A stretch of DNA of 64,000 bases from an archaeon (GTDB lineage Archaea; Nanobdellota; Nanobdellia; Pacearchaeales; GW2011-AR1): the NCBI GenBank assembly GCA_018697035.1, contig JABHSE010000004.1, positions 131,300-195,299 on the forward strand, given 5' to 3'. How positions within the stretch are numbered: the stretch's first letter is position 1; the number at the start of each line of letters is the position of its first letter. Shown here in pieces: positions 1 to 64,000 of this stretch. A model generated the notes under the pieces. The model saw only the letters and a list, made by a program, of their open reading frames with translations. It made no database searches and had not been told where the DNA came from. The translations under genes and the position numbers were made by a program.

Positions 1-726
1 AGAGATTTGTTAAGCCGTGTAATTTCTGTAAACGTTTTTGAGCATCCACATTTAAAACCTTTACCAGGTATACCTCAGTATACTGTCAACAAAGAATCAG
101 AATCCAAAAAGGACAAGATGTTTGAAAAATCAAAAGACATGCTCTTAGATATATTTAATAGATTTGATGTTGCTTCAACTGTGAGAGCCAAAGATTTTGG
201 TCTCAGTGCATCTGCCGCTGATAAAATATTCAAATTCATTGAACAAGAGCAATTAGTTGACATTATCCGATTGAATTTAACAGGTGGCAGAGGCGGGACT
301 TCAAAATTTTATGTCATCACTAACCCTAAAGGGTATGAGGCGATTTCTAAAACACCACCAAAGAGATCAGGCGGAACAGGGGCAATGCATTTTTTCCTTG
401 AAAGATATTTGAAAAAACATCTTTCCGAAAAAGGGTTCTCTTGTTTGGAGATTGAAAAGAACATTGGGGGAAAGAGAATCGATTTGTTTGGAAAATATAA
501 TGAATTGAAAATTGGAATTGAGATTTGTGTAAGCACTATGAAGTCCGAGTTTATCAATTTTCAAAAAGACCAGGATAAGTGTGAAATCGTTATTATTACA
601 ACACCCGATAAAAAAACAAAAACTAAACTTGATAGTGAACTTATTAAAAAAATTGAACCTAATAAAAAATTAAAAACGTGTGTTGTTCATGAACTTTTAA
701 ATCATCCTGAAAAAATAATCACCTAA
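1..726 (+). CDS. 3' part of a gene running off the left edge: wHTH-like segment plus PD-(D/E)xK-type (Mrr/restriction-endonuclease fold) C-terminal domain
   Basis: The frame is open from base 1 (the track starts at a TTG at 7). The C-terminal ~110 aa (GAMHFFLERYL..GGKRIDLFGKYNELKIGIEICVS..CEIVIITT) align by eye with the C-terminus of the HerA-like ATPase at 34600-36792 (GVVHKFWKHKV..NGRPDIIVFKDGKKVAIEIETGKS..FDEVVCVAV). Confidence 0.5.
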   Translation, partial: RDLLSRVISVNVFEHPHLKPLPGIPQYTVNKESESKKDKMFEKSKDMLLDIFNRFDVASTVRAKDFGLSASAADKIFKFIEQEQLVDIIRLNLTGGRGGTSKFYVITNPKGYEAISKTPPKRSGGTGAMHFFLERYLKKHLSEKGFSCLEIEKNIGGKRIDLFGKYNELKIGIEICVSTMKSEFINFQKDQDKCEIVIITTPDKKTKTKLDSELIKKIEPNKKLKTCVVHELLNHPEKIIT

Positions 727-745
727 TTTTAATGGGAGGTATGCC

Positions 746-2086
746 ATGGCAGGATTTGCAATTAACGCTAACGCAATTAAAAATGAGTTGAATTTGTCAG
801 AAAAAGCAACAGATCAGGCAATGAATGAGAATCCCAAAACCGATGACACGGAACTGGATATCTACCAGCAAAACATTATTGATTCTGTCTCTAGTTCATT
901 AGTTGATTCACGTCATGCGGCCTTGGAAGAATTGAACCGGTTAGACTCAAACCGAAGAAATATTGAAAAAGATATTGAGGGATTTTCTCTTAATCAAATA
1001 TTAGAAACAGCTAAGAATAAAATTATTCGCTTGCGTGCAGAATGGCGTGAGATTTTGGATACTGCCAAACAGGAAGAAGGAGCTGTATTACGTAATTACA
1101 GGTACTTTATCTATCAAAATAAATTAAAAAGAGAAGCCTGCTATCCTGATTCAGCAGTGCTCCATTGGGCTATTATTATTTTAGCTGTCCTTTTGGAATC
1201 GGTCGTTAATAGTTTTTTCTTTGCAAATGCCAGTGATTTGGGGTTACTGGGAGGATTGTTCCAGGCCTTGTTTATTTCTATTTCAAATATTGGTTCAGCC
1301 TTGCTCATGGGCATTTACGTTCTTCCCTATAAAAATCATGTGGACATAAGAAAACAATTTAGAGCTAAAATTGCCACTGCATCTTACATCTTTTTTGTTT
1401 TTTTATTTAATCTGGGTGCGGCCCATTATAGGACATTACTTGAAGATGATCCTTTGAATGCTAAAGTAAACACAATCCCACACCTAATCCAGGACCCTTT
1501 GGGAATCAATTTTGAGGCATGGAATCTGCTGATAATAGGTATGCTGTTTGTTATTGTTGCTTTGTTAAAAGGATACAAGTCGGATGATGTGTACCCTGGA
1601 TTTGGCGATATGCACCGGAATCTCAAGAATGCTTCAAATCATCGCGGCAAAAGAATTGAAGCTATGAAATCAATTAATCGAACCATTGATGAATATAGCA
1701 GACAGGCAGTTTCTTCAGCCCAGAATGCCAGGCAAAAAATTAAAAACTATAAAGACTCTATTTTTCAAGCGGAAGAGGTTGTGTCGATGTTTGCAAAGGA
1801 GTTGGAGTCGGCTGAAAACGTCTGTAATAATGCATTGTGGGAATACCGGAGTGCCAATATGCGTGTAAGAAGCAGCAAGCCACCAACATATTTTTCAAAG
1901 AAGCATTCATTAAGCGAGTATCTGTTAGAAGCTGACCTGTCAGAAGAAAAATCGAACTGCAATAAAATTGAAGCTCTCTTTAATGAAATCCAAAATAATG
2001 AGGAACAAAATCTTCAGGATGGCTTGAGAGCGATCAATGAAAAAGCATTAGAAGATATTACGGAATTTTTTGGAAAAGCAACTTAA
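746..2086 (+). CDS. Integral membrane protein with N- and C-terminal coiled-coil-like regions (about 4 TM helices in the middle); function unknown
   Basis: 446-aa ORF with GGGAGG 6 nt upstream of the ATG. Hydrophobic stretches include AIIILAVLLESVVNSFFF, LFQALFISISNIGSALLMGIYVL, ASYIFFVFLFNLGAA and LLIIGMLFVIVALL. Flanking regions are charged and heptad-like. Confidence 0.6.
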   Translation: MAGFAINANAIKNELNLSEKATDQAMNENPKTDDTELDIYQQNIIDSVSSSLVDSRHAALEELNRLDSNRRNIEKDIEGFSLNQILETAKNKIIRLRAEWREILDTAKQEEGAVLRNYRYFIYQNKLKREACYPDSAVLHWAIIILAVLLESVVNSFFFANASDLGLLGGLFQALFISISNIGSALLMGIYVLPYKNHVDIRKQFRAKIATASYIFFVFLFNLGAAHYRTLLEDDPLNAKVNTIPHLIQDPLGINFEAWNLLIIGMLFVIVALLKGYKSDDVYPGFGDMHRNLKNASNHRGKRIEAMKSINRTIDEYSRQAVSSAQNARQKIKNYKDSIFQAEEVVSMFAKELESAENVCNNALWEYRSANMRVRSSKPPTYFSKKHSLSEYLLEADLSEEKSNCNKIEALFNEIQNNEEQNLQDGLRAINEKALEDITEFFGKAT

Positions 2087-2110
2087 TACAATAATTTTGC
2101 GGAGGTTAAG

Positions 2111-2896
2111 ATGAAAGCATTAAGCAAAGAAAATAAGACAGTTATTGGCTATATTATTATTGGGATTTGCCTTGTTACATTTGGCGCTTTAATTATATCT
2201 GCACTGGCCTTAAAGGGAGAGGCTTATGATCCAGAGACTTTTTGCCTGGATGAAGTTTCTGCGCATACTATGATTGTTTTGGATAAAACCGATTCTTTGA
2301 GCACCAGCCAGCAAAGGGTTATACTTAATTACATTAACAAGGAAAAAGATAAATTAAAAACGTTTGAAAAATTTTCAATTTTTATTCTAACTGAAAATAC
2401 TTATGTGAATCCTGAACCCATATTTTCAAAGTGTAATCCTGGAACCGGGAAAAATGCTAACCAACTTTATCAGAATCCCCGAAAAATACAGATGAGGTTT
2501 GATGAATTCTTTTCTAAACCGCTTAAAGAAAAAATGAACAATATGTTATCTGACAATACCGGGTCGAAATCACCAATTTTTGAAATGATCAGAGAACTAT
2601 CGCTTAGAGATGACTTTGGCGATGATGTTCAAAAAAGAACCCTTATAATCATTTCTGATATGATGCATCACACTTCGAAATACTCTCATTATAAAAATAG
2701 AAGTACTTATGAATATTTTTCTAAAAATTCATATGCATATGAAGTCGGGGCCAACCTGAATGCTGTAAACGTAAAAATTGTTTATCTGTTTCGGGATAAA
2801 TTGGTACCTTTTCAGGGGAAACGGCATTTGTCGTTTTGGAAAGATTATTTTGAAAATATGGGAGCAGAAGTGGCAGAGGTGAGGAAGGTCAGATGA
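2111..2896 (+). CDS. N-terminally membrane-anchored protein with a possible vWA-like (Rossmannoid, MIDAS-like DxTxS) domain
   Basis: 261-aa ORF with a GGAGG RBS and TM helix VIGYIIIGICLVTFGALIISALAL. It continues with a beta-strand plus MIVLDKTDSLS (DxTxS), and later LIIISDMMH. The vWA assignment is a weak by-eye call. Confidence 0.5.
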   Translation: MKALSKENKTVIGYIIIGICLVTFGALIISALALKGEAYDPETFCLDEVSAHTMIVLDKTDSLSTSQQRVILNYINKEKDKLKTFEKFSIFILTENTYVNPEPIFSKCNPGTGKNANQLYQNPRKIQMRFDEFFSKPLKEKMNNMLSDNTGSKSPIFEMIRELSLRDDFGDDVQKRTLIIISDMMHHTSKYSHYKNRSTYEYFSKNSYAYEVGANLNAVNVKIVYLFRDKLVPFQGKRHLSFWKDYFENMGAEVAEVRKVR

Positions 2897-2963
2897 GTGC
2901 CCGTTTAAAACAACTCTGGCAATCAATAGATAATTTTATAAATTCAAAAAGGCTATAAAAAAT

Positions 2964-3176
2964 ATGGAAACCGAATCAATGACAATTGACATAGAAAGAT
3001 TTAATCAACTTCTTCATGATGTTGCCTTGATAAAAGAAATTTTAGTTGCAAATCAAACTAATACAGAGGGCGAGCTCACTGACTGGGTCAAGAAAGAGTT
3101 GGCGGAAGCAAGACAAATTCCTGATTCGGAAAATATTTCTCTTGAAGAGCTTGAGGAACAAATTGTTGCAAGATGA
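2964..3176 (+). CDS. Putative antitoxin (small acidic protein) of a RelE/ParE-type TA pair
   Basis: 70-aa acidic ORF whose stop overlaps the start of the downstream toxin gene (ATGA at 3173-3176). Confidence 0.6.
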   Translation: METESMTIDIERFNQLLHDVALIKEILVANQTNTEGELTDWVKKELAEARQIPDSENISLEELEEQIVAR

Positions 3177-3424
3177 ATTATGAAATTGAAATTGGTCTGA
3201 AGGCTAAAAAAGTCTGTACTAAATTACCAAAGGAGACTGCATTGAGGTTAATGAAAAAATTACGTCAATTAAAAGAGAATCCGTTTCGGTATTTGGAGCA
3301 TTTTGAGGGTGGCGGCTATAAATTTCGTGTTGGTGATTATAGGGCGTTGATTGACGTTGATTTTACCAGAAAGGTTTTGGTTCTGAGAGTTTTGGATAAG
3401 AGGGGCAGAATATATAAGAGATAG
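3173..3424 (+). CDS. RelE/ParE-family type II toxin
   Basis: 83 aa. The C-terminal FRVGDYRALIDVDFTRKVLVLRVLDKRGRIY matches the hallmark (R/K)xGDYR(V/A)Ixxx..xxIxVxxVxxRxxxY pattern of RelE/ParE toxins. It is translationally coupled to the upstream ORF. Confidence 0.8.
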   Translation: MNYEIEIGLKAKKVCTKLPKETALRLMKKLRQLKENPFRYLEHFEGGGYKFRVGDYRALIDVDFTRKVLVLRVLDKRGRIYKR

Positions 3425-3472
3425 TTTTGAAAAAGTATAGGCAATATAAACATCCAATAAAAAGAGAATCAA

Positions 3473-3676
3473 ATGCCAACCAACTCTAAACATATCATTT
3501 TCAATAAAAGGCTCTACTCCATTAAGGAACTGGTTAGCCTCATCGGGGTGACGGAATGGTTCTGGAGAAGTCAGATATGGGATGGCAAGTTACCATTCGT
3601 TCAGGTTGGCAGAAAGATGTTGATTGACAGCAAAGACATTGAAGCATTTATTCAAAAATACAAAATGCACTATTAA
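3473..3676 (+). CDS. Excisionase/AlpA-like helix-turn-helix DNA-binding protein
   Basis: 67 aa. YSIKELVSLIGVTEWFWRSQIWDGKLPFVQVGRKMLIDSKDIEAFI is typical of excisionase-family HTH proteins. It sits directly upstream of the integrase. Confidence 0.7.
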   Translation: MPTNSKHIIFNKRLYSIKELVSLIGVTEWFWRSQIWDGKLPFVQVGRKMLIDSKDIEAFIQKYKMHY

Positions 3677-3731
3677 ATATTTTTTTATTCTTGATTGCAT
3701 AATTCATATATGAGATTCAATTTAAACCTAC

Positions 3732-3746
3732 TTGTGCCCGTCAAGG
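3732..3746. repeat. Left arm of a 15-bp perfect inverted repeat bracketing the integrase gene and tRNA-Phe fragment
   Basis: ttgtgcccgtcaagg at 3732-3746 is the exact reverse complement of ccttgacgggcacaa at 5124-5138. Confidence 0.8.
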
Positions 3747-3768
3747 CAAGACAAGACAAGGAGGTATT

Positions 3769-4872
3769 ATGGGAAGTTTATTTTTAAGAGGTAAAACTTG
3801 GTGGATCAAGTATTATCGCAATGGTAAGTGTTTTCGGGAAAGTAGCGAGAGCACTCTAAAAATGGTCGCAAAGAAAATGTTGGCCAGAAAGGAGGGAGAG
3901 ATAGCCCAGGGAAAGATTCCTGGAATTTTGTTTGATAGGGTGACTTTTGATGAGTTGGCAGAAGAATTCTTGAGAGATTATAGGATTAACCAAAAGAAGT
4001 CGCTACCCAAAGCAAAAAGAAGTGTTCAGCATTTGGGAAAAATCTTTAGGGGATTGAGCGTGACAAGTATAACAACATCAAAGATAAACGCTTTTATAGA
4101 AAACCGGATGCAGTCGGCTTGTGCTGAATGTAAACAAACATTCCCTTATCGAAGGACGTGTCCATACTGTGGTTCTGAGATTGTGAAAAAGGGTGCAGCA
4201 AACGCAACAATCAACCGAGAACTTGCTGCTTTAAAGCGTATGCTTAATCTTGGAGCACAGCAAACACCACCTAAAGTTGATCGTGTTCCTCAAATTAATA
4301 TGCTTAAAGAAAACAATATACGAGAGGGTTTCTTTGAGCATGACGAGTTTTTGGCTGTTCGTAAAAATCTTCCGGGGCATTTGAAACCGGTTGCAACTTT
4401 AGGTTACAGAAGTGGTTGGAGACTTGATGAAATTTTGAGTTTACCCTGGAGTCAGGTGGATAGACATAATGGATGTGCCCATTTGGAAACGGCTGATACC
4501 AAAAATAGTGAGGCCAGAACGATTTATTTTGATGATGAATTAACTGAAGTCTTTGATACGCTTTGGCTGAAGAGGAAGACAATCCGTTGTTTTTGCAAAT
4601 ACGTTTTTGTTAATACTAAAGGTATTGAGCGGATGTATCGGTTTGACAAGGCGTGGAAAACTGCTTGCAATAGGGCAGGGGTCCAAAGACTGTTTCATGA
4701 TTTCCGTCGTACCGCTGTTCGGAATATGGTTAGAGCCGGTGTCCCAGAGGGCGTGGCAATGAAGATAACAGGCCATAAGACTCGGTCTGTGTTTGAAAGA
4801 TATAATATTGTTAATGACAAGGATTTAAGGGAAGCTGCAAAGCGCCAGTCAGTATATCTTTCAGGGCAGTAA
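3769..4872 (+). CDS. Tyrosine recombinase / phage-type integrase with an internal Cys4 zinc-ribbon insertion
   Basis: 367 aa with a GGAGG RBS. Catalytic signature: GYRSGWRLDEIL (Arg), HDFRRTAVRNM (HxxR) and GHKTRSVFERYNI (His..Tyr). Zinc ribbon: CAECKQ..CPYCGSE. Confidence 0.9.
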   Translation: MGSLFLRGKTWWIKYYRNGKCFRESSESTLKMVAKKMLARKEGEIAQGKIPGILFDRVTFDELAEEFLRDYRINQKKSLPKAKRSVQHLGKIFRGLSVTSITTSKINAFIENRMQSACAECKQTFPYRRTCPYCGSEIVKKGAANATINRELAALKRMLNLGAQQTPPKVDRVPQINMLKENNIREGFFEHDEFLAVRKNLPGHLKPVATLGYRSGWRLDEILSLPWSQVDRHNGCAHLETADTKNSEARTIYFDDELTEVFDTLWLKRKTIRCFCKYVFVNTKGIERMYRFDKAWKTACNRAGVQRLFHDFRRTAVRNMVRAGVPEGVAMKITGHKTRSVFERYNIVNDKDLREAAKRQSVYLSGQ

Positions 4873-4883
4873 AAAATTGCCAT

Positions 4884-4901
4884 GGGCACAATTTAGGCAC
4901 A
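4884..4901. repeat. 18-nt perfect direct repeat, copy 1 (putative integrase arm-type site)
   Basis: gggcacaatttaggcaca at 4884-4901 recurs exactly at 5131-5148. The two copies flank the tRNA-Phe fragment. Further GGCAC(A/G) units lie at 5150-5170. Confidence 0.8.
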
Positions 4902-4972
4902 ATGGGGTGTTTTTAAAGCAAAAAAGGTTTTCAAGTGAAACTCGAAAACCCTTGCTGTTACTGGCTTTGTTG

Positions 4973-5020
4973 TGGTGCCCAGGGACAGAATTGAACTGCC
5001 GACACGGGGATTTTCAGTCC
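4973..5020 (-). tRNA. Partial tRNA-Phe(GAA): anticodon loop to CCA end only (att-core-like fragment)
   Basis: The reverse complement reads GGACTGAAAATCCCCGTGTCGGCAGTTCAATTCTGTCCCTGGGCACCA. This gives the anticodon loop CTGAAAA, the T-arm and a 3' acceptor with CCA. No D-arm or 5' acceptor follows. Confidence 0.75.
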
Positions 5021-5130
5021 TAAATTGAAAAAATCGAAATTTTCAATAATTTTAACATGTTGAAATGATTATGTTTTTACTTTTTACTTTTGGTTTTGTT
5101 TGGTAATGTTTGTAAATTTTTGACCTTGAC

Positions 5131-5148
5131 GGGCACAATTTAGGCACA
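5131..5148. repeat. 18-nt direct repeat, copy 2; overlaps the right arm of the 15-bp inverted repeat (5124-5138)
   Basis: Exact match to 4884-4901. 5124-5138 is the exact reverse complement of 3732-3746. Confidence 0.8.
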
Positions 5149-6021
5149 GTAGAGCACATGTTTGGGCACGGGGATTATTAGTCCCCGTGTTTACTAATCA
5201 AGAGCATCAATCATCCAATACAGTAAACATTAAATTATCTATTAAATTCCATCGGGAATCGAACTCCGGTTTCCGGCGTGAGAGGGCAGATAATAATATT
5301 TCTTTATTAGTGATATTGGAACGTATGTACTATTTTATTAGTCTATGCCGTTTTCTTCCTTCCAGTCATCAAAAGGGAACAAGACTGGCGAACTTCCTCG
5401 GATTTAACAGTATCTCAGACCAGTACATAAAATTTTGCATGTGAATAATTAAAAAGTCAAATTAGCTATAAAAGAATAATAGGATTCCGCGAAGCGGTTC
5501 AGTTCATGGTATCAATGAACAGGGTCAATTTACTATCGATTTAGGCTTATGGGCGTTGATAAGATTGGTCGAGAGTACAGTTGTGAATCCAAATTGAAAG
5601 GATAAATTTGAAAATTAAATTTAAAATTAAGAAATTGTTGAAAGATACACTTTTTTGGGCGGTTATATTGGAGTATTCTATATTGCCGGAAGTTCAAAAT
5701 CTTGGTGGTGTTTGCCATTTTAATTGTTTAGAACCAATCTCCAAGAGTATGAGATTTTTGTTTGTAAGGGATCAGTAGCTGTTGTTTTGGATGGATGAAA
5801 TCGGTTGTGAAATTAAAAATACGATCAAAATAAAAAAGCTTGACATGACTTTTTAAGTATGAGAGCTATACGGATAGTGATGAAAAATTCATCATTTTTT
5901 TGGTAACCATTGGAGAACACGCCTATATGAAATAGCCTATGAACGGTTGGACAAATTAACTTGAGATAAGATAGTTGCGTCTCAAGTTTGATTAATTTCC
6001 AACTATAACGGAGGCTATAGC

Positions 6022-6270
6022 ATGAAGATTGACACCAAAGAGATTTTTAACGCTTTTCCCCACCTCGCAAAAAATCCAATTTTAGCTGTATCGATCGCCG
6101 TATTGGTAATCCCTGTTGTAATGCTATGGGCTGCCACAAAATTTGCATCTTCATCTATTGAAGCTATTGTATCTTTTAGCATTCTTGGTGTATGTGCTCT
6201 TGGTTTTGCTGGGTGGGTCTTTTCTTTATTTATGGGAAGATCACGTGAAAATTCCTATGATGACAAATAG
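6022..6270 (+). CDS. Small membrane protein (2 TM helices), unknown function
   Basis: 82 aa with a GGAGG RBS (aacggaggctatagcATG). Hydrophobic segments: ILAVSIAVLVIPVVMLWAA and IVSFSILGVCALGFAGWVFSLF. Confidence 0.55.
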   Translation: MKIDTKEIFNAFPHLAKNPILAVSIAVLVIPVVMLWAATKFASSSIEAIVSFSILGVCALGFAGWVFSLFMGRSRENSYDDK

Positions 6271-6536
6271 TTGTGTCATGCTATGGTCTTTTGGGACCAT
6301 CATAGCAATGCGCCTTTTACAAGGCGAAAGACGTATTGCTATGATGATCGCATTTTGGAGAAATGTTTTATCAAGCCCCTATCCTTCCTTTCTTGTCAAG
6401 CCCAATCGGATAAAGAATTCAATTTCGACCTGTGCCGAATAAGCAGCTGAAAGATAGTCTGCTCTTCCTTCCATTTGATGAAGGCATCCGCTGCACGCTG
6501 GTAATCCTCATAAGTGTTCCAATCAACACATCCATT

Positions 6537-6657
6537 TGTGCTACATGCAAGCCAAGGCATATATATCTATATTGTGCATTTGTGCAAATGTGTGGGTGTG
6601 CATATGCGCAGGAGTGTAAGCATACGGAATGAAAAACATGGAGTGCACAAGTGTGCA
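6537..6657. repeat. Cluster of TGTGCA/TGTGCT hexamers
   Basis: TGTGCA occurs at 6573, 6581, 6597 and 6652. TGTGCT occurs at 6537, and GTGCAC at about 6643, all within about 120 nt. Confidence 0.6.
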
Positions 6658-6740
6658 AATGAAGAAATGGTGGTGTTACAGATACTAAAAAAGGCGGATC
6701 ATACAGACTCCGCCTTTAGGTGTGTTTTTATCCGGGGGAT

Positions 6741-6926
6741 TTATTTCCCGGATTTATGCTTGGTTGGGTCATCCAAGGTAAATTTCTGGCCGGATTTTGG
6801 TGTCGGCGGCAGAGGTTCACCTTTTGTCACGGTTCGCTCTTCATTAGTTTTTCCGCCACGAGGTCCAACGATACCATATTGTCCTGAGCGCGGTGCTTTT
6901 TGTCCGGGTTTAAATGTCTTTTTCAT
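6741..6926 (-). CDS. YjzC-like small protein
   Basis: 61 aa. FKPGQKAPRSGQYGIVGPRGG..VTKGEPLPPTPKSGQKFTL resembles the KPGQKAPxxGxY..G(D/E)xxPxT pattern I recall for YjzC-family proteins. It lies in a locally GC-richer patch. Confidence 0.55.
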   Translation of the reverse strand: MKKTFKPGQKAPRSGQYGIVGPRGGKTNEERTVTKGEPLPPTPKSGQKFTLDDPTKHKSGK

Positions 6927-7001
6927 TTTCTTTATCCTTTAAAACAATCATTGTTAAGTGGGTGGCGGATCAGTCAAGACCCGCCGGTTTTAAATCATCA
7001 G

Positions 7002-7289
7002 TTAATAAGTATGGCTTGTTACAGGATCATGCTTTTTGAGCCATTCCCAAACATCCTTACCGATCCACCCTTGCCGAGATTGCCCGGTGATATCAACGAT
7101 AAAAAGGTTATCATTTTTATCTATCACCGCCAGCAAACGGTCAGACCAAGTTTTAACTGACTCTGCTGAACTGATGAACCAGTAGCTGTCCATTGCTCTG
7201 ATGTAGCCAGGTGCAGTTTTAATTGTGTCGTAAAGATCAGTATAATTCTGACCATCCTTATTCAAGTCGTACGATATGCTCAGTATCAT
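7002..7289 (-). CDS. Hypothetical small alpha/beta protein
   Basis: I place the start at the ATG of MILSISYDLNK (AAGGA about 10 nt upstream) rather than the track start at 7373. No family recognised. Confidence 0.45.
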   Translation of the reverse strand: MILSISYDLNKDGQNYTDLYDTIKTAPGYIRAMDSYWFISSAESVKTWSDRLLAVIDKNDNLFIVDITGQSRQGWIGKDVWEWLKKHDPVTSHTY

Positions 7290-7801
7290 TTTGAACATCC
7301 TTTTTTCCATAAATTGAAGTACAGTTGTCCGCACAGACATTCCGCATGGACATATATGGAAAAGGGTCGCCAAGATATAGGTTCCCCTGAACTCAAGTAA
7401 ACTACGAGCCAGGGGTCATGCTGGTGGTGGTATGTATTGTGTCATCAAGACAGTCCCTCCTTTGTGCATTCTTACACAGCGGAGAAAGCTTGGGGGATTC
7501 CTTCAGTAGTCATATTTTTCTTGACATGGGGTGTCAATATGCTACGCTGAAGGTGCTTATAATCTACCAGCTTTCGGCTGTGTAGCTTTTTATAGAGAAC
7601 CCTTAGCGACCCTTGAACCATCAAGTTTTGTTGAGGGTTTTCTCATTTCTAAACTCTTTATATCATATATTCAGTTTAAAATCAAGCTTAATATGTTTAT
7701 GTGTTGCATCTTTAAAATGTTAGTCAAGTTAACATTTTGTTATAAATTAGGATCACTCAAAAATTTACAAAATGTAAACTTCATTGTATCGAATTATTAT
7801 T

Positions 7802-8203
7802 TTATGACAAAACGTCATCCTCTTGTGACCCCACTTCCGCCGTTGAATGTTCCTGGAGGTTGATCACAGCGATGCCATGTTCTTCCATCCATTCCACACT
7901 GAAGACCTGACTTTCTTCATAGCTTAAATTGTAATAATCTAAAAAAGACTTACCAGAAACAAAATAATTATTTTTTCTCTTAGCAAGTTTTCTTGCACCC
8001 TCCTCATCCTTATTATTTGTAAATTGGAAAGCGATCTGTGTTCTCTCTTTGTCAATAAATAGAACAACATAATCAAAGCCATCAATTTTAAACCTCTTGA
8101 TAGCACCGTTGTTAAACCCTATCTGACCCCGTTTACGAATCGATATCTTGGGGTTAAATGAGCGACCCTGTTGTGTGAATCTTTCGAAATTTTCTAATAC
8201 CAT
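7802..8203 (-). CDS. Hypothetical protein
   Basis: 133-aa ORF with a strong RBS (TAAGGAGGGA upstream of the ATG on the minus strand). No family recognised. Confidence 0.55.
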   Translation of the reverse strand: MVLENFERFTQQGRSFNPKISIRKRGQIGFNNGAIKRFKIDGFDYVVLFIDKERTQIAFQFTNNKDEEGARKLAKRKNNYFVSGKSFLDYYNLSYEESQVFSVEWMEEHGIAVINLQEHSTAEVGSQEDDVLS

Positions 8204-8558
8204 GAGAATATCCCTCCTTATTATATTAGATTTAATTTACATTATAGTGATTCGCACTTGTGTTGTCAAGTTTGTTGACTTACCTATACCCATATATTGA
8301 GTTTGTTCGCTCACGACGAAAAATTGTTCCACATGTTATGAGAAAATCATTCCATACATATGAGGTTTATTCCAATAAAGAATATATTCTTTTTTGGTTT
8401 ACATGCAGTTTAGTTACATCAACTGTTCTTGATATCCGCATTCGGAATCTATAAATAGACATTCCTTATCCACAATTAATTTTTTCATTATGCACCAGAA
8501 CACACCGTCTACGCGAAACATGAATATTTGCTTAATCGAAATTGCAATACTTCCTTTA

Positions 8559-9023
8559 CTAATGTGTATCAAAATCATTATACGGAGTCTTCAAAACAAC
8601 TGACACATATATTTCCAAAAGAGCTTGTCTAATTGGATGCGGTTCATGGACCCAACGAATATCCATCTTTTCAATGCGAGCCTTAGCGTTCTGATACGCT
8701 TGGGAGAATTCAGGATCTGCCAAAAGTTCTTTTCTGATATTTGCACCAGAGTACGAGACCTCTGTATTTCCTGTTGCCTCACGCGCCAACTTAAATGCGA
8801 GAGGACTGTCTTTAGATGATTTCTTTATGTGCCCTCGAAGTCTCGTATTCAATCGACGTTTTGATCTTCCGACATAAAGATAATTATCGTTTTCTGAAAA
8901 AAGATAGACACCTCCTGTTGGTGCACCAACAAGAGGCGTTTCCATGGTCACTGGACTCATATCTAATAGATGTTCCAGTTTCTCATGCACCTCGGATAAA
9001 TATTTTGTAAATTCTGAATCCAT
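8559..9023 (-). CDS. GIY-YIG nuclease-domain protein
   Basis: 154 aa. GGVYLFSENDNYLYVGRSKRRLNTRLRGH matches the GIY..YIG..R..H core. It begins 26 nt downstream of the HTH-GTPase gene on the same strand. Confidence 0.75.
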   Translation of the reverse strand: MDSEFTKYLSEVHEKLEHLLDMSPVTMETPLVGAPTGGVYLFSENDNYLYVGRSKRRLNTRLRGHIKKSSKDSPLAFKLAREATGNTEVSYSGANIRKELLADPEFSQAYQNAKARIEKMDIRWVHEPHPIRQALLEIYVSVVLKTPYNDFDTH

Positions 9024-9049
9024 AACAATATTTCAAAACCTCCACCAAT

Positions 9050-11179
9050 TTATGCGAAGACGCCGACAACCAGTTCTTCAAATTTTTCAAGCAATTCTTC
9101 CCACATACCAGCAATACGCTTGTGAATGATCGCATTTAACCGTTTAGTTTCTTTGTCTTTGAACCAATCCTCTGTTCTATCTGACACACGGACTTTATAT
9201 CCGGCTCCTCTACCCCACTGATCCTGCAGCCAGCGCCAAAGGCCTTCATTATCCTTGAGGGATTGTCGGTAAACTTCCTGACCAATCTTTTGGATATCCT
9301 GATACATTCGCTCTGATTCTGAGTCACAAAAGTACATGAGTTCTTTCAAGAATTCTTTTGCTGGCTCCATTCCCTCTTGTGATTCCAAGTTTTTGATCAC
9401 TGAATTTAGCTCACCAAACATTAAGGATATGGTTTTCACTGCTTTTGAACGGGTTCCAAATCCAATATGATAATAATAATCGAGGTTTCCCCAACTTCCT
9501 CTTCTATTCACGCTTGCCCTGACACTTGCGGCATAAGTTCCTCTATTCTGGATTGAACCGATAAGATCATTATGAATGTTTTCAATCTGTTCAATTTCTT
9601 TATGCTGATCTATCCATGCACTAATAGAATTTAGAACAGTCTTGAAAGCATTTTCAGCTATAGCACTTTCAATATTTTCAGCTACTTTATCTATTGTTTC
9701 AGCAACTTCAGCCATACGCCCTTCATGGAAACCCCTTAATTTTTCGATTCTTTTAATCAGGAAATTTCGGGTATCTTTAAAAGTCTCATTTTTTTCATTA
9801 TAAAACCTTACAGGGAGATCGCGCAGATTATAGCGAATAATGTCGGATTGGATTTCATCTGACTTTACCAGATAGCCTTCCTCAGCCTCCTCAACCTCTG
9901 AGCCATCAAGTGTATTGACATCCAAAGCTTCATCGTTCCTGGGGAGAACCAATATTGAAGTTTCTTTTGGCAGCCTATCCTTTATCCCAGATTCAATTGC
10001 TCTTTCAAGTAAGGTTCGGGTAGTCTCATCAGGTGCATCCGAAAAACGAGAGCAAAACACCGTAACTGTCCTGGGGTCATGCAGATGGCGTTCTAAATCC
10101 TCTCTTTTAGCGGTATCATCAACGCCCTTAGTGTCAACTATTTTTATCCCGAACTTGTCATAGCTCAACACTGGTTCGGGAATGTTGATGGTTATTCTTT
10201 TTGGGATGGTAAACTCTTTTTGCAGACCATGGTTTATTTCGAGATATATCTCCCGGAGCCATTGCAGTGCATTCTTATCTATTCCTTTAGGATACCAGAT
10301 TTCAGTTTTTTTCCTTGCTTCAAGGTTCATGTCCATGATCACCCTAATTTTGAAATCATCAGAGATATCATTAGAATTGTTTTCAGCCCTCATCTTTTTG
10401 ACGAGTTCGACGGCCTTGTCTTCTTGTTTATAGCCTTCCTCACTCTTGAACCTTTTAGTAGGTAGATCAGCCATATTACGGATACATCTATCTATTTCCG
10501 AACTCAGCTTGGGGCTCTCGGCATTGGAATCTTTATCAATCTTATGATTTTCTGCTGTTTTGATTAATATGTAATCACAGAAGTCATAGACATCTTTGTA
10601 GACTTCATCTTCTGATAGAGGATCTATAGTTATCCCCCATTCCGGCCCTTTCTGGATTTGCACTTCACAAACAGTGGTACGGCCACCACGTGTGTGTAGA
10701 ACTGGTTTTTTGCCATCTTTCAAGCCGAGGAAACCGCAGATGGCAGTAGTCTTCCCAACACCAACACTTCCAATACAGGCTATCGTATGCTCAGTTGAGG
10801 ACAGGTAATCTGCAAGTTTGCGGGTGGTTTCTTCATGCATTCGCAGTTGCTTGTAGAAGACACTTGTGCTTCCAATACCTTTTTTTAGCTTTTGAATTTT
10901 CTTAAGTGTTGATTCAGCCAACGAAAGCTGTTCTCTGCTTGGATTGAAGAAATCTGGTTTATCTATGTATTTCCATTGTTGTGTAATATGTTTTTTTGCA
11001 GCTTTTGATGTTGGGGTGTTTATTGTATCGAGGAACTTGTCAATCTCTACCTGATCCAGCGATACCTGGTCCTCCATTCTGGAAACCCGGCTCGGGCTAA
11101 AGCCCATCTTTTTTGCTAATTCTTTTTGACTAACCCCTGAATCTTCTCTGACTCGTGCAAGCATTTTTCCTGTTTTCAT
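9050..11179 (-). CDS. XRE-family HTH fused to a dynamin-like/P-loop GTPase domain and a long helical C-terminal region
   Basis: The start is moved to the ATG of MKTGKMLARV (AAAGGAGG RBS). HTH: SGVSQKELAKKMGFSPSRVSRME. G1: GSVGVGKTT. G3-like: IVDTKGVDD. Possible G4: LPRND. Confidence 0.8.
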   Translation of the reverse strand: MKTGKMLARVREDSGVSQKELAKKMGFSPSRVSRMEDQVSLDQVEIDKFLDTINTPTSKAAKKHITQQWKYIDKPDFFNPSREQLSLAESTLKKIQKLKKGIGSTSVFYKQLRMHEETTRKLADYLSSTEHTIACIGSVGVGKTTAICGFLGLKDGKKPVLHTRGGRTTVCEVQIQKGPEWGITIDPLSEDEVYKDVYDFCDYILIKTAENHKIDKDSNAESPKLSSEIDRCIRNMADLPTKRFKSEEGYKQEDKAVELVKKMRAENNSNDISDDFKIRVIMDMNLEARKKTEIWYPKGIDKNALQWLREIYLEINHGLQKEFTIPKRITINIPEPVLSYDKFGIKIVDTKGVDDTAKREDLERHLHDPRTVTVFCSRFSDAPDETTRTLLERAIESGIKDRLPKETSILVLPRNDEALDVNTLDGSEVEEAEEGYLVKSDEIQSDIIRYNLRDLPVRFYNEKNETFKDTRNFLIKRIEKLRGFHEGRMAEVAETIDKVAENIESAIAENAFKTVLNSISAWIDQHKEIEQIENIHNDLIGSIQNRGTYAASVRASVNRRGSWGNLDYYYHIGFGTRSKAVKTISLMFGELNSVIKNLESQEGMEPAKEFLKELMYFCDSESERMYQDIQKIGQEVYRQSLKDNEGLWRWLQDQWGRGAGYKVRVSDRTEDWFKDKETKRLNAIIHKRIAGMWEELLEKFEELVVGVFA

Positions 11180-11532
11180 GACGCCTCCTTTAGAATCGAT
11201 ACAACAAAACAATGCTATTATCTTTGCTTGTAATCTATACTATAGAACATGTATATCTGATGTCAATCACTTTTTTGATTTATTTTTCATGCACTGATTC
11301 ATAATTTTATATGAGTTAATATTGATCTGATTCAAAAAACCACCGCCATGCCGCATTATCAGGCATTATTGTATTTAGGATGCCCTTCTCACCCATATGT
11401 CAGAACACACTTACAAAATCCACCGTTCAACCCACTACCATTATAGAAGGTCTTGATATGGGAGAAATAGTCTCAACCTGAGACCATTATCTTAAAATCA
11501 AGGCTTAACCATTATATAAGGAGGAATTGGAT

Positions 11533-11775
11533 ATGCTGGTACATATTGGCCACAGGAATTATGCAATGGCGGACAAGATCCTGGTGGTGTTAGCATCTGA
11601 AGGATCTGCCGTGCGGCGGTTACGAGCCGAAGGAAAGAAAAAAGGTTGTTTAATAGATGCGACTGCAGGCGGTCGAACCAGGAGCGTGATTGTTGCAACC
11701 TCTGGGCAAGTGATCTTGTCAGGTGTGCAGCCGGAAACACTGTGGAAGCGGATGCGGGCTGTGGTTGGGGGATAA
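11533..11775 (+). CDS. remA: RemA/DUF370-family small DNA-binding regulator
   Basis: LVHIGHRNYAMADKILVVLASEGSAVRRL..KGCLIDATAGGRTRSVIVATSGQVILSGVQPETL matches the RemA pattern (INIGFGN..IVSPESAPIKR..LIDATYGRRTR..ILSAVQPET). GGAGG lies 9 nt upstream of the ATG at 11533. Confidence 0.85.
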   Translation: MLVHIGHRNYAMADKILVVLASEGSAVRRLRAEGKKKGCLIDATAGGRTRSVIVATSGQVILSGVQPETLWKRMRAVVGG

Positions 11776-11782
11776 TAAGCAG

Positions 11783-11816
11783 AAAAGCTCCTTGATATAA
11801 TTACCAAGGAGCTTTT
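11783..11816 (+). terminator. Rho-independent-type terminator after remA
   Basis: A perfect 12-bp stem (aaaagctccttg at 11783-11794 / caaggagctttt at 11805-11816) with a 10-nt loop; the 3' arm ends in TTTT. Confidence 0.7.
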
Positions 11817-12012
11817 ATTCTGGTTTGGTTTATTAAAAATTACTTCTCGATTCTGCCGCCTCCCTCACTGGATCAAGAGAAAGATAGGTCTGGTAGGATT
11901 TTTTTATTATTATAAAAAATAAGCTAGTTGTTGGCAGATTGTATTGAATTTTAAATATCTTCATATTTAATTATAAAAAACTCTTTACTTGGAGAATTAT
12001 ATATGATTATAT

Positions 12013-12048
12013 GCGTATAGTTTCTATATGGATATACTTTTTATACGC
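12013..12048. promoter_or_regulatory. Nested palindrome upstream of the WYL regulator gene (candidate operator)
   Basis: GCGTATA (12013-12019) pairs with TATACGC (12042-12048). These enclose TATATGGATATA (12025-12036). The element lies 20-55 nt upstream of the ATG at 12070. Confidence 0.3.
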
Positions 12049-12069
12049 TTGGGTGGTTTATAAAATACA

Positions 12070-12906
12070 ATGAAATGGGGAATTAAACAAAGGTTAGAGT
12101 TTCTTGAATATCGACTTTTCTGGGAAGGTACAATCAACAGAAAAGATTTAATTGATGTTTTTGGGGTTTCAGTACCTCAAGCATCGGCTGATATTAAACA
12201 ATACAAGCAGAACGCACCAGGTAATATTTATTATGACAAAAGTCAAAAAAAATATTTAGTAACTTCGAAGTTTAAACCGATTTTTGGTTCGATTGATTCT
12301 CACAATTATCTTTCAAAATTATCCATGTTATCTGAAGGCATAATAAAAGAGGATGAAACTTTTATGGGTTACATCCCCGAATATTCAGTTGTTCCTTCAT
12401 TTGACAGGGCTATAGATCCTTATGTTTTGAAAAAAATTATAAAGGTTCTAAAGGCGGGGAATTCAATTAATATTCAATATCAATCAATGAGCAGGCCATC
12501 TCCGGTATGGCGATGGATTTCACCACATGCTTTTGCGTTTGATGGATTCAGATGGCATGTTAGGGCCTATTGTGAGCTTACAAATGAATTTAGGGACTTT
12601 ATTTTAGGGCGTATCCTGGATGTTCAGACGGTCAAAGTTTCCAAGGTGAATTCTTCAGAGGATTCCAAATGGAATCATTTTGTGACATTAAAAATAGCTG
12701 CACATCCTAATTTAACTCCGGGTCAGCGTAAGATAATTGAAAAAGAATATAACATGAGTGATGGAGTTGTTCAGATAAAGGTCAGGGCTGCATTTATTTA
12801 TTATGTGCTGCTTAGGTTTAGGCTTGAAAACAAAGATGATCCAAGATTTTTAAAAAATAAAAATGCAATACTATTGAATTATGAAGAGATTGAAGAGTAT
12901 ATATAA
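12070..12906 (+). CDS. wHTH + WYL-domain transcriptional regulator (BrxR/CapW-like architecture)
   Basis: 278 aa. N-terminal HTH: RKDLIDVFGVSVPQASADIKQYKQ. WYL-type core: RWISPHAFAFDGFRWHVRAYCELTNEFRDFILGRI. Confidence 0.8.
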   Translation: MKWGIKQRLEFLEYRLFWEGTINRKDLIDVFGVSVPQASADIKQYKQNAPGNIYYDKSQKKYLVTSKFKPIFGSIDSHNYLSKLSMLSEGIIKEDETFMGYIPEYSVVPSFDRAIDPYVLKKIIKVLKAGNSINIQYQSMSRPSPVWRWISPHAFAFDGFRWHVRAYCELTNEFRDFILGRILDVQTVKVSKVNSSEDSKWNHFVTLKIAAHPNLTPGQRKIIEKEYNMSDGVVQIKVRAAFIYYVLLRFRLENKDDPRFLKNKNAILLNYEEIEEYI

Positions 12907-12926
12907 CAAATTTAAGGTAAGTGATT

Positions 12927-13859
12927 ATGTATTTTAATTCTAAAAAAGTTGCCTTCTCCCGGCATGAATCTTTTGTTCTTCGTTTTGGCTGGTTAACCAA
13001 AGGGTTTCGTGCTTTCGAAGAAGATCTAAATATTTTTAATAATAAGGATGCTGTTGTCACCTTGGGCGTTGGAAAGAATATGGTCAACTCGATCAGGCAT
13101 TGGCTTCGTGCATCTAAATTAATCATTTTCGATACTGATAAAAAAGAAACTACCTCAATTGGGAAGGCTATTTTTTCAAAAGAAGATGGTTGGGACCCTT
13201 TTTTAGAAGATGAAGCAACTATTTGGTTAATTCACTGGTTGATTTCAACCAATTCAGAGCATGCAACCGCATGGTATTGGTTTTTTAATCATTTCTATAA
13301 ACCTGAGTTTTCAACAGATGAAGTAGTATCTGCACTTTCCACTTTTGCAAAAGAAAAGATTAATGCTCGGTTTGCAATTAGTTCTATTAAGCAGGACGCA
13401 GCTGTTTTATTAAGGTCTTATGTTCGATCAAAGAAAAGCAAAAAAGCAGTTTATGAAGATGTTCTTGATTCTCCATTGTCTCTTTTAAAACTGATTTCGT
13501 ATTCAACTGCAACAAAATCATATCAATCAAAATTAGAAATACGTGAGAACTTACCAATAGGAATATTTGGTTATGCAATTTGTGATTATTTGAAACAGTT
13601 GAACATTTCACAAGTGCCTATCGAAGATTTGATCTATTGCAAAGAGGGAAGGGTTGCTCCTGGGCTTATTTTTCGTTTGACAGAAAATTCTTTGTTAACC
13701 AAATTAGAGCAATTAATACAGCTATTCCCTGAAAAGTTTGCTATAGATCAAACAGCAGGAATTCATCAATTTTTTGTATTAAATGAACTTGATAATCTTG
13801 ATCCTTTTGAAATGTTGAAATTTCATTATGATTCAAAAAACAAATACGAGGCTGCATGA
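12927..13859 (+). CDS. DUF4007-family protein
   Basis: The N-terminus FSRHESFVLRFGWLTKGF matches the RHE(T/S)F..R.GWL.KG signature I recall for DUF4007. The ATG at 12927 is preferred over the GTG at 12921. The stop overlaps the next gene (ATGA). Confidence 0.65.
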   Translation: MYFNSKKVAFSRHESFVLRFGWLTKGFRAFEEDLNIFNNKDAVVTLGVGKNMVNSIRHWLRASKLIIFDTDKKETTSIGKAIFSKEDGWDPFLEDEATIWLIHWLISTNSEHATAWYWFFNHFYKPEFSTDEVVSALSTFAKEKINARFAISSIKQDAAVLLRSYVRSKKSKKAVYEDVLDSPLSLLKLISYSTATKSYQSKLEIRENLPIGIFGYAICDYLKQLNISQVPIEDLIYCKEGRVAPGLIFRLTENSLLTKLEQLIQLFPEKFAIDQTAGIHQFFVLNELDNLDPFEMLKFHYDSKNKYEAA

Positions 13860-16800
13860 AACTAACGGATTATATCGATATTGATACAGTTTACACTCGA
13901 TCAATAAATATAGAGCGTGATTCAGATTCTGATGAGATTGTTAAAGCTTACATTCCAACGAGCCGAGCAGTAAACACTCTGTACCGTATTTCAGACACTT
14001 TTGACCAGGTAAACACACCAAGGTCGTGGGCATTGATTGGGCCTTATGGGTCTGGCAAATCTTCGTTTGCAGTTTTTTTGTCACATTTAATGAATAACAT
14101 TGATAAATCAGCAACGAAATCGGCATACGAAGTATTAAATCGTGTTGATAATGATCTTTGTGGCAAATTCAAGGATCATATTCAAGACACAAAAGGATAT
14201 GTACCAATACTGATCACCGGTGCACCAGAGCCTTTAGGTAACCGTTTCCTTTCAGGGATGTATGATGCCACACAAAAGTATTGGAATACAGTGGGTCGCA
14301 AGCCTTTAGTAATAAATAAGATCAAAGACAAGCTATCTCAAATTACAATTACAACTGCTGAAATTATTGAACTGCTTGAAGAATTGCAGGAAGCTGTCAA
14401 GAAGACCGGCAGTGGTATAATAATTATATTAGATGAATTTGGAAAGTTTTTAGAATATGAAGCAAGGCATTATGGTGCAAATGATATCTATCTTTTACAG
14501 CTTTTATCTGAATTAGCTGTAACTAAAAGCAATGCCAATTTATTCATATTTACATTAATGCATCAGGGCTTTGAAGAATATGCAAGGGGTTTGAGCCGAA
14601 CGCTTAGGAATGAATGGAGCAAGATTCAAGGCCGGTTTGAGACAGTTCCTTTTTTGGAATCTACAGAACAGACTATTCATATCTTGAGCAAAGCTTTTGT
14701 CAATAACTTTTCAGAAGAACAAAAAAATTCAATTTATGAGCTATGTTTAAAGGTTGCAACTGTTTTATCAAAAGAAGATGCTTTACCAGGTTCTATAGAG
14801 CCAAACAAGGCTGCTGATCTATTTGCAAAATGTTATCCTCTTCATCCTGTTTCAACCATATTACTTCCTGTCCTTTGCCAAAAGATGGCTCAAAATGAGA
14901 GGACGTTATTCAGTTATCTTGGGAGCCGGGAATCGTTTGGGTTTAAAGATAGTTTAAGCAAACTCGAATCAACTGATGAATGGATTCTACCCTGGCAGAT
15001 ATATGAGTATTTCATCCAAAATCAACCAGGGGTAATAACTGATCCTATAGCACATCGTCGGTGGGCTGAAGTTGTGACAGCTGTTGAACGGCTTGGTGAT
15101 GCACCTTCAAAAGATATTCAAATGCTTAAAACTATAGGTCTGCTGAATATTATTGGCGCACAAGCGGGGTTTAAGGCATCAAAAAAGATTGTTGAATCAT
15201 GCTCTTCAAACAAGAAAGCTGCAACGATTGCGACAAAAAGCCTTATTGAAAGGTCTGTTGTCCAATTCAGAAAGTTCAGTAATGAATTCAGGGTTTGGCA
15301 GGGTAGTGATTTTGATCTCGAACTGGCAGTGCAAGATGAAATGGGGCAAATTGGACGTTTTGATCTTCCTGAAACCTTAGAGACATTGAATCCATTACAG
15401 CCTATTGTCGCTCATCGTCACACTATCGAAAAGGTGACTTTACGGTACTTTGTTCCATTCTTTGTTGATGTGAACAATTACAAGATGCTCAAACCTAAAG
15501 GTAATCAGCAAAGACTCATTTTTTGTTTAACGGAGACTGCGGATGAAATTGAACTCGCAAAAAATGATGTAATTCCATATTTTGAAGAATTTGACATGAT
15601 TGCAATTTGTTCAAATGGAGATCAATTAAGACAAGCTGTAGGTGAAGTTCTTGCTCTTAAAAGAGTTGAACAAAATTGTCCTGAGTTGAATACTGATCCT
15701 ATAGCGAACAGAGAATTCAAAAATCGCCTTTTTGCTGCTGAAATTTTTCAGGATAACTTATTATCTGCGTTAATAGAATCTCCGCAAATCTCACATTGGT
15801 ATTGGAGAACCAAAAAAATATCAATAAGCAATAAGCGAGGATTACAACAACAGCTATCCACCATTCTTGACTCAATATATTCCAAATCCCCTATAATAAA
15901 GAATGAATTGATCAACAGAGAAAAGCCATCAGCACAAGCAGCAGCAGCCCGAAATAAATTAGTCTTTGCAATGCTGCATAACATCGAAAAGGAAGAATTA
16001 GGCATTGAAAAATTTCCTGCTGAAAAAGGTATTTATAAATCATTTTTACGGGCAACCGGATTACATCAATTAAATGGGGACAATAACTGGGAACTTGTTC
16101 CACCTAAGAAAAATAATCCTTACAATTTATATCCAGTCTGGATGTGCATACAAGATTTTTTAGAAACGACTCAAAAGACACCAAAATCTTTCATTGAGCT
16201 TAATGAAATTCTTCTTGCCCCTCCGTATGGGGTTAAAGCAGGCGTTCTACCTTTACTATATTTAACTGTTTTTTTATGTAAACAAAATGATCTGGCTTTT
16301 TATGAAAATGGCATTTATACGCCATATATTACTGATCAGCATATAGAAAGGTTCATGAAACGGCCTGATTTTTTTACAATACAATTATTAAAAATTAGTG
16401 GTATTAGAGCATCTTTATTTAACAGTTACTCAAAGGTTCTTTATGGTGATAATCCGAACCGAAAAATTAATTTATTGAGCATAGCACGGCCTCTTGCAAA
16501 GTTTGTTGCAGAATTAGAAGAGTATACTAAGCAAACGAATAGATTGTCGGATTCAAGCCAGAAGGCTTTGAAGGCATTTGATTTAGCAAATTCTCCAGCT
16601 GATCTCTTATTCAATAGATTACCAAAAGCTTGTTCATTTCCTGAAATTGATCCTGATGAGACAAATAAAAATAAGATCAAGGGTTTTACGAATGCTTTAA
16701 TTAGCGTTATCAAAGAATTACGTGACGCTTACACAAAAATGCTTGAGGAGTTCGCAGGATTGCTCTCGTATTCGTTATTGCCGGATTATAATGAAAAGTT

Positions 16801-17335
16801 AGAGTTGTCTAAGTTGCGATCCAAAATCCAAGCAAGATATGAAGGATTAGAAAACTTTACAGTAGACTCGGCAGGATTGAGGCCATTTGTTGTGCAGATA
16901 ACAGAAAAAGAAGCTGATGATAAGGTCTGGTTCAGCAGACTCTTATTGTTTCTTGGGGAAAAAACATCAAACAAATGGTCTGATATAGACAGGGATAATG
17001 CAGTTCTTAGACTAACTGGATTCTCTAAAAGGCTTATCGACCTAAGGATTATACAAGGTCATTTCATCAAAAACAAAGCGAAGTTCAAGGATTCTTTTGA
17101 AATTATTCGGTTAAGGTCAATGCGTTACGGTAAGACTGATAATGATGAAGTCATTACAATAGAACACTCTGAGAAAGAATATATCGATAATCAAAAAGAA
17201 CATTTTTATTCTCTACTATCACAATTGAACAGCGATAAATCACGCATTGCAATTTTAGCTGATATTCTTGATGAGTATTTGACTGAAAAAAAACAGAAGA
17301 GTGATAGCGAGAAAAACAAGGTATCAAATGGCTAA
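13856..17335 (+). CDS. Large (1159 aa) P-loop NTPase
   Basis: Walker A: LIGPYGSGKSSF. Walker B: IIIILDEFGKFLEY. The long helical remainder has no family recognised with confidence. Confidence 0.85.
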   Translation: MKLTDYIDIDTVYTRSINIERDSDSDEIVKAYIPTSRAVNTLYRISDTFDQVNTPRSWALIGPYGSGKSSFAVFLSHLMNNIDKSATKSAYEVLNRVDNDLCGKFKDHIQDTKGYVPILITGAPEPLGNRFLSGMYDATQKYWNTVGRKPLVINKIKDKLSQITITTAEIIELLEELQEAVKKTGSGIIIILDEFGKFLEYEARHYGANDIYLLQLLSELAVTKSNANLFIFTLMHQGFEEYARGLSRTLRNEWSKIQGRFETVPFLESTEQTIHILSKAFVNNFSEEQKNSIYELCLKVATVLSKEDALPGSIEPNKAADLFAKCYPLHPVSTILLPVLCQKMAQNERTLFSYLGSRESFGFKDSLSKLESTDEWILPWQIYEYFIQNQPGVITDPIAHRRWAEVVTAVERLGDAPSKDIQMLKTIGLLNIIGAQAGFKASKKIVESCSSNKKAATIATKSLIERSVVQFRKFSNEFRVWQGSDFDLELAVQDEMGQIGRFDLPETLETLNPLQPIVAHRHTIEKVTLRYFVPFFVDVNNYKMLKPKGNQQRLIFCLTETADEIELAKNDVIPYFEEFDMIAICSNGDQLRQAVGEVLALKRVEQNCPELNTDPIANREFKNRLFAAEIFQDNLLSALIESPQISHWYWRTKKISISNKRGLQQQLSTILDSIYSKSPIIKNELINREKPSAQAAAARNKLVFAMLHNIEKEELGIEKFPAEKGIYKSFLRATGLHQLNGDNNWELVPPKKNNPYNLYPVWMCIQDFLETTQKTPKSFIELNEILLAPPYGVKAGVLPLLYLTVFLCKQNDLAFYENGIYTPYITDQHIERFMKRPDFFTIQLLKISGIRASLFNSYSKVLYGDNPNRKINLLSIARPLAKFVAELEEYTKQTNRLSDSSQKALKAFDLANSPADLLFNRLPKACSFPEIDPDETNKNKIKGFTNALISVIKELRDAYTKMLEEFAGLLSYSLLPDYNEKLELSKLRSKIQARYEGLENFTVDSAGLRPFVVQITEKEADDKVWFSRLLLFLGEKTSNKWSDIDRDNAVLRLTGFSKRLIDLRIIQGHFIKNKAKFKDSFEIIRLRSMRYGKTDNDEVITIEHSEKEYIDNQKEHFYSLLSQLNSDKSRIAILADILDEYLTEKKQKSDSEKNKVSNG

Positions 17336-18119
17336 GAAAAATATCCGGCATGTTTGTGGGATCTCTGGTGGTAAAGATAGTGCTGCTTTGGCAATTTATC
17401 TGAAGCAACAGGGGAAATATCCTGATATGGAGTATTATTTCTCTGATACTGGGTGTGAGCTTCCTGAGACATATTTATTCCTGGATAAGCTTGAAGCTTA
17501 TCTTGGGAAAAAAATTGTTCGCCTGGGAAGTGAATCAACATTTGAGCATCATCTTTTCATGAGTGGAAACATGTTGCCCTCACCCCGGCAGAGATGGTGC
17601 ACAGTTAAAATGAAACTGGAGCCCTTTGAGAAGTTTGCGGGAACAAAGGAAGATGTTAAAAGTTTTATAGCTATTCGTGGAGATGAACATAGAGAAGGAT
17701 ATGTTAGTTCTAAGCCTAATATAAAACCGGAGTTTCCATTCGTTCATGATGGTATTGTCAGAAAAGATGTCTTTCGAATTTTAGAAGAAACTATTGGAGT
17801 CCCGAAATATTACAAATGGAGAAGCAGATCTGGATGTTATTTTTGTTTTTTCCAAAGACGTGAAGAGTGGCTTGGACTTTATGATCATCACCCTGATCTT
17901 TTCAAAAAAGCAATGGAACTTGAAAAAGTTGATGCTAATGAAAATGGTTACACTTGGATTGAGGGGATGACATTAAAAGAGTTATTGGAAAAAAAAGATT
18001 CAATCATCGAATACGCAGAAAACAGACGTAAGAACAACGACAATAGGACCTGGCAAGAGAAACTTCTTGAACAGGGTGATGATATGAATGACAAAGGGTG
18101 TTTAATTTGTAGTCTTTAA
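17328..18119 (+). CDS. PAPS-reductase/DndC-like PP-loop ATP pyrophosphatase family protein
   Basis: PP-loop ISGGKDSAALAIYL, then RQRWCTVKMK, with C-terminal cysteines (CYFCFF, GCLICS). The ATG at 17328 overlaps the upstream stop by 8 nt. Confidence 0.85.
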   Translation: MAKKNIRHVCGISGGKDSAALAIYLKQQGKYPDMEYYFSDTGCELPETYLFLDKLEAYLGKKIVRLGSESTFEHHLFMSGNMLPSPRQRWCTVKMKLEPFEKFAGTKEDVKSFIAIRGDEHREGYVSSKPNIKPEFPFVHDGIVRKDVFRILEETIGVPKYYKWRSRSGCYFCFFQRREEWLGLYDHHPDLFKKAMELEKVDANENGYTWIEGMTLKELLEKKDSIIEYAENRRKNNDNRTWQEKLLEQGDDMNDKGCLICSL

Positions 18120-18134
18120 ATTTTGGAGGTTGTG

Positions 18135-19817
18135 ATGAGTGTTAGTTTGGTGGAAAACGGTGCTGCCCTTCAATCAATGCGTAATTCTGATTTTGATGCA
18201 TATAGTGCCTACGGTGAAATAATTGATAACTCGATACAAGCAGATGCTAAAATTATTAGAGTTCATTTTGATTATGTACCTGCAACAACTAAACGTGATA
18301 AAGAAGGCCTCAAATATGTTGCGTTTGGTGATGATGGGGAGGGGATGGAACCTGATGTCCTTCATCGTTGTTTGCAATTAGGATATTCAAGTCGTTACAA
18401 TGATCGTTCAGGTATAGGTCGATTTGGTGTAGGAGGTATCTTAGCTGCAATCAATCAGTGCATGAAAATTGAAATGTATTCAAAAGTCGAAACCGGCGAT
18501 TGGTTGTATACTTATGTCGATTTAGGACAAATTATGAAAGGTGAGATGTCTCACATTCCAGAGCCTATCGTTCAAACACCTCCAGATGAATTTTTAAAGT
18601 TTTCGAATCCAGAACATGGAACTATTGCAATCTGGTCTAAGTATGATCGTCAACCAACAAATGCTTCAGAGATTGTATATGGAATGCATATTTGGACAGG
18701 TCGAACTTATAGATATTTTCTTTGGGAAGATACCAAAATAGTTATCAATGACAAAGATGTGTTAGCCATTGATCCGCTTTATTGCTGTGTCGAAAAAACA
18801 AAGCATCCTGAAACAGCTCCTGCTAATCTTTATGATCCAATAGAAATTTCATGGCCTATTGCTGAGGATGATAGGATTGATGGAGGACCTTCCGATTCTG
18901 AAATAACTATAAAGATGAGCTTATTGCCAGAAGAATTACGCCCTAATCGAGGTGCAGGAAATTCAAATAATGCTAAAGATAGATATATTGATAAAAATGA
19001 AGGTTTTTCAATTATCAGAAATAAAAGAGAAGTTTTTTTTGGGCGAATCCCATATTGGCCGGGAAAACCGATTCAAGAAATCGATAGATGGTGGGGGTGT
19101 GAAATATCTTTTGATGCTGTTTTAGATAAAGAGTTCACTGTTAAGAACATTAAAAGAGGTGCTGTCCCGGTTAAAGAATTAAAAAAAGCTTTAAAAGATA
19201 AAATTGAACCAACTAGAAACACCTGTCTTGGAAAAGTAAGAGAACATTGGGATGAGAATAAGGCAAAGTCAAAAATAAATGATAAAGACAATACAACTGA
19301 GACTGGTCATGAGAAAGCTGAAAAGGCTGCCCAAAAGACTAAAACTCCTAAGAATATAATTGATAAAAAGAAAAATATTAATGAAGAGGCTGAGAAAGTA
19401 TCTAACCAGTGGGCTGAACATGCTGACGAGCAACAAAGAAGGCGATGGGAAGAGAAATTTAAAAGCCAGCCTTTTTCTCTTCTTGATGATGAGTGGAAAG
19501 GCCCTGAGTTCTTCGAGACCACACATATGGGTGGCAGTAGTGTTTTAAAATATAATAAGCGACATGATTTTTTCAGAAAAATTGATGAAATAAGGGTATT
19601 ATTGCATGAAAAAAATGATGATAATGATGATGATGCTGCTGAACAATTGAAGGATTTGATTGATCTTCTATTAATCTCATATGCAAAAGCTGAGGCTATG
19701 TTTGATGATGAATTCGAAATGTCAGCTGAAAAATTTATCGAACAAATAAGGATGTCATGGGGCAACTATTTATCGAACTATATTGGAACATATGAAAAAC
19801 AAAATCAAACGGAATAA
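18135..19817 (+). CDS. GHKL (Bergerat-fold, MORC/HATPase_c_3-like) ATPase
   Basis: N-box: YGEIIDNSIQADAK. G1: FGDDGEGM. G2: GRFGVGG. GGAGG RBS before the ATG at 18135. The C-terminal ~110 aa are homologous to the C-terminus of the next gene product. Confidence 0.8.
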   Translation: MSVSLVENGAALQSMRNSDFDAYSAYGEIIDNSIQADAKIIRVHFDYVPATTKRDKEGLKYVAFGDDGEGMEPDVLHRCLQLGYSSRYNDRSGIGRFGVGGILAAINQCMKIEMYSKVETGDWLYTYVDLGQIMKGEMSHIPEPIVQTPPDEFLKFSNPEHGTIAIWSKYDRQPTNASEIVYGMHIWTGRTYRYFLWEDTKIVINDKDVLAIDPLYCCVEKTKHPETAPANLYDPIEISWPIAEDDRIDGGPSDSEITIKMSLLPEELRPNRGAGNSNNAKDRYIDKNEGFSIIRNKREVFFGRIPYWPGKPIQEIDRWWGCEISFDAVLDKEFTVKNIKRGAVPVKELKKALKDKIEPTRNTCLGKVREHWDENKAKSKINDKDNTTETGHEKAEKAAQKTKTPKNIIDKKKNINEEAEKVSNQWAEHADEQQRRRWEEKFKSQPFSLLDDEWKGPEFFETTHMGGSSVLKYNKRHDFFRKIDEIRVLLHEKNDDNDDDAAEQLKDLIDLLLISYAKAEAMFDDEFEMSAEKFIEQIRMSWGNYLSNYIGTYEKQNQTE

Positions 19818-19823
19818 TTTGGG

Positions 19824-20447
19824 ATGAAAACGAACTCTGAAAAACAAGTCGTTATGGGAAATAAAAAATACCCTATTGTTATTTCTTTAAGTGAATACAA
19901 AGGATCTCCATTGGTAGATATCCGAAAGTACTATTTCGATAAAAAATCAGAGGAGATCAAACCAAGTAAAAAAGGTATAGCACTCCAAAAAAACAGTTTC
20001 AATTTGTTGGCGCAAACACTTATTGATTCATCGCCAGAGATAAAAAAATGGTTTGAAGAAAAAAATGAGTATAGTGCCAAGAAAGCAACTCAGACTCTTC
20101 AGGTAAGAGCAGATGCTGTTGAAGAGAATAGACGTCAAGCACAAAACTTTGAAACTGATAAAGAAGGGTGGCAGGCTCCTAATTTTTTTGATGTGGAATC
20201 ATTAGGGGGTTCAGATAAGATTGTATATAACACAAAGCATAGTATGTATGAGTTGTTGAATCAGTTGTCTCAGGGTGATGATAAATCAGCCTCCGACCTT
20301 ATTAATGTCATCCTAATGTCTTATAAAAAAGCAAAAGATATTTTGGATGATGGTGAAGAATATTCTGCTGATGAGTTGTTCAAGTATTTAGAATTTGAAT
20401 GGGGGTTGATACTTTCAAATTACATTAAAACGGTAGGTAAAATATGA
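19824..20447 (+). CDS. PC4/YdbC-like ssDNA-binding domain protein with a C-terminal domain shared with the GHKL ATPase
   Basis: The N-terminus KYPIVISLSEYKGSPLVDIRKYYFDKKSEEIKPSKKGIALQ resembles the p15/PC4 fold signature. The C-terminus aligns with 18135-19817 (see findings). Confidence 0.6.
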   Translation: MKTNSEKQVVMGNKKYPIVISLSEYKGSPLVDIRKYYFDKKSEEIKPSKKGIALQKNSFNLLAQTLIDSSPEIKKWFEEKNEYSAKKATQTLQVRADAVEENRRQAQNFETDKEGWQAPNFFDVESLGGSDKIVYNTKHSMYELLNQLSQGDDKSASDLINVILMSYKKAKDILDDGEEYSADELFKYLEFEWGLILSNYIKTVGKI

Positions 20448-22078
20448 GTGTCTGGAAGTTTTTGGGCAAGTCAGACTTGCAAAAATATTTAGAGGATGAG
20501 CTTTTAGAGCGGTTAGAAGACTTGCTACCCATCTTTGATCCTAACATTGATGGATTCACTATACATTCTAAAAATACTTTAGCAAAAATATTTGAGTCTT
20601 TTATAGCTCCACGCCTTTTCTCTAAAAAAGAATTTCGTGCTCAATTGCTAAATTCTTTTCCAGAATCTAATTTAGATGATATCTGTATTTTGTTAGAAAT
20701 AAAGATAACTGGCCTAAGCTTCGATAAAAAAGTAAAGGCACTTTGCAAAATTCCATGGAAAGAATCTAAAAGGGTTGATCAGTTCTTAGAAGCATTGAAT
20801 TTACCTCTTGATTTCGGTCCTTCTGAAAAGCAATTGCCCGAGAAAGAAAAAATAATTTCATTAGATATAAAAAGGTATCTGACTTTAAAAGATTTTCAAG
20901 CATCTGTTTTCTATAAAGTAGTAGATGAATTAAAAAATCCAAGGGCCAGATTTATCGTCCAAATGCCAACTGGTTCAGGTAAAACAAGAACGGCAATGGA
21001 AATTATTTCATCTGTATTGAACGATAATGAAGAAAAAAGCATTGTTATATGGTTGGCACATTCAGAAGAACTTTGTGAGCAGGCTTATCAATGTTTTGAA
21101 GATACTTGGTATCATACCAAAAATAAGGATTTAAAATTAATTAGATCGTGGGGGGAAGGTGGAAGTTTACCTCAAGATGCTGACCAGAGTTGTATGATCA
21201 TAGGAGGCTTTCAGAAGCTTTATGCCATATTAAAAAAAGACCCTTCATATTTCGATAAATTACGTAGTCATGTTAAATTAATTGTTGTTGATGAAGCTCA
21301 TAAAGTTTTAGCTCCAACATACAAAAAAGTTACTGATTCTTTAATTGGCGATGATACTTGCATGATAGGTTTAACTGCAACGCCAGGCAGGAGTATAATT
21401 GATGAGGATCAAAATAAAGATCTCGCTAATTATTTTTTTCAAAAGATTATCAATATAGATACTGGCAAAGAACCTGTCATTAAATATCTAAGAGACAGGA
21501 AAATATTAGCCCGAACAAATTACCATCCAATTAAAACAAACCGAACTTATGAACTTACCAAGAAAGAACAAGAACATTTAGAGAAATTCTTCGACTTGCC
21601 TAAAGGCATCTTAAAAAGAATCGGTGCTGATGATGCAAGAAATATTGAAATCATAAAAATTTTACAGGATGATTGTGCTTTGAATAAGCAAATTTTATTT
21701 TTTGCTTGCAGTGTAGAGCATTCACAATTCATTACTGCATTGCTTAACATGCTTGGAATAAAGGCTGCCCATGTTGATGGAGAACTTCCTAAAGGAAGAA
21801 GGGCTGCAATAATTAATGAATTCAGAGAGAATAAAATTCAGGTTTTATGTAACTATGGTGTTTTGTCTACTGGTTTTGATGCTCCTAAAATCGATGTAGT
21901 ATTCATATCTCGACCTACTGGTTCAGTAGTTTTGTACAGTCAAATGATAGGCCGGGGACTCAGAGGTCCATCAATAGGCGGTACAGAAGAATGCAAAATT
22001 GTTGATTTGATTGATAATATTACCGGTTTTGGGAATGAAGATAAAGTCTATGAATATTTTGATGAATATTATTCGTAA
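20444..22078 (+). CDS. Superfamily-2 DEAH helicase (type III restriction Res-like)
   Basis: Motif I: QMPTGSGKT. Motif II: VVDEAHK. Motif III: LTATPGR. Motif VI: QMIGRGLRG. The start overlaps the upstream stop (ATGA). Confidence 0.85.
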   Translation: MSVWKFLGKSDLQKYLEDELLERLEDLLPIFDPNIDGFTIHSKNTLAKIFESFIAPRLFSKKEFRAQLLNSFPESNLDDICILLEIKITGLSFDKKVKALCKIPWKESKRVDQFLEALNLPLDFGPSEKQLPEKEKIISLDIKRYLTLKDFQASVFYKVVDELKNPRARFIVQMPTGSGKTRTAMEIISSVLNDNEEKSIVIWLAHSEELCEQAYQCFEDTWYHTKNKDLKLIRSWGEGGSLPQDADQSCMIIGGFQKLYAILKKDPSYFDKLRSHVKLIVVDEAHKVLAPTYKKVTDSLIGDDTCMIGLTATPGRSIIDEDQNKDLANYFFQKIINIDTGKEPVIKYLRDRKILARTNYHPIKTNRTYELTKKEQEHLEKFFDLPKGILKRIGADDARNIEIIKILQDDCALNKQILFFACSVEHSQFITALLNMLGIKAAHVDGELPKGRRAAIINEFRENKIQVLCNYGVLSTGFDAPKIDVVFISRPTGSVVLYSQMIGRGLRGPSIGGTEECKIVDLIDNITGFGNEDKVYEYFDEYYS

Positions 22079-22093
22079 TCCGACATTCTAAAA

Positions 22094-23053
22094 GTGATAA
22101 AAATGAATGGACTTCTTAAATCAATAATTTTTAATAAAGACTTTAACGATTCAATTCAAGAATCTTTATCTTCAGCATCTTACGTTTATATTTTTAGTGC
22201 ATTTGTCAAAACAGATGCATTAAAGTGGGTTGCAAATAATATTGGTGAAAATACACAAGTAAAAGTTATAGCTCGCTGGCAATTTAATGATTTAATTTCT
22301 GGGGCTTCAGATATTACCGCTTACAAATTCGCTAACCAGAATAATTGGGATTTTGCTATCAATACTAATATGCATTTCAAAATTTATTTGATTGATGAAA
22401 AAAAATTATATGTTGGTAGTGCGAATTTAACTAATTCTGGATTTCATTTAAGTGGTTTTGGGAATGATGAAGCAAGTGTTCAAGTAGTTCCAAGCTCAAT
22501 CGATATAATGCAATTAAGAAGGTATGCAGATTCATGCTGTATTATAACAGATGATCTTTATGAGAAGTTAATTGAATATTATAATAAAAGAGATAAACAG
22601 CAAATCAATCTAAAAAAAGATTGGCCTTCAGATTTAAAGAACAAAATTATAACAACACTTGATCAGCTTTGGGTTCATGACTTGTTTTTTAATTCACCTC
22701 AATCTTTAGAATCTGCTGAAGGTGAGCATCTTAGTCATGATCGTGCTTTATTGAATGTACAAGGAATTAATTTAAAACAAAAAGATGATTTACTAAATAG
22801 ATTCAAATCCACATTATTATGGGACTGGGTATATAGAACTGTTGGTAATAGCGAAGATAAGTATGTGAGGTTTGGAGAAATTACAGCTAAACTTCACAAT
22901 TCTTTATTAGATGATCCAAAGCCCTACAGGAAAACTGTAAAGAGTTTTGTCTCCAACATATTTGAATGGGTTCGATACTTAGACCCAGACGAAATAGGTA
23001 TTAAAAAGTTCAATCATACAGAAGCATTATTCTTAATCGAACAACAGGAATAA
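22094..23053 (+). CDS. Phospholipase-D-family (single HKD, Nuc-like) nuclease
   Basis: HFKIYLIDEKKLYVGSANLTNSG is an exact HxK(x)4D(x)6GSxN motif. The start is either the GTG at 22094 or the ATG at 22103. Confidence 0.8.
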   Translation: MIKMNGLLKSIIFNKDFNDSIQESLSSASYVYIFSAFVKTDALKWVANNIGENTQVKVIARWQFNDLISGASDITAYKFANQNNWDFAINTNMHFKIYLIDEKKLYVGSANLTNSGFHLSGFGNDEASVQVVPSSIDIMQLRRYADSCCIITDDLYEKLIEYYNKRDKQQINLKKDWPSDLKNKIITTLDQLWVHDLFFNSPQSLESAEGEHLSHDRALLNVQGINLKQKDDLLNRFKSTLLWDWVYRTVGNSEDKYVRFGEITAKLHNSLLDDPKPYRKTVKSFVSNIFEWVRYLDPDEIGIKKFNHTEALFLIEQQE

Positions 23054-23058
23054 TATAA

Positions 23059-23943
23059 ATGGATCTTCCAGGAAACTATTTAAAAAATGTCAGTGAAGGT
23101 ATGGACGTTGAGGTTAATCCTCAGAAAGATAGGACAAGAAAAAAGCGTGTAAAAGGAGTTGTGAAAAAAATTCTGAGCAGGACTCCTGAACACACACATG
23201 GAATTCTTGTTGAATTAGACAACGGTGAAATAGGCCGTATAAAAACAATACTGGATTTTTCATCAGGTTCTGTGAATGATCCCTCTTCCAAGGCTTCAAA
23301 TACTGTTGATGTCAAACCTCCAGATACTGAAGAGATCCATTCAAGTGACGAGTCTGTTAGCCAAAGCAAAACAAAGCCGAAATTCGATATCGAAAAGACT
23401 ATTGAAAATCCAAAAGAAGAGAATCACTTTGTTGAATTTAAAACGAGCAGCTTATGGAGTGTACGGTATAGCGATCAACAGATCCGGGAGTCATCCTCAT
23501 ATGAAATAAAAGAATATGGTCGCAATGCTTCAAAATTTATCATTGCAAAGACCATAGGAAGCTTTCTGAATTCTGATGGTGGACACTTAATTGTTGGTGT
23601 AAAAGAGAACAAAATCGGGGGAAATAATGAAGTCATTGGAATAGAATCCGAATTTTTCAAGCTTCAAGATCCTTGCCTTGACGGATACAGGAGAATGATA
23701 GTTGACCAGATCATTAAGTTATTTTTCCCGGCTGAAGTTTTCCATCATATCAATGATTATATGGAAATAAACTTTAAAGAAATTGATGAAAAAACTGTTT
23801 GTCACATCCTGGTTCGCCCAAGTAAAACGAAAGTTTTCATCAATTTTAAAAATAAGGGACATTTTTTCATTAGGATTGATGCAAGCTCAAGAGAATTACG
23901 TGGAGAAGATGTTGTTGATTATTGTCTTCGTAGATTTACTTGA
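23059..23943 (+). CDS. YwbE/DUF2196-like N-terminal domain fused to a Schlafen/AlbA_2-type DNA-binding domain
   Basis: The N-terminus GMDVEVNPQKDRTRKKRVKGVVKKILSRTPEHTHGILVELDNGEIGRI resembles B. subtilis YwbE. The C-terminus ENHFVEFKTSS..IAKTIGSFLNSDGGHLIVGV is typical of AlbA_2. Confidence 0.65.
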   Translation: MDLPGNYLKNVSEGMDVEVNPQKDRTRKKRVKGVVKKILSRTPEHTHGILVELDNGEIGRIKTILDFSSGSVNDPSSKASNTVDVKPPDTEEIHSSDESVSQSKTKPKFDIEKTIENPKEENHFVEFKTSSLWSVRYSDQQIRESSSYEIKEYGRNASKFIIAKTIGSFLNSDGGHLIVGVKENKIGGNNEVIGIESEFFKLQDPCLDGYRRMIVDQIIKLFFPAEVFHHINDYMEINFKEIDEKTVCHILVRPSKTKVFINFKNKGHFFIRIDASSRELRGEDVVDYCLRRFT

Positions 23944-23947
23944 GTAG

Positions 23948-25951
23948 CTAAGTCTCAATGTCAAAGCCTTTTATCAATATACCCTTATCTGCAATTCCTT
24001 CATCGAACTCATCGATGTTTGGCCCAAATCCGCTTAGATCAAGCCATTCAAAAGAAGAGAGTTGGACATCAAAAGAACGCTGATCCTTATATTTAGGGAA
24101 GCCGTCCTCAATATATTGAGATTTTAGATACAGCGGCTGCGGCTTGAATTTATCTCCATAGGTAAAAAAATCGATTCGTTGCTCTCTTAGATTGATTTTG
24201 ATCCTTTCCATGAGAAGAGGCAAAGGCTTATTTTCAAAATCATCATATTTCATCAGAGAAACTTTATTTGATTGCATATGGATTTTAATCATATCAACTT
24301 CATACAAATCACCATAGAGCTGTGTGGCACAACCGATATACGTTCTTAAAACTGGTGAGAGTTGGTTGATGTAATCTATATGAATGGTCCAGGAGTGATC
24401 ACCATCCATACGGCCAGTTTTAAGGTTTTCATCGGCTTTTTGGCATTCTGATTTAATCGTTTGAGTATTCCCTACTGAAAAAAGCAGGTCTGTGGATTCT
24501 TGGATGGTATCTGTATACTTGTTAAAAAAATGCTTAATATCTTTTTGAAGCACTCTCGGCATTGTTTTGTATGGCTTTCTCCGACTAAAAAGACCAAGGG
24601 CAAAGTGAACAAGAAGGTCTTTTCTTCTTTCAGATTCTGCCAGCTGAAAATTTAATTTGTCATAAATTTCCGTAGCAAGTGTGAATGCTTTTTGATGAGA
24701 CCCGCAGGTAGCCCGGAGTTCTTCTGATCTTTTATATTCTGAATTTAAAGGGAGGCGACCAAATTCTAAGCAAGTGTTCCAAAAGTCATTCAACAGATCT
24801 TTATGCCTTGTGTAAAATGCCTGTTGCTTGATTTTTAACCTATCCGGAGAATCTGTATAAGATATCCTTTTCCAGTTCTTTCTTCTTCCCTGCCGATTTA
24901 TTAGAAGCTGTTGTTCTTCAATTTTATCTTTAAAAATATAGAATACGCCAGGGCCGACCGCTATTGCTAATTCACCTAAAGATCCTTCAAGATATTCCCG
25001 AAACTCATTCTGCGTATAATATTTTTGAAAGGTGTTTCTTGAGGTTATAACTCCATCACCATATTGCTTGAACTTGCTTGTTATAGATTCACTGCCTAGC
25101 ATGACAGAAGCTACAAGAAATTTCTTTGAGAGAGTGTAAGCTTTTTTTAGAGTCTGGGTTCTTTCACTGGGAGATTCAATAATATTGATGACAAAGCCCA
25201 AATTTACAATATCAGCCTTTACGATTTTTGAATCACTTCGATAAACAGGGTCCCAACCGGATGCATTCACACCCAATTCATTTACAATATTAAGATCATC
25301 ACATTTGCCGCAACCATAGTCAAAAAAGGTATAATTTCCATTCAGATAATTATTCCTGTAAAGGGATTGTACCGGCGTTGAAAGGCTGTATCTATCAATT
25401 GCAGTCTTATGCCTCTCTATTCCATTATCAAAAACCCTTTTTTTAACAATTTCATGACCGATGATAGAAAGGCCTTTTTCTTTAAGGATTTCTTCCCATC
25501 TGTTTTTAAATCCTATGATACGCTTATTCTCAAACAGACCTTCATTTTCAGCCTGGGTTGTTAATTTCTTATAGTCAGGGATTAAAGGATTTGAAGGTTC
25601 TAATAATGTCTCTTTGCGATGCAGAATGGGCGGATTTTTTGAATTTGTATATTGAATCTTTTTACATGTTAAATTTTCCAGATCAATTGAATGGCTGCTT
25701 TTTAAAGATGGAAATGCAGCTGTGTAAAATTCAGGGTAATTTAATAATGAAATTTTGAATTCTCTTTTAAAGAATTTAATAAGGTTCCAGGTGATTGATT
25801 CAAATCCAAGTTCAATAACTTGTGATTCAAGGAAGTTTTTTAAGGGTAATGGCAAGCATTTCACGGCTGATTCATGTAGATAAATAGCATCAGGTAGATG
25901 TTTGCCTATTTTGATTTTTTTTATTGTTTTTAAATAATTTGGTTTATTCAT
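23948..25951 (-). CDS. SAM-dependent methyltransferase of the 'DNA phosphorothioation-associated putative methyltransferase' type
   Basis: 667 aa with SAM motif I FFDYGCGKCDDL..GWDP. The overall layout matches my recollection of the Dnd-related methyltransferase family. It is convergent with the nine-gene operon, separated by a 4-nt gap. Confidence 0.6.
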   Translation of the reverse strand: MNKPNYLKTIKKIKIGKHLPDAIYLHESAVKCLPLPLKNFLESQVIELGFESITWNLIKFFKREFKISLLNYPEFYTAAFPSLKSSHSIDLENLTCKKIQYTNSKNPPILHRKETLLEPSNPLIPDYKKLTTQAENEGLFENKRIIGFKNRWEEILKEKGLSIIGHEIVKKRVFDNGIERHKTAIDRYSLSTPVQSLYRNNYLNGNYTFFDYGCGKCDDLNIVNELGVNASGWDPVYRSDSKIVKADIVNLGFVINIIESPSERTQTLKKAYTLSKKFLVASVMLGSESITSKFKQYGDGVITSRNTFQKYYTQNEFREYLEGSLGELAIAVGPGVFYIFKDKIEEQQLLINRQGRRKNWKRISYTDSPDRLKIKQQAFYTRHKDLLNDFWNTCLEFGRLPLNSEYKRSEELRATCGSHQKAFTLATEIYDKLNFQLAESERRKDLLVHFALGLFSRRKPYKTMPRVLQKDIKHFFNKYTDTIQESTDLLFSVGNTQTIKSECQKADENLKTGRMDGDHSWTIHIDYINQLSPVLRTYIGCATQLYGDLYEVDMIKIHMQSNKVSLMKYDDFENKPLPLLMERIKINLREQRIDFFTYGDKFKPQPLYLKSQYIEDGFPKYKDQRSFDVQLSSFEWLDLSGFGPNIDEFDEGIADKGILIKGFDIET

Positions 25952-26000
25952 GAAAATATATAACCTACGGTCCCAATATAATTTTAGGAATCTAAATGCA

Positions 26001-26357
26001 TCACATTGTCCTCCAATTAACTATTTCACCTAAAGAAAAGGATCTAAATCTTCCTTTCCCTGCTTGACCATGAAGCAGTCCCCTTTTCTGTTTGGATCGT
26101 TTTTTATTTTTTTTCCATGATCCTCCCAAGCTTCCAAATGACATTTCAGCATCATCATCAAAAATACCATGACCATTATCTGAGACTTCTATTTTGTCGA
26201 TACCTTTGATTGGATTTTCATAAAAGCGAACAGAAACTTTCTCCGCATCAGCATCAAATGAATTCCAAATTAATTCAGCGATAGCTAAAATAGGTTTTTT
26301 TACTTTGGTCGTACGTTTTAAATGGTCATTTTTTACTTGAATTTTGACTTCTTTCAT
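26001..26357 (-). pseudogene. N-terminal fragment (118 aa) of a GHKL ATPase, probably truncated
   Basis: N-box AELIWNSFDADAEK and G1 VSDNGHGI are present, but the ORF stops just after the GSLGGSWKK region. Full-length relatives are several-fold longer. Confidence 0.45.
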
Positions 26358-26895
26358 TTTTATTCACCATTCATTTTGTTTTTGGAACCTATTAGAATAA
26401 AAAATATTGATTACTCCAATTATAGAGAATCGTAATGAATTATATTATACGAACTTAGACTGATTCCTATATGGATCAATAGCCACAATTCATTCGACTA
26501 ATCAATTTAAGAATCATGGTCAAGGGGAAAATTATTTTTACGCTTGAAATTAGTATATTTTGATTGACAAATTTTGATTATTTAAATTATATTAAAAAAA
26601 TAAACGGTACACTTTTCATCAGTTTGATGAACCTTTTTACAAATGACATACTCCTGGAATAGAGCTGATCTGTTTTAAATATTTCGATTTTTTGACGTGG
26701 AATAGCCTGAAGATAGGCTTATCGTGATTTTTTATGAATTTGCTAACAAGAAAGGACTGTTTTATATGCTGTTGGTTTACAAATTTTTATTGTGGAAAAT
26801 TTTTGTTGCATTCAATTGTTTTGTTCGAGGAGAAGTTACTGTTTTTGATAGATTTTTTATAAGAACGCTCAAAATAAGAAAGGTTCACTCTTCTG

Positions 26896-27549
26896 ATGAA
26901 AAGTAAACCATCGTCCAAAAAGAAAAACCAGAGAAACGTCTGGATAGTTGATGAAAGCAAGTGCCTTAGAAAAAGCGAAGTTAATAAACTCAAAAGATTT
27001 TGTCTTCAGTTAAAAATTAAAGGGCTGCAGAATAAGAAATTCACCGCTGTAAGAAACTGGTTTATGATTGAGCTTGGATTAAATACCGGCCTCAGAGTTC
27101 AGGAAATGGCCTCACTAAAACATTTCAATCTTTTTTTAGATGAGGGGCGATCTTCCATTTTATTTATAGGTAAAGGTAATAAGAAAAGATCAGTTTGGCT
27201 AAGTTCAGCTTTCAAAAAGAAATGCATTCATTATCTAAAATTCAAAAGCCGGTTTGGTTTTTCAACCGATCCAGACTCCTGTCTTCTGAATAATCTTAAA
27301 GATGAAGGGATTTCAAAAAGAGCATTGCAAAAATTTTTTAAAATCCTTGTAAAAAGAGCAGGACTCCCAGGACGTTACCATATTCACAATTTGCGACACA
27401 CTTATACAACCTTTCTACTTAAGGCCAGTCATTACAATTATAGATTTGTACAAAAACAGCTTGGACACGCCTCAATAACGACAACTCAGGTTTATGCTGG
27501 AGTCGTTGAATCTGAGGGAAGAAAAGCAATTGAAAAAATATACAAATAA
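26896..27549 (+). CDS. Tyrosine recombinase, catalytic domain only (217 aa)
   Basis: GLRVQEM (Arg), GKGNKKR (Lys), HNLRHTYTT (HxxR) and LGHASITTTQVYAGV (His..Tyr). No N-terminal core-binding domain. Confidence 0.85.
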   Translation: MKSKPSSKKKNQRNVWIVDESKCLRKSEVNKLKRFCLQLKIKGLQNKKFTAVRNWFMIELGLNTGLRVQEMASLKHFNLFLDEGRSSILFIGKGNKKRSVWLSSAFKKKCIHYLKFKSRFGFSTDPDSCLLNNLKDEGISKRALQKFFKILVKRAGLPGRYHIHNLRHTYTTFLLKASHYNYRFVQKQLGHASITTTQVYAGVVESEGRKAIEKIYK

Positions 27550-27566
27550 AATAAGGGAGAAATCTT

Positions 27567-28133
27567 ATGAATTATTTAAAAATTAAAATATTGTGTTTAG
27601 TAGGTTTTGCTATCCTATGTCTGGCTTTGTTTTCCGGTTGTTTAAGTGATTATGGCAATGCAGTTGTAAGAGACTGGGGCAATACGGCAGTTAAGCAGGC
27701 AATTGTGAGTGGAGTTCAAAATGAGATTGAAGGGCAGAGAGGGACAACAGTTAATGTAAATAATAGTTATGCTAAGCCGGTTATAATAGAAAAACCAGAA
27801 TTAAAGGCATGGAAATATAAGGATTTTAATGGGAATGGAAGACCGGACGAAGCCGAATTTATTGTGTTGCGGTATGATGAGCCTGTAAATATTGATAATT
27901 TTGATTTGGTGGTAGCATTTTATCCTGTGAGAAATGGTTCTGATATCACATATTCTATATTTAGTCCCGGCGGATACAAAATTTCAGGAGCGAATCTTAG
28001 ATATGATAAGGCGGTTGTAATTGGAAAGGATAAAAATCAATATTTCGATTACAAAACTGGAAAGCATATATTCACTGCGGAAAAAGATAATCACTTTTTG
28101 TCCAGAGAGATAATGATTCTGAAAAATAATTAA
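27567..28133 (+). CDS. Lipoprotein (lipobox LFSGC), unknown function
   Basis: 188 aa with signal peptide KILCLVGFAILCLALFSGCLSD. GGGAG RBS. Confidence 0.65.
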   Translation: MNYLKIKILCLVGFAILCLALFSGCLSDYGNAVVRDWGNTAVKQAIVSGVQNEIEGQRGTTVNVNNSYAKPVIIEKPELKAWKYKDFNGNGRPDEAEFIVLRYDEPVNIDNFDLVVAFYPVRNGSDITYSIFSPGGYKISGANLRYDKAVVIGKDKNQYFDYKTGKHIFTAEKDNHFLSREIMILKNN

Positions 28134-28180
28134 TTTTTCAACAGGGAACATTTTATAAATATCTTGTACCATAACTTCTG

Positions 28181-30259
28181 ATGGGGAAAGAGAGAGTTGG
28201 TATTAAGGAAAAAGCCGTTGCGAGCCTTCAGATTGTATCTTTGGTCGTATCATTTTTGGCTTTTAGTTATTTCATTTATTCTGTAGATATCGTTAGTGGC
28301 AGTATGCCAAGCACCATTTCTCTTGGAAACAAACCCCCTCAAATGTCTATTCCGTCTGGTGGATCTCATGGTCACAATCGTGATGATGGAAGTATGCCAA
28401 GCTCTATCAACTCCCCTGGTGGCTCTGTTCAAAATAAAGAATCAATTGGGTCTTCATATAGTTCAAATTTGTTGGGCTTCAGCAAAGGTGGCACTTCTGA
28501 TGCTCTTGCAAGCGGGTTGCAGTGGGCAGCGATTGCCTATTATGCCGGGACGATGCTTGGGGATATGTTTGGGATGACTGAAAAGAATTCGAAAGCTTTG
28601 GGGATGAGTTTGGCGGCTGGCCTTGGGACGTATAAGACGTTGGATACATTTGCCTTTGAAAACGAATTTGGCGCACAATATTTGGGGCAAAATTTTGGTG
28701 TAATTGGTCTCGGCGTCGGTGTTTTGATTTTTGTTTTGATGTATAAGGATGTTGAGACTCAAGTTGTGACTTTTGATTGTATGCCGTGGCAGGCGCCGAG
28801 TGGCGGAGATAGTTGTGATGTCTGTAATGATGCTGATTTGCCGTGTTCGGAATATAGGTGTAAGGCCTTGGGGCAGAGTTGTGAAATTGTGAACGAGGGA
28901 ACGGAAGAAGAAAAATGTGTTTATGTAAATCCGACTGATGTGAACCCGCCTATTATTAAGCCGAATTATGACGAGTTGTCGAAGGGGCATGAGTATAAGA
29001 ATGTTAAGAGTTCGCCGCCTGGGCCTGGGTTTAATATTGTGAATGTTGCTACGAAGGATGGATGCTTGAAGGCGTTCACACCTTTGGAAATGGGCCTCGT
29101 AACTGATGAGCCGGCGCAGTGTAAGATTGATTTTAATCATACTACGAAGTTTGATGATATGACTGCTTTCTTTGGTGGGAGTAATTTGTATAGTTATAAT
29201 CATAGTGAGGCGTTTAGTTTGCCTGAGGCGGCGGAGATTGAGGGTAGTGGTTTTGTTTTGGAGAATGGGAAGGATATGGTGTTTTATGTTCGGTGTAAGG
29301 ACAAGAATGGGAATGAGAATTCGGCTGAGTATGCTGTGAAGTTTTGTGTTGATCCAAGTCCTGACACGACAGCGCCGAGGATTGATGCTACTTCGATTTT
29401 GAATGGTGGGTGTGTTGCCGAGGATGTTGATAGCGCTGAGGTTGTGTTTTATGTGAATGAGCCTTCTGAATGTAAGTGGAGTTTTCAGGACCAGGATTAT
29501 GATTTAATGGAGAGTGATATGAGTTGCTCGAGTTCTTATCAGCAGGTTAATGCGTTGCAGTTGTTTGGATGTAGTGCTGAGTTGACTGGGATTCCGAGAG
29601 ATGGGACGAGTTATTATGTTCGATGTAAGGACCAGCCGAGGATAAATGAATCTGATAGAAATGAGAATAGGGAGAGTTTTGAGTTTAGTTCGAGGGGCAG
29701 TACTGCTTTGGTTTTGAAAAATCTGCAGCCTAATGGGAGTATCTCTGGAGGGGTGAGCCCTGTGCCGATTGAACTTTATGCTGAGACAATGTTTGGCTGT
29801 AATGAGGGTCGTTCTGTTTGTGGATGGTCTGGTGATGGGAGTAATTATATTCAGTTCTTTGATACGGATAAGGAAGACGGGATTCATACGCAGAGGTTGG
29901 ACTTGGTTGATGGGAAGCATAAGTATTATGTGAAGTGTGTTGATGAGGGTGGTAATCTGGTTGAAGATAGTGTGGAGTTTGAGGTTGATATTGATAGTAA
30001 CCCTCCTATGATTGCTCGGGTTTATGAGGAGGGTGATATGCTGAAGATTGTGACGATTCGGGATAGTGAGTGTTCGTATAGTTTTGATGATTGTGATTTT
30101 TCGGTTGCGCAGGGTGTTGAGATGCCTTATGGGAATACGACGATTCATATTGCGGAGTGGAATGAGGATAAGACTTATTATATCAAGTGTCGGGATGAGT
30201 TTTTGAATGAGGGGGCGGAGGGTTCTTTAGTGGTGCGGCCGACATCAAATTTTTTATAA
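28181..30259 (+). CDS. Membrane-anchored, Cys-rich surface protein with four ~100-aa repeats
   Basis: 692 aa with an N-terminal TM and a second TM (VIGLGVGVLIFVLMY). The recurring module ends in FYVRCKDKNGNEN, YYVRCKDQPRINE, YYVKCVDEGGNLV and YYIKCRDEFLNEG. No SD. The coding strand is strongly G/T-rich. Confidence 0.7.
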   Translation: MGKERVGIKEKAVASLQIVSLVVSFLAFSYFIYSVDIVSGSMPSTISLGNKPPQMSIPSGGSHGHNRDDGSMPSSINSPGGSVQNKESIGSSYSSNLLGFSKGGTSDALASGLQWAAIAYYAGTMLGDMFGMTEKNSKALGMSLAAGLGTYKTLDTFAFENEFGAQYLGQNFGVIGLGVGVLIFVLMYKDVETQVVTFDCMPWQAPSGGDSCDVCNDADLPCSEYRCKALGQSCEIVNEGTEEEKCVYVNPTDVNPPIIKPNYDELSKGHEYKNVKSSPPGPGFNIVNVATKDGCLKAFTPLEMGLVTDEPAQCKIDFNHTTKFDDMTAFFGGSNLYSYNHSEAFSLPEAAEIEGSGFVLENGKDMVFYVRCKDKNGNENSAEYAVKFCVDPSPDTTAPRIDATSILNGGCVAEDVDSAEVVFYVNEPSECKWSFQDQDYDLMESDMSCSSSYQQVNALQLFGCSAELTGIPRDGTSYYVRCKDQPRINESDRNENRESFEFSSRGSTALVLKNLQPNGSISGGVSPVPIELYAETMFGCNEGRSVCGWSGDGSNYIQFFDTDKEDGIHTQRLDLVDGKHKYYVKCVDEGGNLVEDSVEFEVDIDSNPPMIARVYEEGDMLKIVTIRDSECSYSFDDCDFSVAQGVEMPYGNTTIHIAEWNEDKTYYIKCRDEFLNEGAEGSLVVRPTSNFL

Positions 30260-30316
30260 TGAGATGAACTGATTAAATTGTTTTTTATATGTCTTCTCTG
30301 GTGTTTTCTCGTCCCC

Positions 30317-30343
30317 AATCCTTATACAATCCTTAAAATCTCT
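30317..30343 (+). promoter_or_regulatory. Copy A of the recurring TATA-like motif
   Basis: aatccttatacaatccttaaaatctct. The second A/T box lies about 25-30 nt upstream of the ATG at 30364. Confidence 0.45.
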
Positions 30344-30363
30344 TGCACTCCATAATAACAAAA

Positions 30364-30903
30364 ATGGAAAACAAATATTTATCCCCAGCAATATATCCAG
30401 ATGTAGTTTCCACTTCCTCGGGAGACTACGGCAAAACAGCGACCCCCTTTGTCCACAAAGAATTGAAAAAATCTTTGGAACTGGTTGTCTCAAACCCACA
30501 AGCCAAACAAAAAAGCTGTCCACTCGAAGACATGTTTTCCGACAAGGCCAAAACCCTGAAAGCATCTGTTAATGCATTATTAGAAGAAATAAAATTGCGT
30601 GAAGATCTGAACGCTTATCAGACCAAAAAAATTAATGGTGAGATATGCAGACAGCACACTGAACTGATGCAGTTAGAAAACCTTAAAGATCATTATCCGT
30701 TTAATCTGACAAAAGATCTCAGTGAGACAAAGGCAAATATTGAAACGAATGTGTTTGAGCTTGAGAAAGAGAAGCGGCAGGAAGGCTTGGAGTGTTGGCG
30801 AGATTTGATGTTTTTGAAAAAATATTTGATGGTTTCGTTGAAGGATTATTGGGAGTTGGCGAGAAAGCGGGGGGTGCTGAAAGGAGGTAGTTTGGAGAAA
30901 TAA
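30364..30903 (+). CDS. Coiled-coil protein, unknown function
   Basis: The start is moved from the TTG at 30343 to the ATG at 30364 (MENKYL) because of its spacing to the TATA-like box. The heptad-rich middle includes EIKLREDLNAYQTKKINGEICRQHTELMQLENL. Confidence 0.5.
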   Translation: MENKYLSPAIYPDVVSTSSGDYGKTATPFVHKELKKSLELVVSNPQAKQKSCPLEDMFSDKAKTLKASVNALLEEIKLREDLNAYQTKKINGEICRQHTELMQLENLKDHYPFNLTKDLSETKANIETNVFELEKEKRQEGLECWRDLMFLKKYLMVSLKDYWELARKRGVLKGGSLEK

Positions 30904-31302
30904 GAATTAATCATAAACTGATACAAAATTCAACCACTACGTTGCTGAAAATCCATAAAATGCTGTTGCGATTAAATCTTCTTCTTAGATTTTACATAAT
31001 GATCGATCTTCGAATTTGCAAATAATTTCATCCAAGGATAATTTCGGTGGATATAGACTTGGCCTATTTAACTTAAAGGATTGCCTTACTTCAACGCTGC
31101 AAGCAGCGGGGAGACAAAGGGATATCCATTGTCTTGAAAACGGAACTGTACTGGCAAATCGATTGAACGATTGGGATGATATATTTTTTCTAAAAAATGC
31201 AGCAAAAAAATTAAAAGAAATTGATTCTTTACCACCAAGACTGTCTTGGCTTCACTCGTGATCTGTACTTTCTGTGCGATTAATATTTTCTGACAAAATC
31301 CT

Positions 31303-31710
31303 TCATATGACTTTTTTTCTGAATGCGAGGTACGTTCTCCCCTTTTTGAATCCCAACTTTTTGAAAAAATCTTTTTGTTTAATGTCAGAATAGGTATCTA
31401 TAGTTAATGCTCCTTCTCTTTTTACTTTCCCCTCAAATTCTTTGACAAGGGCTCTCCCAATACCTTTTTTATGGAACTCAGGCTTTACTACAATTCCCAA
31501 AAGGTCAGACCAAGCTTCAAATTTATTATACTTTCCAAAACATACCCCCACTATATTTTTCTTTTCTTCTGCTATTAAAAGGATTCCTTCTTTTAACATC
31601 CTTTCATAAAAACTCTCCGGAAACGTATTTTCATCAACATCCATTTCTTCAAATGAATCAACGAATTTTTTAATTTGAGGGATCTCTTCAGGTTTTATAT
31701 CCCTTATCAT
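31303..31710 (-). CDS. GNAT-family N-acetyltransferase
   Basis: 135 aa. Acetyl-CoA motif A: VVKPEFHKKGIGRALV. Confidence 0.8.
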   Translation of the reverse strand: MIRDIKPEEIPQIKKFVDSFEEMDVDENTFPESFYERMLKEGILLIAEEKKNIVGVCFGKYNKFEAWSDLLGIVVKPEFHKKGIGRALVKEFEGKVKREGALTIDTYSDIKQKDFFKKLGFKKGRTYLAFRKKVI

Positions 31711-31826
31711 TCAATAATGAAAAATAGTGTTATTTTTATATGTTATGAATTTGCTATAACAGACAATGGAAAAACGAATTTGTTGAATAATTACTAAAGC
31801 CCAGGATGTGATTGAGATTCGATAAT

Positions 31827-32261
31827 TTACAGATTTAGCGACATTAAAATATATTCGTTATCATATCTTAATGTAATTTGCCTAAATCCCAAATGCTTAT
31901 AGAAAGACGGTGTTTTTGTAGATATAAGTATCATCTTCGCTTTAACATCTTTTGTCTCTTTAATTCTCTTAATTAAATCACATATCAGCATGCTTCCAAC
32001 TCCTCCTCTTCTGTATTTAGGATTTACATTTACCCAGAACACATTAAAGATCGCATTATCCAGCCACGATGAATTAAACCCACCAAAGGCAATGATTTTT
32101 TTCTTTTCTTCTGCAACAATATATATTGGTTTACATAAAGATTTAGAAAACATTTCTTGAATCTCCATAAGGGCCATCTGTTTAGCATATTTTGGGTTAT
32201 TACTTTTAATAATTTCTAAGATTTGAAAAATGTCTTTTTCCTTTGCCTTTCTGAATTCCAT
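31827..32261 (-). CDS. GNAT-family N-acetyltransferase
   Basis: Motif A: VNPKYRRGGVGSMLI. The ATG at 32261 is preferred over the TTG at 32270. Confidence 0.8.
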   Translation of the reverse strand: MEFRKAKEKDIFQILEIIKSNNPKYAKQMALMEIQEMFSKSLCKPIYIVAEEKKKIIAFGGFNSSWLDNAIFNVFWVNVNPKYRRGGVGSMLICDLIKRIKETKDVKAKMILISTKTPSFYKHLGFRQITLRYDNEYILMSLNL

Positions 32262-32800
32262 GGAGATCAATATTCGAATGGGTTTATAACTTTTCGCATG
32301 CTATTGCTACAGATAATTCCTGACCTATCTACATTGATCATCAATCCCATCTCATTTCGGCATTATTGTAGAAAACGGTAAAATTGAAGTACGCTGAAGT
32401 TTATATTCCCTCGTAGGAAACACAAAATGGTTTATATAAATTATTCCAACATGAGAAAGAGTTATTAGGCAGCGAGACTGCGACCGATATCTATATGTCC
32501 GACGGATTAAACGGGCTTGAGCAAGAGATGCATATGGAAGAATAATTATGAAACAACGACAAGAAACCTTTTAGTGTGGTGATAGAAAAGCATATAGCAT
32601 GACTGAAGGGATTTAATTGTAGTATAATATTGAACCGACAAGAAGCAACACGCTGGACGTATTGCCTCTTGCCGAATAAAGTATGCTTACCGCTTGCTCT
32701 TGCAAAAAATAATACAACTGCTTTTACGCGTTCCTTTCTTAACAACTTTCATATCGCATCTCACCTCCTTTCTATTTAAATCTAAAACTTCCTATATTTT

Positions 32801-34108
32801 TTACTGGATTTCACTTATGACCAACTTTGTTGAAACCTTTTCAAAATACTCTTTTTCACAGCAAAGGGCATCCGTATCACCTTTTTGTAAAATGGCTCCG
32901 ACTCTGCATCCACCACCACAAATAGGTACAAATTTACAATCTTTGCACTTCCTCCAAAGATTAGCGGTCATAATTTTCACATTGAGAGGATTAAAGCGAA
33001 CTTCCGTCGGATCATCTTTTATGTTACCTAAAGCGTATTCTTTTCTACCTGCCAATGTCACACAGTTGTATATGTCTCCGCTTGGATCAATACTATAGGT
33101 GTGATCTCGCATAGCTTCACAAGGACCTAACGCAATGTCTTTATATGGCTTGAATCCTCTTTTTTCGATCTCCTGGATGAGCCAGAAAATATCATCAACA
33201 TTGGTTTCTGAGAATGCACACGCTTTAATAGAATGGACTGATTGTTTCTTATGGCCCGGGAATCCCAAAATTGGTTTGAAACTCATTTTCTCGATTTCAT
33301 CATTAAACCCCATATTCTTCAAGTCATCCAACAAGATTGGAATATGTTTCTTGGTTGCATCATCATAGTTACCACCTATGGCTATAGGAATCTTTCCTTT
33401 TATTTGCAGTAAATTTTTTACTATATCCCTATAGGTACCCTTACCATTTTTACGAGGCCTCATACGGTCGTGACATGCTTCATCTCCATCTATAGTTACT
33501 TTAACCAATCTCAAGCCCAACGGTCTCAAGTAATCCACCAAATCTGGTGTAAGAAGAAGCCCATTAGTTATAATTTCTATATGTAGAGTAACACCCAGTA
33601 TTTTTGATTTAGAATAAAGAGTCTCACTTATAAATCTCACTGCTTCCGAATTCATAAGAGGTTCGCCTCCGAAAAATACGATGATCAACTCCTTAGGGCG
33701 TAGGTTTTCCATTTTGATAGAGAGCCATTTGCAAACATTTGAGGCCATCTCTTTACTCATTGACATATTGGATTTCACCCCCTGCTCAAAACAATAAACA
33801 CACTTCATATTGCATGCCAAAGTTGTGAGAATGTTCGCACTTATGATTGTGGAATTGAATTTTACTCCCTGAAACCAGTATTCAATTGCTCTGTCTTCAT
33901 CCACATTATCATCTAATACGATACCGAGCTCTTTTAGTTGACATAGCTGGCCTTTCTGTTTGTCATTCAGCAAATGGGGTTGGCCACAGTTTTTTATAGC
34001 ATCAATCGTTTCGCAATCGGCTATGACTCTAGAATCAGAGAAAGTATTAAAGATAACTTCTTTCTCATCACAGAAAGGTATAAATACATTGAATTTTGAC
34101 TTTTTCAT
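32801..34108 (-). CDS. Radical SAM enzyme with C-terminal SPASM domain (RiPP-maturase-like; about 100-aa N-terminal extension)
   Basis: CNMKCVYC is the CxxxCxxC motif. The C-terminal auxiliary-cluster motif is CKDCKFVPICGGGCR. The ~100 aa before the rSAM core are compatible with a peptide-recognition (RRE-like) domain. Confidence 0.85.
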   Translation of the reverse strand: MKKSKFNVFIPFCDEKEVIFNTFSDSRVIADCETIDAIKNCGQPHLLNDKQKGQLCQLKELGIVLDDNVDEDRAIEYWFQGVKFNSTIISANILTTLACNMKCVYCFEQGVKSNMSMSKEMASNVCKWLSIKMENLRPKELIIVFFGGEPLMNSEAVRFISETLYSKSKILGVTLHIEIITNGLLLTPDLVDYLRPLGLRLVKVTIDGDEACHDRMRPRKNGKGTYRDIVKNLLQIKGKIPIAIGGNYDDATKKHIPILLDDLKNMGFNDEIEKMSFKPILGFPGHKKQSVHSIKACAFSETNVDDIFWLIQEIEKRGFKPYKDIALGPCEAMRDHTYSIDPSGDIYNCVTLAGRKEYALGNIKDDPTEVRFNPLNVKIMTANLWRKCKDCKFVPICGGGCRVGAILQKGDTDALCCEKEYFEKVSTKLVISEIQ

Positions 34109-34508
34109 CACAAGCTTCCTTTCACCATTGCATTGTAAGTTGGTGCGATATGAATCATACTTTTTCCTTAAATATTCAACAATATTTATAGTTTGGTTTT
34201 TAATGGAAAACGTATGCTACAATCTTTACACATTAGTGGATAATCGCCAAATTTTTCTCCTGGCTTTTACCGATTGATTATTATTTACATCTGTGAAGGT
34301 TTTATTTGAATGAGAATCTGTTACCACAACATTTATTCTCACAACTTAATAGTAAATTAAACAGTAGTGTACATCATTTTCTGTATATTTGTAATTCCTC
34401 ATTGTCAAGTAAAATGATTAAATATTTTATGAGTTATTGCGTTTAATCAAAATGAGGATAGATATCTAATTGCTTATTTTAACTTTCCCTACTTTCAGCC
34501 TCATTCTT

Positions 34509-34535
34509 AATCCTTATACAACCAATATAAACTCC
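34509..34535 (+). promoter_or_regulatory. Copy B of the recurring TATA-like motif
   Basis: aatccttatacaaccaatataaactcc, 65 nt upstream of the ATG at 34600. Confidence 0.4.
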
Positions 34536-34599
34536 ATTTTACAACCAACCCCATATCCCCTATCTACGCATTCGCTCCCACAAAATCATCCACCCCAAA

Positions 34600-36792
34600 A
34601 TGAACCCCCAACAAGAAACCGAAACCCTCTGCAAAAAACTAAAACCCGTCATCGGCGATCAAGCAGACATGCTCTGGCACATGTATCTATCAGAAGACGA
34701 CCTTAACAGAAGAAAGTTTGCCCAGGATATCGAAATAATCGCTGAAAAATTCCTCAAAGAACAGCCTTTGGAAAACAGACAAATCCTTCTTGAACCCCCA
34801 AGCAAAGAAAACTCAAAAGGAACATACCTTCTTGGAGATGTTATCTACAATAAAAAGAAACTCCATCCCCTTTACCTCAAACAAGAAGACTTCCTAAAAC
34901 AAGTCGGAATTTTCGCAATCACCGGAGAAGGTAAAACCAATCTTGCATATCTTCTTGCATTACAGCTTTTAGAATCAAAGACACCATTCATGGTCATTGA
35001 CTGGAAGCGGTCATGGAGGAATCTTCTTTCATTAGAAAACAAACATCCTGAATTAAAAAATGTGCAGGTTCTAACAATCGGAAGAGATACACTTCCCTTC
35101 TTATGGAATGTATTCAGAGAGCCGCCAGGCACAGATAAAAATTTCTGGGTTGGGACAATATCAGATGCACTCGAAAGGTCTCACCTCTCAGGCCCGGGAG
35201 TCGCTTATTATTTTAATAAAATTTATTCAAAACTATACAAAGGTCTTCCTGATGACTTTTACCCGAATTTCTTTGACGGTATTAGAGAACTTCGAAATAT
35301 CAAGGTATTTGGTCGAGAGGCAAATTGGAAACAGACTGCCCAAAGAATTTTTCAATCTTTTACTCTTGGAAGAGCCTCAAAGGTTTTCAATGCAAGAAAT
35401 CCAATCAAACTTGAAGAGTTGTTAGATAAACCGGTCATTCTTGAACTGGATTTGGAAATGCCAAAAGCACTCAGAATGTTTTTTTCTGAAATGATTTTGA
35501 GATGGATTCATCTTTATAGACTGAGCCGTGGAGAAACTGATAATTTGAAGCATGTTTTGTTTTTAGAGGAGGTGCATAACCTTTTTGCACAAACTTCCTT
35601 TAATAAAGATAATTCAAGTCTTGAAAATCTGTACAGGGAAATTAGAGGTTTTGGGCAGGGGATTGTTAGTATTACCCAACACCCCAGCCTATTACCAATT
35701 GAGCTTTTAGGGAACTGTCATACGCAGATTTATCTTGGACTCCAACACGCTGATGATATCACAATGGCCAGAAAGTCTCTCTTTTTAGATTATGAGGAGG
35801 ATGAATATTTGAATATTCTTAATGTCGGGGAGTGTATTGTTAAGATTAAGAATAGAGTTGAACCTTGCCTTGTTAAAACGCCTCTGGTGCATGTTCAAAA
35901 GGAGTTGGTGACAGATGAATGGTTGAAAGCGTTTAGCCTGGGTTCTCAGTTTTGGGAGTATTCCTGGAAAAAGGATGAAAATAACTTTGCATCCTTGAAA
36001 AATAATATTCAGGATATTTTGGATGGGAAAGTTCCTTTGACTGAAAATTTGAAACAGGAGAATACCCTGGACAAGAGACAAAAGAATACCCCTGGGTATT
36101 CTCCGGGTAATTCGGGAGGGAGCACATCAATTTCAACGGGGAATAAGTTAGAAAAGGAATCTGAGGGGGGTCTTTTATCGTCTGTTAATATAAAGAAGAA
36201 TAAAAGAAAATACCCCGATAAATCATGGCCTCAACATAGACTCCTTATCGATATTTTAAAGTATCCATTTTCAACTATAACCCAGAGATACAAGAGATTA
36301 AAATTATATGTGAAGCTTGGAAATAAATACAGGAAGGATTTGATTTCGGGAAAGTGTGTTCAGCCGAGAAAAATTATTACTGGGAAAGGTTGGATTACGC
36401 TTTTTGAGTTGACGCGGAAGGGGAAGATGGTTTTGGACGATTTGGGTTACGAATTTAAAAATGAAAGCGAAGGGGTTGTCCATAAATTTTGGAAACATAA
36501 GGTTAGCGAATTTTACAAGAATGAGGGATTGGATGTTCGAGTTGAGGAGTATTATGTGAATGGCAGGCCGGATATTATTGTTTTTAAGGATGGTAAAAAG
36601 GTTGCTATTGAGATTGAAACCGGGAAGTCTGATTATGTTAGGAATGTTGAGAGGGCACTTGCGGCTGGATTTGATGAGGTTGTGTGTGTCGCGGTGAATC
36701 GGTTTGTTGAGGATAAGATTTCGCGGGTTTTGAGGGAGAAAGGGGTTCGGGATGAGAGGGTTCGGGTTGTTGGGGTTCGGGGGTTTGGGTGA
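34600..36792 (+). CDS. HerA/FtsK-like (DUF87-type) P-loop ATPase fused to wHTH and a PD-(D/E)xK-like nuclease domain
   Basis: Walker A: FAITGEGKTNL. Walker B: HVLFLEEVHNLF. The C-terminus is wHTH-like (ITGKGWITLFELTRKG) followed by GRPDIIVFKDGKKVAIEIETGKS. It is a paralogue of the C-terminal fragment at 1-726. Confidence 0.8.
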   Translation: MNPQQETETLCKKLKPVIGDQADMLWHMYLSEDDLNRRKFAQDIEIIAEKFLKEQPLENRQILLEPPSKENSKGTYLLGDVIYNKKKLHPLYLKQEDFLKQVGIFAITGEGKTNLAYLLALQLLESKTPFMVIDWKRSWRNLLSLENKHPELKNVQVLTIGRDTLPFLWNVFREPPGTDKNFWVGTISDALERSHLSGPGVAYYFNKIYSKLYKGLPDDFYPNFFDGIRELRNIKVFGREANWKQTAQRIFQSFTLGRASKVFNARNPIKLEELLDKPVILELDLEMPKALRMFFSEMILRWIHLYRLSRGETDNLKHVLFLEEVHNLFAQTSFNKDNSSLENLYREIRGFGQGIVSITQHPSLLPIELLGNCHTQIYLGLQHADDITMARKSLFLDYEEDEYLNILNVGECIVKIKNRVEPCLVKTPLVHVQKELVTDEWLKAFSLGSQFWEYSWKKDENNFASLKNNIQDILDGKVPLTENLKQENTLDKRQKNTPGYSPGNSGGSTSISTGNKLEKESEGGLLSSVNIKKNKRKYPDKSWPQHRLLIDILKYPFSTITQRYKRLKLYVKLGNKYRKDLISGKCVQPRKIITGKGWITLFELTRKGKMVLDDLGYEFKNESEGVVHKFWKHKVSEFYKNEGLDVRVEEYYVNGRPDIIVFKDGKKVAIEIETGKSDYVRNVERALAAGFDEVVCVAVNRFVEDKISRVLREKGVRDERVRVVGVRGFG

Positions 36793-36794
36793 GG

Positions 36795-36860
36795 AATATT
36801 ATTATAAATATGAAGAATAATATTATTATAAATAAGTATTGACATATAAATATGAAGAAT
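36795..36860. repeat. Interleaved AT-rich direct repeats (iteron-like)
   Basis: aatattattataaata occurs at 36795-36810 and 36819-36834. tataaatatgaagaat occurs at 36803-36818 and 36845-36860. Confidence 0.7.
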
Positions 36861-36913
36861 GATATTAGTATTAATACTTATATAATAACTAATAAAATCA
36901 TTGGAGTTTATAT

Positions 36914-37162
36914 ATGGCATTAAATAATAATTATTTGGGACCTGGAGAGGTGTTAGAAATTGTTGAAGGACTTAAGAGGGACAAACTTGCATACTGGACG
37001 AATAAAAACTATATTCCCAGAGAAATTGAGCAACGGGGCAAGCGAGATTATACCTATTACCATAAAAAAGATATAAAGCTAATTCAAAACGCATACCAAT
37101 TAATCGTTGTAGGAGGAATGAAGGACAAAGAGGCTTTTGAACGGTTAAAAAAGAGTCTATAA
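36914..37162 (+). CDS. Small MerR-like HTH protein
   Basis: 82 aa. LGPGEVLEIVEGLKRDKLAYWTNKNYIP..YYHKKDIKLIQNAYQL resembles a MerR/excisionase-type HTH followed by a helix. Confidence 0.5.
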   Translation: MALNNNYLGPGEVLEIVEGLKRDKLAYWTNKNYIPREIEQRGKRDYTYYHKKDIKLIQNAYQLIVVGGMKDKEAFERLKKSL

Positions 37163-37299
37163 ATGGTTGCAAATTTTACTTGTAATATAGATAAGTTAGT
37201 GTTAGAAAGGCTTTTATTTGTTCATATCGAATTTGGTTCAGTTTAAGAGTCTTGGTATGTTAGAAATTTTTTTATGTTTGGATTAAGGTAAATTTTTAT

Positions 37300-38760
37300 A
37301 TGCTTGATAATAAGCTAATAATAATTAATAAAAATGAACTTAGTTCTAATGAATTTTGGCAAACAGTTACTAAATATTCTCCTAATTTATCAGATTGGGG
37401 AGTTGCCAGATTATCCGAAACATTAGATAAAGAAATTAAGACACTTGTCATAGAAAAGAAATATATTTGTAAAGATTTTCGAAACTTATACTCAAATTAT
37501 TATTCTAAAAAATTTAAAGAATCATCTTTTTATTGTGATAGGTTGCATTTTTTTTCATGTGATATTAAAAAGGAATTTGAACTAAAAATAAATCCGGAAA
37601 ATTATCGAAACAACTATCTTGGGTTCTCTGTGATCCGTCCAGTTCCAGGAAGATGTATTGGAAGAACTGTAATTGACCCATACAAGATTGGTAAAAGTTT
37701 CTCCAACGGATATTATTGCTTAAGAACAGAATTTAGAGTTAATATTTGCGGTGCTAATTATCTTGTGAGCGGATTTCCATACGCGTCTCAAGATACCGAA
37801 GTCACAGTATGTGCGCAAACTGCTTTATGGGGTGTTTGCAGATATTTCTCTGAAAGATATTCTTCTTATAAAGAAATATATCCTTTTGATTTGGTTTTAT
37901 TGACTGGGAACTCAAATGGTAGGACTTTCCCCTATAGGGGCATGAGTTATTCTGATTATTCAAAAATACTATCTGAATTTGGTGTTTTCCCGCAAATAAT
38001 TAAATTTGATAAAAATAAGAAGAATATTGCCTTGGAAGATAAATTCAAGGATGTATGTGCTTATGTTGAATCTGGTTTCCCAATATTAGCAAGTTTGGGG
38101 GGACATGTTGTTACTTTAATAGGCCATACACTGAATTATGAAAGAAAGATTCAATATGATTCGGACGGTTTCGGGCATAGCTCTGATTTAATAGATAATT
38201 TTATTGTCATTGATGACAATAAACAGCCTTATAGTTTATTGCCAATGAAAAAATGTAATTTATTGTCTATGAAAAAGAATGATTCAAATCTTTTCATAGA
38301 TTCAATACAAACGGCTGTTTGTCCTTTGCCAGAAAAAGTCTTTTTAACTGCAAAAAAAGCAAGGCTTATTGCATGTGAAAGCTTGCTAAAACTAAAAAAG
38401 GATCTTACTATAAAAGAAGATGGAGAGAAATGGATTACTCGATTATATTTGACAACATGCTCTGCGTTTAAGACTTTTAAATTAAAGGCAGCTGTTGAGA
38501 ATAAAGATAAATTATCTTATTTCGTATCGAATTTAGATTTACCACATTTTGTTTGGGTTATGGAAGTAAGTACGATTGATAATTATAAAAATAATACGTG
38601 TGTCGCAGAAATAATTTTAGATGCGACCTCTGGGATAAAAGATAAAGGACAGTTATATTTGCGTTTTGGTAAGCAGTTTTGGGTAAATGACATTGGGAAA
38701 AAAATTGATACTGCACCAAAGACATTTGATCTTTTTACACATAACTTAGGAGGGCCATGA
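37300..38760 (+). CDS. Putative papain-fold (C39/BtrH-like) cysteine peptidase domain protein
   Basis: 486 aa. Candidate Gln/Cys: SQDTEVTVCAQTALWGV. Candidate His: GGHVVTLIGHT. This is followed by VIDDN. By-eye assignment only. Confidence 0.5.
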   Translation: MLDNKLIIINKNELSSNEFWQTVTKYSPNLSDWGVARLSETLDKEIKTLVIEKKYICKDFRNLYSNYYSKKFKESSFYCDRLHFFSCDIKKEFELKINPENYRNNYLGFSVIRPVPGRCIGRTVIDPYKIGKSFSNGYYCLRTEFRVNICGANYLVSGFPYASQDTEVTVCAQTALWGVCRYFSERYSSYKEIYPFDLVLLTGNSNGRTFPYRGMSYSDYSKILSEFGVFPQIIKFDKNKKNIALEDKFKDVCAYVESGFPILASLGGHVVTLIGHTLNYERKIQYDSDGFGHSSDLIDNFIVIDDNKQPYSLLPMKKCNLLSMKKNDSNLFIDSIQTAVCPLPEKVFLTAKKARLIACESLLKLKKDLTIKEDGEKWITRLYLTTCSAFKTFKLKAAVENKDKLSYFVSNLDLPHFVWVMEVSTIDNYKNNTCVAEIILDATSGIKDKGQLYLRFGKQFWVNDIGKKIDTAPKTFDLFTHNLGGP

Positions 38761-38761
38761 T

Positions 38762-38962
38762 ATGCCAAGAACTTTAGAAGAAGAAATATCCCTAACCGTT
38801 GTTGAATTTAAAAATGGTGCTATTAAAAATACACTTTTTGAGGATGTAAATAATAAAATAATTTCTGATTCGGAAGCAAAGGATATAGATGAGGACTATT
38901 TGCAGTATGAGCGCGATTGGAATTCTATCGCCAATACAACGGTTGGCACGGAAGAGCGATAG
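38762..38962 (+). CDS. Small acidic protein
   Basis: 66 aa. The ATG lies 1 nt after the upstream stop, with a GGAGGG RBS inside the end of the upstream gene. Confidence 0.4.
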   Translation: MPRTLEEEISLTVVEFKNGAIKNTLFEDVNNKIISDSEAKDIDEDYLQYERDWNSIANTTVGTEER

Positions 38963-38965
38963 CAT

Positions 38966-39262
38966 ATGTTTATTTTTACTCTTTGTTTAGCCACGGTTAT
39001 TTATCTTGTTGTATTTAATATTATTCTAAAACCAAAAATAATTTCTCTACCAGGCGATAGCACTCTTGATTTTGGTTCTCAAAAAAGTGGTAATCAAGCA
39101 AATCCTAATTTGCGGCTTATTTTAAAATTTTTTATTTCACTAATCTTGTTAATATCTGCTCTTTTTATAGTATTCTTCCCATCAGCTAATCTTAGTCCGG
39201 AAGTCGAAAAGCTTGCCAGTGGGATTATTGGAGCAATAGTATCAAGCTGGATAAGCAGATAA
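38966..39262 (+). CDS. Small membrane protein (2-3 TM helices)
   Basis: 98 aa, starting 3 nt after the previous stop. Hydrophobic segments: FIFTLCLATVIYLVVFNIIL, FFISLILLISALFIVFF and IIGAIVSSWI. Confidence 0.45.
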   Translation: MFIFTLCLATVIYLVVFNIILKPKIISLPGDSTLDFGSQKSGNQANPNLRLILKFFISLILLISALFIVFFPSANLSPEVEKLASGIIGAIVSSWISR

Positions 39263-39264
39263 AA

Positions 39265-39540
39265 TTAATCCAAATAACAAACCGGCTTATCCCATAATTT
39301 GGAGATATCTTGTTGCTCTTTAATATAATCAGCTCTGCAAGTTGATGCTTTTACGGAATTATATTCTTTTTCGGTGCACATTCTTGGAACCATTTCTTTT
39401 TTAGAATAAATTTCTTTCAGGTCAGCGATTTCAATGTCTCGTTGAACTCTTTGAAATAAATCGTTATTAGTTGCATCCTTTACAAAATAATCGATAGATA
39501 AATAGATTTCACTTTCCAGACAACTTTTTCTATTACTCAT
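39265..39540 (-). CDS. Hypothetical protein
   Basis: 91-aa ORF convergent with the preceding operon. No family recognised. Confidence 0.4.
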   Translation of the reverse strand: MSNRKSCLESEIYLSIDYFVKDATNNDLFQRVQRDIEIADLKEIYSKKEMVPRMCTEKEYNSVKASTCRADYIKEQQDISKLWDKPVCYLD

Positions 39541-39657
39541 TTTATTTTAACCTTCCTGATACATGGATGTTTTAATACTTTGCTATACCGGTAGTTATGT
39601 TGGAAATCCCCCAATTCTAAAATATGCACGATTACCCTCGAATATGACTCCGCTCCT

Positions 39658-39684
39658 AATCCTTATACAACTCCTATAAACCCC
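39658..39684 (+). promoter_or_regulatory. Copy C of the recurring TATA-like motif
   Basis: aatccttatacaactcctataaacccc. It is followed by about 370 nt with several hairpins and no convincing ORF. Confidence 0.4.
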
Positions 39685-40057
39685 TTCCACCTAAACCTCC
39701 CAGAATAAAAGATCAAAAAACAATAACCTCAAACCAAAGGAGGAAAACGATTTAAAGCAAGGCAACAAATTCAACCCTTGCATACAACAGAACAAGTTCT
39801 GTTTTAAAAAATGAAGTCAAGAACTTCATCCAAAATCAGTTAAGAAATCTGAAAAAAACGGCAAGGCCCAGAATAAATCGAACCTTCTTAGCTGAGCCTC
39901 TATTAAAATTAACCGACCTGGTTTTTTTATTCAGACGTATTCCACGCCAAAATCTATTATCAAGCCTAAAGCTGACCTTTTCCAGGCAGCTTTTTTTATT
40001 TTCCCAAAAAGGAGATCCTCGTGAAAAACTAACCCATAACAAAAGGAGGCATCAATT

Positions 40058-40429
40058 ATGCCAATAGATTTTTTTGAAAAAGAACTCGGCAGGATTCAGG
40101 ACAGGTTCAATCAAACTTTTGGAGTTATGCCATTGTGCAATCCAAAAGTCAGAACCAGGATCATATTTGCAATTGTACAGATGTGCATTTTGCAAAGGAA
40201 AATCCTGAGAGAAAAACAAAAGGAGGATATCAACAGGTTTGTAAAAACCAAAGACAAACTGAACAAGATTTTCTCAACATTAACCAAAGAATCAGAAAGG
40301 AGACAACATGACACCAAAACTAAAAACCGAAACCCTCAGATTCATGAATCAGGTAATGGAAGATCTGGAGACATGTGCCTGCCAGAAGTGCGGAACAGTT
40401 TATCAAATCGGATTTGTAAAACCGGGTGA
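40058..40429 (+). CDS. Hypothetical protein (3' end uncertain; overlaps the next gene by 122 nt)
   Basis: Very strong RBS (AAAGGAGGcatcaattATG). The last ~40 codons overlap the well-supported gene at 40308. Confidence 0.35.
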   Translation: MPIDFFEKELGRIQDRFNQTFGVMPLCNPKVRTRIIFAIVQMCILQRKILREKQKEDINRFVKTKDKLNKIFSTLTKESERRQHDTKTKNRNPQIHESGNGRSGDMCLPEVRNSLSNRICKTG

Positions 40430-40742
40430 AAATTACAATGATTTTGGAATCTGGTTTTGTCCCTATTGTGGAGACTTAACTGAAAGCATTCCTGACTGGG
40501 TAAAAGATAGAACACATAAACTGGAACCCAACTATGTTTTGTTCACGATATCAGGAGGGCTTATTGATCAGGTAAAATTTTATGCTGAGCCGATAACTGC
40601 CGTAACCGCTTTATTGGATTTTGTTAAAACAATGGATGTAGAAAACGGGGATGCCGGAATTTATGGCAAATATGGATTGATTGCAAACGCCAAAGATTTC
40701 CTGGATGAAAATGATGAGGTTACAAAAAACCCAGGGGTGTGA
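40308..40742 (+). CDS. Zinc-ribbon protein
   Basis: 144 aa with an AAAGGAG RBS. Two CxxC pairs: CQKCG...CPYCG. Confidence 0.55.
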   Translation: MTPKLKTETLRFMNQVMEDLETCACQKCGTVYQIGFVKPGENYNDFGIWFCPYCGDLTESIPDWVKDRTHKLEPNYVLFTISGGLIDQVKFYAEPITAVTALLDFVKTMDVENGDAGIYGKYGLIANAKDFLDENDEVTKNPGV

Positions 40743-40864
40743 ATATGGGATACAATAGCTCTATCCTGGGAAGACGGCGAATTATGTTTAGAAGGAAAGG
40801 TTCGTCGCTGTATTTTTGCGGTAAACCAGAATAGTATTTACATAAATATCCAAACCAAACATAG

Positions 40865-40900
40865 GCTTTCTTGAGATTTCTCAAGGGGGCTTTTTATTTT
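40865..40900 (+). terminator. Intrinsic terminator, copy 1 of a repeated terminator-RBS unit
   Basis: gctttcttgaga-tt-tctcaagggggc followed by tttttattttt and then AGGAGG. It is nearly identical to 41513-41546. Confidence 0.65.
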
Positions 40901-40914
40901 TCAGGAGGTAATCT

Positions 40915-41451
40915 ATGAAAGAATATACTAACAACCCAGGCAAAAGAAATGAAACAGCCATCTTTTGGGAAGATTTAAAATCAGGGCGTTTTGCTTCAAT
41001 GATTAAAGAATCATCTAAAGGAAACGCGCTTTCAAATGCTTTGGAAGTATGCAACATCATGAAACCTTTTTTTGCCCGACATGAAGATGTAGAAAAGATG
41101 TACTGTATTTTTCTTGATGCAAAAAATAAAATCATTGCTATTGAAAAGATGTTTTCAGGTTCAATCAGAAGTTCAGCGGTATACCCCAGAGAAATCGTCA
41201 AACTGGTGTTGGAAAAAAAAGCGGCGGCAGTAATTTTGACACATAATCATCCTTCAGGTTGCGAAACACCATCATCTGAAGATTTCATGATTACAGCAAG
41301 AATTACTATTGCTCTTTCAAGCATTGAAGTTGCCTTGCATGATCATCTGATCATTGGTGAGAATTTTTACAGTTTCGCTGACCAGGGATGGCTAGCCAAA
41401 GCAAAACAAAGGTATGATGAATTCATATCATCCAGTAAACACATAATGTGA
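40915..41451 (+). CDS. radC: RadC-like JAB/MPN domain protein
   Basis: AVILTHNHPSGCETPSSEDFMITARI carries the HxHPSG..PSxxD JAMM-like signature of RadC. Confidence 0.85.
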   Translation: MKEYTNNPGKRNETAIFWEDLKSGRFASMIKESSKGNALSNALEVCNIMKPFFARHEDVEKMYCIFLDAKNKIIAIEKMFSGSIRSSAVYPREIVKLVLEKKAAAVILTHNHPSGCETPSSEDFMITARITIALSSIEVALHDHLIIGENFYSFADQGWLAKAKQRYDEFISSSKHIM

Positions 41452-41512
41452 AGAATGTGGCAACGCAGGTACTTTCCACAATAAATTAAATCGGTTCAAT
41501 TATAAATCAGGG

Positions 41513-41546
41513 GCTTTCTTGAGATTTCTCAAGAGGGCTTTTTTTA
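41513..41546 (+). terminator. Intrinsic terminator, copy 2 of the repeated unit
   Basis: gctttcttgaga-tt-tctcaagagggc followed by tttttttattttt. Confidence 0.65.
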
Positions 41547-41582
41547 TTTTTGGAGCAATAGAAAAATGAAAGGAGCATTAAA

Positions 41583-41954
41583 ATGAATAATGTAGTGGCA
41601 ATGTTTAAAAATAATTCCCAGAACCATTTAACACATCAGGGGATTAAAAGTATTCGGGATCTTCAAATTCATCTTCAGGAAATTTTTGAAAAATCAGATC
41701 ATCAGGACTCAGTTATAGTCAAACTCTACAAAATGCTGTTTCCGGACTGGGAAAAAATCCAGAGGATTGAAGGTTTTCCAGAAGTTGGACAGACTTTGTG
41801 GGATTATATCTGCAATTTGTTTATTGAGTTTGACAGAGAGCATCATCCTGGATGTTTTAAAGGCGGCGCATGGATTAACCGGGGCTTTTCATCAAGCTAT
41901 AAGCTTGAGCCCTGGGAGATCAATCTTGAAGACTGTAAAGTTATCTATTCTTAG
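41583..41954 (+). CDS. Hypothetical protein
   Basis: 123 aa with RBS AAAGGAGcattaaaATG. Confidence 0.5.
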   Translation: MNNVVAMFKNNSQNHLTHQGIKSIRDLQIHLQEIFEKSDHQDSVIVKLYKMLFPDWEKIQRIEGFPEVGQTLWDYICNLFIEFDREHHPGCFKGGAWINRGFSSSYKLEPWEINLEDCKVIYS

Positions 41955-42071
41955 TATTCTATCGCAAAAGTAATCCCGCCAGAAAACCAATCTTATAAAT
42001 TAACCAAAGAAGCCGGTAAGAAACCTTTTTCAGGGTTTTCGCCGGTTTCTTTATTTTTGAAAGGAGTTCTT

Positions 42072-42260
42072 ATGACTAAAGAACAAAGGCAATCATACCA
42101 GGAACCGGAGAAACTGCGAGAAATCTTAAGGCAACTCAAAGGCAAAAAATTCAAACTGGACTGCGGCCATCACGTCATTTTCGGGCACTATCTGGGGAGT
42201 GACATTACCATCAGAAATGGCGCAAACCCTGAAATCACCTGCTCACTATGCGGGTATTAA
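42072..42260 (+). CDS. Small Cys/His-containing protein
   Basis: The start is moved to the ATG at 42072 (GAAAGGAG RBS). Sequence includes ..FKLDCGHHVIFGHY..EITCSLCGY. Confidence 0.45.
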   Translation: MTKEQRQSYQEPEKLREILRQLKGKKFKLDCGHHVIFGHYLGSDITIRNGANPEITCSLCGY

Positions 42261-42276
42261 AAAAAGGAGAAAATCA

Positions 42277-43686
42277 ATGGATATTACAAATTATATGAAA
42301 GCCGGCTATCCGGCAATTTATATCAATACAACGGAAACTGACAGGGCAATCGAATCAATCCATGCAGATGGATATGAATCCTTTGCATGGGACTGCCTGC
42401 GAGGAATTATATCACCTGAAACAAACCGCACGGTTGAAGATGTTATTGACCCATTAGGAGCTTTACAATGGCTTTCAGACAGGCAGGAGTCAATACTGAT
42501 TGTCCAAAATTTTCATCATTTCCTGGGCTCGGTTGAAATCCTTCAGGCTATTGCAAATAATATTCATATATATAAAGGCCAGGGATCTTGCCTTATCATG
42601 GCAGGACCACATCTGACCCTGCCCCAAGAGATTGAAAAATATTTTACAGTCCTGGACTTTGCACTGCCTTCAACACAAGATCTCACAGGTATCATGCAGG
42701 AGCTTGGTGAGGCGGTAGGGGTTGATATCAATCCAACAGCTGTTGAAGCTGCAAAAGGTTTGACTGAATTTGAAGCAGAAACCGCTTTTGCCCTGAGTCT
42801 GGTAGAAACTAAGAGTTTTGATCCTGAGATCATCACAAAGCAAAAAAGGATGATGATCCGGCGGACCGGTTTGATGGAATTTTTTCCACCAGTTCCCATG
42901 GATCAGGTTGGAGGTCTTGAACCTTTCAAACAATACCTAGGCAACAGGATCAAAGCGTTTGAATTGGGCAATGAATATTTGCCAAAACCCAAAGCTCTCT
43001 TGCTTGTGGGGATACCCGGGACTGGGAAATCCCTATCCTGCAAAGCGGCGGCATCGATTTTGAACTGGCCTTTGATCCGGCTGGATATATCAGCCCTTAA
43101 AGGATCTCTGGTTGGTGAGTCTGAAAAGAAAATGCGTCAGGCCACAGCAACCATTGATGCATTTGGCAAAGCCGTGGTCTGGCTTGATGAAATTGAGAAA
43201 TCCTTTTCAGGGATTAAATCATCGGGTCAGTCCGACGGCGGAACCACTGCAGGTATGTTTGGACATTTTCTGACATGGATACAGGAAACAAGCTCACCAA
43301 TCCTTGTCATGGCAACTGCCAATGATATCTCAAGTCTGCCTCCTGAATTCATGAGAGCGGGAAGATTTGATGCAATGTTTTTTGTTGATATCCCAACCAC
43401 AAAAGAACGCTTGGAAATTATCCGAATCATGAATGAACGCTATAATTCTTTGATTCCGGAAGATCAGGTTCAGGCATTGCAGGGGTGGACAGGGGCTGAG
43501 ATTGAGCAGCTTGCAAAAGACAGTCTCTTTGACGGGCTTGATACTGCAATTGCTAACATCGTGCCGCTTTCAAAAACAATGAAAGAAGATATCGGATCTC
43601 TTCGTGACTGGGCAAAATCAAGGGCCAGGCGCGCAAACGATTACACGGAAAATGAAGTTCAACTAAAAGTAAGGAGGATCTCATGA
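42277..43686 (+). CDS. AAA+ ATPase (Ycf46-like)
   Basis: The start is moved to the ATG at 42277 (AAAAAGGAG RBS). Walker A: LLVGIPGTGKSLS. Walker B: VVWLDEIEK. A sensor/arginine-finger region includes RAGRFD. Confidence 0.85.
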   Translation: MDITNYMKAGYPAIYINTTETDRAIESIHADGYESFAWDCLRGIISPETNRTVEDVIDPLGALQWLSDRQESILIVQNFHHFLGSVEILQAIANNIHIYKGQGSCLIMAGPHLTLPQEIEKYFTVLDFALPSTQDLTGIMQELGEAVGVDINPTAVEAAKGLTEFEAETAFALSLVETKSFDPEIITKQKRMMIRRTGLMEFFPPVPMDQVGGLEPFKQYLGNRIKAFELGNEYLPKPKALLLVGIPGTGKSLSCKAAASILNWPLIRLDISALKGSLVGESEKKMRQATATIDAFGKAVVWLDEIEKSFSGIKSSGQSDGGTTAGMFGHFLTWIQETSSPILVMATANDISSLPPEFMRAGRFDAMFFVDIPTTKERLEIIRIMNERYNSLIPEDQVQALQGWTGAEIEQLAKDSLFDGLDTAIANIVPLSKTMKEDIGSLRDWAKSRARRANDYTENEVQLKVRRIS

Positions 43687-44054
43687 GTCATATTGCAAAG
43701 ATTGAATTGGAAGTCACAGACCTTGATTCATTATCCAAGGCCTGCCAGCAAATCGGGTTAAACCTGGTACGTGGTAAGACAAGCTTTAAATGGTACAACG
43801 GGAACGGCAATTGCGATCATGCAATTGAAATCCCCGGCGCCAGCTATGAAATAGGTCTTGTCTTAAAAGAAGATAAATACGAACTGCAAACCGATTTCTG
43901 GGATAAAGGAATAGAATCTGCCATTGGTAAAAATGGCGGATTTCTAAAACAAAGGTATGCAGTTGAACGAACCCGGTCTGAAGCACTCAAAAAAGGTTAC
44001 CGGGTTATTGAAAAACAAACCGATAACGGTATCCGGCTTCATGTCCGGATGTAA
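43683..44054 (+). CDS. DUF1257-family protein
   Basis: The MSHIAKIELEVTDLDSLSKACQQIGL N-terminus is typical of DUF1257 (Ycf35-like). ATGA overlap with the AAA+ gene. Confidence 0.7.
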   Translation: MSHIAKIELEVTDLDSLSKACQQIGLNLVRGKTSFKWYNGNGNCDHAIEIPGASYEIGLVLKEDKYELQTDFWDKGIESAIGKNGGFLKQRYAVERTRSEALKKGYRVIEKQTDNGIRLHVRM

Positions 44055-44077
44055 TTTTTTAAAAAGGAGCTATAATT

Positions 44078-44275
44078 ATGAAAGAGATCATTATAGACAT
44101 CTCTAATGATGGAGAAGTGAAGATTGAAACTCGTGGGTTTCAGGGCAAATCATGTATCGCTGAAAGTCAGTTTATTAAGGATCTGCTCGGAACAGAAATT
44201 CAAAAGCAGCTCACGCCCGCATATTATCATGAAAACAAAGTGCCGGTTAGAAAGTATCTTCCGATCTGCGGATAA
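44078..44275 (+). CDS. DUF2997-family protein
   Basis: IIIDISNDGEVKIETRGFQGKSCIAESQFIKDLLG matches the DUF2997 pattern (I.pdG.V..e..G..G.sC). Confidence 0.7.
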   Translation: MKEIIIDISNDGEVKIETRGFQGKSCIAESQFIKDLLGTEIQKQLTPAYYHENKVPVRKYLPICG

Positions 44276-44373
44276 GTTCTAAATTCCTAAACATTTTTCA
44301 AATTTACAATATTAATTGCAAAGCCTCAGTACCTCATGGTTCTGGGGCTTTCTTATTTAAAAAGGAGTATGTC

Positions 44374-45255
44374 ATGACAGAAAACATTTTTCAAAAAGGT
44401 TGTCTGGTTCAAATGTCTGTATCCAAGTGGGGCGGAGTAAAGAAAATAGATAAATCAAAACTCTCAAACATGGTGGATCAAGCAGAATATGACTGGGTGA
44501 CTGCAACAAAAAAACTGGTTGATCCAGAAAGCCTTAAACCCATCTGCAAGATTAATAATTTTGCCAGAAACTGGCTTACAACAATAAGCCTGCCTTTCCC
44601 AATAACCGGAATGGTGTTTGTTCCAAAAGATTTGATCAATTGTGTAGATGAGAAACTCGGTGAATTTAAAATCAAATTTAATGAGGCTGTCCAGGATTTT
44701 ATTCAGGATTACAGCTGGCTTCGTGAAACCGCAAAAACCTATCTTGGGGATCTGTTCAATGAGATTGATTACCCGGTTGATATTGGTGGCAAATTCAATT
44801 TCAACTGGCGTTTTATCATCCTTGATGTTCCCAATGGCGATACCAGGCTTTTGGCTCCTGAAGTCTATGCCCGGGAAAAAGAAAAATTCATCCAGACCAT
44901 GGAAGAAGCAAGGGGCATGGCAATAGATGCTCTCAGGGAAGAATTCGCTCAGATGGTTGAAAGAATCACCGATCGATTTGTGCAAAATGAAAACGGTAAG
45001 TCCAAAATATTCAAAAACACGACGGTTGAGAGTTTTTATGACTATTTTCAGACGTTCAAGGATCGAAATATTTTCCAGGACCATGAGCTTACAACTCTTG
45101 TAAACCGTGCCCAGGCTGTTTTGAACGGCAGCAATGTTGAGCAGATTCGATCAAGCGACAACCTGAAAGAAAATATCAGGTCGGGCATGACGGATATTGA
45201 AAATACACTTACCCAAATTTTTAACCGACCACGAAGAAAGATTGTTATAGATTGA
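44374..45255 (+). CDS. DUF3150-like protein (assignment from memory, uncertain)
   Basis: 293 aa. The N-terminus CLVQMSVSKWGGVKKIDKSKL resembles the 'isiWsGrkkL' start I associate with DUF3150. RBS AAAAAGGAG. Confidence 0.5.
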   Translation: MTENIFQKGCLVQMSVSKWGGVKKIDKSKLSNMVDQAEYDWVTATKKLVDPESLKPICKINNFARNWLTTISLPFPITGMVFVPKDLINCVDEKLGEFKIKFNEAVQDFIQDYSWLRETAKTYLGDLFNEIDYPVDIGGKFNFNWRFIILDVPNGDTRLLAPEVYAREKEKFIQTMEEARGMAIDALREEFAQMVERITDRFVQNENGKSKIFKNTTVESFYDYFQTFKDRNIFQDHELTTLVNRAQAVLNGSNVEQIRSSDNLKENIRSGMTDIENTLTQIFNRPRRKIVID

Positions 45256-45303
45256 TGGAATACACACTTGTGTAAATGTGGTGAAATTGTTGGTATCTGA
45301 TTT

Positions 45304-45343
45304 AGAAGCCCTCTTTTGCCTCGAAGAGGGCTTCTATTTTTTT
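45304..45343 (+). terminator. Rho-independent terminator
   Basis: A perfect 12-bp stem (agaagccctctt at 45304-45315 / aagagggcttct at 45324-45335), followed by atttttttt. Confidence 0.8.
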
Positions 45344-45418
45344 ATCAGCTCAAGATTTTTTCTGCCTGGAAATTCTTTTTATCCCATCTATTCTATAATC
45401 CCATTTCCTTTAAATCCG

Positions 45419-45445
45419 AATTCTTATACAACCCCTATAAGCCCC
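45419..45445 (+). promoter_or_regulatory. Copy D of the recurring TATA-like motif
   Basis: aattcttatacaacccctataagcccc. The downstream gttaccattccataattaaacacaATG is closely similar to copy E. Confidence 0.45.
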
Positions 45446-45475
45446 CATTCCGTTACCATTCCATAATTAAACACA

Positions 45476-45651
45476 ATGGCAAAAGATAATTTAGAAACAA
45501 GAGTAAAAAAATCCGTGCTTAAAATAGAGAAGAGTCTCTCCGGTGTCTACAATATACTGACTGATTTTAGTCTTAAACTCTGCCACATAATTGAAAGGAT
45601 GGGAGATCATTACCGGGGTAACGGCGCGAATCCTTATTATACCGGTTCGTA
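45476..45651 (+). CDS. Small ORF (58 aa) below the track cutoff
   Basis: The ATG at 45476 sits in the same position relative to motif D as the ATG at 49229 does to motif E. Product: MAKDNLETRVKKSVLKIEKSLSGVYNILTDFSLKLCHIIERMGDHYRGNGANPYYTGS. Confidence 0.3.
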
Positions 45652-45693
45652 AAGTTGTACAATGTTATAAAGCGGTTTTCTGCTTACAAAAAT

Positions 45694-45888
45694 ATGACAT
45701 GTAAATTTTGTGGTGAAAAAGATAAATCAAGGCTTGGTATGAGAAGCAGCGTTGTGAATGGAAAGGTTGAAACCGTTGAGATTTGCTCTTCATGTTTGGG
45801 GGAAAAGCTGATGTTTGGTGAAATTGAAAGTGGAAAGTTATTATCAGAAGAAAAACAATTTGCGAGAGAAACAGCCAAGAATAAATGA
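45694..45888 (+). CDS. Small zinc-ribbon protein
   Basis: MTCKFCGEKD...ICSSCLGEK contains two CxxC pairs. The start could also be the TTG at 45655. Confidence 0.4.
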   Translation: MTCKFCGEKDKSRLGMRSSVVNGKVETVEICSSCLGEKLMFGEIESGKLLSEEKQFARETAKNK

Positions 45889-46275
45889 TGTTTATATTCC
45901 GAATTGGGCAAGGACGTTGATTGATTTATATACTTCGCCTTTGAAGTATGAGGTAATGTATGAGATGAGGGCACCCCCGGCACATTAAAAGGTAAAGGGT
46001 GGCCCAATGAAAAAAAATAAACACAATACAGTTGATCAGACTGCATTATTGATAATATATCATATTTTTTTCTTTATTCAAAAAAGTTTTACAACCTTAT
46101 ATTTCGGGGAAAAAGCCCGATCATTTATTTAGCACTAAAATGTGATCTATATAAAGTTGAATGTGAAAGAATGACATTTGATGCTATCTAAGGTCCATAT
46201 AGCTTAACACCTCAAATCAGCCGATGCGCTTTTTAGCTATCGGTTGCATTTACATGGTTAACCACAAGTTATTGT

Positions 46276-46791
46276 TTATCTTCTCTTTCCAAAAAATTGT
46301 CGCACAAATCGAAACAATTTATTAAGGTCCAATCCAAGCCCAAATAGATTCGGCTTCAATTCTATTGGAAAGGAGTCTGACCTTTTTTCTAACGCAATTT
46401 TATTGAGAGCCTCCAATTGACGTTTCATACGTGCTGTCAATTTTAACTTAGTCCGCTGAAACATTGGACCCTGCTTGGTAAGTTCTTTTTCCCATTCAAA
46501 TTCACCCCCACCTCTTGGTATTCGGATAAAACTATGCTTATCCCTTGGATGTCTATAGTAGAAAAGCTCAACTTCATTTATTAATATTGAACCATCTTTA
46601 TTTGCTTTCATGAGCAGCGAATTAGGTTTGCTATTTTTTTCAGTAAAGACGTAGAAATCCCTTTCTGGATGATCAAACATAAGAGATATTAGTTCGTTCA
46701 GTGCTCCTTCTGATTGGATATCCTTGTTTTCAAATCTGTGATACTTAATTACTTCCACTTTGTCTGGAAGAATATCAAAATCAGTAGACAT
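46276..46791 (-). CDS. Hypothetical protein
   Basis: 171-aa ORF, no family recognised. First of three co-directional minus-strand genes. Confidence 0.5.
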   Translation of the reverse strand: MSTDFDILPDKVEVIKYHRFENKDIQSEGALNELISLMFDHPERDFYVFTEKNSKPNSLLMKANKDGSILINEVELFYYRHPRDKHSFIRIPRGGGEFEWEKELTKQGPMFQRTKLKLTARMKRQLEALNKIALEKRSDSFPIELKPNLFGLGLDLNKLFRFVRQFFGKRR

Positions 46792-46873
46792 AGGACGTCC
46801 TTTTAAAATTAGAACTTGACATTAGCAGCAGACAACAACTTGCTTGCTTGTGCCTATCCGCTCGATGTAAGGG

Positions 46874-47305
46874 TTAGGTGGGGTTTTTATATTTCCCCAC
46901 TATGCAGTCACTCGGTCTTGTTTTATCCCAGACGTCAATAAGCCTGGGTTTTGCCTTTTGCCACCAAAACTTTATAGCCAATTCTTCTTTTCTACTTATA
47001 GAACCAATCATTTTATTACAGTTATCAATTCTAAAAGAAGCATCCACATTTGTTGACGTTACATGAAAATGCGGCGGGGTATGCTCTTTCAGGTAAATTT
47101 CTATCCTCAGCCCATGAACAACCTCAATTAACTGACGTTGTTCGACAAGGATGAGTTCCCCATTTCTTTCCAAAACATAACAGTCGCCGTGTAGTATGGA
47201 ATCCAAGTATTCGGCCCAATCATTTACAGATTCCAGAGTTTCTATATCCACAAGGTAAAACTTGCTGGAACCTCTAAGGATTTTTTTGAGTCTATATTTA
47301 TCCAT
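46874..47305 (-). CDS. DUF4160-domain protein with an N-terminal extension
   Basis: LRIEIYLKEHTPPHFHV is the H.PPHFH signature of DUF4160. The ATG at 47305 is preferred over the GTG at 47311. Confidence 0.6.
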   Translation of the reverse strand: MDKYRLKKILRGSSKFYLVDIETLESVNDWAEYLDSILHGDCYVLERNGELILVEQRQLIEVVHGLRIEIYLKEHTPPHFHVTSTNVDASFRIDNCNKMIGSISRKEELAIKFWWQKAKPRLIDVWDKTRPSDCIVGKYKNPT

Positions 47306-47554
47306 ATACACCCACAGTTAAGTTCCCCAGTTTTTTTCTGTATAACTCCGTTTGACGGAGAACATTCAATGGCTACCAAAAAAATGGACATGACAACGTC
47401 ATACTTAATAAAAATCCATTTGCGCCCCGTTTAATTTAAAAATTTTATTCGCTTACGGGAAACATTCCTTTTCCTTTAAAATCCTCAATTTCAGCCAAAG
47501 CCTTCTCAAAAATCCTTTCGGCTCGCTCTTTCTCTTCTTTTTCTCTACGCTCGT

Positions 47555-48571
47555 CTATGCTAAATACACTTTAAAGCTACCGCCCATGGCAACTTTTAAA
47601 TCTATTTCTTGAAATGTAAGCAAGGCATTGAATTTCCCATGAAATTTATTCCCTTCTAAATATCCAGTTGCGATTGTTTGAGATTCAATGCTCATATTCA
47701 TTAGAAATGGTGTTTCTTCCCATGTTACCAAATTAAGAGCCATTTCTCCCTTTGGGATGATATGGGTCGTTATCGCCGAACACACTGTGGGGATTTCTGG
47801 ATTGGTTGATACGACTTCATGATCGCTGAACAGACGCAAGGAATGTAATCCTAATTTTTCATTTAGTTTTTGAAGTGATTGATACGGCACCTGTGTTTCA
47901 ATATATGTTTCCAACTTACCATTTTCATTTCGTTCTATCGACCCTTCAGTTATAGCCATCGTCAAGCCAATTAATGGTTTTAAACCTAAAGTATTATTGA
48001 TGTAATTTATCGATCCGCTGGTTATTCGAACTATAGACCGCAATCCAGGCCCAATAGGCAACCCTTTGTCGACCTTGTACTTCGGGTGGTCACGAAGTAT
48101 TCCTTCTGGTGATAATATGTTCATGATAATATCAAGAGACTCCTCCATGTTTTCATAATTGCATTGAAAAAATGGTTTTGCACCTGGATCTCTATCTGTT
48201 TGAAAAATTTGAAAATCCAGACCATTGGATAAACAGAAATACACAGCACGAATTTCTGGATGATTAGCGTAAGTCCATGATTGCTCTACTGCATCATTAT
48301 CTAATGCCTCACTTGGGGCTTTTGCCTCAATTACCCAGTTTATTTGCCCCTTCACATTGCATATATAATCCGCCCGACCACGTAATATGGGGTCAGTTTT
48401 TTTCTTTCTACCTAAAGAACTCTTTGGATATGTTAATGGTTGCTCCCTGATTACGTTATTTTCTGTGCCGGATCTGTACCCAAGGTGCCGCAACAGAGGA
48501 GCAATTATTTCCTCCCGAATATCTGTTTCGTTTAAACTGGCAAAATCGTATTGAGGGAAATCCATTCTCAT
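47555..48571 (-). CDS. Protein with an HsdR-N-terminal-like PD-(D/E)xK nuclease domain
   Basis: ETDIREEIIAPLLRHLGY...RADYICNVKGQINWVIEAKAP fits the type I restriction R-subunit N-terminal domain pattern (E..v...LGY ... DY.. ..vEaK). Confidence 0.6.
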   Translation of the reverse strand: MRMDFPQYDFASLNETDIREEIIAPLLRHLGYRSGTENNVIREQPLTYPKSSLGRKKKTDPILRGRADYICNVKGQINWVIEAKAPSEALDNDAVEQSWTYANHPEIRAVYFCLSNGLDFQIFQTDRDPGAKPFFQCNYENMEESLDIIMNILSPEGILRDHPKYKVDKGLPIGPGLRSIVRITSGSINYINNTLGLKPLIGLTMAITEGSIERNENGKLETYIETQVPYQSLQKLNEKLGLHSLRLFSDHEVVSTNPEIPTVCSAITTHIIPKGEMALNLVTWEETPFLMNMSIESQTIATGYLEGNKFHGKFNALLTFQEIDLKVAMGGSFKVYLA

Positions 48572-48903
48572 TTCCTTTATCTATTTATGGCATAACTAAA
48601 AGCGTTTTATCCGACCTGAAATGATTTAAAATTTTGATCTGGAAATTATTACCAATATTTCAAATTTGTGTAAAGGGATATTCAATTATATTTGTCCAAA
48701 CAAAATCACGCAACAAAATAAACTCGCTACATAATTGGAGACAGTGGTCTCTTTCAATTGAAAATTGCCACAAAATATAGAGGTTGAGAGATATTGCTGT
48801 TTAATGAGACTCGTATAATTAACTTTAAAAAAACCAATTACCACCTACTCTTGATTGGCCAGATCCAGAAAACAACTTTTTCTAAGTCTGGGACAAAATC
48901 AAA

Positions 48904-48918
48904 GATCCTGTAGCTCAG
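48904..48918 (+). repeat. 15-nt copy of the 5' end of the tRNA-Ile gene
   Basis: gatcctgtagctcag is identical to 52174-52188 (acceptor 5' strand plus D-stem). What follows is not tRNA-like. Confidence 0.7.
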
Positions 48919-49006
48919 CCTCTTACCGAGAATAGCTGACCTCAAGATTTATATACTTCTTGGCCTGTTCAAGATCGGAAAAACAAAAAGCTTTGAGACA
49001 TTAAAA

Positions 49007-49147
49007 ATGAAGGAATCTCATAGAACAAAAGGCGGATTTGAAATGAATAAGGATGTATATGTTCCTATTTGGGCGCAGACGTTGATTGATTTGTATACTT
49101 CTCCCTTGAAAGACGAAGTCCTTCGCGAGATGAAAAAGGATAAATAA
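49007..49147 (+). CDS. Small ORF (46 aa) encoding a conserved DVYxPxWAxTLIDLYTSPLK peptide
   Basis: MKESHRTKGGFEMNKDVYVPIWAQTLIDLYTSPLKDEVLREMKKDK. A second, start-less copy about 82% identical over 60 nt lies at 45887-45988. Confidence 0.35.
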   Translation: MKESHRTKGGFEMNKDVYVPIWAQTLIDLYTSPLKDEVLREMKKDK

Positions 49148-49169
49148 ATTGATTTCTTCTATTCTCCTC

Positions 49170-49196
49170 AATCTTTGTACAATACATATAAACTCC
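49170..49196 (+). promoter_or_regulatory. Copy E of the recurring TATA-like motif
   Basis: aatctttgtacaatacatataaactcc, then gttaccattatataattaaacaaaatATG. Confidence 0.45.
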
Positions 49197-49228
49197 AATC
49201 CTGTTACCATTATATAATTAAACAAAAT

Positions 49229-49447
49229 ATGGATGAAAAAGCTAACAAGAGTATGTCAAGATATTATCAAGAGAAAAAGCAGTTCCAAGAGAGTTGGCAG
49301 CAAAGTGCTGAAAAATACAACTATCAATGTTTCTTGCCCGATTGTTTGAATGAGTTTAGCCAAGAGGAAAGGACGAAAATATTTAATGATGTTTATTCTT
49401 GCATCAATAAGTTTTATCAATTAGTTAATAATCGTACAGGATGTTAA
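49229..49447 (+). CDS. Hypothetical small protein
   Basis: The ATG at 49229 is preferred over the TTG at 49175, which lies inside the promoter-like motif. 72 aa, no family recognised. Confidence 0.4.
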   Translation: MDEKANKSMSRYYQEKKQFQESWQQSAEKYNYQCFLPDCLNEFSQEERTKIFNDVYSCINKFYQLVNNRTGC

Positions 49448-49509
49448 CTGACCACACAAAGTTGACAATAGTTTGATTCCTGATCTGGGGTTGGAACATT
49501 TTTATCAAA

Positions 49510-49582
49510 CGCTCCGACCGGGATTTGAACCCGGGTCTCATGCGTGAAAGGCATGAATCCTTGGCCACTAGACTATCGGAGC
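49510..49582 (-). tRNA. tRNA-Glu(UUC), no encoded CCA
   Basis: The reverse complement folds as a cloverleaf. Acceptor GCTCCGA/TCGGAGC; anticodon arm CATGC-CTTTCAC-GCATG; T-arm CCGGG-TTCAAAT-CCCGG. Confidence 0.9.
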
Positions 49583-49746
49583 ACAATATTAGTTTATGGT
49601 TTTTGGTTTTTAAAGGTAATGACAGAACGCCCGCGGAGAACACGCTTTAATGAATTATATTTCTACCTCATTAACTTTAAATATTCATTTTCCCTTCCAG
49701 TTTCAGCCAGCTGAAACTGGATATGAATCTTTGAAAATACCTTATT

Positions 49747-49779
49747 AATTAACCATTTTTATAAAAAAGCTATTAAAAT
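49747..49779. repeat. ~31-nt direct repeat, copy 1, centred on the palindrome TTTTTATAAAAA (immediately downstream of the Fic stop)
   Basis: aattaaccatttttataaaaaagctattaaaat compared with aattaaccttttttataaaaaagttataaaat at 50965-50996. Confidence 0.7.
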
Positions 49780-50936
49780 TAATCATTTTTAACCAATTCT
49801 TCATGATAAATTACATGAAGTAAAAAATTCCTTAACTCATCATCACTTCTTATCTTAGACATCTTAGTAAGTGACATGTATTTTTCAAACGCACCTTTTT
49901 TCAAAATTAAAATTGGCAACTTAAGTCTCATTAAAAACCAATTTACAATTAAACGAGTAGTCCTGCTATTCCCATCTGAAAATGGATGGATATATTGAAA
50001 CTCATTATGAATATAGCCAACTTCTCTTAGCGCCTCGCTTCTCGATCTGACAGAATTAAATTTTTCACAAAAATTGTGCAACAGAGGAACAACATCTTTA
50101 GGATGAGCAGTTTTGAATTTGGGATTACCAGCTATTTTGTTATACGTTTTCTTTAATTTCCCTGCTGCCTTATGTAAAGAAAATAAACAGATTTTATTCA
50201 ACTCTTTGATATGCTCAATTGTAATATCATCATCAAGATGTTCAAGAATATAACTAAAAGCCTCGTTAAGATTTTTAACCATCTGAATATCTTTGGCCGG
50301 CTTATCTGGATAAATATCCTTTGTTAAAATTTCGATCGTTTCACCAATCGTTACAGTCCCACCTTCAAGCTGAGCAGAACCAGTCAAAAATTCAAAAAGT
50401 TTTAATTCAAAGGGACTTATTTCCCTCCTCTTAGTTTTTAAAACCAATTTTTTAATCTTTTGAAAAGGTAAATATTTTTCATTAATTTTTACTTTTTGTT
50501 CATGATAATCTTGTAAAAAGGTAAGCATGCTGTGATTAAGCAATGTCCCCAATTTAGGACTTTTTTGATAAATTAAAATAAATTGATCTATAACAAGAAA
50601 ATCTATTATTAACTTATTCCTTGCATTAGCTGAAAGTTTCTTCGGATTTATCTTAGAACTTTTTTTTGTAAGCTCCTTTAGTATTTTTTTAAAATTCTCA
50701 CTAAACCAAAGATTCGGATCAACATTATTTTTCAAAGACCATTTTATTATTTCAAATGCTTCTTTGGTTTTTCTATTCAATATTGGAGTCAAGACTCCCT
50801 GTTCGTTTTTTTTTACCCACCCTGCTTTTTTTAAAGAATCAACATGAACATAGATTGGAGTTTTAAATCCCAAATCTTTCGGTTTACATGGAGCTTCTTC
50901 AATTATTTTAGCGAATACATCATATTTTGTTGGCAT
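49779..50936 (-). CDS. Fic/DOC-family protein with N-terminal wHTH-like region
   Basis: HPFSDGNSRTTRLIVNW matches the Fic motif HxFx(D/E)GN(G/S)RxxR. The ATG at 50936 is preferred over the TTG at 50939. Confidence 0.85.
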   Translation of the reverse strand: MPTKYDVFAKIIEEAPCKPKDLGFKTPIYVHVDSLKKAGWVKKNEQGVLTPILNRKTKEAFEIIKWSLKNNVDPNLWFSENFKKILKELTKKSSKINPKKLSANARNKLIIDFLVIDQFILIYQKSPKLGTLLNHSMLTFLQDYHEQKVKINEKYLPFQKIKKLVLKTKRREISPFELKLFEFLTGSAQLEGGTVTIGETIEILTKDIYPDKPAKDIQMVKNLNEAFSYILEHLDDDITIEHIKELNKICLFSLHKAAGKLKKTYNKIAGNPKFKTAHPKDVVPLLHNFCEKFNSVRSRSEALREVGYIHNEFQYIHPFSDGNSRTTRLIVNWFLMRLKLPILILKKGAFEKYMSLTKMSKIRSDDELRNFLLHVIYHEELVKND

Positions 50937-50964
50937 CAAATAAGAACAAATTCTTACTTTAAAT

Positions 50965-50996
50965 AATTAACCTTTTTTATAAAAAAGTTATAAAAT
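50965..50996. repeat. ~31-nt direct repeat, copy 2 (likely Fic promoter/TATA region)
   Basis: See 49747-49779. It lies 30-60 nt upstream of the Fic start codon. Confidence 0.7.
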
Positions 50997-51057
50997 CTGA
51001 TCATTACAAGCTTTATCTATATGTCTTATATTCAGGGCAGTGAACCCAAAAGGTGTA

Positions 51058-51103
51058 GTGCCCTTTCACGGCAGTGACCCGGGTTCAAATCCCGGTGGGC
51101 GCG
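51058..51103 (+). tRNA. tRNA-Glu-like 3' fragment (anticodon arm to 3' acceptor strand; no 5' half)
   Basis: GTGCC-CTTTCAC-GGCAG TGAC CCGGG-TTCAAAT-CCCGG TGGGCGC G. No complementary GCGCCCA acceptor strand or D-arm lies upstream. Its stems differ from the intact tRNA-Glu at 49510-49582. Confidence 0.5.
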
Positions 51104-51179
51104 TATTTCTTTTAAAATTATCAACTCATCTTATTTCCAAAATACAAACAAATAAAAACCGAAAATCATCATAAACTCT

Positions 51180-52136
51180 ATGGCAGAAAAACCAGGCCAA
51201 CAGATCAACGACTTAATCTTCCGTGAACTTATCAAACGAGGCTATTCTCTAGAAGGCAACACAAGAATTTGGAACATCGCCGATTCAAAGCTATGGTATC
51301 TAACTCCAGACCAAGCACAATCATATTTAGATCTAGAAGACGAAGAAGAATACAAGAAAACAGTAACCCAACAAGAAATAGATTTGATAAATAATAATGC
51401 CAAAGAAATTCTAGACAAATTCGGAGACGAACCAATAAACATAATCGACATAGGATGCGGCGATGGAAGAAAGGCCTCAATGTTAATAGAGAAATTCAAA
51501 GGAACAAAAATAAGGTATTGCCCAATCGATATTAGTAGTTACATGGTAAATAAAGCAATCGAAAGAGTAAAAGAGGCAAACACCGTAGATGAAGTAGTAG
51601 AGTTCCAATGGAACATATCCGATTTCGAAAACATCAGCAATATCTCAACACTACTAAGACAAGGCAAATACAAAAAAACTATCTTCTTACTATTAGGAAA
51701 CACACTGGGCAACTTCGAAATAAACGAACTACTCTACGAAATAAGAAGCTCTATGAAAGGCGGAGATTTACTCCTAATCGGAAACGGACTAGATCACAGA
51801 AAACCAAAAGAAATTATAAAATCATATAACTCGGAATATTTTAATAGATTCTCAATCCACCCCCTACTTCAATTAGGAATGAAAAAAGAGGATCTAGAAT
51901 TCGGAGTCCGATTCAAAAACTCAAGAATAGAATCTTTCTACACAATAAAAAAACCAAAAGAAATATCATTCCTAGGAAGGTCTGTAAAATTTGAAACTGG
52001 AGATCAGGTAATAGTAATAGTTTCATACAAATATAACAAAGAAGATTTTGTAAGTTTCATGAACCTATATTTCGACGATGTAATAGTCAAACCATCCGAA
52101 GACGGATCCTACGCACTAGCCCTCTGCAAAAAATAA
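51180..52136 (+). CDS. SAM-dependent methyltransferase of the EgtD-like (histidine-specific, Methyltransf_33-type) family
   Basis: Motif I IIDIGCGDGRKASMLIE, then YCPIDIS, then LLLGNTLGNF, which resembles the EgtD LGSxIGNF motif. A TATA-like box lies about 25 nt upstream. No SD. Confidence 0.7.
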   Translation: MAEKPGQQINDLIFRELIKRGYSLEGNTRIWNIADSKLWYLTPDQAQSYLDLEDEEEYKKTVTQQEIDLINNNAKEILDKFGDEPINIIDIGCGDGRKASMLIEKFKGTKIRYCPIDISSYMVNKAIERVKEANTVDEVVEFQWNISDFENISNISTLLRQGKYKKTIFLLLGNTLGNFEINELLYEIRSSMKGGDLLLIGNGLDHRKPKEIIKSYNSEYFNRFSIHPLLQLGMKKEDLEFGVRFKNSRIESFYTIKKPKEISFLGRSVKFETGDQVIVIVSYKYNKEDFVSFMNLYFDDVIVKPSEDGSYALALCKK

Positions 52137-52173
52137 CCCCAATCTTTTTATATCCAATTCATTCCATAATATA

Positions 52174-52345
52174 GATCCTGTAGCTCAGTCTGGTCAGAGC
52201 GCTAGTCTTATATGGCCACAATGTCTACGGAAATTGTGAACAGCTTTCAGGTAAATTCGTAAGAATTTATCAGAAAGAAACATCCTCGATGTTACTTTCG
52301 CCTAAGAAAGCTAGAGGTTCCTGGGTTCAAATCCCAGCAGGATCA
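52174..52345 (+). tRNA. tRNA-Ile(UAU) interrupted by a 96-nt canonical bulge-helix-bulge intron (52213-52308)
   Basis: Acceptor GATCCTG/CAGGATC, D-arm GCTC..GAGC, anticodon stem CTAGT/GCTAG, T-arm CTGGG-TTCAAAT-CCCAG. BHB structure: exon CTTA (52207-10) pairs with intron TAAG (52303-06). It is flanked by 3-nt bulges TAT (52211-13) and AAA (52307-09), and by an outer helix GGC/GCC. Confidence 0.85.
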
Positions 52346-52431
52346 TTTGAACTCCTTGGGGTTTAAAGTAAATCTTCAGATTTTCTTTAGGAATCTATGA
52401 TTCCGTGTCCGAGCTTCTTTGAAGTGAAGGT

Positions 52432-52448
52432 AAATCCCAGCAGGATCA
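52432..52448 (+). repeat. 17-nt duplicate of the tRNA-Ile 3' end
   Basis: aaatcccagcaggatca is identical to 52329-52345. It lies 86 nt downstream of the tRNA. Confidence 0.75.
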
Positions 52449-52455
52449 CTTAAGC

Positions 52456-52836
52456 CTACAAAGAAAGATGGTAAACAACGGAGTCTTTTCCAGTAAGATA
52501 TTTAGCATAAGCCTCTCCTGTGTTAAAATAATGCGTCGCGACAACCACCTTTTCATAAGAGTCTTTCAGAGAAGAGATTTCTCGAGGCATATCCGAGCTC
52601 ACTCCATCTAGAAGAATTGTATCCCCTAAAGACAACTTACCGAGTCCAACATCAAGAGGATTATCCACTTCACCAACATGATTAACCTTAAGCCCCAAGG
52701 CACATGCAATTTCTTCCAATGATACAGTCTTTCCAGAACCAGGACTTCCACTTATAACTACAGCCTCGTTATTCTTTAAATCATTCAGAATAACATCCAC
52801 CGCATTATCTCTATTGATACTAATTACTTTTTTCAT
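52456..52836 (-). CDS. Small P-loop NTPase
   Basis: 126 aa. Walker A: VISGSPGSGKTVS. Confidence 0.55.
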   Translation of the reverse strand: MKKVISINRDNAVDVILNDLKNNEAVVISGSPGSGKTVSLEEIACALGLKVNHVGEVDNPLDVGLGKLSLGDTILLDGVSSDMPREISSLKDSYEKVVVATHYFNTGEAYAKYLTGKDSVVYHLSL

Positions 52837-52928
52837 TCATCCTTTTAAAATATTCAACTTATAAATCTTCTTAATACAACAAAACATCTACAATAAACAT
52901 ATAAAAACCTCCAAGCTCTAAAAAATTC

Positions 52929-54110
52929 ATGCTACTAGGACTCGTCGGAAAACCATCATGCGGAAAATCAACATTCTTCAAAGCAGCTTCGCTATCTGAC
53001 GTCCTAATCGCATCCTACCCCTTCGCAACAATTGAACCAAATCACGGAATGGGCTACGTCAGAGTAGAGGCCTTATGTAAAGAGTTGAACACAAAATGCA
53101 ACCCAAGAACCGGATTCTGCACAGGGGAAACAAGATTCGTCCCAGTCGAGCTAATGGACGTAGCAGGATTAGTAAAAGGCGCAAGCGAAGGAAAAGGATT
53201 GGGCAACAAATTCTTAGATACTCTCCGACAAGCCGACATGTTTATTCAAATCGTAGACATCTCAGCAACAACAACACTCGAAGGACAAGAAGGAAAAGGC
53301 GATCCAATAGCAGACGTCGAAATGCTAGAAGGCGAACTCAACAAATGGTATGAACAAATATTTGCAAAAGTCTGGGAAAAATTATCCCGAACAATTCAGT
53401 CCACTAAAACCGATTTCGCAAAATCCGTAGCCAAACAATTCTCAGGACTTCGAGTAAAAGAAGTCGACGTCAACAAAGTTTTAACAATTCTAAAACTAGA
53501 CCCAACTCAGCCAACATCATGGTCAAAGCAAGACCTAAAGGATTTCACAAGAGTATTAAGATACTCAACAAAACCAATGCTAATCGCAGCAAACAAGGCA
53601 GACAAACCAAACTCCCAAGAAAATCTAGCAAAGCTAAAACAAGCTTTCCCAGACATGAAAATCATCCCCTGCTCAGCCGATGCAGAATTATCCCTAAGAC
53701 AAGCCGCAAACGCAGGACTAATTGAATACATCCAAGGAGAATCCACCTTCAAAATAATCGAAAACAAAATAAGCGACAAACAAAAAGAAGCTTTAGAATC
53801 AATCCAAAAGAACGTCCTAGATAAATTCGGTTCAGCAGGTATCCAAGATGTCCTAGACAAATCCGTATTCGACCTCCTAAAATACATCGCAATCTTTCCA
53901 GCCGGATCAAAACTCGCAGACTCAAAAGGCAACGTCCTCCCAGACTGCTTTCTCCTCCCAAACAAAACAACAGCTCTAGATTTCGCATACTCCCTTCACA
54001 CTGACATCGGGGACAAATTTATCAAAGCAATTGACGTCAGAACAAAACAACCAGTAGGAAAAGATTATCCATTAAAGCATCGAGATGGAATAGAGATTAT
54101 GACCAGTTAA
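52929..54110 (+). CDS. ychF: YchF/OLA1-type (archaeal form) GTPase/ATPase with C-terminal TGS domain
   Basis: G1: LVGKPSCGKSTFF. Then YPFATIEPNHG, and G3 DVAGLVKGASEGKGLGNKFLD. TATAAAA lies 22-28 nt upstream of the ATG. No SD. Confidence 0.85.
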   Translation: MLLGLVGKPSCGKSTFFKAASLSDVLIASYPFATIEPNHGMGYVRVEALCKELNTKCNPRTGFCTGETRFVPVELMDVAGLVKGASEGKGLGNKFLDTLRQADMFIQIVDISATTTLEGQEGKGDPIADVEMLEGELNKWYEQIFAKVWEKLSRTIQSTKTDFAKSVAKQFSGLRVKEVDVNKVLTILKLDPTQPTSWSKQDLKDFTRVLRYSTKPMLIAANKADKPNSQENLAKLKQAFPDMKIIPCSADAELSLRQAANAGLIEYIQGESTFKIIENKISDKQKEALESIQKNVLDKFGSAGIQDVLDKSVFDLLKYIAIFPAGSKLADSKGNVLPDCFLLPNKTTALDFAYSLHTDIGDKFIKAIDVRTKQPVGKDYPLKHRDGIEIMTS

Positions 54111-54139
54111 TTTTTATACTAACCTGAGTTAATTTAATC

Positions 54140-54535
54140 ATGAAATACAAACTCCTCCTAACCCTCTTTGCAATATCCCTAGCATTTTCAATCCTACTAG
54201 CCTTCACCCCAACCGACAAACTCTGCGGCCCCGAAACATCATCCTGCTCAATCGTTCAAAACTCCGAATACAAAGAAATACTAGGAATCAACAACGCTAT
54301 TCTCGGGATAACAGCATTCACAATCCTAATCGCAATAACAATCCTCCACATCAAAAACCCAAGAAAAGAAACAAAAACCTTCCTGGCACTAGGAGTCCTC
54401 TTCTCAACAATCGGAGCCCTCTACTTCATCTATCTCCAACTCTTCGTCATCAAAGCCCTCTGCCCCTACTGCATGGCAATCGACATCTCGACAATCCTCG
54501 CTCTAATAATTCTAGCCACAAAGAAGGAACTATGA
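54140..54535 (+). CDS. Vitamin K epoxide reductase (VKOR) family membrane protein
   Basis: A Cys pair in CGPETSSCSIVQNSEY, a CPYC redox motif, and about four TM helices. Confidence 0.7.
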   Translation: MKYKLLLTLFAISLAFSILLAFTPTDKLCGPETSSCSIVQNSEYKEILGINNAILGITAFTILIAITILHIKNPRKETKTFLALGVLFSTIGALYFIYLQLFVIKALCPYCMAIDISTILALIILATKKEL

Positions 54536-54744
54536 GATTAACAATTAAAGTTCAGCCAAATTCCTCCAAGCAAGAAATACAAAAAGACATCGACGGCACA
54601 ATATCAAAAGTCTATCTCCAAAAACCAGCTAAAGAAAACAAGGCAAACACCGAGCTAGAAAAGTTTCTAACAAAACATTTTGGCAAGAAAGCAAAGATAA
54701 TAAAAGGTCACACCTCCAAAACAAAGGTAATAGAGGTAAAATAA
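54532..54744 (+). CDS. DUF167 (YggU-like) protein
   Basis: LTIKVQPNSSKQEI...KPAKENKANTELEKFLTKHFGKKAKIIKGHTSKTKVIEV fits the YggU pattern (v.P.a....i......apP..GkAN..l..fL...........G..sr.K.i.i). Confidence 0.7.
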   Translation: MRLTIKVQPNSSKQEIQKDIDGTISKVYLQKPAKENKANTELEKFLTKHFGKKAKIIKGHTSKTKVIEVK

Positions 54745-54746
54745 AA

Positions 54747-55151
54747 ATAGTAATAAAATATCATCAAGCTCCAGACATAAAAGAAGAGGCGAAAAAAGTA
54801 ATTGAAACTCTCGGGCTAAACCACGTTCTTCTCGAACACGTCGCCTTCCTAAGAAGCACAGGTTCCAAGGCCAGATATACAATAGCCAGATGCCACGCCC
54901 TCGGAAAAGCGATGCAAATAGGAATGGGAAGAAAAAAAGGATTCTATCTAATTGAAGTCATTTCAGAAAGATTCGACAAGCTCTCAAGCGAAGAACAAAC
55001 CAAGGTCATAATTCACGAGCTAATGCACATCCCAAAAGCATTCGGTGGCGGCTTCATTCACCACGACAAAGTACACGAAAAGTCTGTCAAGGAAATGTAT
55101 AAAAAATATTGCGAGTTAAAAAAAGGAGATCATTCAATAGAATGGCTTTAG
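54747..55151 (+). CDS. Putative zinc metallopeptidase (HExxH); 5' end unresolved
   Basis: HELMH motif in IIHELMHIPKAFGGGFIHH. The frame is open back to 54633 and encodes protein-like sequence (KYHQAPDIKEEAKKVIETLGLNHV..RSTGSKARYTIARCHALGK). There is no ATG, GTG or TTG before 54912. Confidence 0.5.
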   Translation: MVIKYHQAPDIKEEAKKVIETLGLNHVLLEHVAFLRSTGSKARYTIARCHALGKAMQIGMGRKKGFYLIEVISERFDKLSSEEQTKVIIHELMHIPKAFGGGFIHHDKVHEKSVKEMYKKYCELKKGDHSIEWL

Positions 55152-55441
55152 AAAAAATAACCTACTATATCGACGGTAAAAGGAAAACAATCTTTGCTAA
55201 AAAATTAAAATCATCGTGGGAAATGGGAACAGGATTAATGTTTAAAAAAAATTCTCCACCATTATTTTTCACGTCAAAGATCAAATGGAATCCAATCACA
55301 TCTATTTTTTGCAAACCCTTCAAAGCCATTTGGCTCGACGATAAATTCCATTCTACAAAAGTTCTCGATGTCAAAACCTGGAAACTCAATATTTCAGGCC
55401 GCGGAAGATATCTCTTGGAGATACCTTTAACTACTAAATAG
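55142..55441 (+). CDS. Possible DUF192-family protein
   Basis: The ATG at 55142 has GGAG upstream. EMGTGLMFKK..PLFF.. weakly resembles the DUF192 GLM..GMLF pattern. Confidence 0.4.
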   Translation: MALEKITYYIDGKRKTIFAKKLKSSWEMGTGLMFKKNSPPLFFTSKIKWNPITSIFCKPFKAIWLDDKFHSTKVLDVKTWKLNISGRGRYLLEIPLTTK

Positions 55442-55546
55442 TGCAAATCTCCGTCGACAAATTCATTATTATTAATAGAAACATTTAAATAGAAAATCAA
55501 CTCTAAAAAAATTAAGTTTACAAAGAGGTAAAAAGGAGGTTAAAAA

Positions 55547-55744
55547 ATGGGAAAAATTATCGCAAAAAATGTTGTTGAACGGAAATCCGGATTTCTATAT
55601 TATGTAGATGGAAAGGGTAACGTTTGCGAAGCTAAGATGGCTCGAGGCGGAAAGAAGAAAAAGAAAGTAGCTAAGAAAGTAGCTAAAAAGAAAGTAGCTA
55701 AAAAGCCAGTTAAGAAAAAAGTAGCTAAGAAAAAGAAGAAGTAA
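55547..55744 (+). CDS. Small lysine-rich basic protein with a (V)AKK-repeat tail
   Basis: 65 aa with RBS AAAAGGAGG. An ordered N-terminal ~30 aa (GFLYYVDGKGNVCEAKM) is followed by KKKKKVAKKVAKKKVAKKPVKKKVAKKKKK. Confidence 0.6.
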   Translation: MGKIIAKNVVERKSGFLYYVDGKGNVCEAKMARGGKKKKKVAKKVAKKKVAKKPVKKKVAKKKKK

Positions 55745-55912
55745 ATCTTCATTATAAATTATTTTTTTTATTAAATCATATTCAATGAATCTCCCTTGTT
55801 AGGGAGCTTGGGAGATTCATTATAATTTTGCCGAGCTTGTTTGATTCATCAAATGCCCCCTAGGCATGAGGTACACCCTTGGGTGCCAAAACCAAATTCT
55901 ATCCTTTTCTAA

Positions 55913-58459
55913 CTATTTCAACCGCTTCCTCAGCTCCCCAACCCTTCCCCTCAAAAATATAGCCCTCTCAAAGTCAAGAAGCTCCGCAGCCTCTTTCATA
56001 TCCGCCTCCAACTCAATAATCACATTCTTAATTTCCGCCTTAGGAATACTCTTAACATCCTTAATCTCAACCTGCTTATCCCGAATCGGCTTAACAATCG
56101 TCTTCGGAGTAATCCCATGCTTCTCATTATAAGCAACCTGAATCTTCCGACGCCTAGTAGTCTCCCCCATCGCCTTCTTAATACTCCCCGTAACATTATC
56201 AGCATAAAGCACAACCCGAGCCTCCGAATTTCTAGCAGCCCTTCCAATAATCTGAATCAAGCTCCGAGCATCTCGCAAGAACCCTTCCTTATCCGCATCC
56301 AACACCCCAACAAACCCAATCTCCGGAATATCAATCCCCTCCCGGAGCAAATTAATCCCAACCAAAACATCAAACTTCCCCAGCCTAAGCTCCCGCAAAA
56401 TCTCTGTCCTCTCAAACGTATCAATCTCCGAATGCATATACCGACACTTCACACCATTCTCCCCCAAAAAATCCGTCAACTCCTCCGCCATCCTCTTAGT
56501 AAGCGTAGTAAGCAAAACCCTCGAACCACTCTTAACAGCCTTATCAATCTCAACTAAACAATCTCTAACCTGACCTCCATAACTTTCAATATCTCTTCTT
56601 CCAACTACTTCTTCAACCAACTCTGGAAACTCTTTATTCCCACAACCAAAATGCTTCCTATCTTCAAGTTCAATATACCTCCCACCCAACTTCTCATAAA
56701 AGAGCTTAGCACTCTTAACAATATGATCCTTATCATTAGAAACAAAAATAATCATCTCCTCAATCCTATCTTTAATACTTTCATCAATCTCAAAATCTTT
56801 AAACTTATGAAAACAACTAGGACTATCCTTAAAAGGAAATCTAGAAGGAGCAACAAAAATCAGCTTCTTTATCTTTCTTTTAGTTTCTCCAAGCCATCTT
56901 GTCAAAAAAACAGCTCCATTACTATGCCCAATCAAAATACTATCCTCATTAACTTCTATTTTTTCAAACTCCTTTTTCCAATCTTCATACTTCGGACAAT
57001 AGTTTTTAGGCATCAAAGGGATATCTATTCTTACGTTTTCTTTCTTCAATTCTTTTCCAAACCAAGTATACCAATTCCTTTCATTTATAGGGCGCCTACC
57101 AGCCTTAATTTTTTCCTTATCCCTAAGAGCAGAGCCATGAACCAAAACAATATTTCCCTTCTCTACCGGACTAATCCTCCGAATCTCAACCTCCGGATCA
57201 ACCAACCCAGTAGGCCGAATAATCTGCTCAACAACCCCCTCACTCTTTCCCCCTTCATAATCTCCAGGAGTAGCCGAAACAAAAACAGCTGAATTACTTT
57301 TCAAGTATTTCTCAAATTCCTTAAACATCAAAGGCCGATTGTCATATGCACTAGTCAACCGAAATCCATAATCAATCAAATTCTTCTTCCGAGCTTTATC
57401 TCCATTAAACATCCCACTAACTTGAGGAATGGTCCTATGCGATTCATCAATAATCATAAGAAAATCATTCTTAGGAAAATAATCAAGCAAACAAAACGCC
57501 TGCTCCCCTTCCTTCCGTCCATCAAAATGCCGCGAATAGTTCTCAATCCCCTTACAGGTCCCAGTTTCCTGCATCATTTCAACATCAAAATTCGTCCTCT
57601 GCTTCAGCCGGTGCGCAATCAATTCATCATCATGCATATTCAAATCAATCTTCAACTGATCCCGAATCTCACCAACAGCACGATCAAAGACCTCCTCCGG
57701 CACAACATAATTCCGAGCAGGCCAAACATAAAAATACTTCATCCTTTCAACCACTTCCCCAGTATTCTTATCAATCTCAGCTATACGTTCAATCTCATCC
57801 CCAAAAAATTCAATCCTAATAATATTGTCCGAATACCCCGGCACAAAATCCACAACATCCCCCTTAACTCTAAACTTCCCAGATTTTAAATCCAAATCAT
57901 TCCTCTCAAAAGTCATTCCAACTAACTTTCCAATAAAATCTTTCCGGCCAATACTATCCCCGACATTCAAATCACACCCCATCTTCTTGTAAGTCTTAGG
58001 GCTCCCCAACCCGTAAATACAGCTAACACTCGCAACAACAATCACATCATTTCGACTAAGTAAACTAGCAGTAGTCGCATGCCTCATCTGCTCAATCCTA
58101 GGATTTATAGCACTATCCTTCTCAATAAACTGATCCTTAGCAGGAAGATAGCTCTCAGGCTGATAATAATCATAATAAGAAATAAAATATTCAACCCGAT
58201 TCTCAGGAAAAAACTCCCGCATCTCCTCATACAACTGCGCCGCCAAAGTCTTATTATGAGCAAGAACAAGAGTAGGCTTCCCAACCTTAGCAATAACATT
58301 AGCCATAGTAAAAGTCTTCCCCGACCCAGTCACCCCAAGCAAAGTCTGCATATTCTTTCCCGATTTCATCCCGCTAATCAATCCCTTAATAGCAGCGGCT
58401 TGGTCACCTGCAGGCTTAAACTTACTCTTCAATTTAAATTTCTTCTTCTCAATATCCAT
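55913..58459 (-). CDS. uvrB: Excinuclease ABC subunit B with an inserted ~200-aa alpha/beta-hydrolase domain
   Basis: GVTGSGKTFT, IIDESH, IRPTGLVDPEVEIR and LVGINLLREGIDIPE..DADKEGFLR..IGRAARN are all UvrB hallmarks. The product is 848 aa versus about 660-670 aa typical. The insert spans residues ~428-628 (nt ~56576-57178). Confidence 0.95.
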   Translation of the reverse strand: MDIEKKKFKLKSKFKPAGDQAAAIKGLISGMKSGKNMQTLLGVTGSGKTFTMANVIAKVGKPTLVLAHNKTLAAQLYEEMREFFPENRVEYFISYYDYYQPESYLPAKDQFIEKDSAINPRIEQMRHATTASLLSRNDVIVVASVSCIYGLGSPKTYKKMGCDLNVGDSIGRKDFIGKLVGMTFERNDLDLKSGKFRVKGDVVDFVPGYSDNIIRIEFFGDEIERIAEIDKNTGEVVERMKYFYVWPARNYVVPEEVFDRAVGEIRDQLKIDLNMHDDELIAHRLKQRTNFDVEMMQETGTCKGIENYSRHFDGRKEGEQAFCLLDYFPKNDFLMIIDESHRTIPQVSGMFNGDKARKKNLIDYGFRLTSAYDNRPLMFKEFEKYLKSNSAVFVSATPGDYEGGKSEGVVEQIIRPTGLVDPEVEIRRISPVEKGNIVLVHGSALRDKEKIKAGRRPINERNWYTWFGKELKKENVRIDIPLMPKNYCPKYEDWKKEFEKIEVNEDSILIGHSNGAVFLTRWLGETKRKIKKLIFVAPSRFPFKDSPSCFHKFKDFEIDESIKDRIEEMIIFVSNDKDHIVKSAKLFYEKLGGRYIELEDRKHFGCGNKEFPELVEEVVGRRDIESYGGQVRDCLVEIDKAVKSGSRVLLTTLTKRMAEELTDFLGENGVKCRYMHSEIDTFERTEILRELRLGKFDVLVGINLLREGIDIPEIGFVGVLDADKEGFLRDARSLIQIIGRAARNSEARVVLYADNVTGSIKKAMGETTRRRKIQVAYNEKHGITPKTIVKPIRDKQVEIKDVKSIPKAEIKNVIIELEADMKEAAELLDFERAIFLRGRVGELRKRLK

Positions 58460-58502
58460 AGTATATCACGATAAAACCCAATTATAACATTTTCGTTAGT
58501 AG

Positions 58503-60065
58503 TCACTCCCTCAACTTCTTACTCCTCAACAACCTCTGATAAGCAATCGCAAACCGATGTGCCTCATCACGAATCTCAATCAAAAGTTTCAAAGCCTTCC
58601 CTCGCCTATCTAATTTAACACCACTAGACCTCCCAGGCAAAAATACCTCCTCCTCTCTCTTCGCAATCCCCAAAACCGGAATCTTCAACCTCAACTCTTC
58701 CAAAACATCCAACACAACCCCAAGCTGCCCCTTCCCTCCATCAACAACAATCAAATCCGGCATCACCTGCTCCTTACTCCCAACCTCTAACCCCGAACCC
58801 CTAACCAGGCGCGAGTACCTCCGCCTCACAACCTCACTCATAGCAGCATAGTCATCATTAACATCCCCGCCCCGAATCCGAAACTTCCGATAGTTACTCT
58901 TATCTGCCTTCCCATCTCGAAACTGCACCATACTCGCAACAACATCCGTCCCATTCAAATGAGAAACATCAAAACACTCAATCACCCTAGGCAAAAAATT
59001 CAAATTCAACTTATCTCGCAAATCCTTAATCTTATCACTATCTCCAAAAACAGCAATCTCAACATTCTTCTTAACAAGCTCAAGCAACTTCATCTTCTCT
59101 CCAACCTTAGGAACAACAACCCTAGCGCCTTTATCCTTAAGAAAGTTCTTCAACCCCGAATCAACATTCACAGGCAAAACAACTTCACGCGGAACATCAT
59201 AGTCCGAATAAAACTGGACCAAAAACTCTTCCAAGAAATTAGGCGTCCATTCAAATTCAAAACTCTGCTTATTCTCAAGTATACCCTTCCGAGCATTAAA
59301 CAAAATAAGGTATACAGTACCATCATGCACTATCCAATTAATAAAATCCTCATCATACGTTTTATCCCTCTCCATCTTCTGCCTGTCTCCCAGTTCTTTA
59401 ACACTTCGAATCTGCTCCCGAATCTCTAGCGCCCTCTCAAACTCCTTATCCCGAGAAAACATCTTCATCCTCTTGTCCAATATCTCAACAACCCCACGAG
59501 TCTTACCCTTCAACACCATCTCAGCACTTTTAACATCCGCCAAATAATCCGCCTTAGAAATATGCCCCTCGCACGGCCCAGAGCAAAGCCCAATATCAAA
59601 CCTCATACATCTCCTCTTAGGCAACCTCTTGCAAGTCCGAATCTTAAAAGTTTTCCGGAGCGCATGAAGCACATAGTCTCTAGACATCCCCGAAACAAAC
59701 GGCCCATAAAACTTACCCTTACCCTCACGCTTCCGAGCAACAAGCATCCTCGGAAACTCATCATCAGTTCTCTCAATATACGCATACCGCTTACTATCTT
59801 TCAAGTCAATATTATATCTAGGTTTAAACTTCTTAATCAAATTATTCTCCAAAATCAAAGCCTCAACCTCCGAATCCGTCACAACAAAATCAACATCCTT
59901 AATTTTAGAAACAAGAATATTTGTTTTAATATCCTCATGCTCCTTAAAGTAACTCTTAACTCGTTTGTCTAGACTCTTTGCCTTCCCAACATAAATCACT
60001 TTGTCTTTAGAGTCCTTAAATAAATAGCATCCAGGATTTTTTGGGATATGACTTAGATTTATCAT
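58503..60065 (-). CDS. uvrC: Excinuclease ABC subunit C, short form (520 aa; apparently no C-terminal (HhH)2 domain)
   Basis: N-terminal GIY-YIG: PGCYLFKDSKDKVIYVGKAKSLDKRVKSYF. The ORF ends at IRDEAHRFAIAYQRLLRSKKLRE, i.e. just after the RNase-H-like endonuclease domain. Confidence 0.9.
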   Translation of the reverse strand: MINLSHIPKNPGCYLFKDSKDKVIYVGKAKSLDKRVKSYFKEHEDIKTNILVSKIKDVDFVVTDSEVEALILENNLIKKFKPRYNIDLKDSKRYAYIERTDDEFPRMLVARKREGKGKFYGPFVSGMSRDYVLHALRKTFKIRTCKRLPKRRCMRFDIGLCSGPCEGHISKADYLADVKSAEMVLKGKTRGVVEILDKRMKMFSRDKEFERALEIREQIRSVKELGDRQKMERDKTYDEDFINWIVHDGTVYLILFNARKGILENKQSFEFEWTPNFLEEFLVQFYSDYDVPREVVLPVNVDSGLKNFLKDKGARVVVPKVGEKMKLLELVKKNVEIAVFGDSDKIKDLRDKLNLNFLPRVIECFDVSHLNGTDVVASMVQFRDGKADKSNYRKFRIRGGDVNDDYAAMSEVVRRRYSRLVRGSGLEVGSKEQVMPDLIVVDGGKGQLGVVLDVLEELRLKIPVLGIAKREEEVFLPGRSSGVKLDRRGKALKLLIEIRDEAHRFAIAYQRLLRSKKLRE

Positions 60066-60105
60066 AATTGTATTAAGTGTAGTATAGATTTAAGGTTTGT
60101 GGATA

Positions 60106-60261
60106 ATGAATTACATGAGAAACGTCCGAGCAAAAAACATCGGCTGGCGAATAGATTATTTTCTGCTTTCTAAATCTTTGAAAGACAAGATTAAGAAGGC
60201 ATATATTTTAACAGAAGTCATGGGCTCTGATTATAGTCCGGTTTTATTAGAAATATTTTAG
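60106..60261 (+). pseudogene. xth: Remnant of an exodeoxyribonuclease III (xth/ExoIII-family) C-terminus
   Basis: The 51-codon ORF ..RAKNIGWRIDYFLLSKSLKDKIKKAYILTEVMGSDYSPVLLEIF matches the ExoIII C-terminal motif GWRIDY...GSDHxPV, with the catalytic His replaced by Tyr. No upstream part of the gene is present. Confidence 0.55.
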
Positions 60262-60266
60262 ACGCC

Positions 60267-60284
60267 CCAACCGATACTAGTGAG
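60267..60284. repeat. 18-nt direct repeat, copy 1, flanking a 1.15-kb AT-rich two-gene insert
   Basis: ccaaccgatactagtgag compared with ccaaccgatagtagtgag at 61429-61446 (1 mismatch). Confidence 0.75.
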
Positions 60285-60301
60285 GGAGTTTGATTATTTT
60301 A

Positions 60302-61123
60302 TTAATCGGTAGATATTTCTTCTATCTTGGTATTTCTTCCTTTTATGCCCATGTCGGAACAAAAATATTCATGAGAAATAATTATTTGATATTCTTGTTG
60401 CAAAATTGGAATAGCATCATCTACTTTTTTAATATTTTCATCTCCTAACGCATGTACAATAATATATGGTATATTCTCAATGCCAAGTCTTTTACTTATC
60501 TCCCTAAATATTATCCTATTATTTGTGTCATTATTTACAAAAACAGCTGTTGGGAAAAAATGTAATAATGATTCAAGGTATTTATTAAAATTTTTATCTG
60601 TATTTGGAAATTTTTCTAATTCTATTAAGGTTGGTATTATCAAAGAATCAAAATACTTCGCGGTCATAAGGTTTAACATCTTTTTCCCATCTTTTGGAAA
60701 TTTTTTATCAAGCTGAAGAATAAGTTTTGAGATTAATCCCCTTTTGTATTTATTATTATTTGAGAGCATTGCTTTATGTACGGCCCTAGCCATGAATATT
60801 GCTTTCATGTATTTTTTATTTGTATATTTATCCAAAAAATTCAAATCTTTACTTCCAACAGCTGCCTCCTTTATGGTACTAAAAGAGTCCTGCAAATCTT
60901 CATGTATTATGTTATGAGGGTATGAATCATGTGCAATACCGAGATAATTTTCTGCATTTATGGCCTCTAATATTTTTGCCTTTTCTTTTGGATCTGTTAT
61001 TTTTTTGCCGTTTATAGCTACATTATTATCCTTACCTGTGACATTAACAGTTACACTTTTATCTATTTTAACTAAAGATAAAGATGGAATAGCTCCAAGT
61101 AATGCTAAAAGACCCATAATCAA
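60302..61123 (-). CDS. Hypothetical protein with N-terminal signal/TM segment
   Basis: 273-aa ORF beginning MIMGLLALLGAIPSLSL. Its composition (AT-rich, no C>G skew) differs from the flanking uvr genes. Confidence 0.5.
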   Translation of the reverse strand: MIMGLLALLGAIPSLSLVKIDKSVTVNVTGKDNNVAINGKKITDPKEKAKILEAINAENYLGIAHDSYPHNIIHEDLQDSFSTIKEAAVGSKDLNFLDKYTNKKYMKAIFMARAVHKAMLSNNNKYKRGLISKLILQLDKKFPKDGKKMLNLMTAKYFDSLIIPTLIELEKFPNTDKNFNKYLESLLHFFPTAVFVNNDTNNRIIFREISKRLGIENIPYIIVHALGDENIKKVDDAIPILQQEYQIIISHEYFCSDMGIKGRNTKIEEISTD

Positions 61124-61126
61124 AAC

Positions 61127-61366
61127 CTATTTATCTAATGTTCTTAGAAAAAATTGCACAAGCTCAGAAGTATCCTTTCTTATAAAAACCTTAGACCCTT
61201 TTAGTACACCACCAAATTCTTTTTCTTTTATTGCCTTATTATCTACCAGGGACACTATTGGTTTATCTATGTCGATAAGACTTCTTTTGTTCTTAGTTAT
61301 GCCTATAGAATTTAATACAAAGTCCCTTGAATCGTTATCAAAAGTAATTGTTATTTCCGGTGCCAT
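61127..61366 (-). CDS. Hypothetical small protein
   Basis: 79-aa ORF ending 3 nt upstream of the next gene's start, on the same strand. Confidence 0.45.
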   Translation of the reverse strand: MAPEITITFDNDSRDFVLNSIGITKNKRSLIDIDKPIVSLVDNKAIKEKEFGGVLKGSKVFIRKDTSELVQFFLRTLDK

Positions 61367-61428
61367 CTTCTCTTAATACAATTCACATTTACTATTTAAA
61401 AGTTTTGTGTATCTTGGATTTCTATTAT

Positions 61429-61446
61429 CCAACCGATAGTAGTGAG
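61429..61446. repeat. 18-nt direct repeat, copy 2 (immediately downstream of the uvrA stop)
   Basis: See 60267-60284. Confidence 0.75.
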
Positions 61447-61447
61447 C

Positions 61448-64000
61448 TCACAAAACCCGCCCCAAATACTCCCCAGTAGCACTCGCCCTTACCTTAGCCA
61501 CTTCCTCAGGACTCCCCTTCGCAACAACACGACCTCCACCCTCCCCACCCTCAGGCCCCAAGTCAATAATATAATCCGCACTCTTAACAACATCCAAATT
61601 ATGCTCAATCACAACCATAGTATTCCCCTTCTCAACCAATGAATCAAGCACTCTCAAAAGCTTCTTAACATCAGCAAAATGAAGCCCAGTAGTCGGCTCA
61701 TCCAAAATATAAAGCGTCTGCCCAGTCCCCCTCTTAGCAAGTTCCTTAGTGAGCTTAATCCGCTGACTCTCCCCTCCACTGAGAGTAGTAGCACTTTGCC
61801 CAAGCTTAATATATTCCAACCCCACTCGTTTCAAAGTCTCAAGCTTCCGATAGATACTAGGTACATTCTCAAACACCTCCAAAGCCTCTTCAACACTCAA
61901 ATCCAAAACATCCGCAACATTCTTCCCCTTATACATAATATCCAAAGTATCCCGGTTATACCGCTTCCCCTTGCACTCATCACACTGGACATAAACATCA
62001 GGCAAAAAATGCATCTCAATTTTCTCAACTCCATCCCCCCGACACTTCTCACATCGCCCCCCAGGCACATTAAACGAAAACCTCCCAGGCATGTATCCTC
62101 GAATCTTCGACTCCTTAACCCCACTAAACAGTTTCCGAATCTCATCAAACACCCCAACATAAGTCGCAGGGTTCGACCTAGGAGTCTTCCCAATCGGACT
62201 CTGATTAATCACAATCACCTTATCAATTCGCTCATCAAGCGTTATCTCTTTATGCTTCCCCGGACGAATCTTACTATCCCGACCAAGCTTCTTCGCCATC
62301 CCCTTATACAAAATCTCATTCATCAACGTAGACTTACCACTCCCACTAACCCCAGTTATACAATTCATCACCCCAATCGGAACCTTCACATTAATATTCT
62401 TCAAATTATTTTCCCGAGCACCCCTGATATTAATATATTTATTACTAGCCCGCCGCCTCATCGGAGTCTCAATTTTCATCTCACCCGAAAGATACTTCCC
62501 AGTCAAAGAATCCTTATTCTTCTCAATTTGTTTAGGAGTCCCGGCAGCAACAATCTCACCCCCATGAACCCCAGCCCCAGGTCCAATGTCAACAACAAAG
62601 TCCGCAGCCCGAATCGTATCCTCATCATGCTCAACAACAATCAAAGAGTTCCCAAGATCCCGAAGCCTATGAAGCGTACTAATCAACTTAGCATTATCCC
62701 GCTGATGAAGCCCAATACTAGGCTCATCCAAAACATACATCACACCCATAAGATTAGCCCCAATCTGCGTAGCAAGCCGTATACGTTGTGCCTCACCTCC
62801 ACTAAGAGTCCCAGCCTTACGAGACAAATTAAGATACCCAAGCCCAACCGAATTCAAAAAACTCAGCCGCTCGCGAATCTCCTTCAAAATCAACTTAGCA
62901 ATCTCCATCTCCTTAGAAGTCAGTTTCAACTTCTCGAAAAATTCCGAGCACCGAATAATGGACATCTCTGTGATATCGTTAATATTGTGCTTAGCAACCT
63001 TCACCGACAAAATCTTCTCCTGCAACCGCTTCCCCTCGCACTCAGGACAAGTCCTAGCCCTCTGAAACTTCTCAAGCAACCGACGACGATAGTCCGACTC
63101 GGTCTTCTTATACAACCTCTCACTCTGCGGAATCAACCCCTCCCATCCGTCCTCCATATTCATACTAGCTCCACTCGACCATTTCCCATGAATCGGACGC
63201 TCAGACCCATACATCAAAACCTCGTATTGCTCTTCACTCATGTCACCAACCGGTTCCATAATATCAAACCCAAAACTCTTGCCCACAGCCCCTAGCTGCT
63301 GAATCCTCCAAGAATTATCCATTTTCCCATAAAGCTTAATCGCCCCGTCAACGATAGTATCCTCCTCATCCGGAATAATCAACTCAGGATCAAACTCAGT
63401 CTTAACTCCAAGCCCATGACATTCCTCACAAGCACCAAACGGACTATTAAACGAAAACATCCTAGGCTGCAATTCCTCAAAAGCCAACCCACACTCAGGA
63501 CAAGCCATAATTGTAGAGTAAACATGTAACTTCTCACCAGAGTCCATAACCTCAATCATCCCCCCTTCACTCACCCGAGCCGCATTCTCAACAGCCTCAC
63601 TCAACCGTCCAGAGTCGCTAACATTCACCCGATCAACAACAACCGCAATATCATGCTTCTTATACCGGGCCATCTTAATAGTTTCATCAGTTCTATAGAT
63701 AACACCATCAACCCGAACCCGCGCCCATCCGTCCCGATTCAATCCCAAAACAACCTGCTCATGCGTCCCTTTCTTCTGAGAAACGATAGGAGCCAAAATA
63801 GTCACATTCCCCTCAACCTCATTCCCAATCCTGTCACTAATCCTCTGCGGCGAACTACTCTCAATCTTACATCCATGCTCAGGGCAATAAGCAGTCCCAA
63901 CCCGAGCAAACAACAACCTCAAATAATCATAAATCTCAGTAACCGTCCCAACAGTAGATCTAGGATTCTTACTCGTCGTCTTCTGCTCAATCGAAATCGC
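61448..64000 (-). CDS. uvrA: Excinuclease ABC subunit A, 5' end beyond the right edge of the window
   Basis: LRLLFARVGTAYCPEHG, zinc modules, two ABC cassettes (GVSGSGKSTL, LSGGEAQR/LSGGESQR, YVLDEPSIGLH/YILDEPTTGLH). The frame stays open past the first Met at 63922 to base 64000. Confidence 0.95.
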   Translation of the reverse strand, partial: AISIEQKTTSKNPRSTVGTVTEIYDYLRLLFARVGTAYCPEHGCKIESSSPQRISDRIGNEVEGNVTILAPIVSQKKGTHEQVVLGLNRDGWARVRVDGVIYRTDETIKMARYKKHDIAVVVDRVNVSDSGRLSEAVENAARVSEGGMIEVMDSGEKLHVYSTIMACPECGLAFEELQPRMFSFNSPFGACEECHGLGVKTEFDPELIIPDEEDTIVDGAIKLYGKMDNSWRIQQLGAVGKSFGFDIMEPVGDMSEEQYEVLMYGSERPIHGKWSSGASMNMEDGWEGLIPQSERLYKKTESDYRRRLLEKFQRARTCPECEGKRLQEKILSVKVAKHNINDITEMSIIRCSEFFEKLKLTSKEMEIAKLILKEIRERLSFLNSVGLGYLNLSRKAGTLSGGEAQRIRLATQIGANLMGVMYVLDEPSIGLHQRDNAKLISTLHRLRDLGNSLIVVEHDEDTIRAADFVVDIGPGAGVHGGEIVAAGTPKQIEKNKDSLTGKYLSGEMKIETPMRRRASNKYINIRGARENNLKNINVKVPIGVMNCITGVSGSGKSTLMNEILYKGMAKKLGRDSKIRPGKHKEITLDERIDKVIVINQSPIGKTPRSNPATYVGVFDEIRKLFSGVKESKIRGYMPGRFSFNVPGGRCEKCRGDGVEKIEMHFLPDVYVQCDECKGKRYNRDTLDIMYKGKNVADVLDLSVEEALEVFENVPSIYRKLETLKRVGLEYIKLGQSATTLSGGESQRIKLTKELAKRGTGQTLYILDEPTTGLHFADVKKLLRVLDSLVEKGNTMVVIEHNLDVVKSADYIIDLGPEGGEGGGRVVAKGSPEEVAKVRASATGEYLGRVL

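What the first reader, a model, noticed from the sequence alone, without database searches (positions are those of the whole stretch)
56576..57178. UvrB carries a ~200-aa alpha/beta-hydrolase (YdeN/RBBP9-like) domain inserted between its helicase lobes
- UvrB motifs are collinear with canonical UvrB up to ...IRPTGLVDPEVEIR. They resume at ...GQVRDCLVEIDKAVKSGSRVLLTTLTKRMAEEL.
- In between lie about 200 extra residues:
  - IVLVHGS..;
  - the nucleophile elbow ILIGHSNGAVF;
  - a later SNDKDHIV (Asp);
  - DRKHFG (His).
- These elements fit a Ser-Asp-His hydrolase of the small YdeN/RBBP9 serine-hydrolase type.
- The insert does not start with Cys/Ser/Thr or end in His-Asn, so it is not an intein.
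- I do not know of a described catalytically plausible hydrolase embedded in a nucleotide-excision-repair helicase. It could add a new activity, such as deacylation or protein-adduct removal, or simply be a tolerated insertion.
Basis: partly seen in the sequence, partly recalled or inferred. Interest (0 to 1): 0.6.

Follow-up and report, generated by a model that had tools for sequence, protein, structure and literature searches.

The report
Swappable esterase cassette nested inside UvrB
The DNA-repair helicase UvrB of this tiny DPANN archaeon carries a complete small serine-hydrolase enzyme in the hinge between its two motor lobes, and relatives show this is an exchangeable in-frame enzyme cassette, usually lodged in or beside the leucyl-tRNA synthetase gene, not a new repair activity.

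Summary
uvrB (window 55913-58459, minus strand, 848 aa) is an intact UvrB. A 202-residue insert (aa 428-629) sits exactly in the 3-residue linker between its two RecA-like lobes.

The insert is a full PF06821 (RBBP9/YdeN) serine hydrolase:
- It scores above Pfam's cut-off.
- The AlphaFold model has pLDDT 86, and the best structural matches are 2qs9 and 1uxo.
- It has the HG oxyanion motif, GHS513NG, His603 and an acidic loop.

- About 90% of the large proteins found carrying this hydrolase subfamily are LeuRS. Other hosts are GatB, PheRS-beta, EngA, DNA ligase and glycosyltransferases, always at an inter-domain hinge.
- Free-standing copies abut leuS in 8 of 10 loci.
- Eleven closely related UvrBs (68-88% identical) hold hydrolases only 27-62% identical to each other. 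For the four divergent ones and P0010, the closest relative found was outside UvrB, in LeuRS for four of the five.
- Other close relatives have an empty, expanded hinge.
- In this genome the UvrB slot is filled and the LeuRS slot is empty.

Best reading: UvrB is a carrier for an autonomous, exchangeable enzyme cassette of unknown substrate. I found no paper describing this.

The parts
55913..58459 (-). uvrB CDS with stop codon, 848 aa (P0001)
   Evidence: ORF list and translation. NCBIfam UvrB equivalogs score above their cut-offs. Pfam finds ResIII, UvrB_inter, Helicase_C, UvrB and UVR.
57179..58459 (-). UvrB N-terminal part, aa 1-427. It holds RecA lobe 1 with Walker A GSGKT 45-49, the beta-hairpin region, the UvrA-interaction domain and DESH 338-341. 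It ends at ...RPTGLVDPEVEIR.
   Evidence: The motifs are invariant in the 38-UvrB alignment.
57155..57178 (-). N-side linker RISPVEKG (aa 428-435)
   Evidence: pLDDT is below 50 at 432-434 in the full-length model. Related slot-bearing UvrBs share the [RGP]IS[PS] start.
56600..57154 (-). Serine-hydrolase cassette core (aa 436-620), from NIVLVHG to EFPELVEEVVG
   Evidence: PF06821 scores above its cut-off. The model has pLDDT 86.4 and pTM 0.86. The Foldseek top hits are RBBP9 2qs9 and YdeN 1uxo, TM 0.75-0.84. P0001 keeps 25 of the 27 positions that are at least 90% conserved in the family.
57134..57139 (-). His441-Gly442, the oxyanion-hole HG motif
   Evidence: Conserved in 100 of 100 ungapped family members.
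56915..56929 (-). Nucleophile elbow GHSNG. Ser513 is at 56921-56923.
   Evidence: Ser is present in 101 of 103 family domains. It aligns with RBBP9 Ser75.
56726..56734 (-). Acid loop Asp576-Lys577-Asp578, holding the candidate catalytic acid
   Evidence: The RBBP9 Asp138 column is Lys577 here and E/D in 87 of 103 family members. The 'SND' subgroup has a loop one residue shorter, with the Asp of SND in every member. The assignment is inferred.
56651..56656 (-). Lys602-His603. His603 is the catalytic His.
   Evidence: His is present in 98 of 100 members and aligns with RBBP9 His165. Lys602 replaces a Gly found in 96 of 100 members. 'KH' also occurs in the divergent UvrB-hosted P0231 and LeuRS-hosted P0005.2 copies.
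56573..56599 (-). C-side linker RRDIESYGG (aa 621-629)
   Evidence: pLDDT is below 50 at 621-627. Slot-bearing relatives share the ...Y[GP]G end before Q.
55916..56572 (-). UvrB C-terminal part, aa 630-848. It holds RecA lobe 2, motif VI QIIGRAARN, the UvrB motif and the UVR domain.
58503..60065 (-). uvrC directly upstream (520 aa)
   Evidence: Pfam finds GIY-YIG and the UvrC RNase H domains.
61448..64000 (-). uvrA, which runs off the window
   Evidence: Pfam finds UvrA_inter, UvrA_DNA-bind and ABC_tran.

Best explanation
The gene encodes a working UvrB. In one clade of Pacearchaeota-like DPANN archaea, the hinge between its two RecA-like lobes has become a 'slot', flanked by flexible linkers. 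Here the slot holds a complete, independently folding RBBP9/YdeN-type serine hydrolase. Its likely catalytic residues are Ser513, His603 and Asp576 or Asp578, with HG441-442 as the oxyanion hole.

The hydrolase is translated as part of UvrB but acts as an autonomous enzyme, and UvrB is its carrier. It belongs to a pool of PF06821 cassettes. In these organisms the cassettes are usually nested in the pre-CP1 hinge of LeuRS or encoded as a gene touching leuS. They have been moved or replaced repeatedly between slots. In this genome the LeuRS slot is empty and the UvrB slot is filled.

Shown here: the architecture, the fold, conservation of the catalytic motifs, the range of hosts, slot exchange and the link to leuS.
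Inferred: that the protein is made as one chain, that the hydrolase is active, that its task is independent of excision repair, and that its substrate is a small acyl or aminoacyl ester or amide by analogy with RBBP9.
The recombination mechanism that moves cassettes is unknown.
For: Architecture and fold. In the full-length model both UvrB lobes and the hydrolase are confident, and only the two linkers and known flexible loops fall below pLDDT 50.

Constraint: P0001 keeps 25 of the 27 positions that are at least 90% conserved across 103 family domains.

Host range: of 71 large proteins carrying this subfamily, about 63 are LeuRS and 4 besides this one are UvrB. Other hosts are PheRS-beta and GT4, GatB, EngA, GT2 and YdjC, and DNA ligase. 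Wherever the flanking domains could be mapped, the site is an inter-domain hinge.

Exchange within the UvrB slot:
- Slot-bearing UvrBs form a clade with 100/100 support.
- Their host parts are 68-88% identical, but their inserts are only 27-62% identical.
- For the divergent inserts and P0010, the closest relative found was outside UvrB: P0251 is 64% identical to a LeuRS insert, P0010 71% to the G003 LeuRS insert, and P0231 54-55% to a free-standing protein and to DNA-ligase and LeuRS inserts.
- The AU test rejects a single clade for six UvrB inserts (p = 1.9e-5).
- Empty expanded slots of +6 to +23 residues occur in equally close UvrBs.

Complementarity: G000 has the UvrB slot filled and the LeuRS slot empty, with NUDIX elsewhere in LeuRS. 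The P0003 and P0256 contigs show the same pattern. In G015 the LeuRS slot holds a HAD-like domain. G003 has an empty UvrB slot and filled LeuRS and GatB slots. In 52 of 56 genomes that have the subfamily there is a single copy.

Link to leuS: free-standing copies abut leuS in 8 of 10 loci. uvrB and leuS lie 0.6-3.5 kb apart in G003, G015 and the P0231, P0256 and P0003 contigs.
Against: - There is no biochemical or expression evidence. No reads, transcripts or peptides could be examined.
- For the five same-subtype UvrB inserts alone, a single origin is not rejected (p-AU 0.31). Exchange is proven only through the divergent subtypes.
- All eleven occupied UvrB hinge slots hold a PF06821 enzyme and never NUDIX or HAD. 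UvrB was also invaded at a second site in another lineage (P0109), and DNA ligase is a host too. This leaves some room for a link to DNA repair.
- This copy has Lys where 96 of 100 members have Gly before the catalytic His. It also has Lys at the RBBP9 Asp138 column.
- One relative (P0231/G150) has both the UvrB and LeuRS slots filled.
- No flanking repeats, recombinase or other mobility signature lie at the insert in this window.
Confidence: 0.65

Rival explanations
1. The hydrolase is functionally integrated with nucleotide-excision repair. UvrB would deliver it to lesions, where it hydrolyses an ester- or amide-linked adduct such as a protein-DNA or peptide-DNA crosslink remnant.
For: All 11 occupied UvrB hinge slots carry a PF06821 enzyme, of at least five subtypes, and never another cassette type. 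A second, independent site in a distant UvrB also carries one (P0109). A same-genus DNA ligase carries one between its adenylation and OB domains. An earlier scan note (e1-3358399) reports a Patescibacteria UvrB with enzymes at the same hinge; I did not check it.
Against: About 90% of the hosts are LeuRS, and others are GatB, PheRS, EngA and glycosyltransferases. Free-standing copies sit beside leuS, not beside uvr genes. Equally close UvrBs have an empty slot or no slot. Only 56 of 301 genomes of the order have the subfamily at all. The low-confidence linkers and a pTM of 0.64 suggest a loosely tethered domain.
Confidence: 0.12
2. The insert is a tolerated passenger with no current function. 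It would be either a selfish in-frame hitch-hiker or a copy that is losing activity.
For: Lys602 replaces a nearly invariant Gly, and Lys577 sits at the usual acid column. The insert is lost or absent in close relatives. The insert evolves several times faster than the host: 47-55% identity for the same-subtype inserts against 72-85% for their hosts. GC3 is 0.285 in the insert against 0.41-0.52 in the flanking uvrB sequence.
Against: The frame is intact over 202 codons. P0001 keeps 25 of 27 family-conserved positions, including HG, GHSxG, His and the EFPEL motif. The fold prediction is confident. 'KH' and the 'SND' loop recur in other intact family members. The GC3 value is ordinary for this genome: 25% of windows are as low.
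Confidence: 0.15
3. The insert is removed before the mature protein forms, as an intein-like element or as an archaeal BHB-type mRNA intron.
For: Presence and absence are polymorphic at one precise site. Related UvrBs do carry real inteins.
Against: There is no Hint or intein domain in the insert. It has no Cys/Ser/Thr at its start, no His-Asn at its end, and no nucleophile at +1. The relatives' inteins lie N-terminal of the UvrB interaction domain, not at the hinge. The insert is in frame and stop-free in all 11 UvrBs and all LeuRS hosts seen, which an intron would not require. I did not search for a BHB motif.
Confidence: 0.03
4. The insert is an assembly chimera.
For: Two other assemblies break a contig inside the insert (P0098). 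One cluster member, P0099, has a foreign N-terminus.
Against: The identical 848-aa protein is recorded on 12 contigs from several sources, one of them 784 kb long. Ten other related UvrBs from other samples have the same architecture with diverged sequence.
Confidence: 0.01

Closest known systems
Canonical UvrB (UvrABC excinuclease helicase subunit; NCBIfam NF003673 / TIGR00631)
   Same: The host parts match the equivalog models above their cut-offs. Walker A, DESH, motif VI, the UvrA-interaction domain and the UVR domain are all present. uvrC and uvrA are adjacent.
   Different: A 202-residue enzyme domain replaces the 3-residue linker (RP-xxx-Q) between the two RecA-like lobes. I found no paper describing a UvrB with an embedded enzyme.
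RBBP9 (human; PDB 2qs9, 7oex, 9fcr) and YdeN (B. subtilis; 1uxo), Pfam PF06821
   Same: The small alpha/beta-hydrolase fold matches (TM 0.75-0.84). So do the HG motif, the GHSxG nucleophile elbow and the catalytic His. RBBP9 is a serine aminopeptidase that needs a free alpha-amine on its substrate (PMC8866121).
   Different: Sequence identity is only 18-22%. The acid position is shifted. RBBP9's amine-anchoring Glu108 falls in this family's most variable loop, so substrate specificity cannot be transferred. Here the enzyme is nested inside another protein instead of free-standing.
Nested (domain-insertion) architectures, e.g. the CP1 editing domain in LeuRS; survey in Protein Sci 2026, PMC13114784
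   Same: One folded domain interrupts another at a surface loop or hinge, with flexible linkers (for context).
   Different: Classical inserted domains are fixed and functionally coupled to their host. This guest is also a free-standing gene. It occurs in many unrelated hosts, and it is gained, lost and replaced among hosts that are 80-88% identical.
Inteins (present in related UvrBs P0287 and P0293)
   Same: Both are in-frame insertions in a conserved housekeeping gene, polymorphic among relatives.
   Different: There is no Hint domain and no splicing residues. The site is different: a hinge, not a catalytic motif. The insert is an enzyme with its own conserved active site.

Membership tests
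UvrB (excinuclease ABC subunit B) | Full-length match to the curated equivalog model above its cut-off | tested here: met
   NF003673 scores 951.7 bits against a cut-off of 743. TIGR00631 scores 917.5 against 750.1. The match falls in two stretches on either side of the insert.
UvrB (excinuclease ABC subunit B) | Helicase motifs (Walker A GSGKT, DESH, motif VI), the UvrA-interaction domain and the C-terminal UVR domain | tested here: met
   Pfam finds UvrB_inter, Helicase_C, UvrB and UVR. G45-T49, D338-H341 and Q736-R743 are invariant columns in the 38-UvrB alignment.
UvrB (excinuclease ABC subunit B) | Genomic partners uvrA and uvrC | tested here: met
   uvrC lies at 58503-60065 and uvrA at 61448 to beyond 64000.
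UvrB (excinuclease ABC subunit B) | ATPase and damage-verification activity in UvrABC incision | not testable with these tools
   This needs biochemistry or complementation.
PF06821 Ser_hydrolase (RBBP9/YdeN) | HMM match above the gathering score | tested here: met
   47.1 bits for the insert alone and 43.1 bits in the whole protein, against a gathering score of 22.
PF06821 Ser_hydrolase (RBBP9/YdeN) | Small alpha/beta-hydrolase fold like 2qs9 and 1uxo | tested here: met
   The model has pLDDT 86.4. The Foldseek top hits are 2qs9 and 1uxo, E about 2e-10, TM 0.75-0.84.
PF06821 Ser_hydrolase (RBBP9/YdeN) | Nucleophile Ser in GxSxG, and the catalytic His | tested here: met
   GHS513NG aligns with RBBP9 Ser75, and His603 with His165.
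PF06821 Ser_hydrolase (RBBP9/YdeN) | Catalytic acid at the RBBP9 Asp138 position | tested here: inconclusive
   The aligned column is Lys577, with Asp576 and Asp578 on either side. A subgroup with the same one-residue-shorter 'SND' loop always has the Asp of SND. I could not read the model's coordinates to check the geometry.
PF06821 Ser_hydrolase (RBBP9/YdeN) | Hydrolase activity | not testable with these tools
   This needs an enzyme assay or activity-based probe labelling.
Intein | Hint/splicing domain, N-terminal Cys/Ser, C-terminal His-Asn, and a +1 nucleophile | tested here: not met
   Pfam finds no intein family in the insert. The insert starts RISP and ends YGG, followed by Q. The inteins of relatives lie N-terminal of the UvrB interaction domain.
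Site-specific mobile cassette (integron-like or transposon-like) | Flanking recombination sites or repeats, and an associated recombinase | tested here: not met
   No meaningful direct or inverted repeats bracket the insert in the window. A roughly 40-nt dispersed repeat sits in the uvrB and leuS slots of some relatives, but not here. No recombinase was identified.

The most novel reading that the evidence does not exclude
Ultra-small archaea of this group, and by earlier unchecked scan notes CPR bacteria too, maintain a pool of gene-sized enzyme cassettes. Here these are several PF06821 hydrolase subtypes; NUDIX and HAD-like domains occupy neighbouring slots. The cassettes are repeatedly moved, in frame, between defined hinge 'slots' of housekeeping proteins (LeuRS, UvrB, GatB, DNA ligase, PheRS, EngA) and free-standing genes beside leuS. 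An as yet unknown recombination process does this. It may exploit the closeness of uvrB and leuS, and it leaves empty linker scars. This would be a mode of protein-architecture evolution and gene mobility that has not been described.
Probability: 0.4. Interest if true: 0.85.

Novelty: new variant of a known kind. Interest (0 to 1): 0.6.

Why it matters
Domain insertion is usually treated as an ancient, fixed event that couples two functions. Here there is a natural series of filled, differently filled and empty slots in hosts that are 80-88% identical. The same guest enzyme also occurs free-standing or inside unrelated proteins. This makes two things directly testable: how a whole enzyme gets in and out of another protein's hinge without breaking it, and why genome-reduced symbionts do this. 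It also warns against reading every fusion as a functional link. The UvrB case shows that the hydrolase commonly seen in LeuRS is not dedicated to LeuRS in cis. For repair biology, it shows that the UvrB inter-lobe hinge tolerates a 200-residue folded guest.

Tried and rejected
- Flanking repeats at the insert in the window: only short chance-level matches.
- Composition as evidence of foreign origin: the insert's GC3 of 0.285 is lower than the rest of uvrB (0.41-0.52) but ordinary for this genome, where 25% of windows are as low. This is weak evidence at best.
- Single or multiple origin of the five same-subtype UvrB inserts: the quick tree scatters them, but the AU test does not reject one clade (p = 0.31). 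Rejection comes only when the divergent P0231 insert is included.
- The TR(M/T)NTDEHG linker motif as a cassette recombination site: it is encoded by a roughly 40-nt dispersed repeat found in only 4 of 401 genomes, mostly in intergenic positions upstream of genes. It is absent from this window. It therefore marks permissive loops in some relatives and is not a general cassette boundary.
- tblastn for leftover uvrB fragments in the window: none found, unlike three relatives.
- Look-up of P0097 found nothing.
- Literature searches for UvrB or LeuRS with a nested hydrolase in DPANN found nothing relevant.
- Transferring RBBP9's substrate specificity: its Glu108 falls in the family's most variable loop, so I dropped this.
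Full report
**1. What is in the sequence**

A single open frame of 848 codons lies at 55913-58459 on the minus strand.
- The NCBIfam UvrB equivalogs match far above their cut-offs: NF003673 at 951.7 bits against 743, and TIGR00631 at 917.5 against 750.1. Each match is split in two, with the best stretch at residues 7-429. The second stretch begins at about residue 629, as the alignments to relatives show.
- Pfam finds ResIII, UvrB_inter, Helicase_C, the UvrB motif and UVR.
- Between the halves, PF06821 Ser_hydrolase matches residues 459-605. E is 5.6e-11 in the whole protein and 3.3e-12 (47.1 bits against a gathering score of 22) for the insert alone.
- uvrC lies directly upstream and uvrA follows it.
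- Walker A, DESH and motif VI are invariant columns in an alignment of 38 UvrBs that includes this one.

The host therefore looks like a complete UvrB in a complete uvrABC set.

**2. Where the insert sits**

Same-genus UvrBs of 647-663 aa read ...RPTGLVDPEVEIRP-xxx-Q(I/V)xD.... Here the text is ...EVEIR-RISPVEKG-[hydrolase]-RRDIESYGG-QVRDCL.... The insert therefore replaces a 3-residue linker between the last strand of RecA lobe 1 and the first helix of lobe 2. From my own knowledge of the UvrB structures, this is the boundary between domains 1a and 3.

**3. The insert is a complete RBBP9/YdeN-type hydrolase**

- An AlphaFold model built from 21 sequences has mean pLDDT 86.4 and pTM 0.86.
- Its best structural matches in the PDB are RBBP9 (2qs9, 7oex, 9fcr) and YdeN (1uxo), with E about 2e-10 and TM 0.75-0.84. 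Ordinary esterases score far worse.
- I aligned 103 domains of this subfamily. P0001 keeps 25 of the 27 positions conserved in at least 90% of them. These include His441-Gly442, Gly511-His-Ser513-x-Gly515, His603 and the C-terminal EFPEL motif.
- Ser513 aligns with RBBP9 Ser75 and His603 with His165.
- The column of RBBP9 Asp138 is Lys577 here and E/D in 87 of 103 members. This copy belongs to a subgroup whose loop is one residue shorter (S-N-D-x) and in which every member has that Asp. I therefore infer that Asp576, or else Asp578, is the acid.
- Lys602 replaces a Gly found in 96 of 100 members. 'KH' also occurs in other intact copies.
- In the full-length model (pLDDT 79, pTM 0.64) both UvrB lobes and the hydrolase are confident. 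Segments 432-434 and 621-627, the two linkers, fall below pLDDT 50. This fits a loosely tethered guest domain.

**4. It is not an artefact and not an intein**

- The identical protein is recorded on 12 contigs from five sources, one of them 784 kb long.
- Ten other related UvrBs from other samples share the design.
- Two assemblies break a contig inside the insert.
- Pfam finds no intein domain in the insert.
- Related UvrBs that do carry inteins (P0287, P0293) have them N-terminal of the UvrB interaction domain, far upstream of the hinge. P0287 carries an intein and a hinge hydrolase together.

**5. The hydrolase is not specific to UvrB**

- I searched 5.8 billion proteins with the insert region, restricted to proteins of 466-1484 aa. 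This gave 71 hits at 34-52% identity. About 63 are LeuRS, four are other UvrBs, one is PheRS-beta and one is a GT4 glycosyltransferase.
- Further hosts are:
  - GatB in G003;
  - EngA, a GT2 glycosyltransferase, YdjC, and NUDIX and Ham1 fusions;
  - an ATP-dependent DNA ligase in same-genus genome G158.
- Wherever the flanking domains could be mapped, the guest sits in an inter-domain hinge. Examples are between the two RecA lobes, the two Rossmann halves of GT4, the adenylation and OB domains of ligase, the catalytic and tail domains of GatB, B3/4 and B5 of PheRS-beta, and at the entry to CP1 in LeuRS.
- Free-standing proteins of about 190 aa are as close to this insert (up to 54% identity) as any nested copy.
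- In 8 of 10 loci examined, the free-standing gene touches leuS. In the loci with called gene coordinates the gap is 4 nt of overlap (P0074, P0081) or 1 nt (G027); the others overlap or lie within 150 nt in stop-to-stop frames.

**6. The UvrB hinge is a slot whose contents have been exchanged**

- After removing the insert, the slot-bearing UvrBs form a clade with 100/100 support.
- Among the 120 nearest UvrBs, eleven carry PF06821 at this hinge.
- Their host parts are 68-88% identical, but their inserts are only 27-62% identical. For example, P0001 against P0256 is 85% in the host and 27% in the insert. P0248 against P0251 is 88% and 35%.
- For the four divergent inserts and P0010, the closest relative I found lies outside UvrB:
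  - P0251 is 64% identical to a LeuRS insert;
  - P0010 is 71% identical to the LeuRS insert of genome G003;
  - P0231 is 54-55% identical to a free protein, the G158 ligase insert and a LeuRS insert;
  - P0256 and P0287 are closest (40% and 37%) to the second hydrolase domain of a LeuRS.
- An AU test rejects a single clade for six UvrB inserts (p = 1.9e-5).
- For the five same-subtype inserts alone, the test does not reject a single origin (p = 0.31).
- Equally close UvrBs have an 'empty' expanded hinge of +6 to +23 residues with the same GISP... and ...YGGQ ends (P0249, P0250, P0252, P0253, P0257, P0258, and G003 = P0255).
- A distant UvrB, P0109, carries the hydrolase at a different loop, before VEQLIRPTG.

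**7. Slot states are complementary**

- In this genome, LeuRS has an empty Gly-rich pre-CP1 linker (EISGGSGVRGFGGSGKNIWKVFTTRPDT), a nested NUDIX domain and no PF06821. The only other PF06821 gene in the genome is a distant 211-aa paralogue.
- The P0003 and P0256 contigs likewise pair a filled UvrB with a LeuRS lacking the hydrolase.
- G015 has a HAD-like domain in the LeuRS slot.
- G003 is the reverse: its UvrB slot is empty, its LeuRS carries two hydrolases and its GatB carries one.
- P0231/G150 is an exception, with both slots filled.
- Across 301 genomes of the order, 56 have this subfamily, and 52 of those have a single copy. About 26 copies lie in LeuRS-sized frames and about 26 are free-standing. 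I verified LeuRS identity for only some of the large frames.
- uvrB and leuS lie 0.6-3.5 kb apart in G003, G015 and the P0231, P0256 and P0003 contigs, though not in this genome. That gives an obvious opportunity for local exchange.

**8. Clues to mechanism, none decisive**

- Nothing repeat-like brackets the insert in the window.
- In some relatives a linker peptide NGTR(M/T)NTDEHG occurs on either side of the cassette. In the P0003 contig it occurs both in the filled uvrB slot and in the empty leuS slot.
- This peptide is encoded by a roughly 40-nt dispersed repeat (AATAGCA, then 2.5 copies of CACGGAYNAR, then ATTT).
- The repeat occurs in only 4 of 401 genomes, all of this genus. It is mostly intergenic and lies upstream of start codons.
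- I read it as a small element that lands in the same permissive loops, not as the cassette's recombination site.
- Dead uvrB end fragments lie beside the intact gene in G003, G015 and the P0251 contig, but not in this window.

**9. Interpretation**

The evidence fits an autonomous, exchangeable enzyme cassette carried in the UvrB hinge.
- Its normal association is with leuS. The UvrB copy therefore most likely does the same still-unknown job in trans.
- RBBP9, the only characterised relative, is a serine aminopeptidase that needs a free alpha-amine (PMC8866121). An aminoacyl ester or amide substrate is therefore plausible but untested.
- A repair-linked role is not excluded. The UvrB slot always holds a PF06821 enzyme, and DNA ligase is also a host. 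The host range and the empty slots make this role the less likely reading.

**10. Novelty**

- I found no paper on this. A 2026 survey of domain insertions does not mention UvrB.
- JGI's automatic annotation already labels such proteins 'UvrB / predicted alpha/beta hydrolase family esterase'.
- Earlier notes of this scan describe the same phenomenon in LeuRS and in two other UvrBs. They are AI notes and not independent evidence.
- This window adds four things: slot complementarity, the uvrB-leuS neighbourhood, the decoupling of host identity from insert identity, and the series of empty slots.

Noticed in passing
G000:C3 about 76-79 kb (locus L023), outside the window: This genome's LeuRS has a complete NUDIX domain nested in CP1 (aa 402-530). 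It also has an 'empty' Gly-rich linker (SGGSGVRGFGGSGKN) at the pre-CP1 site, where relatives carry the serine hydrolase.
   Followed up: partly
L038 4262-4288 and 8274-8300; L039 7306-7332; L036 6759-6785; L041-L060: A roughly 40-nt dispersed repeat (AATAGCA, then 2.5 copies of CACGGAYNAR, then ATTT) occurs in 4 of 401 genomes, all of this genus. It is usually just upstream of start codons. It also occurs in frame in the uvrB hinge and leuS pre-CP1 slots, where it encodes TR(M/T)NTDEHG. It is absent from the window.
   Followed up: partly
L011 2244-2747 (G003); L014 about 2857-3039 (G015); L035 5891-6247 and 10895-11197: Dead fragments of the uvrB 5' or 3' end lie beside the intact uvrB in three relatives. 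This suggests past replacement of part or all of the gene by incoming DNA.
   Followed up: no
L028 2369-4726 (G158, same genus): An ATP-dependent DNA ligase carries a PF06821 hydrolase between its adenylation and OB-fold domains. The hydrolase is 55% identical to the one in UvrB P0231.
   Followed up: partly
L012 2436-4415 (G003): GatB carries the same hydrolase subfamily between its catalytic domain and its YqeY tail domain.
   Followed up: partly
L018, L020, L021, L015, L029-L032, L034: Free-standing hydrolase genes of this subfamily abut leuS in 8 of 10 loci: directly downstream in seven and upstream in one. Where gene coordinates were called, they overlap leuS by 4 nt or lie 1 nt away.
   Followed up: yes
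P0287 and P0293 (related UvrBs): True inteins (Intein_splicing, LAGLIDADG and HTH) lie N-terminal of the UvrB interaction domain in related UvrBs. P0287 carries both an intein and a hinge hydrolase.
   Followed up: no
window 58503-60065: UvrC is only 520 aa. Pfam finds GIY-YIG and the RNase H-like domains but no C-terminal helix-hairpin-helix domain. This agrees with another first-stage note.
   Followed up: partly
L017 (JGI contig) and cluster members P0097, P0098, P0099: Two other assemblies of this organism end a contig inside the hydrolase insert. One cluster member has a foreign N-terminus. This may reflect strain heterogeneity or assembly trouble at the slot.
   Followed up: partly
L037 12261-12536: A 91-aa IS200-type (Y1_Tnp) transposase fragment lies in the variable region between uvrB and leuS on the P0231 contig.
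   Followed up: no
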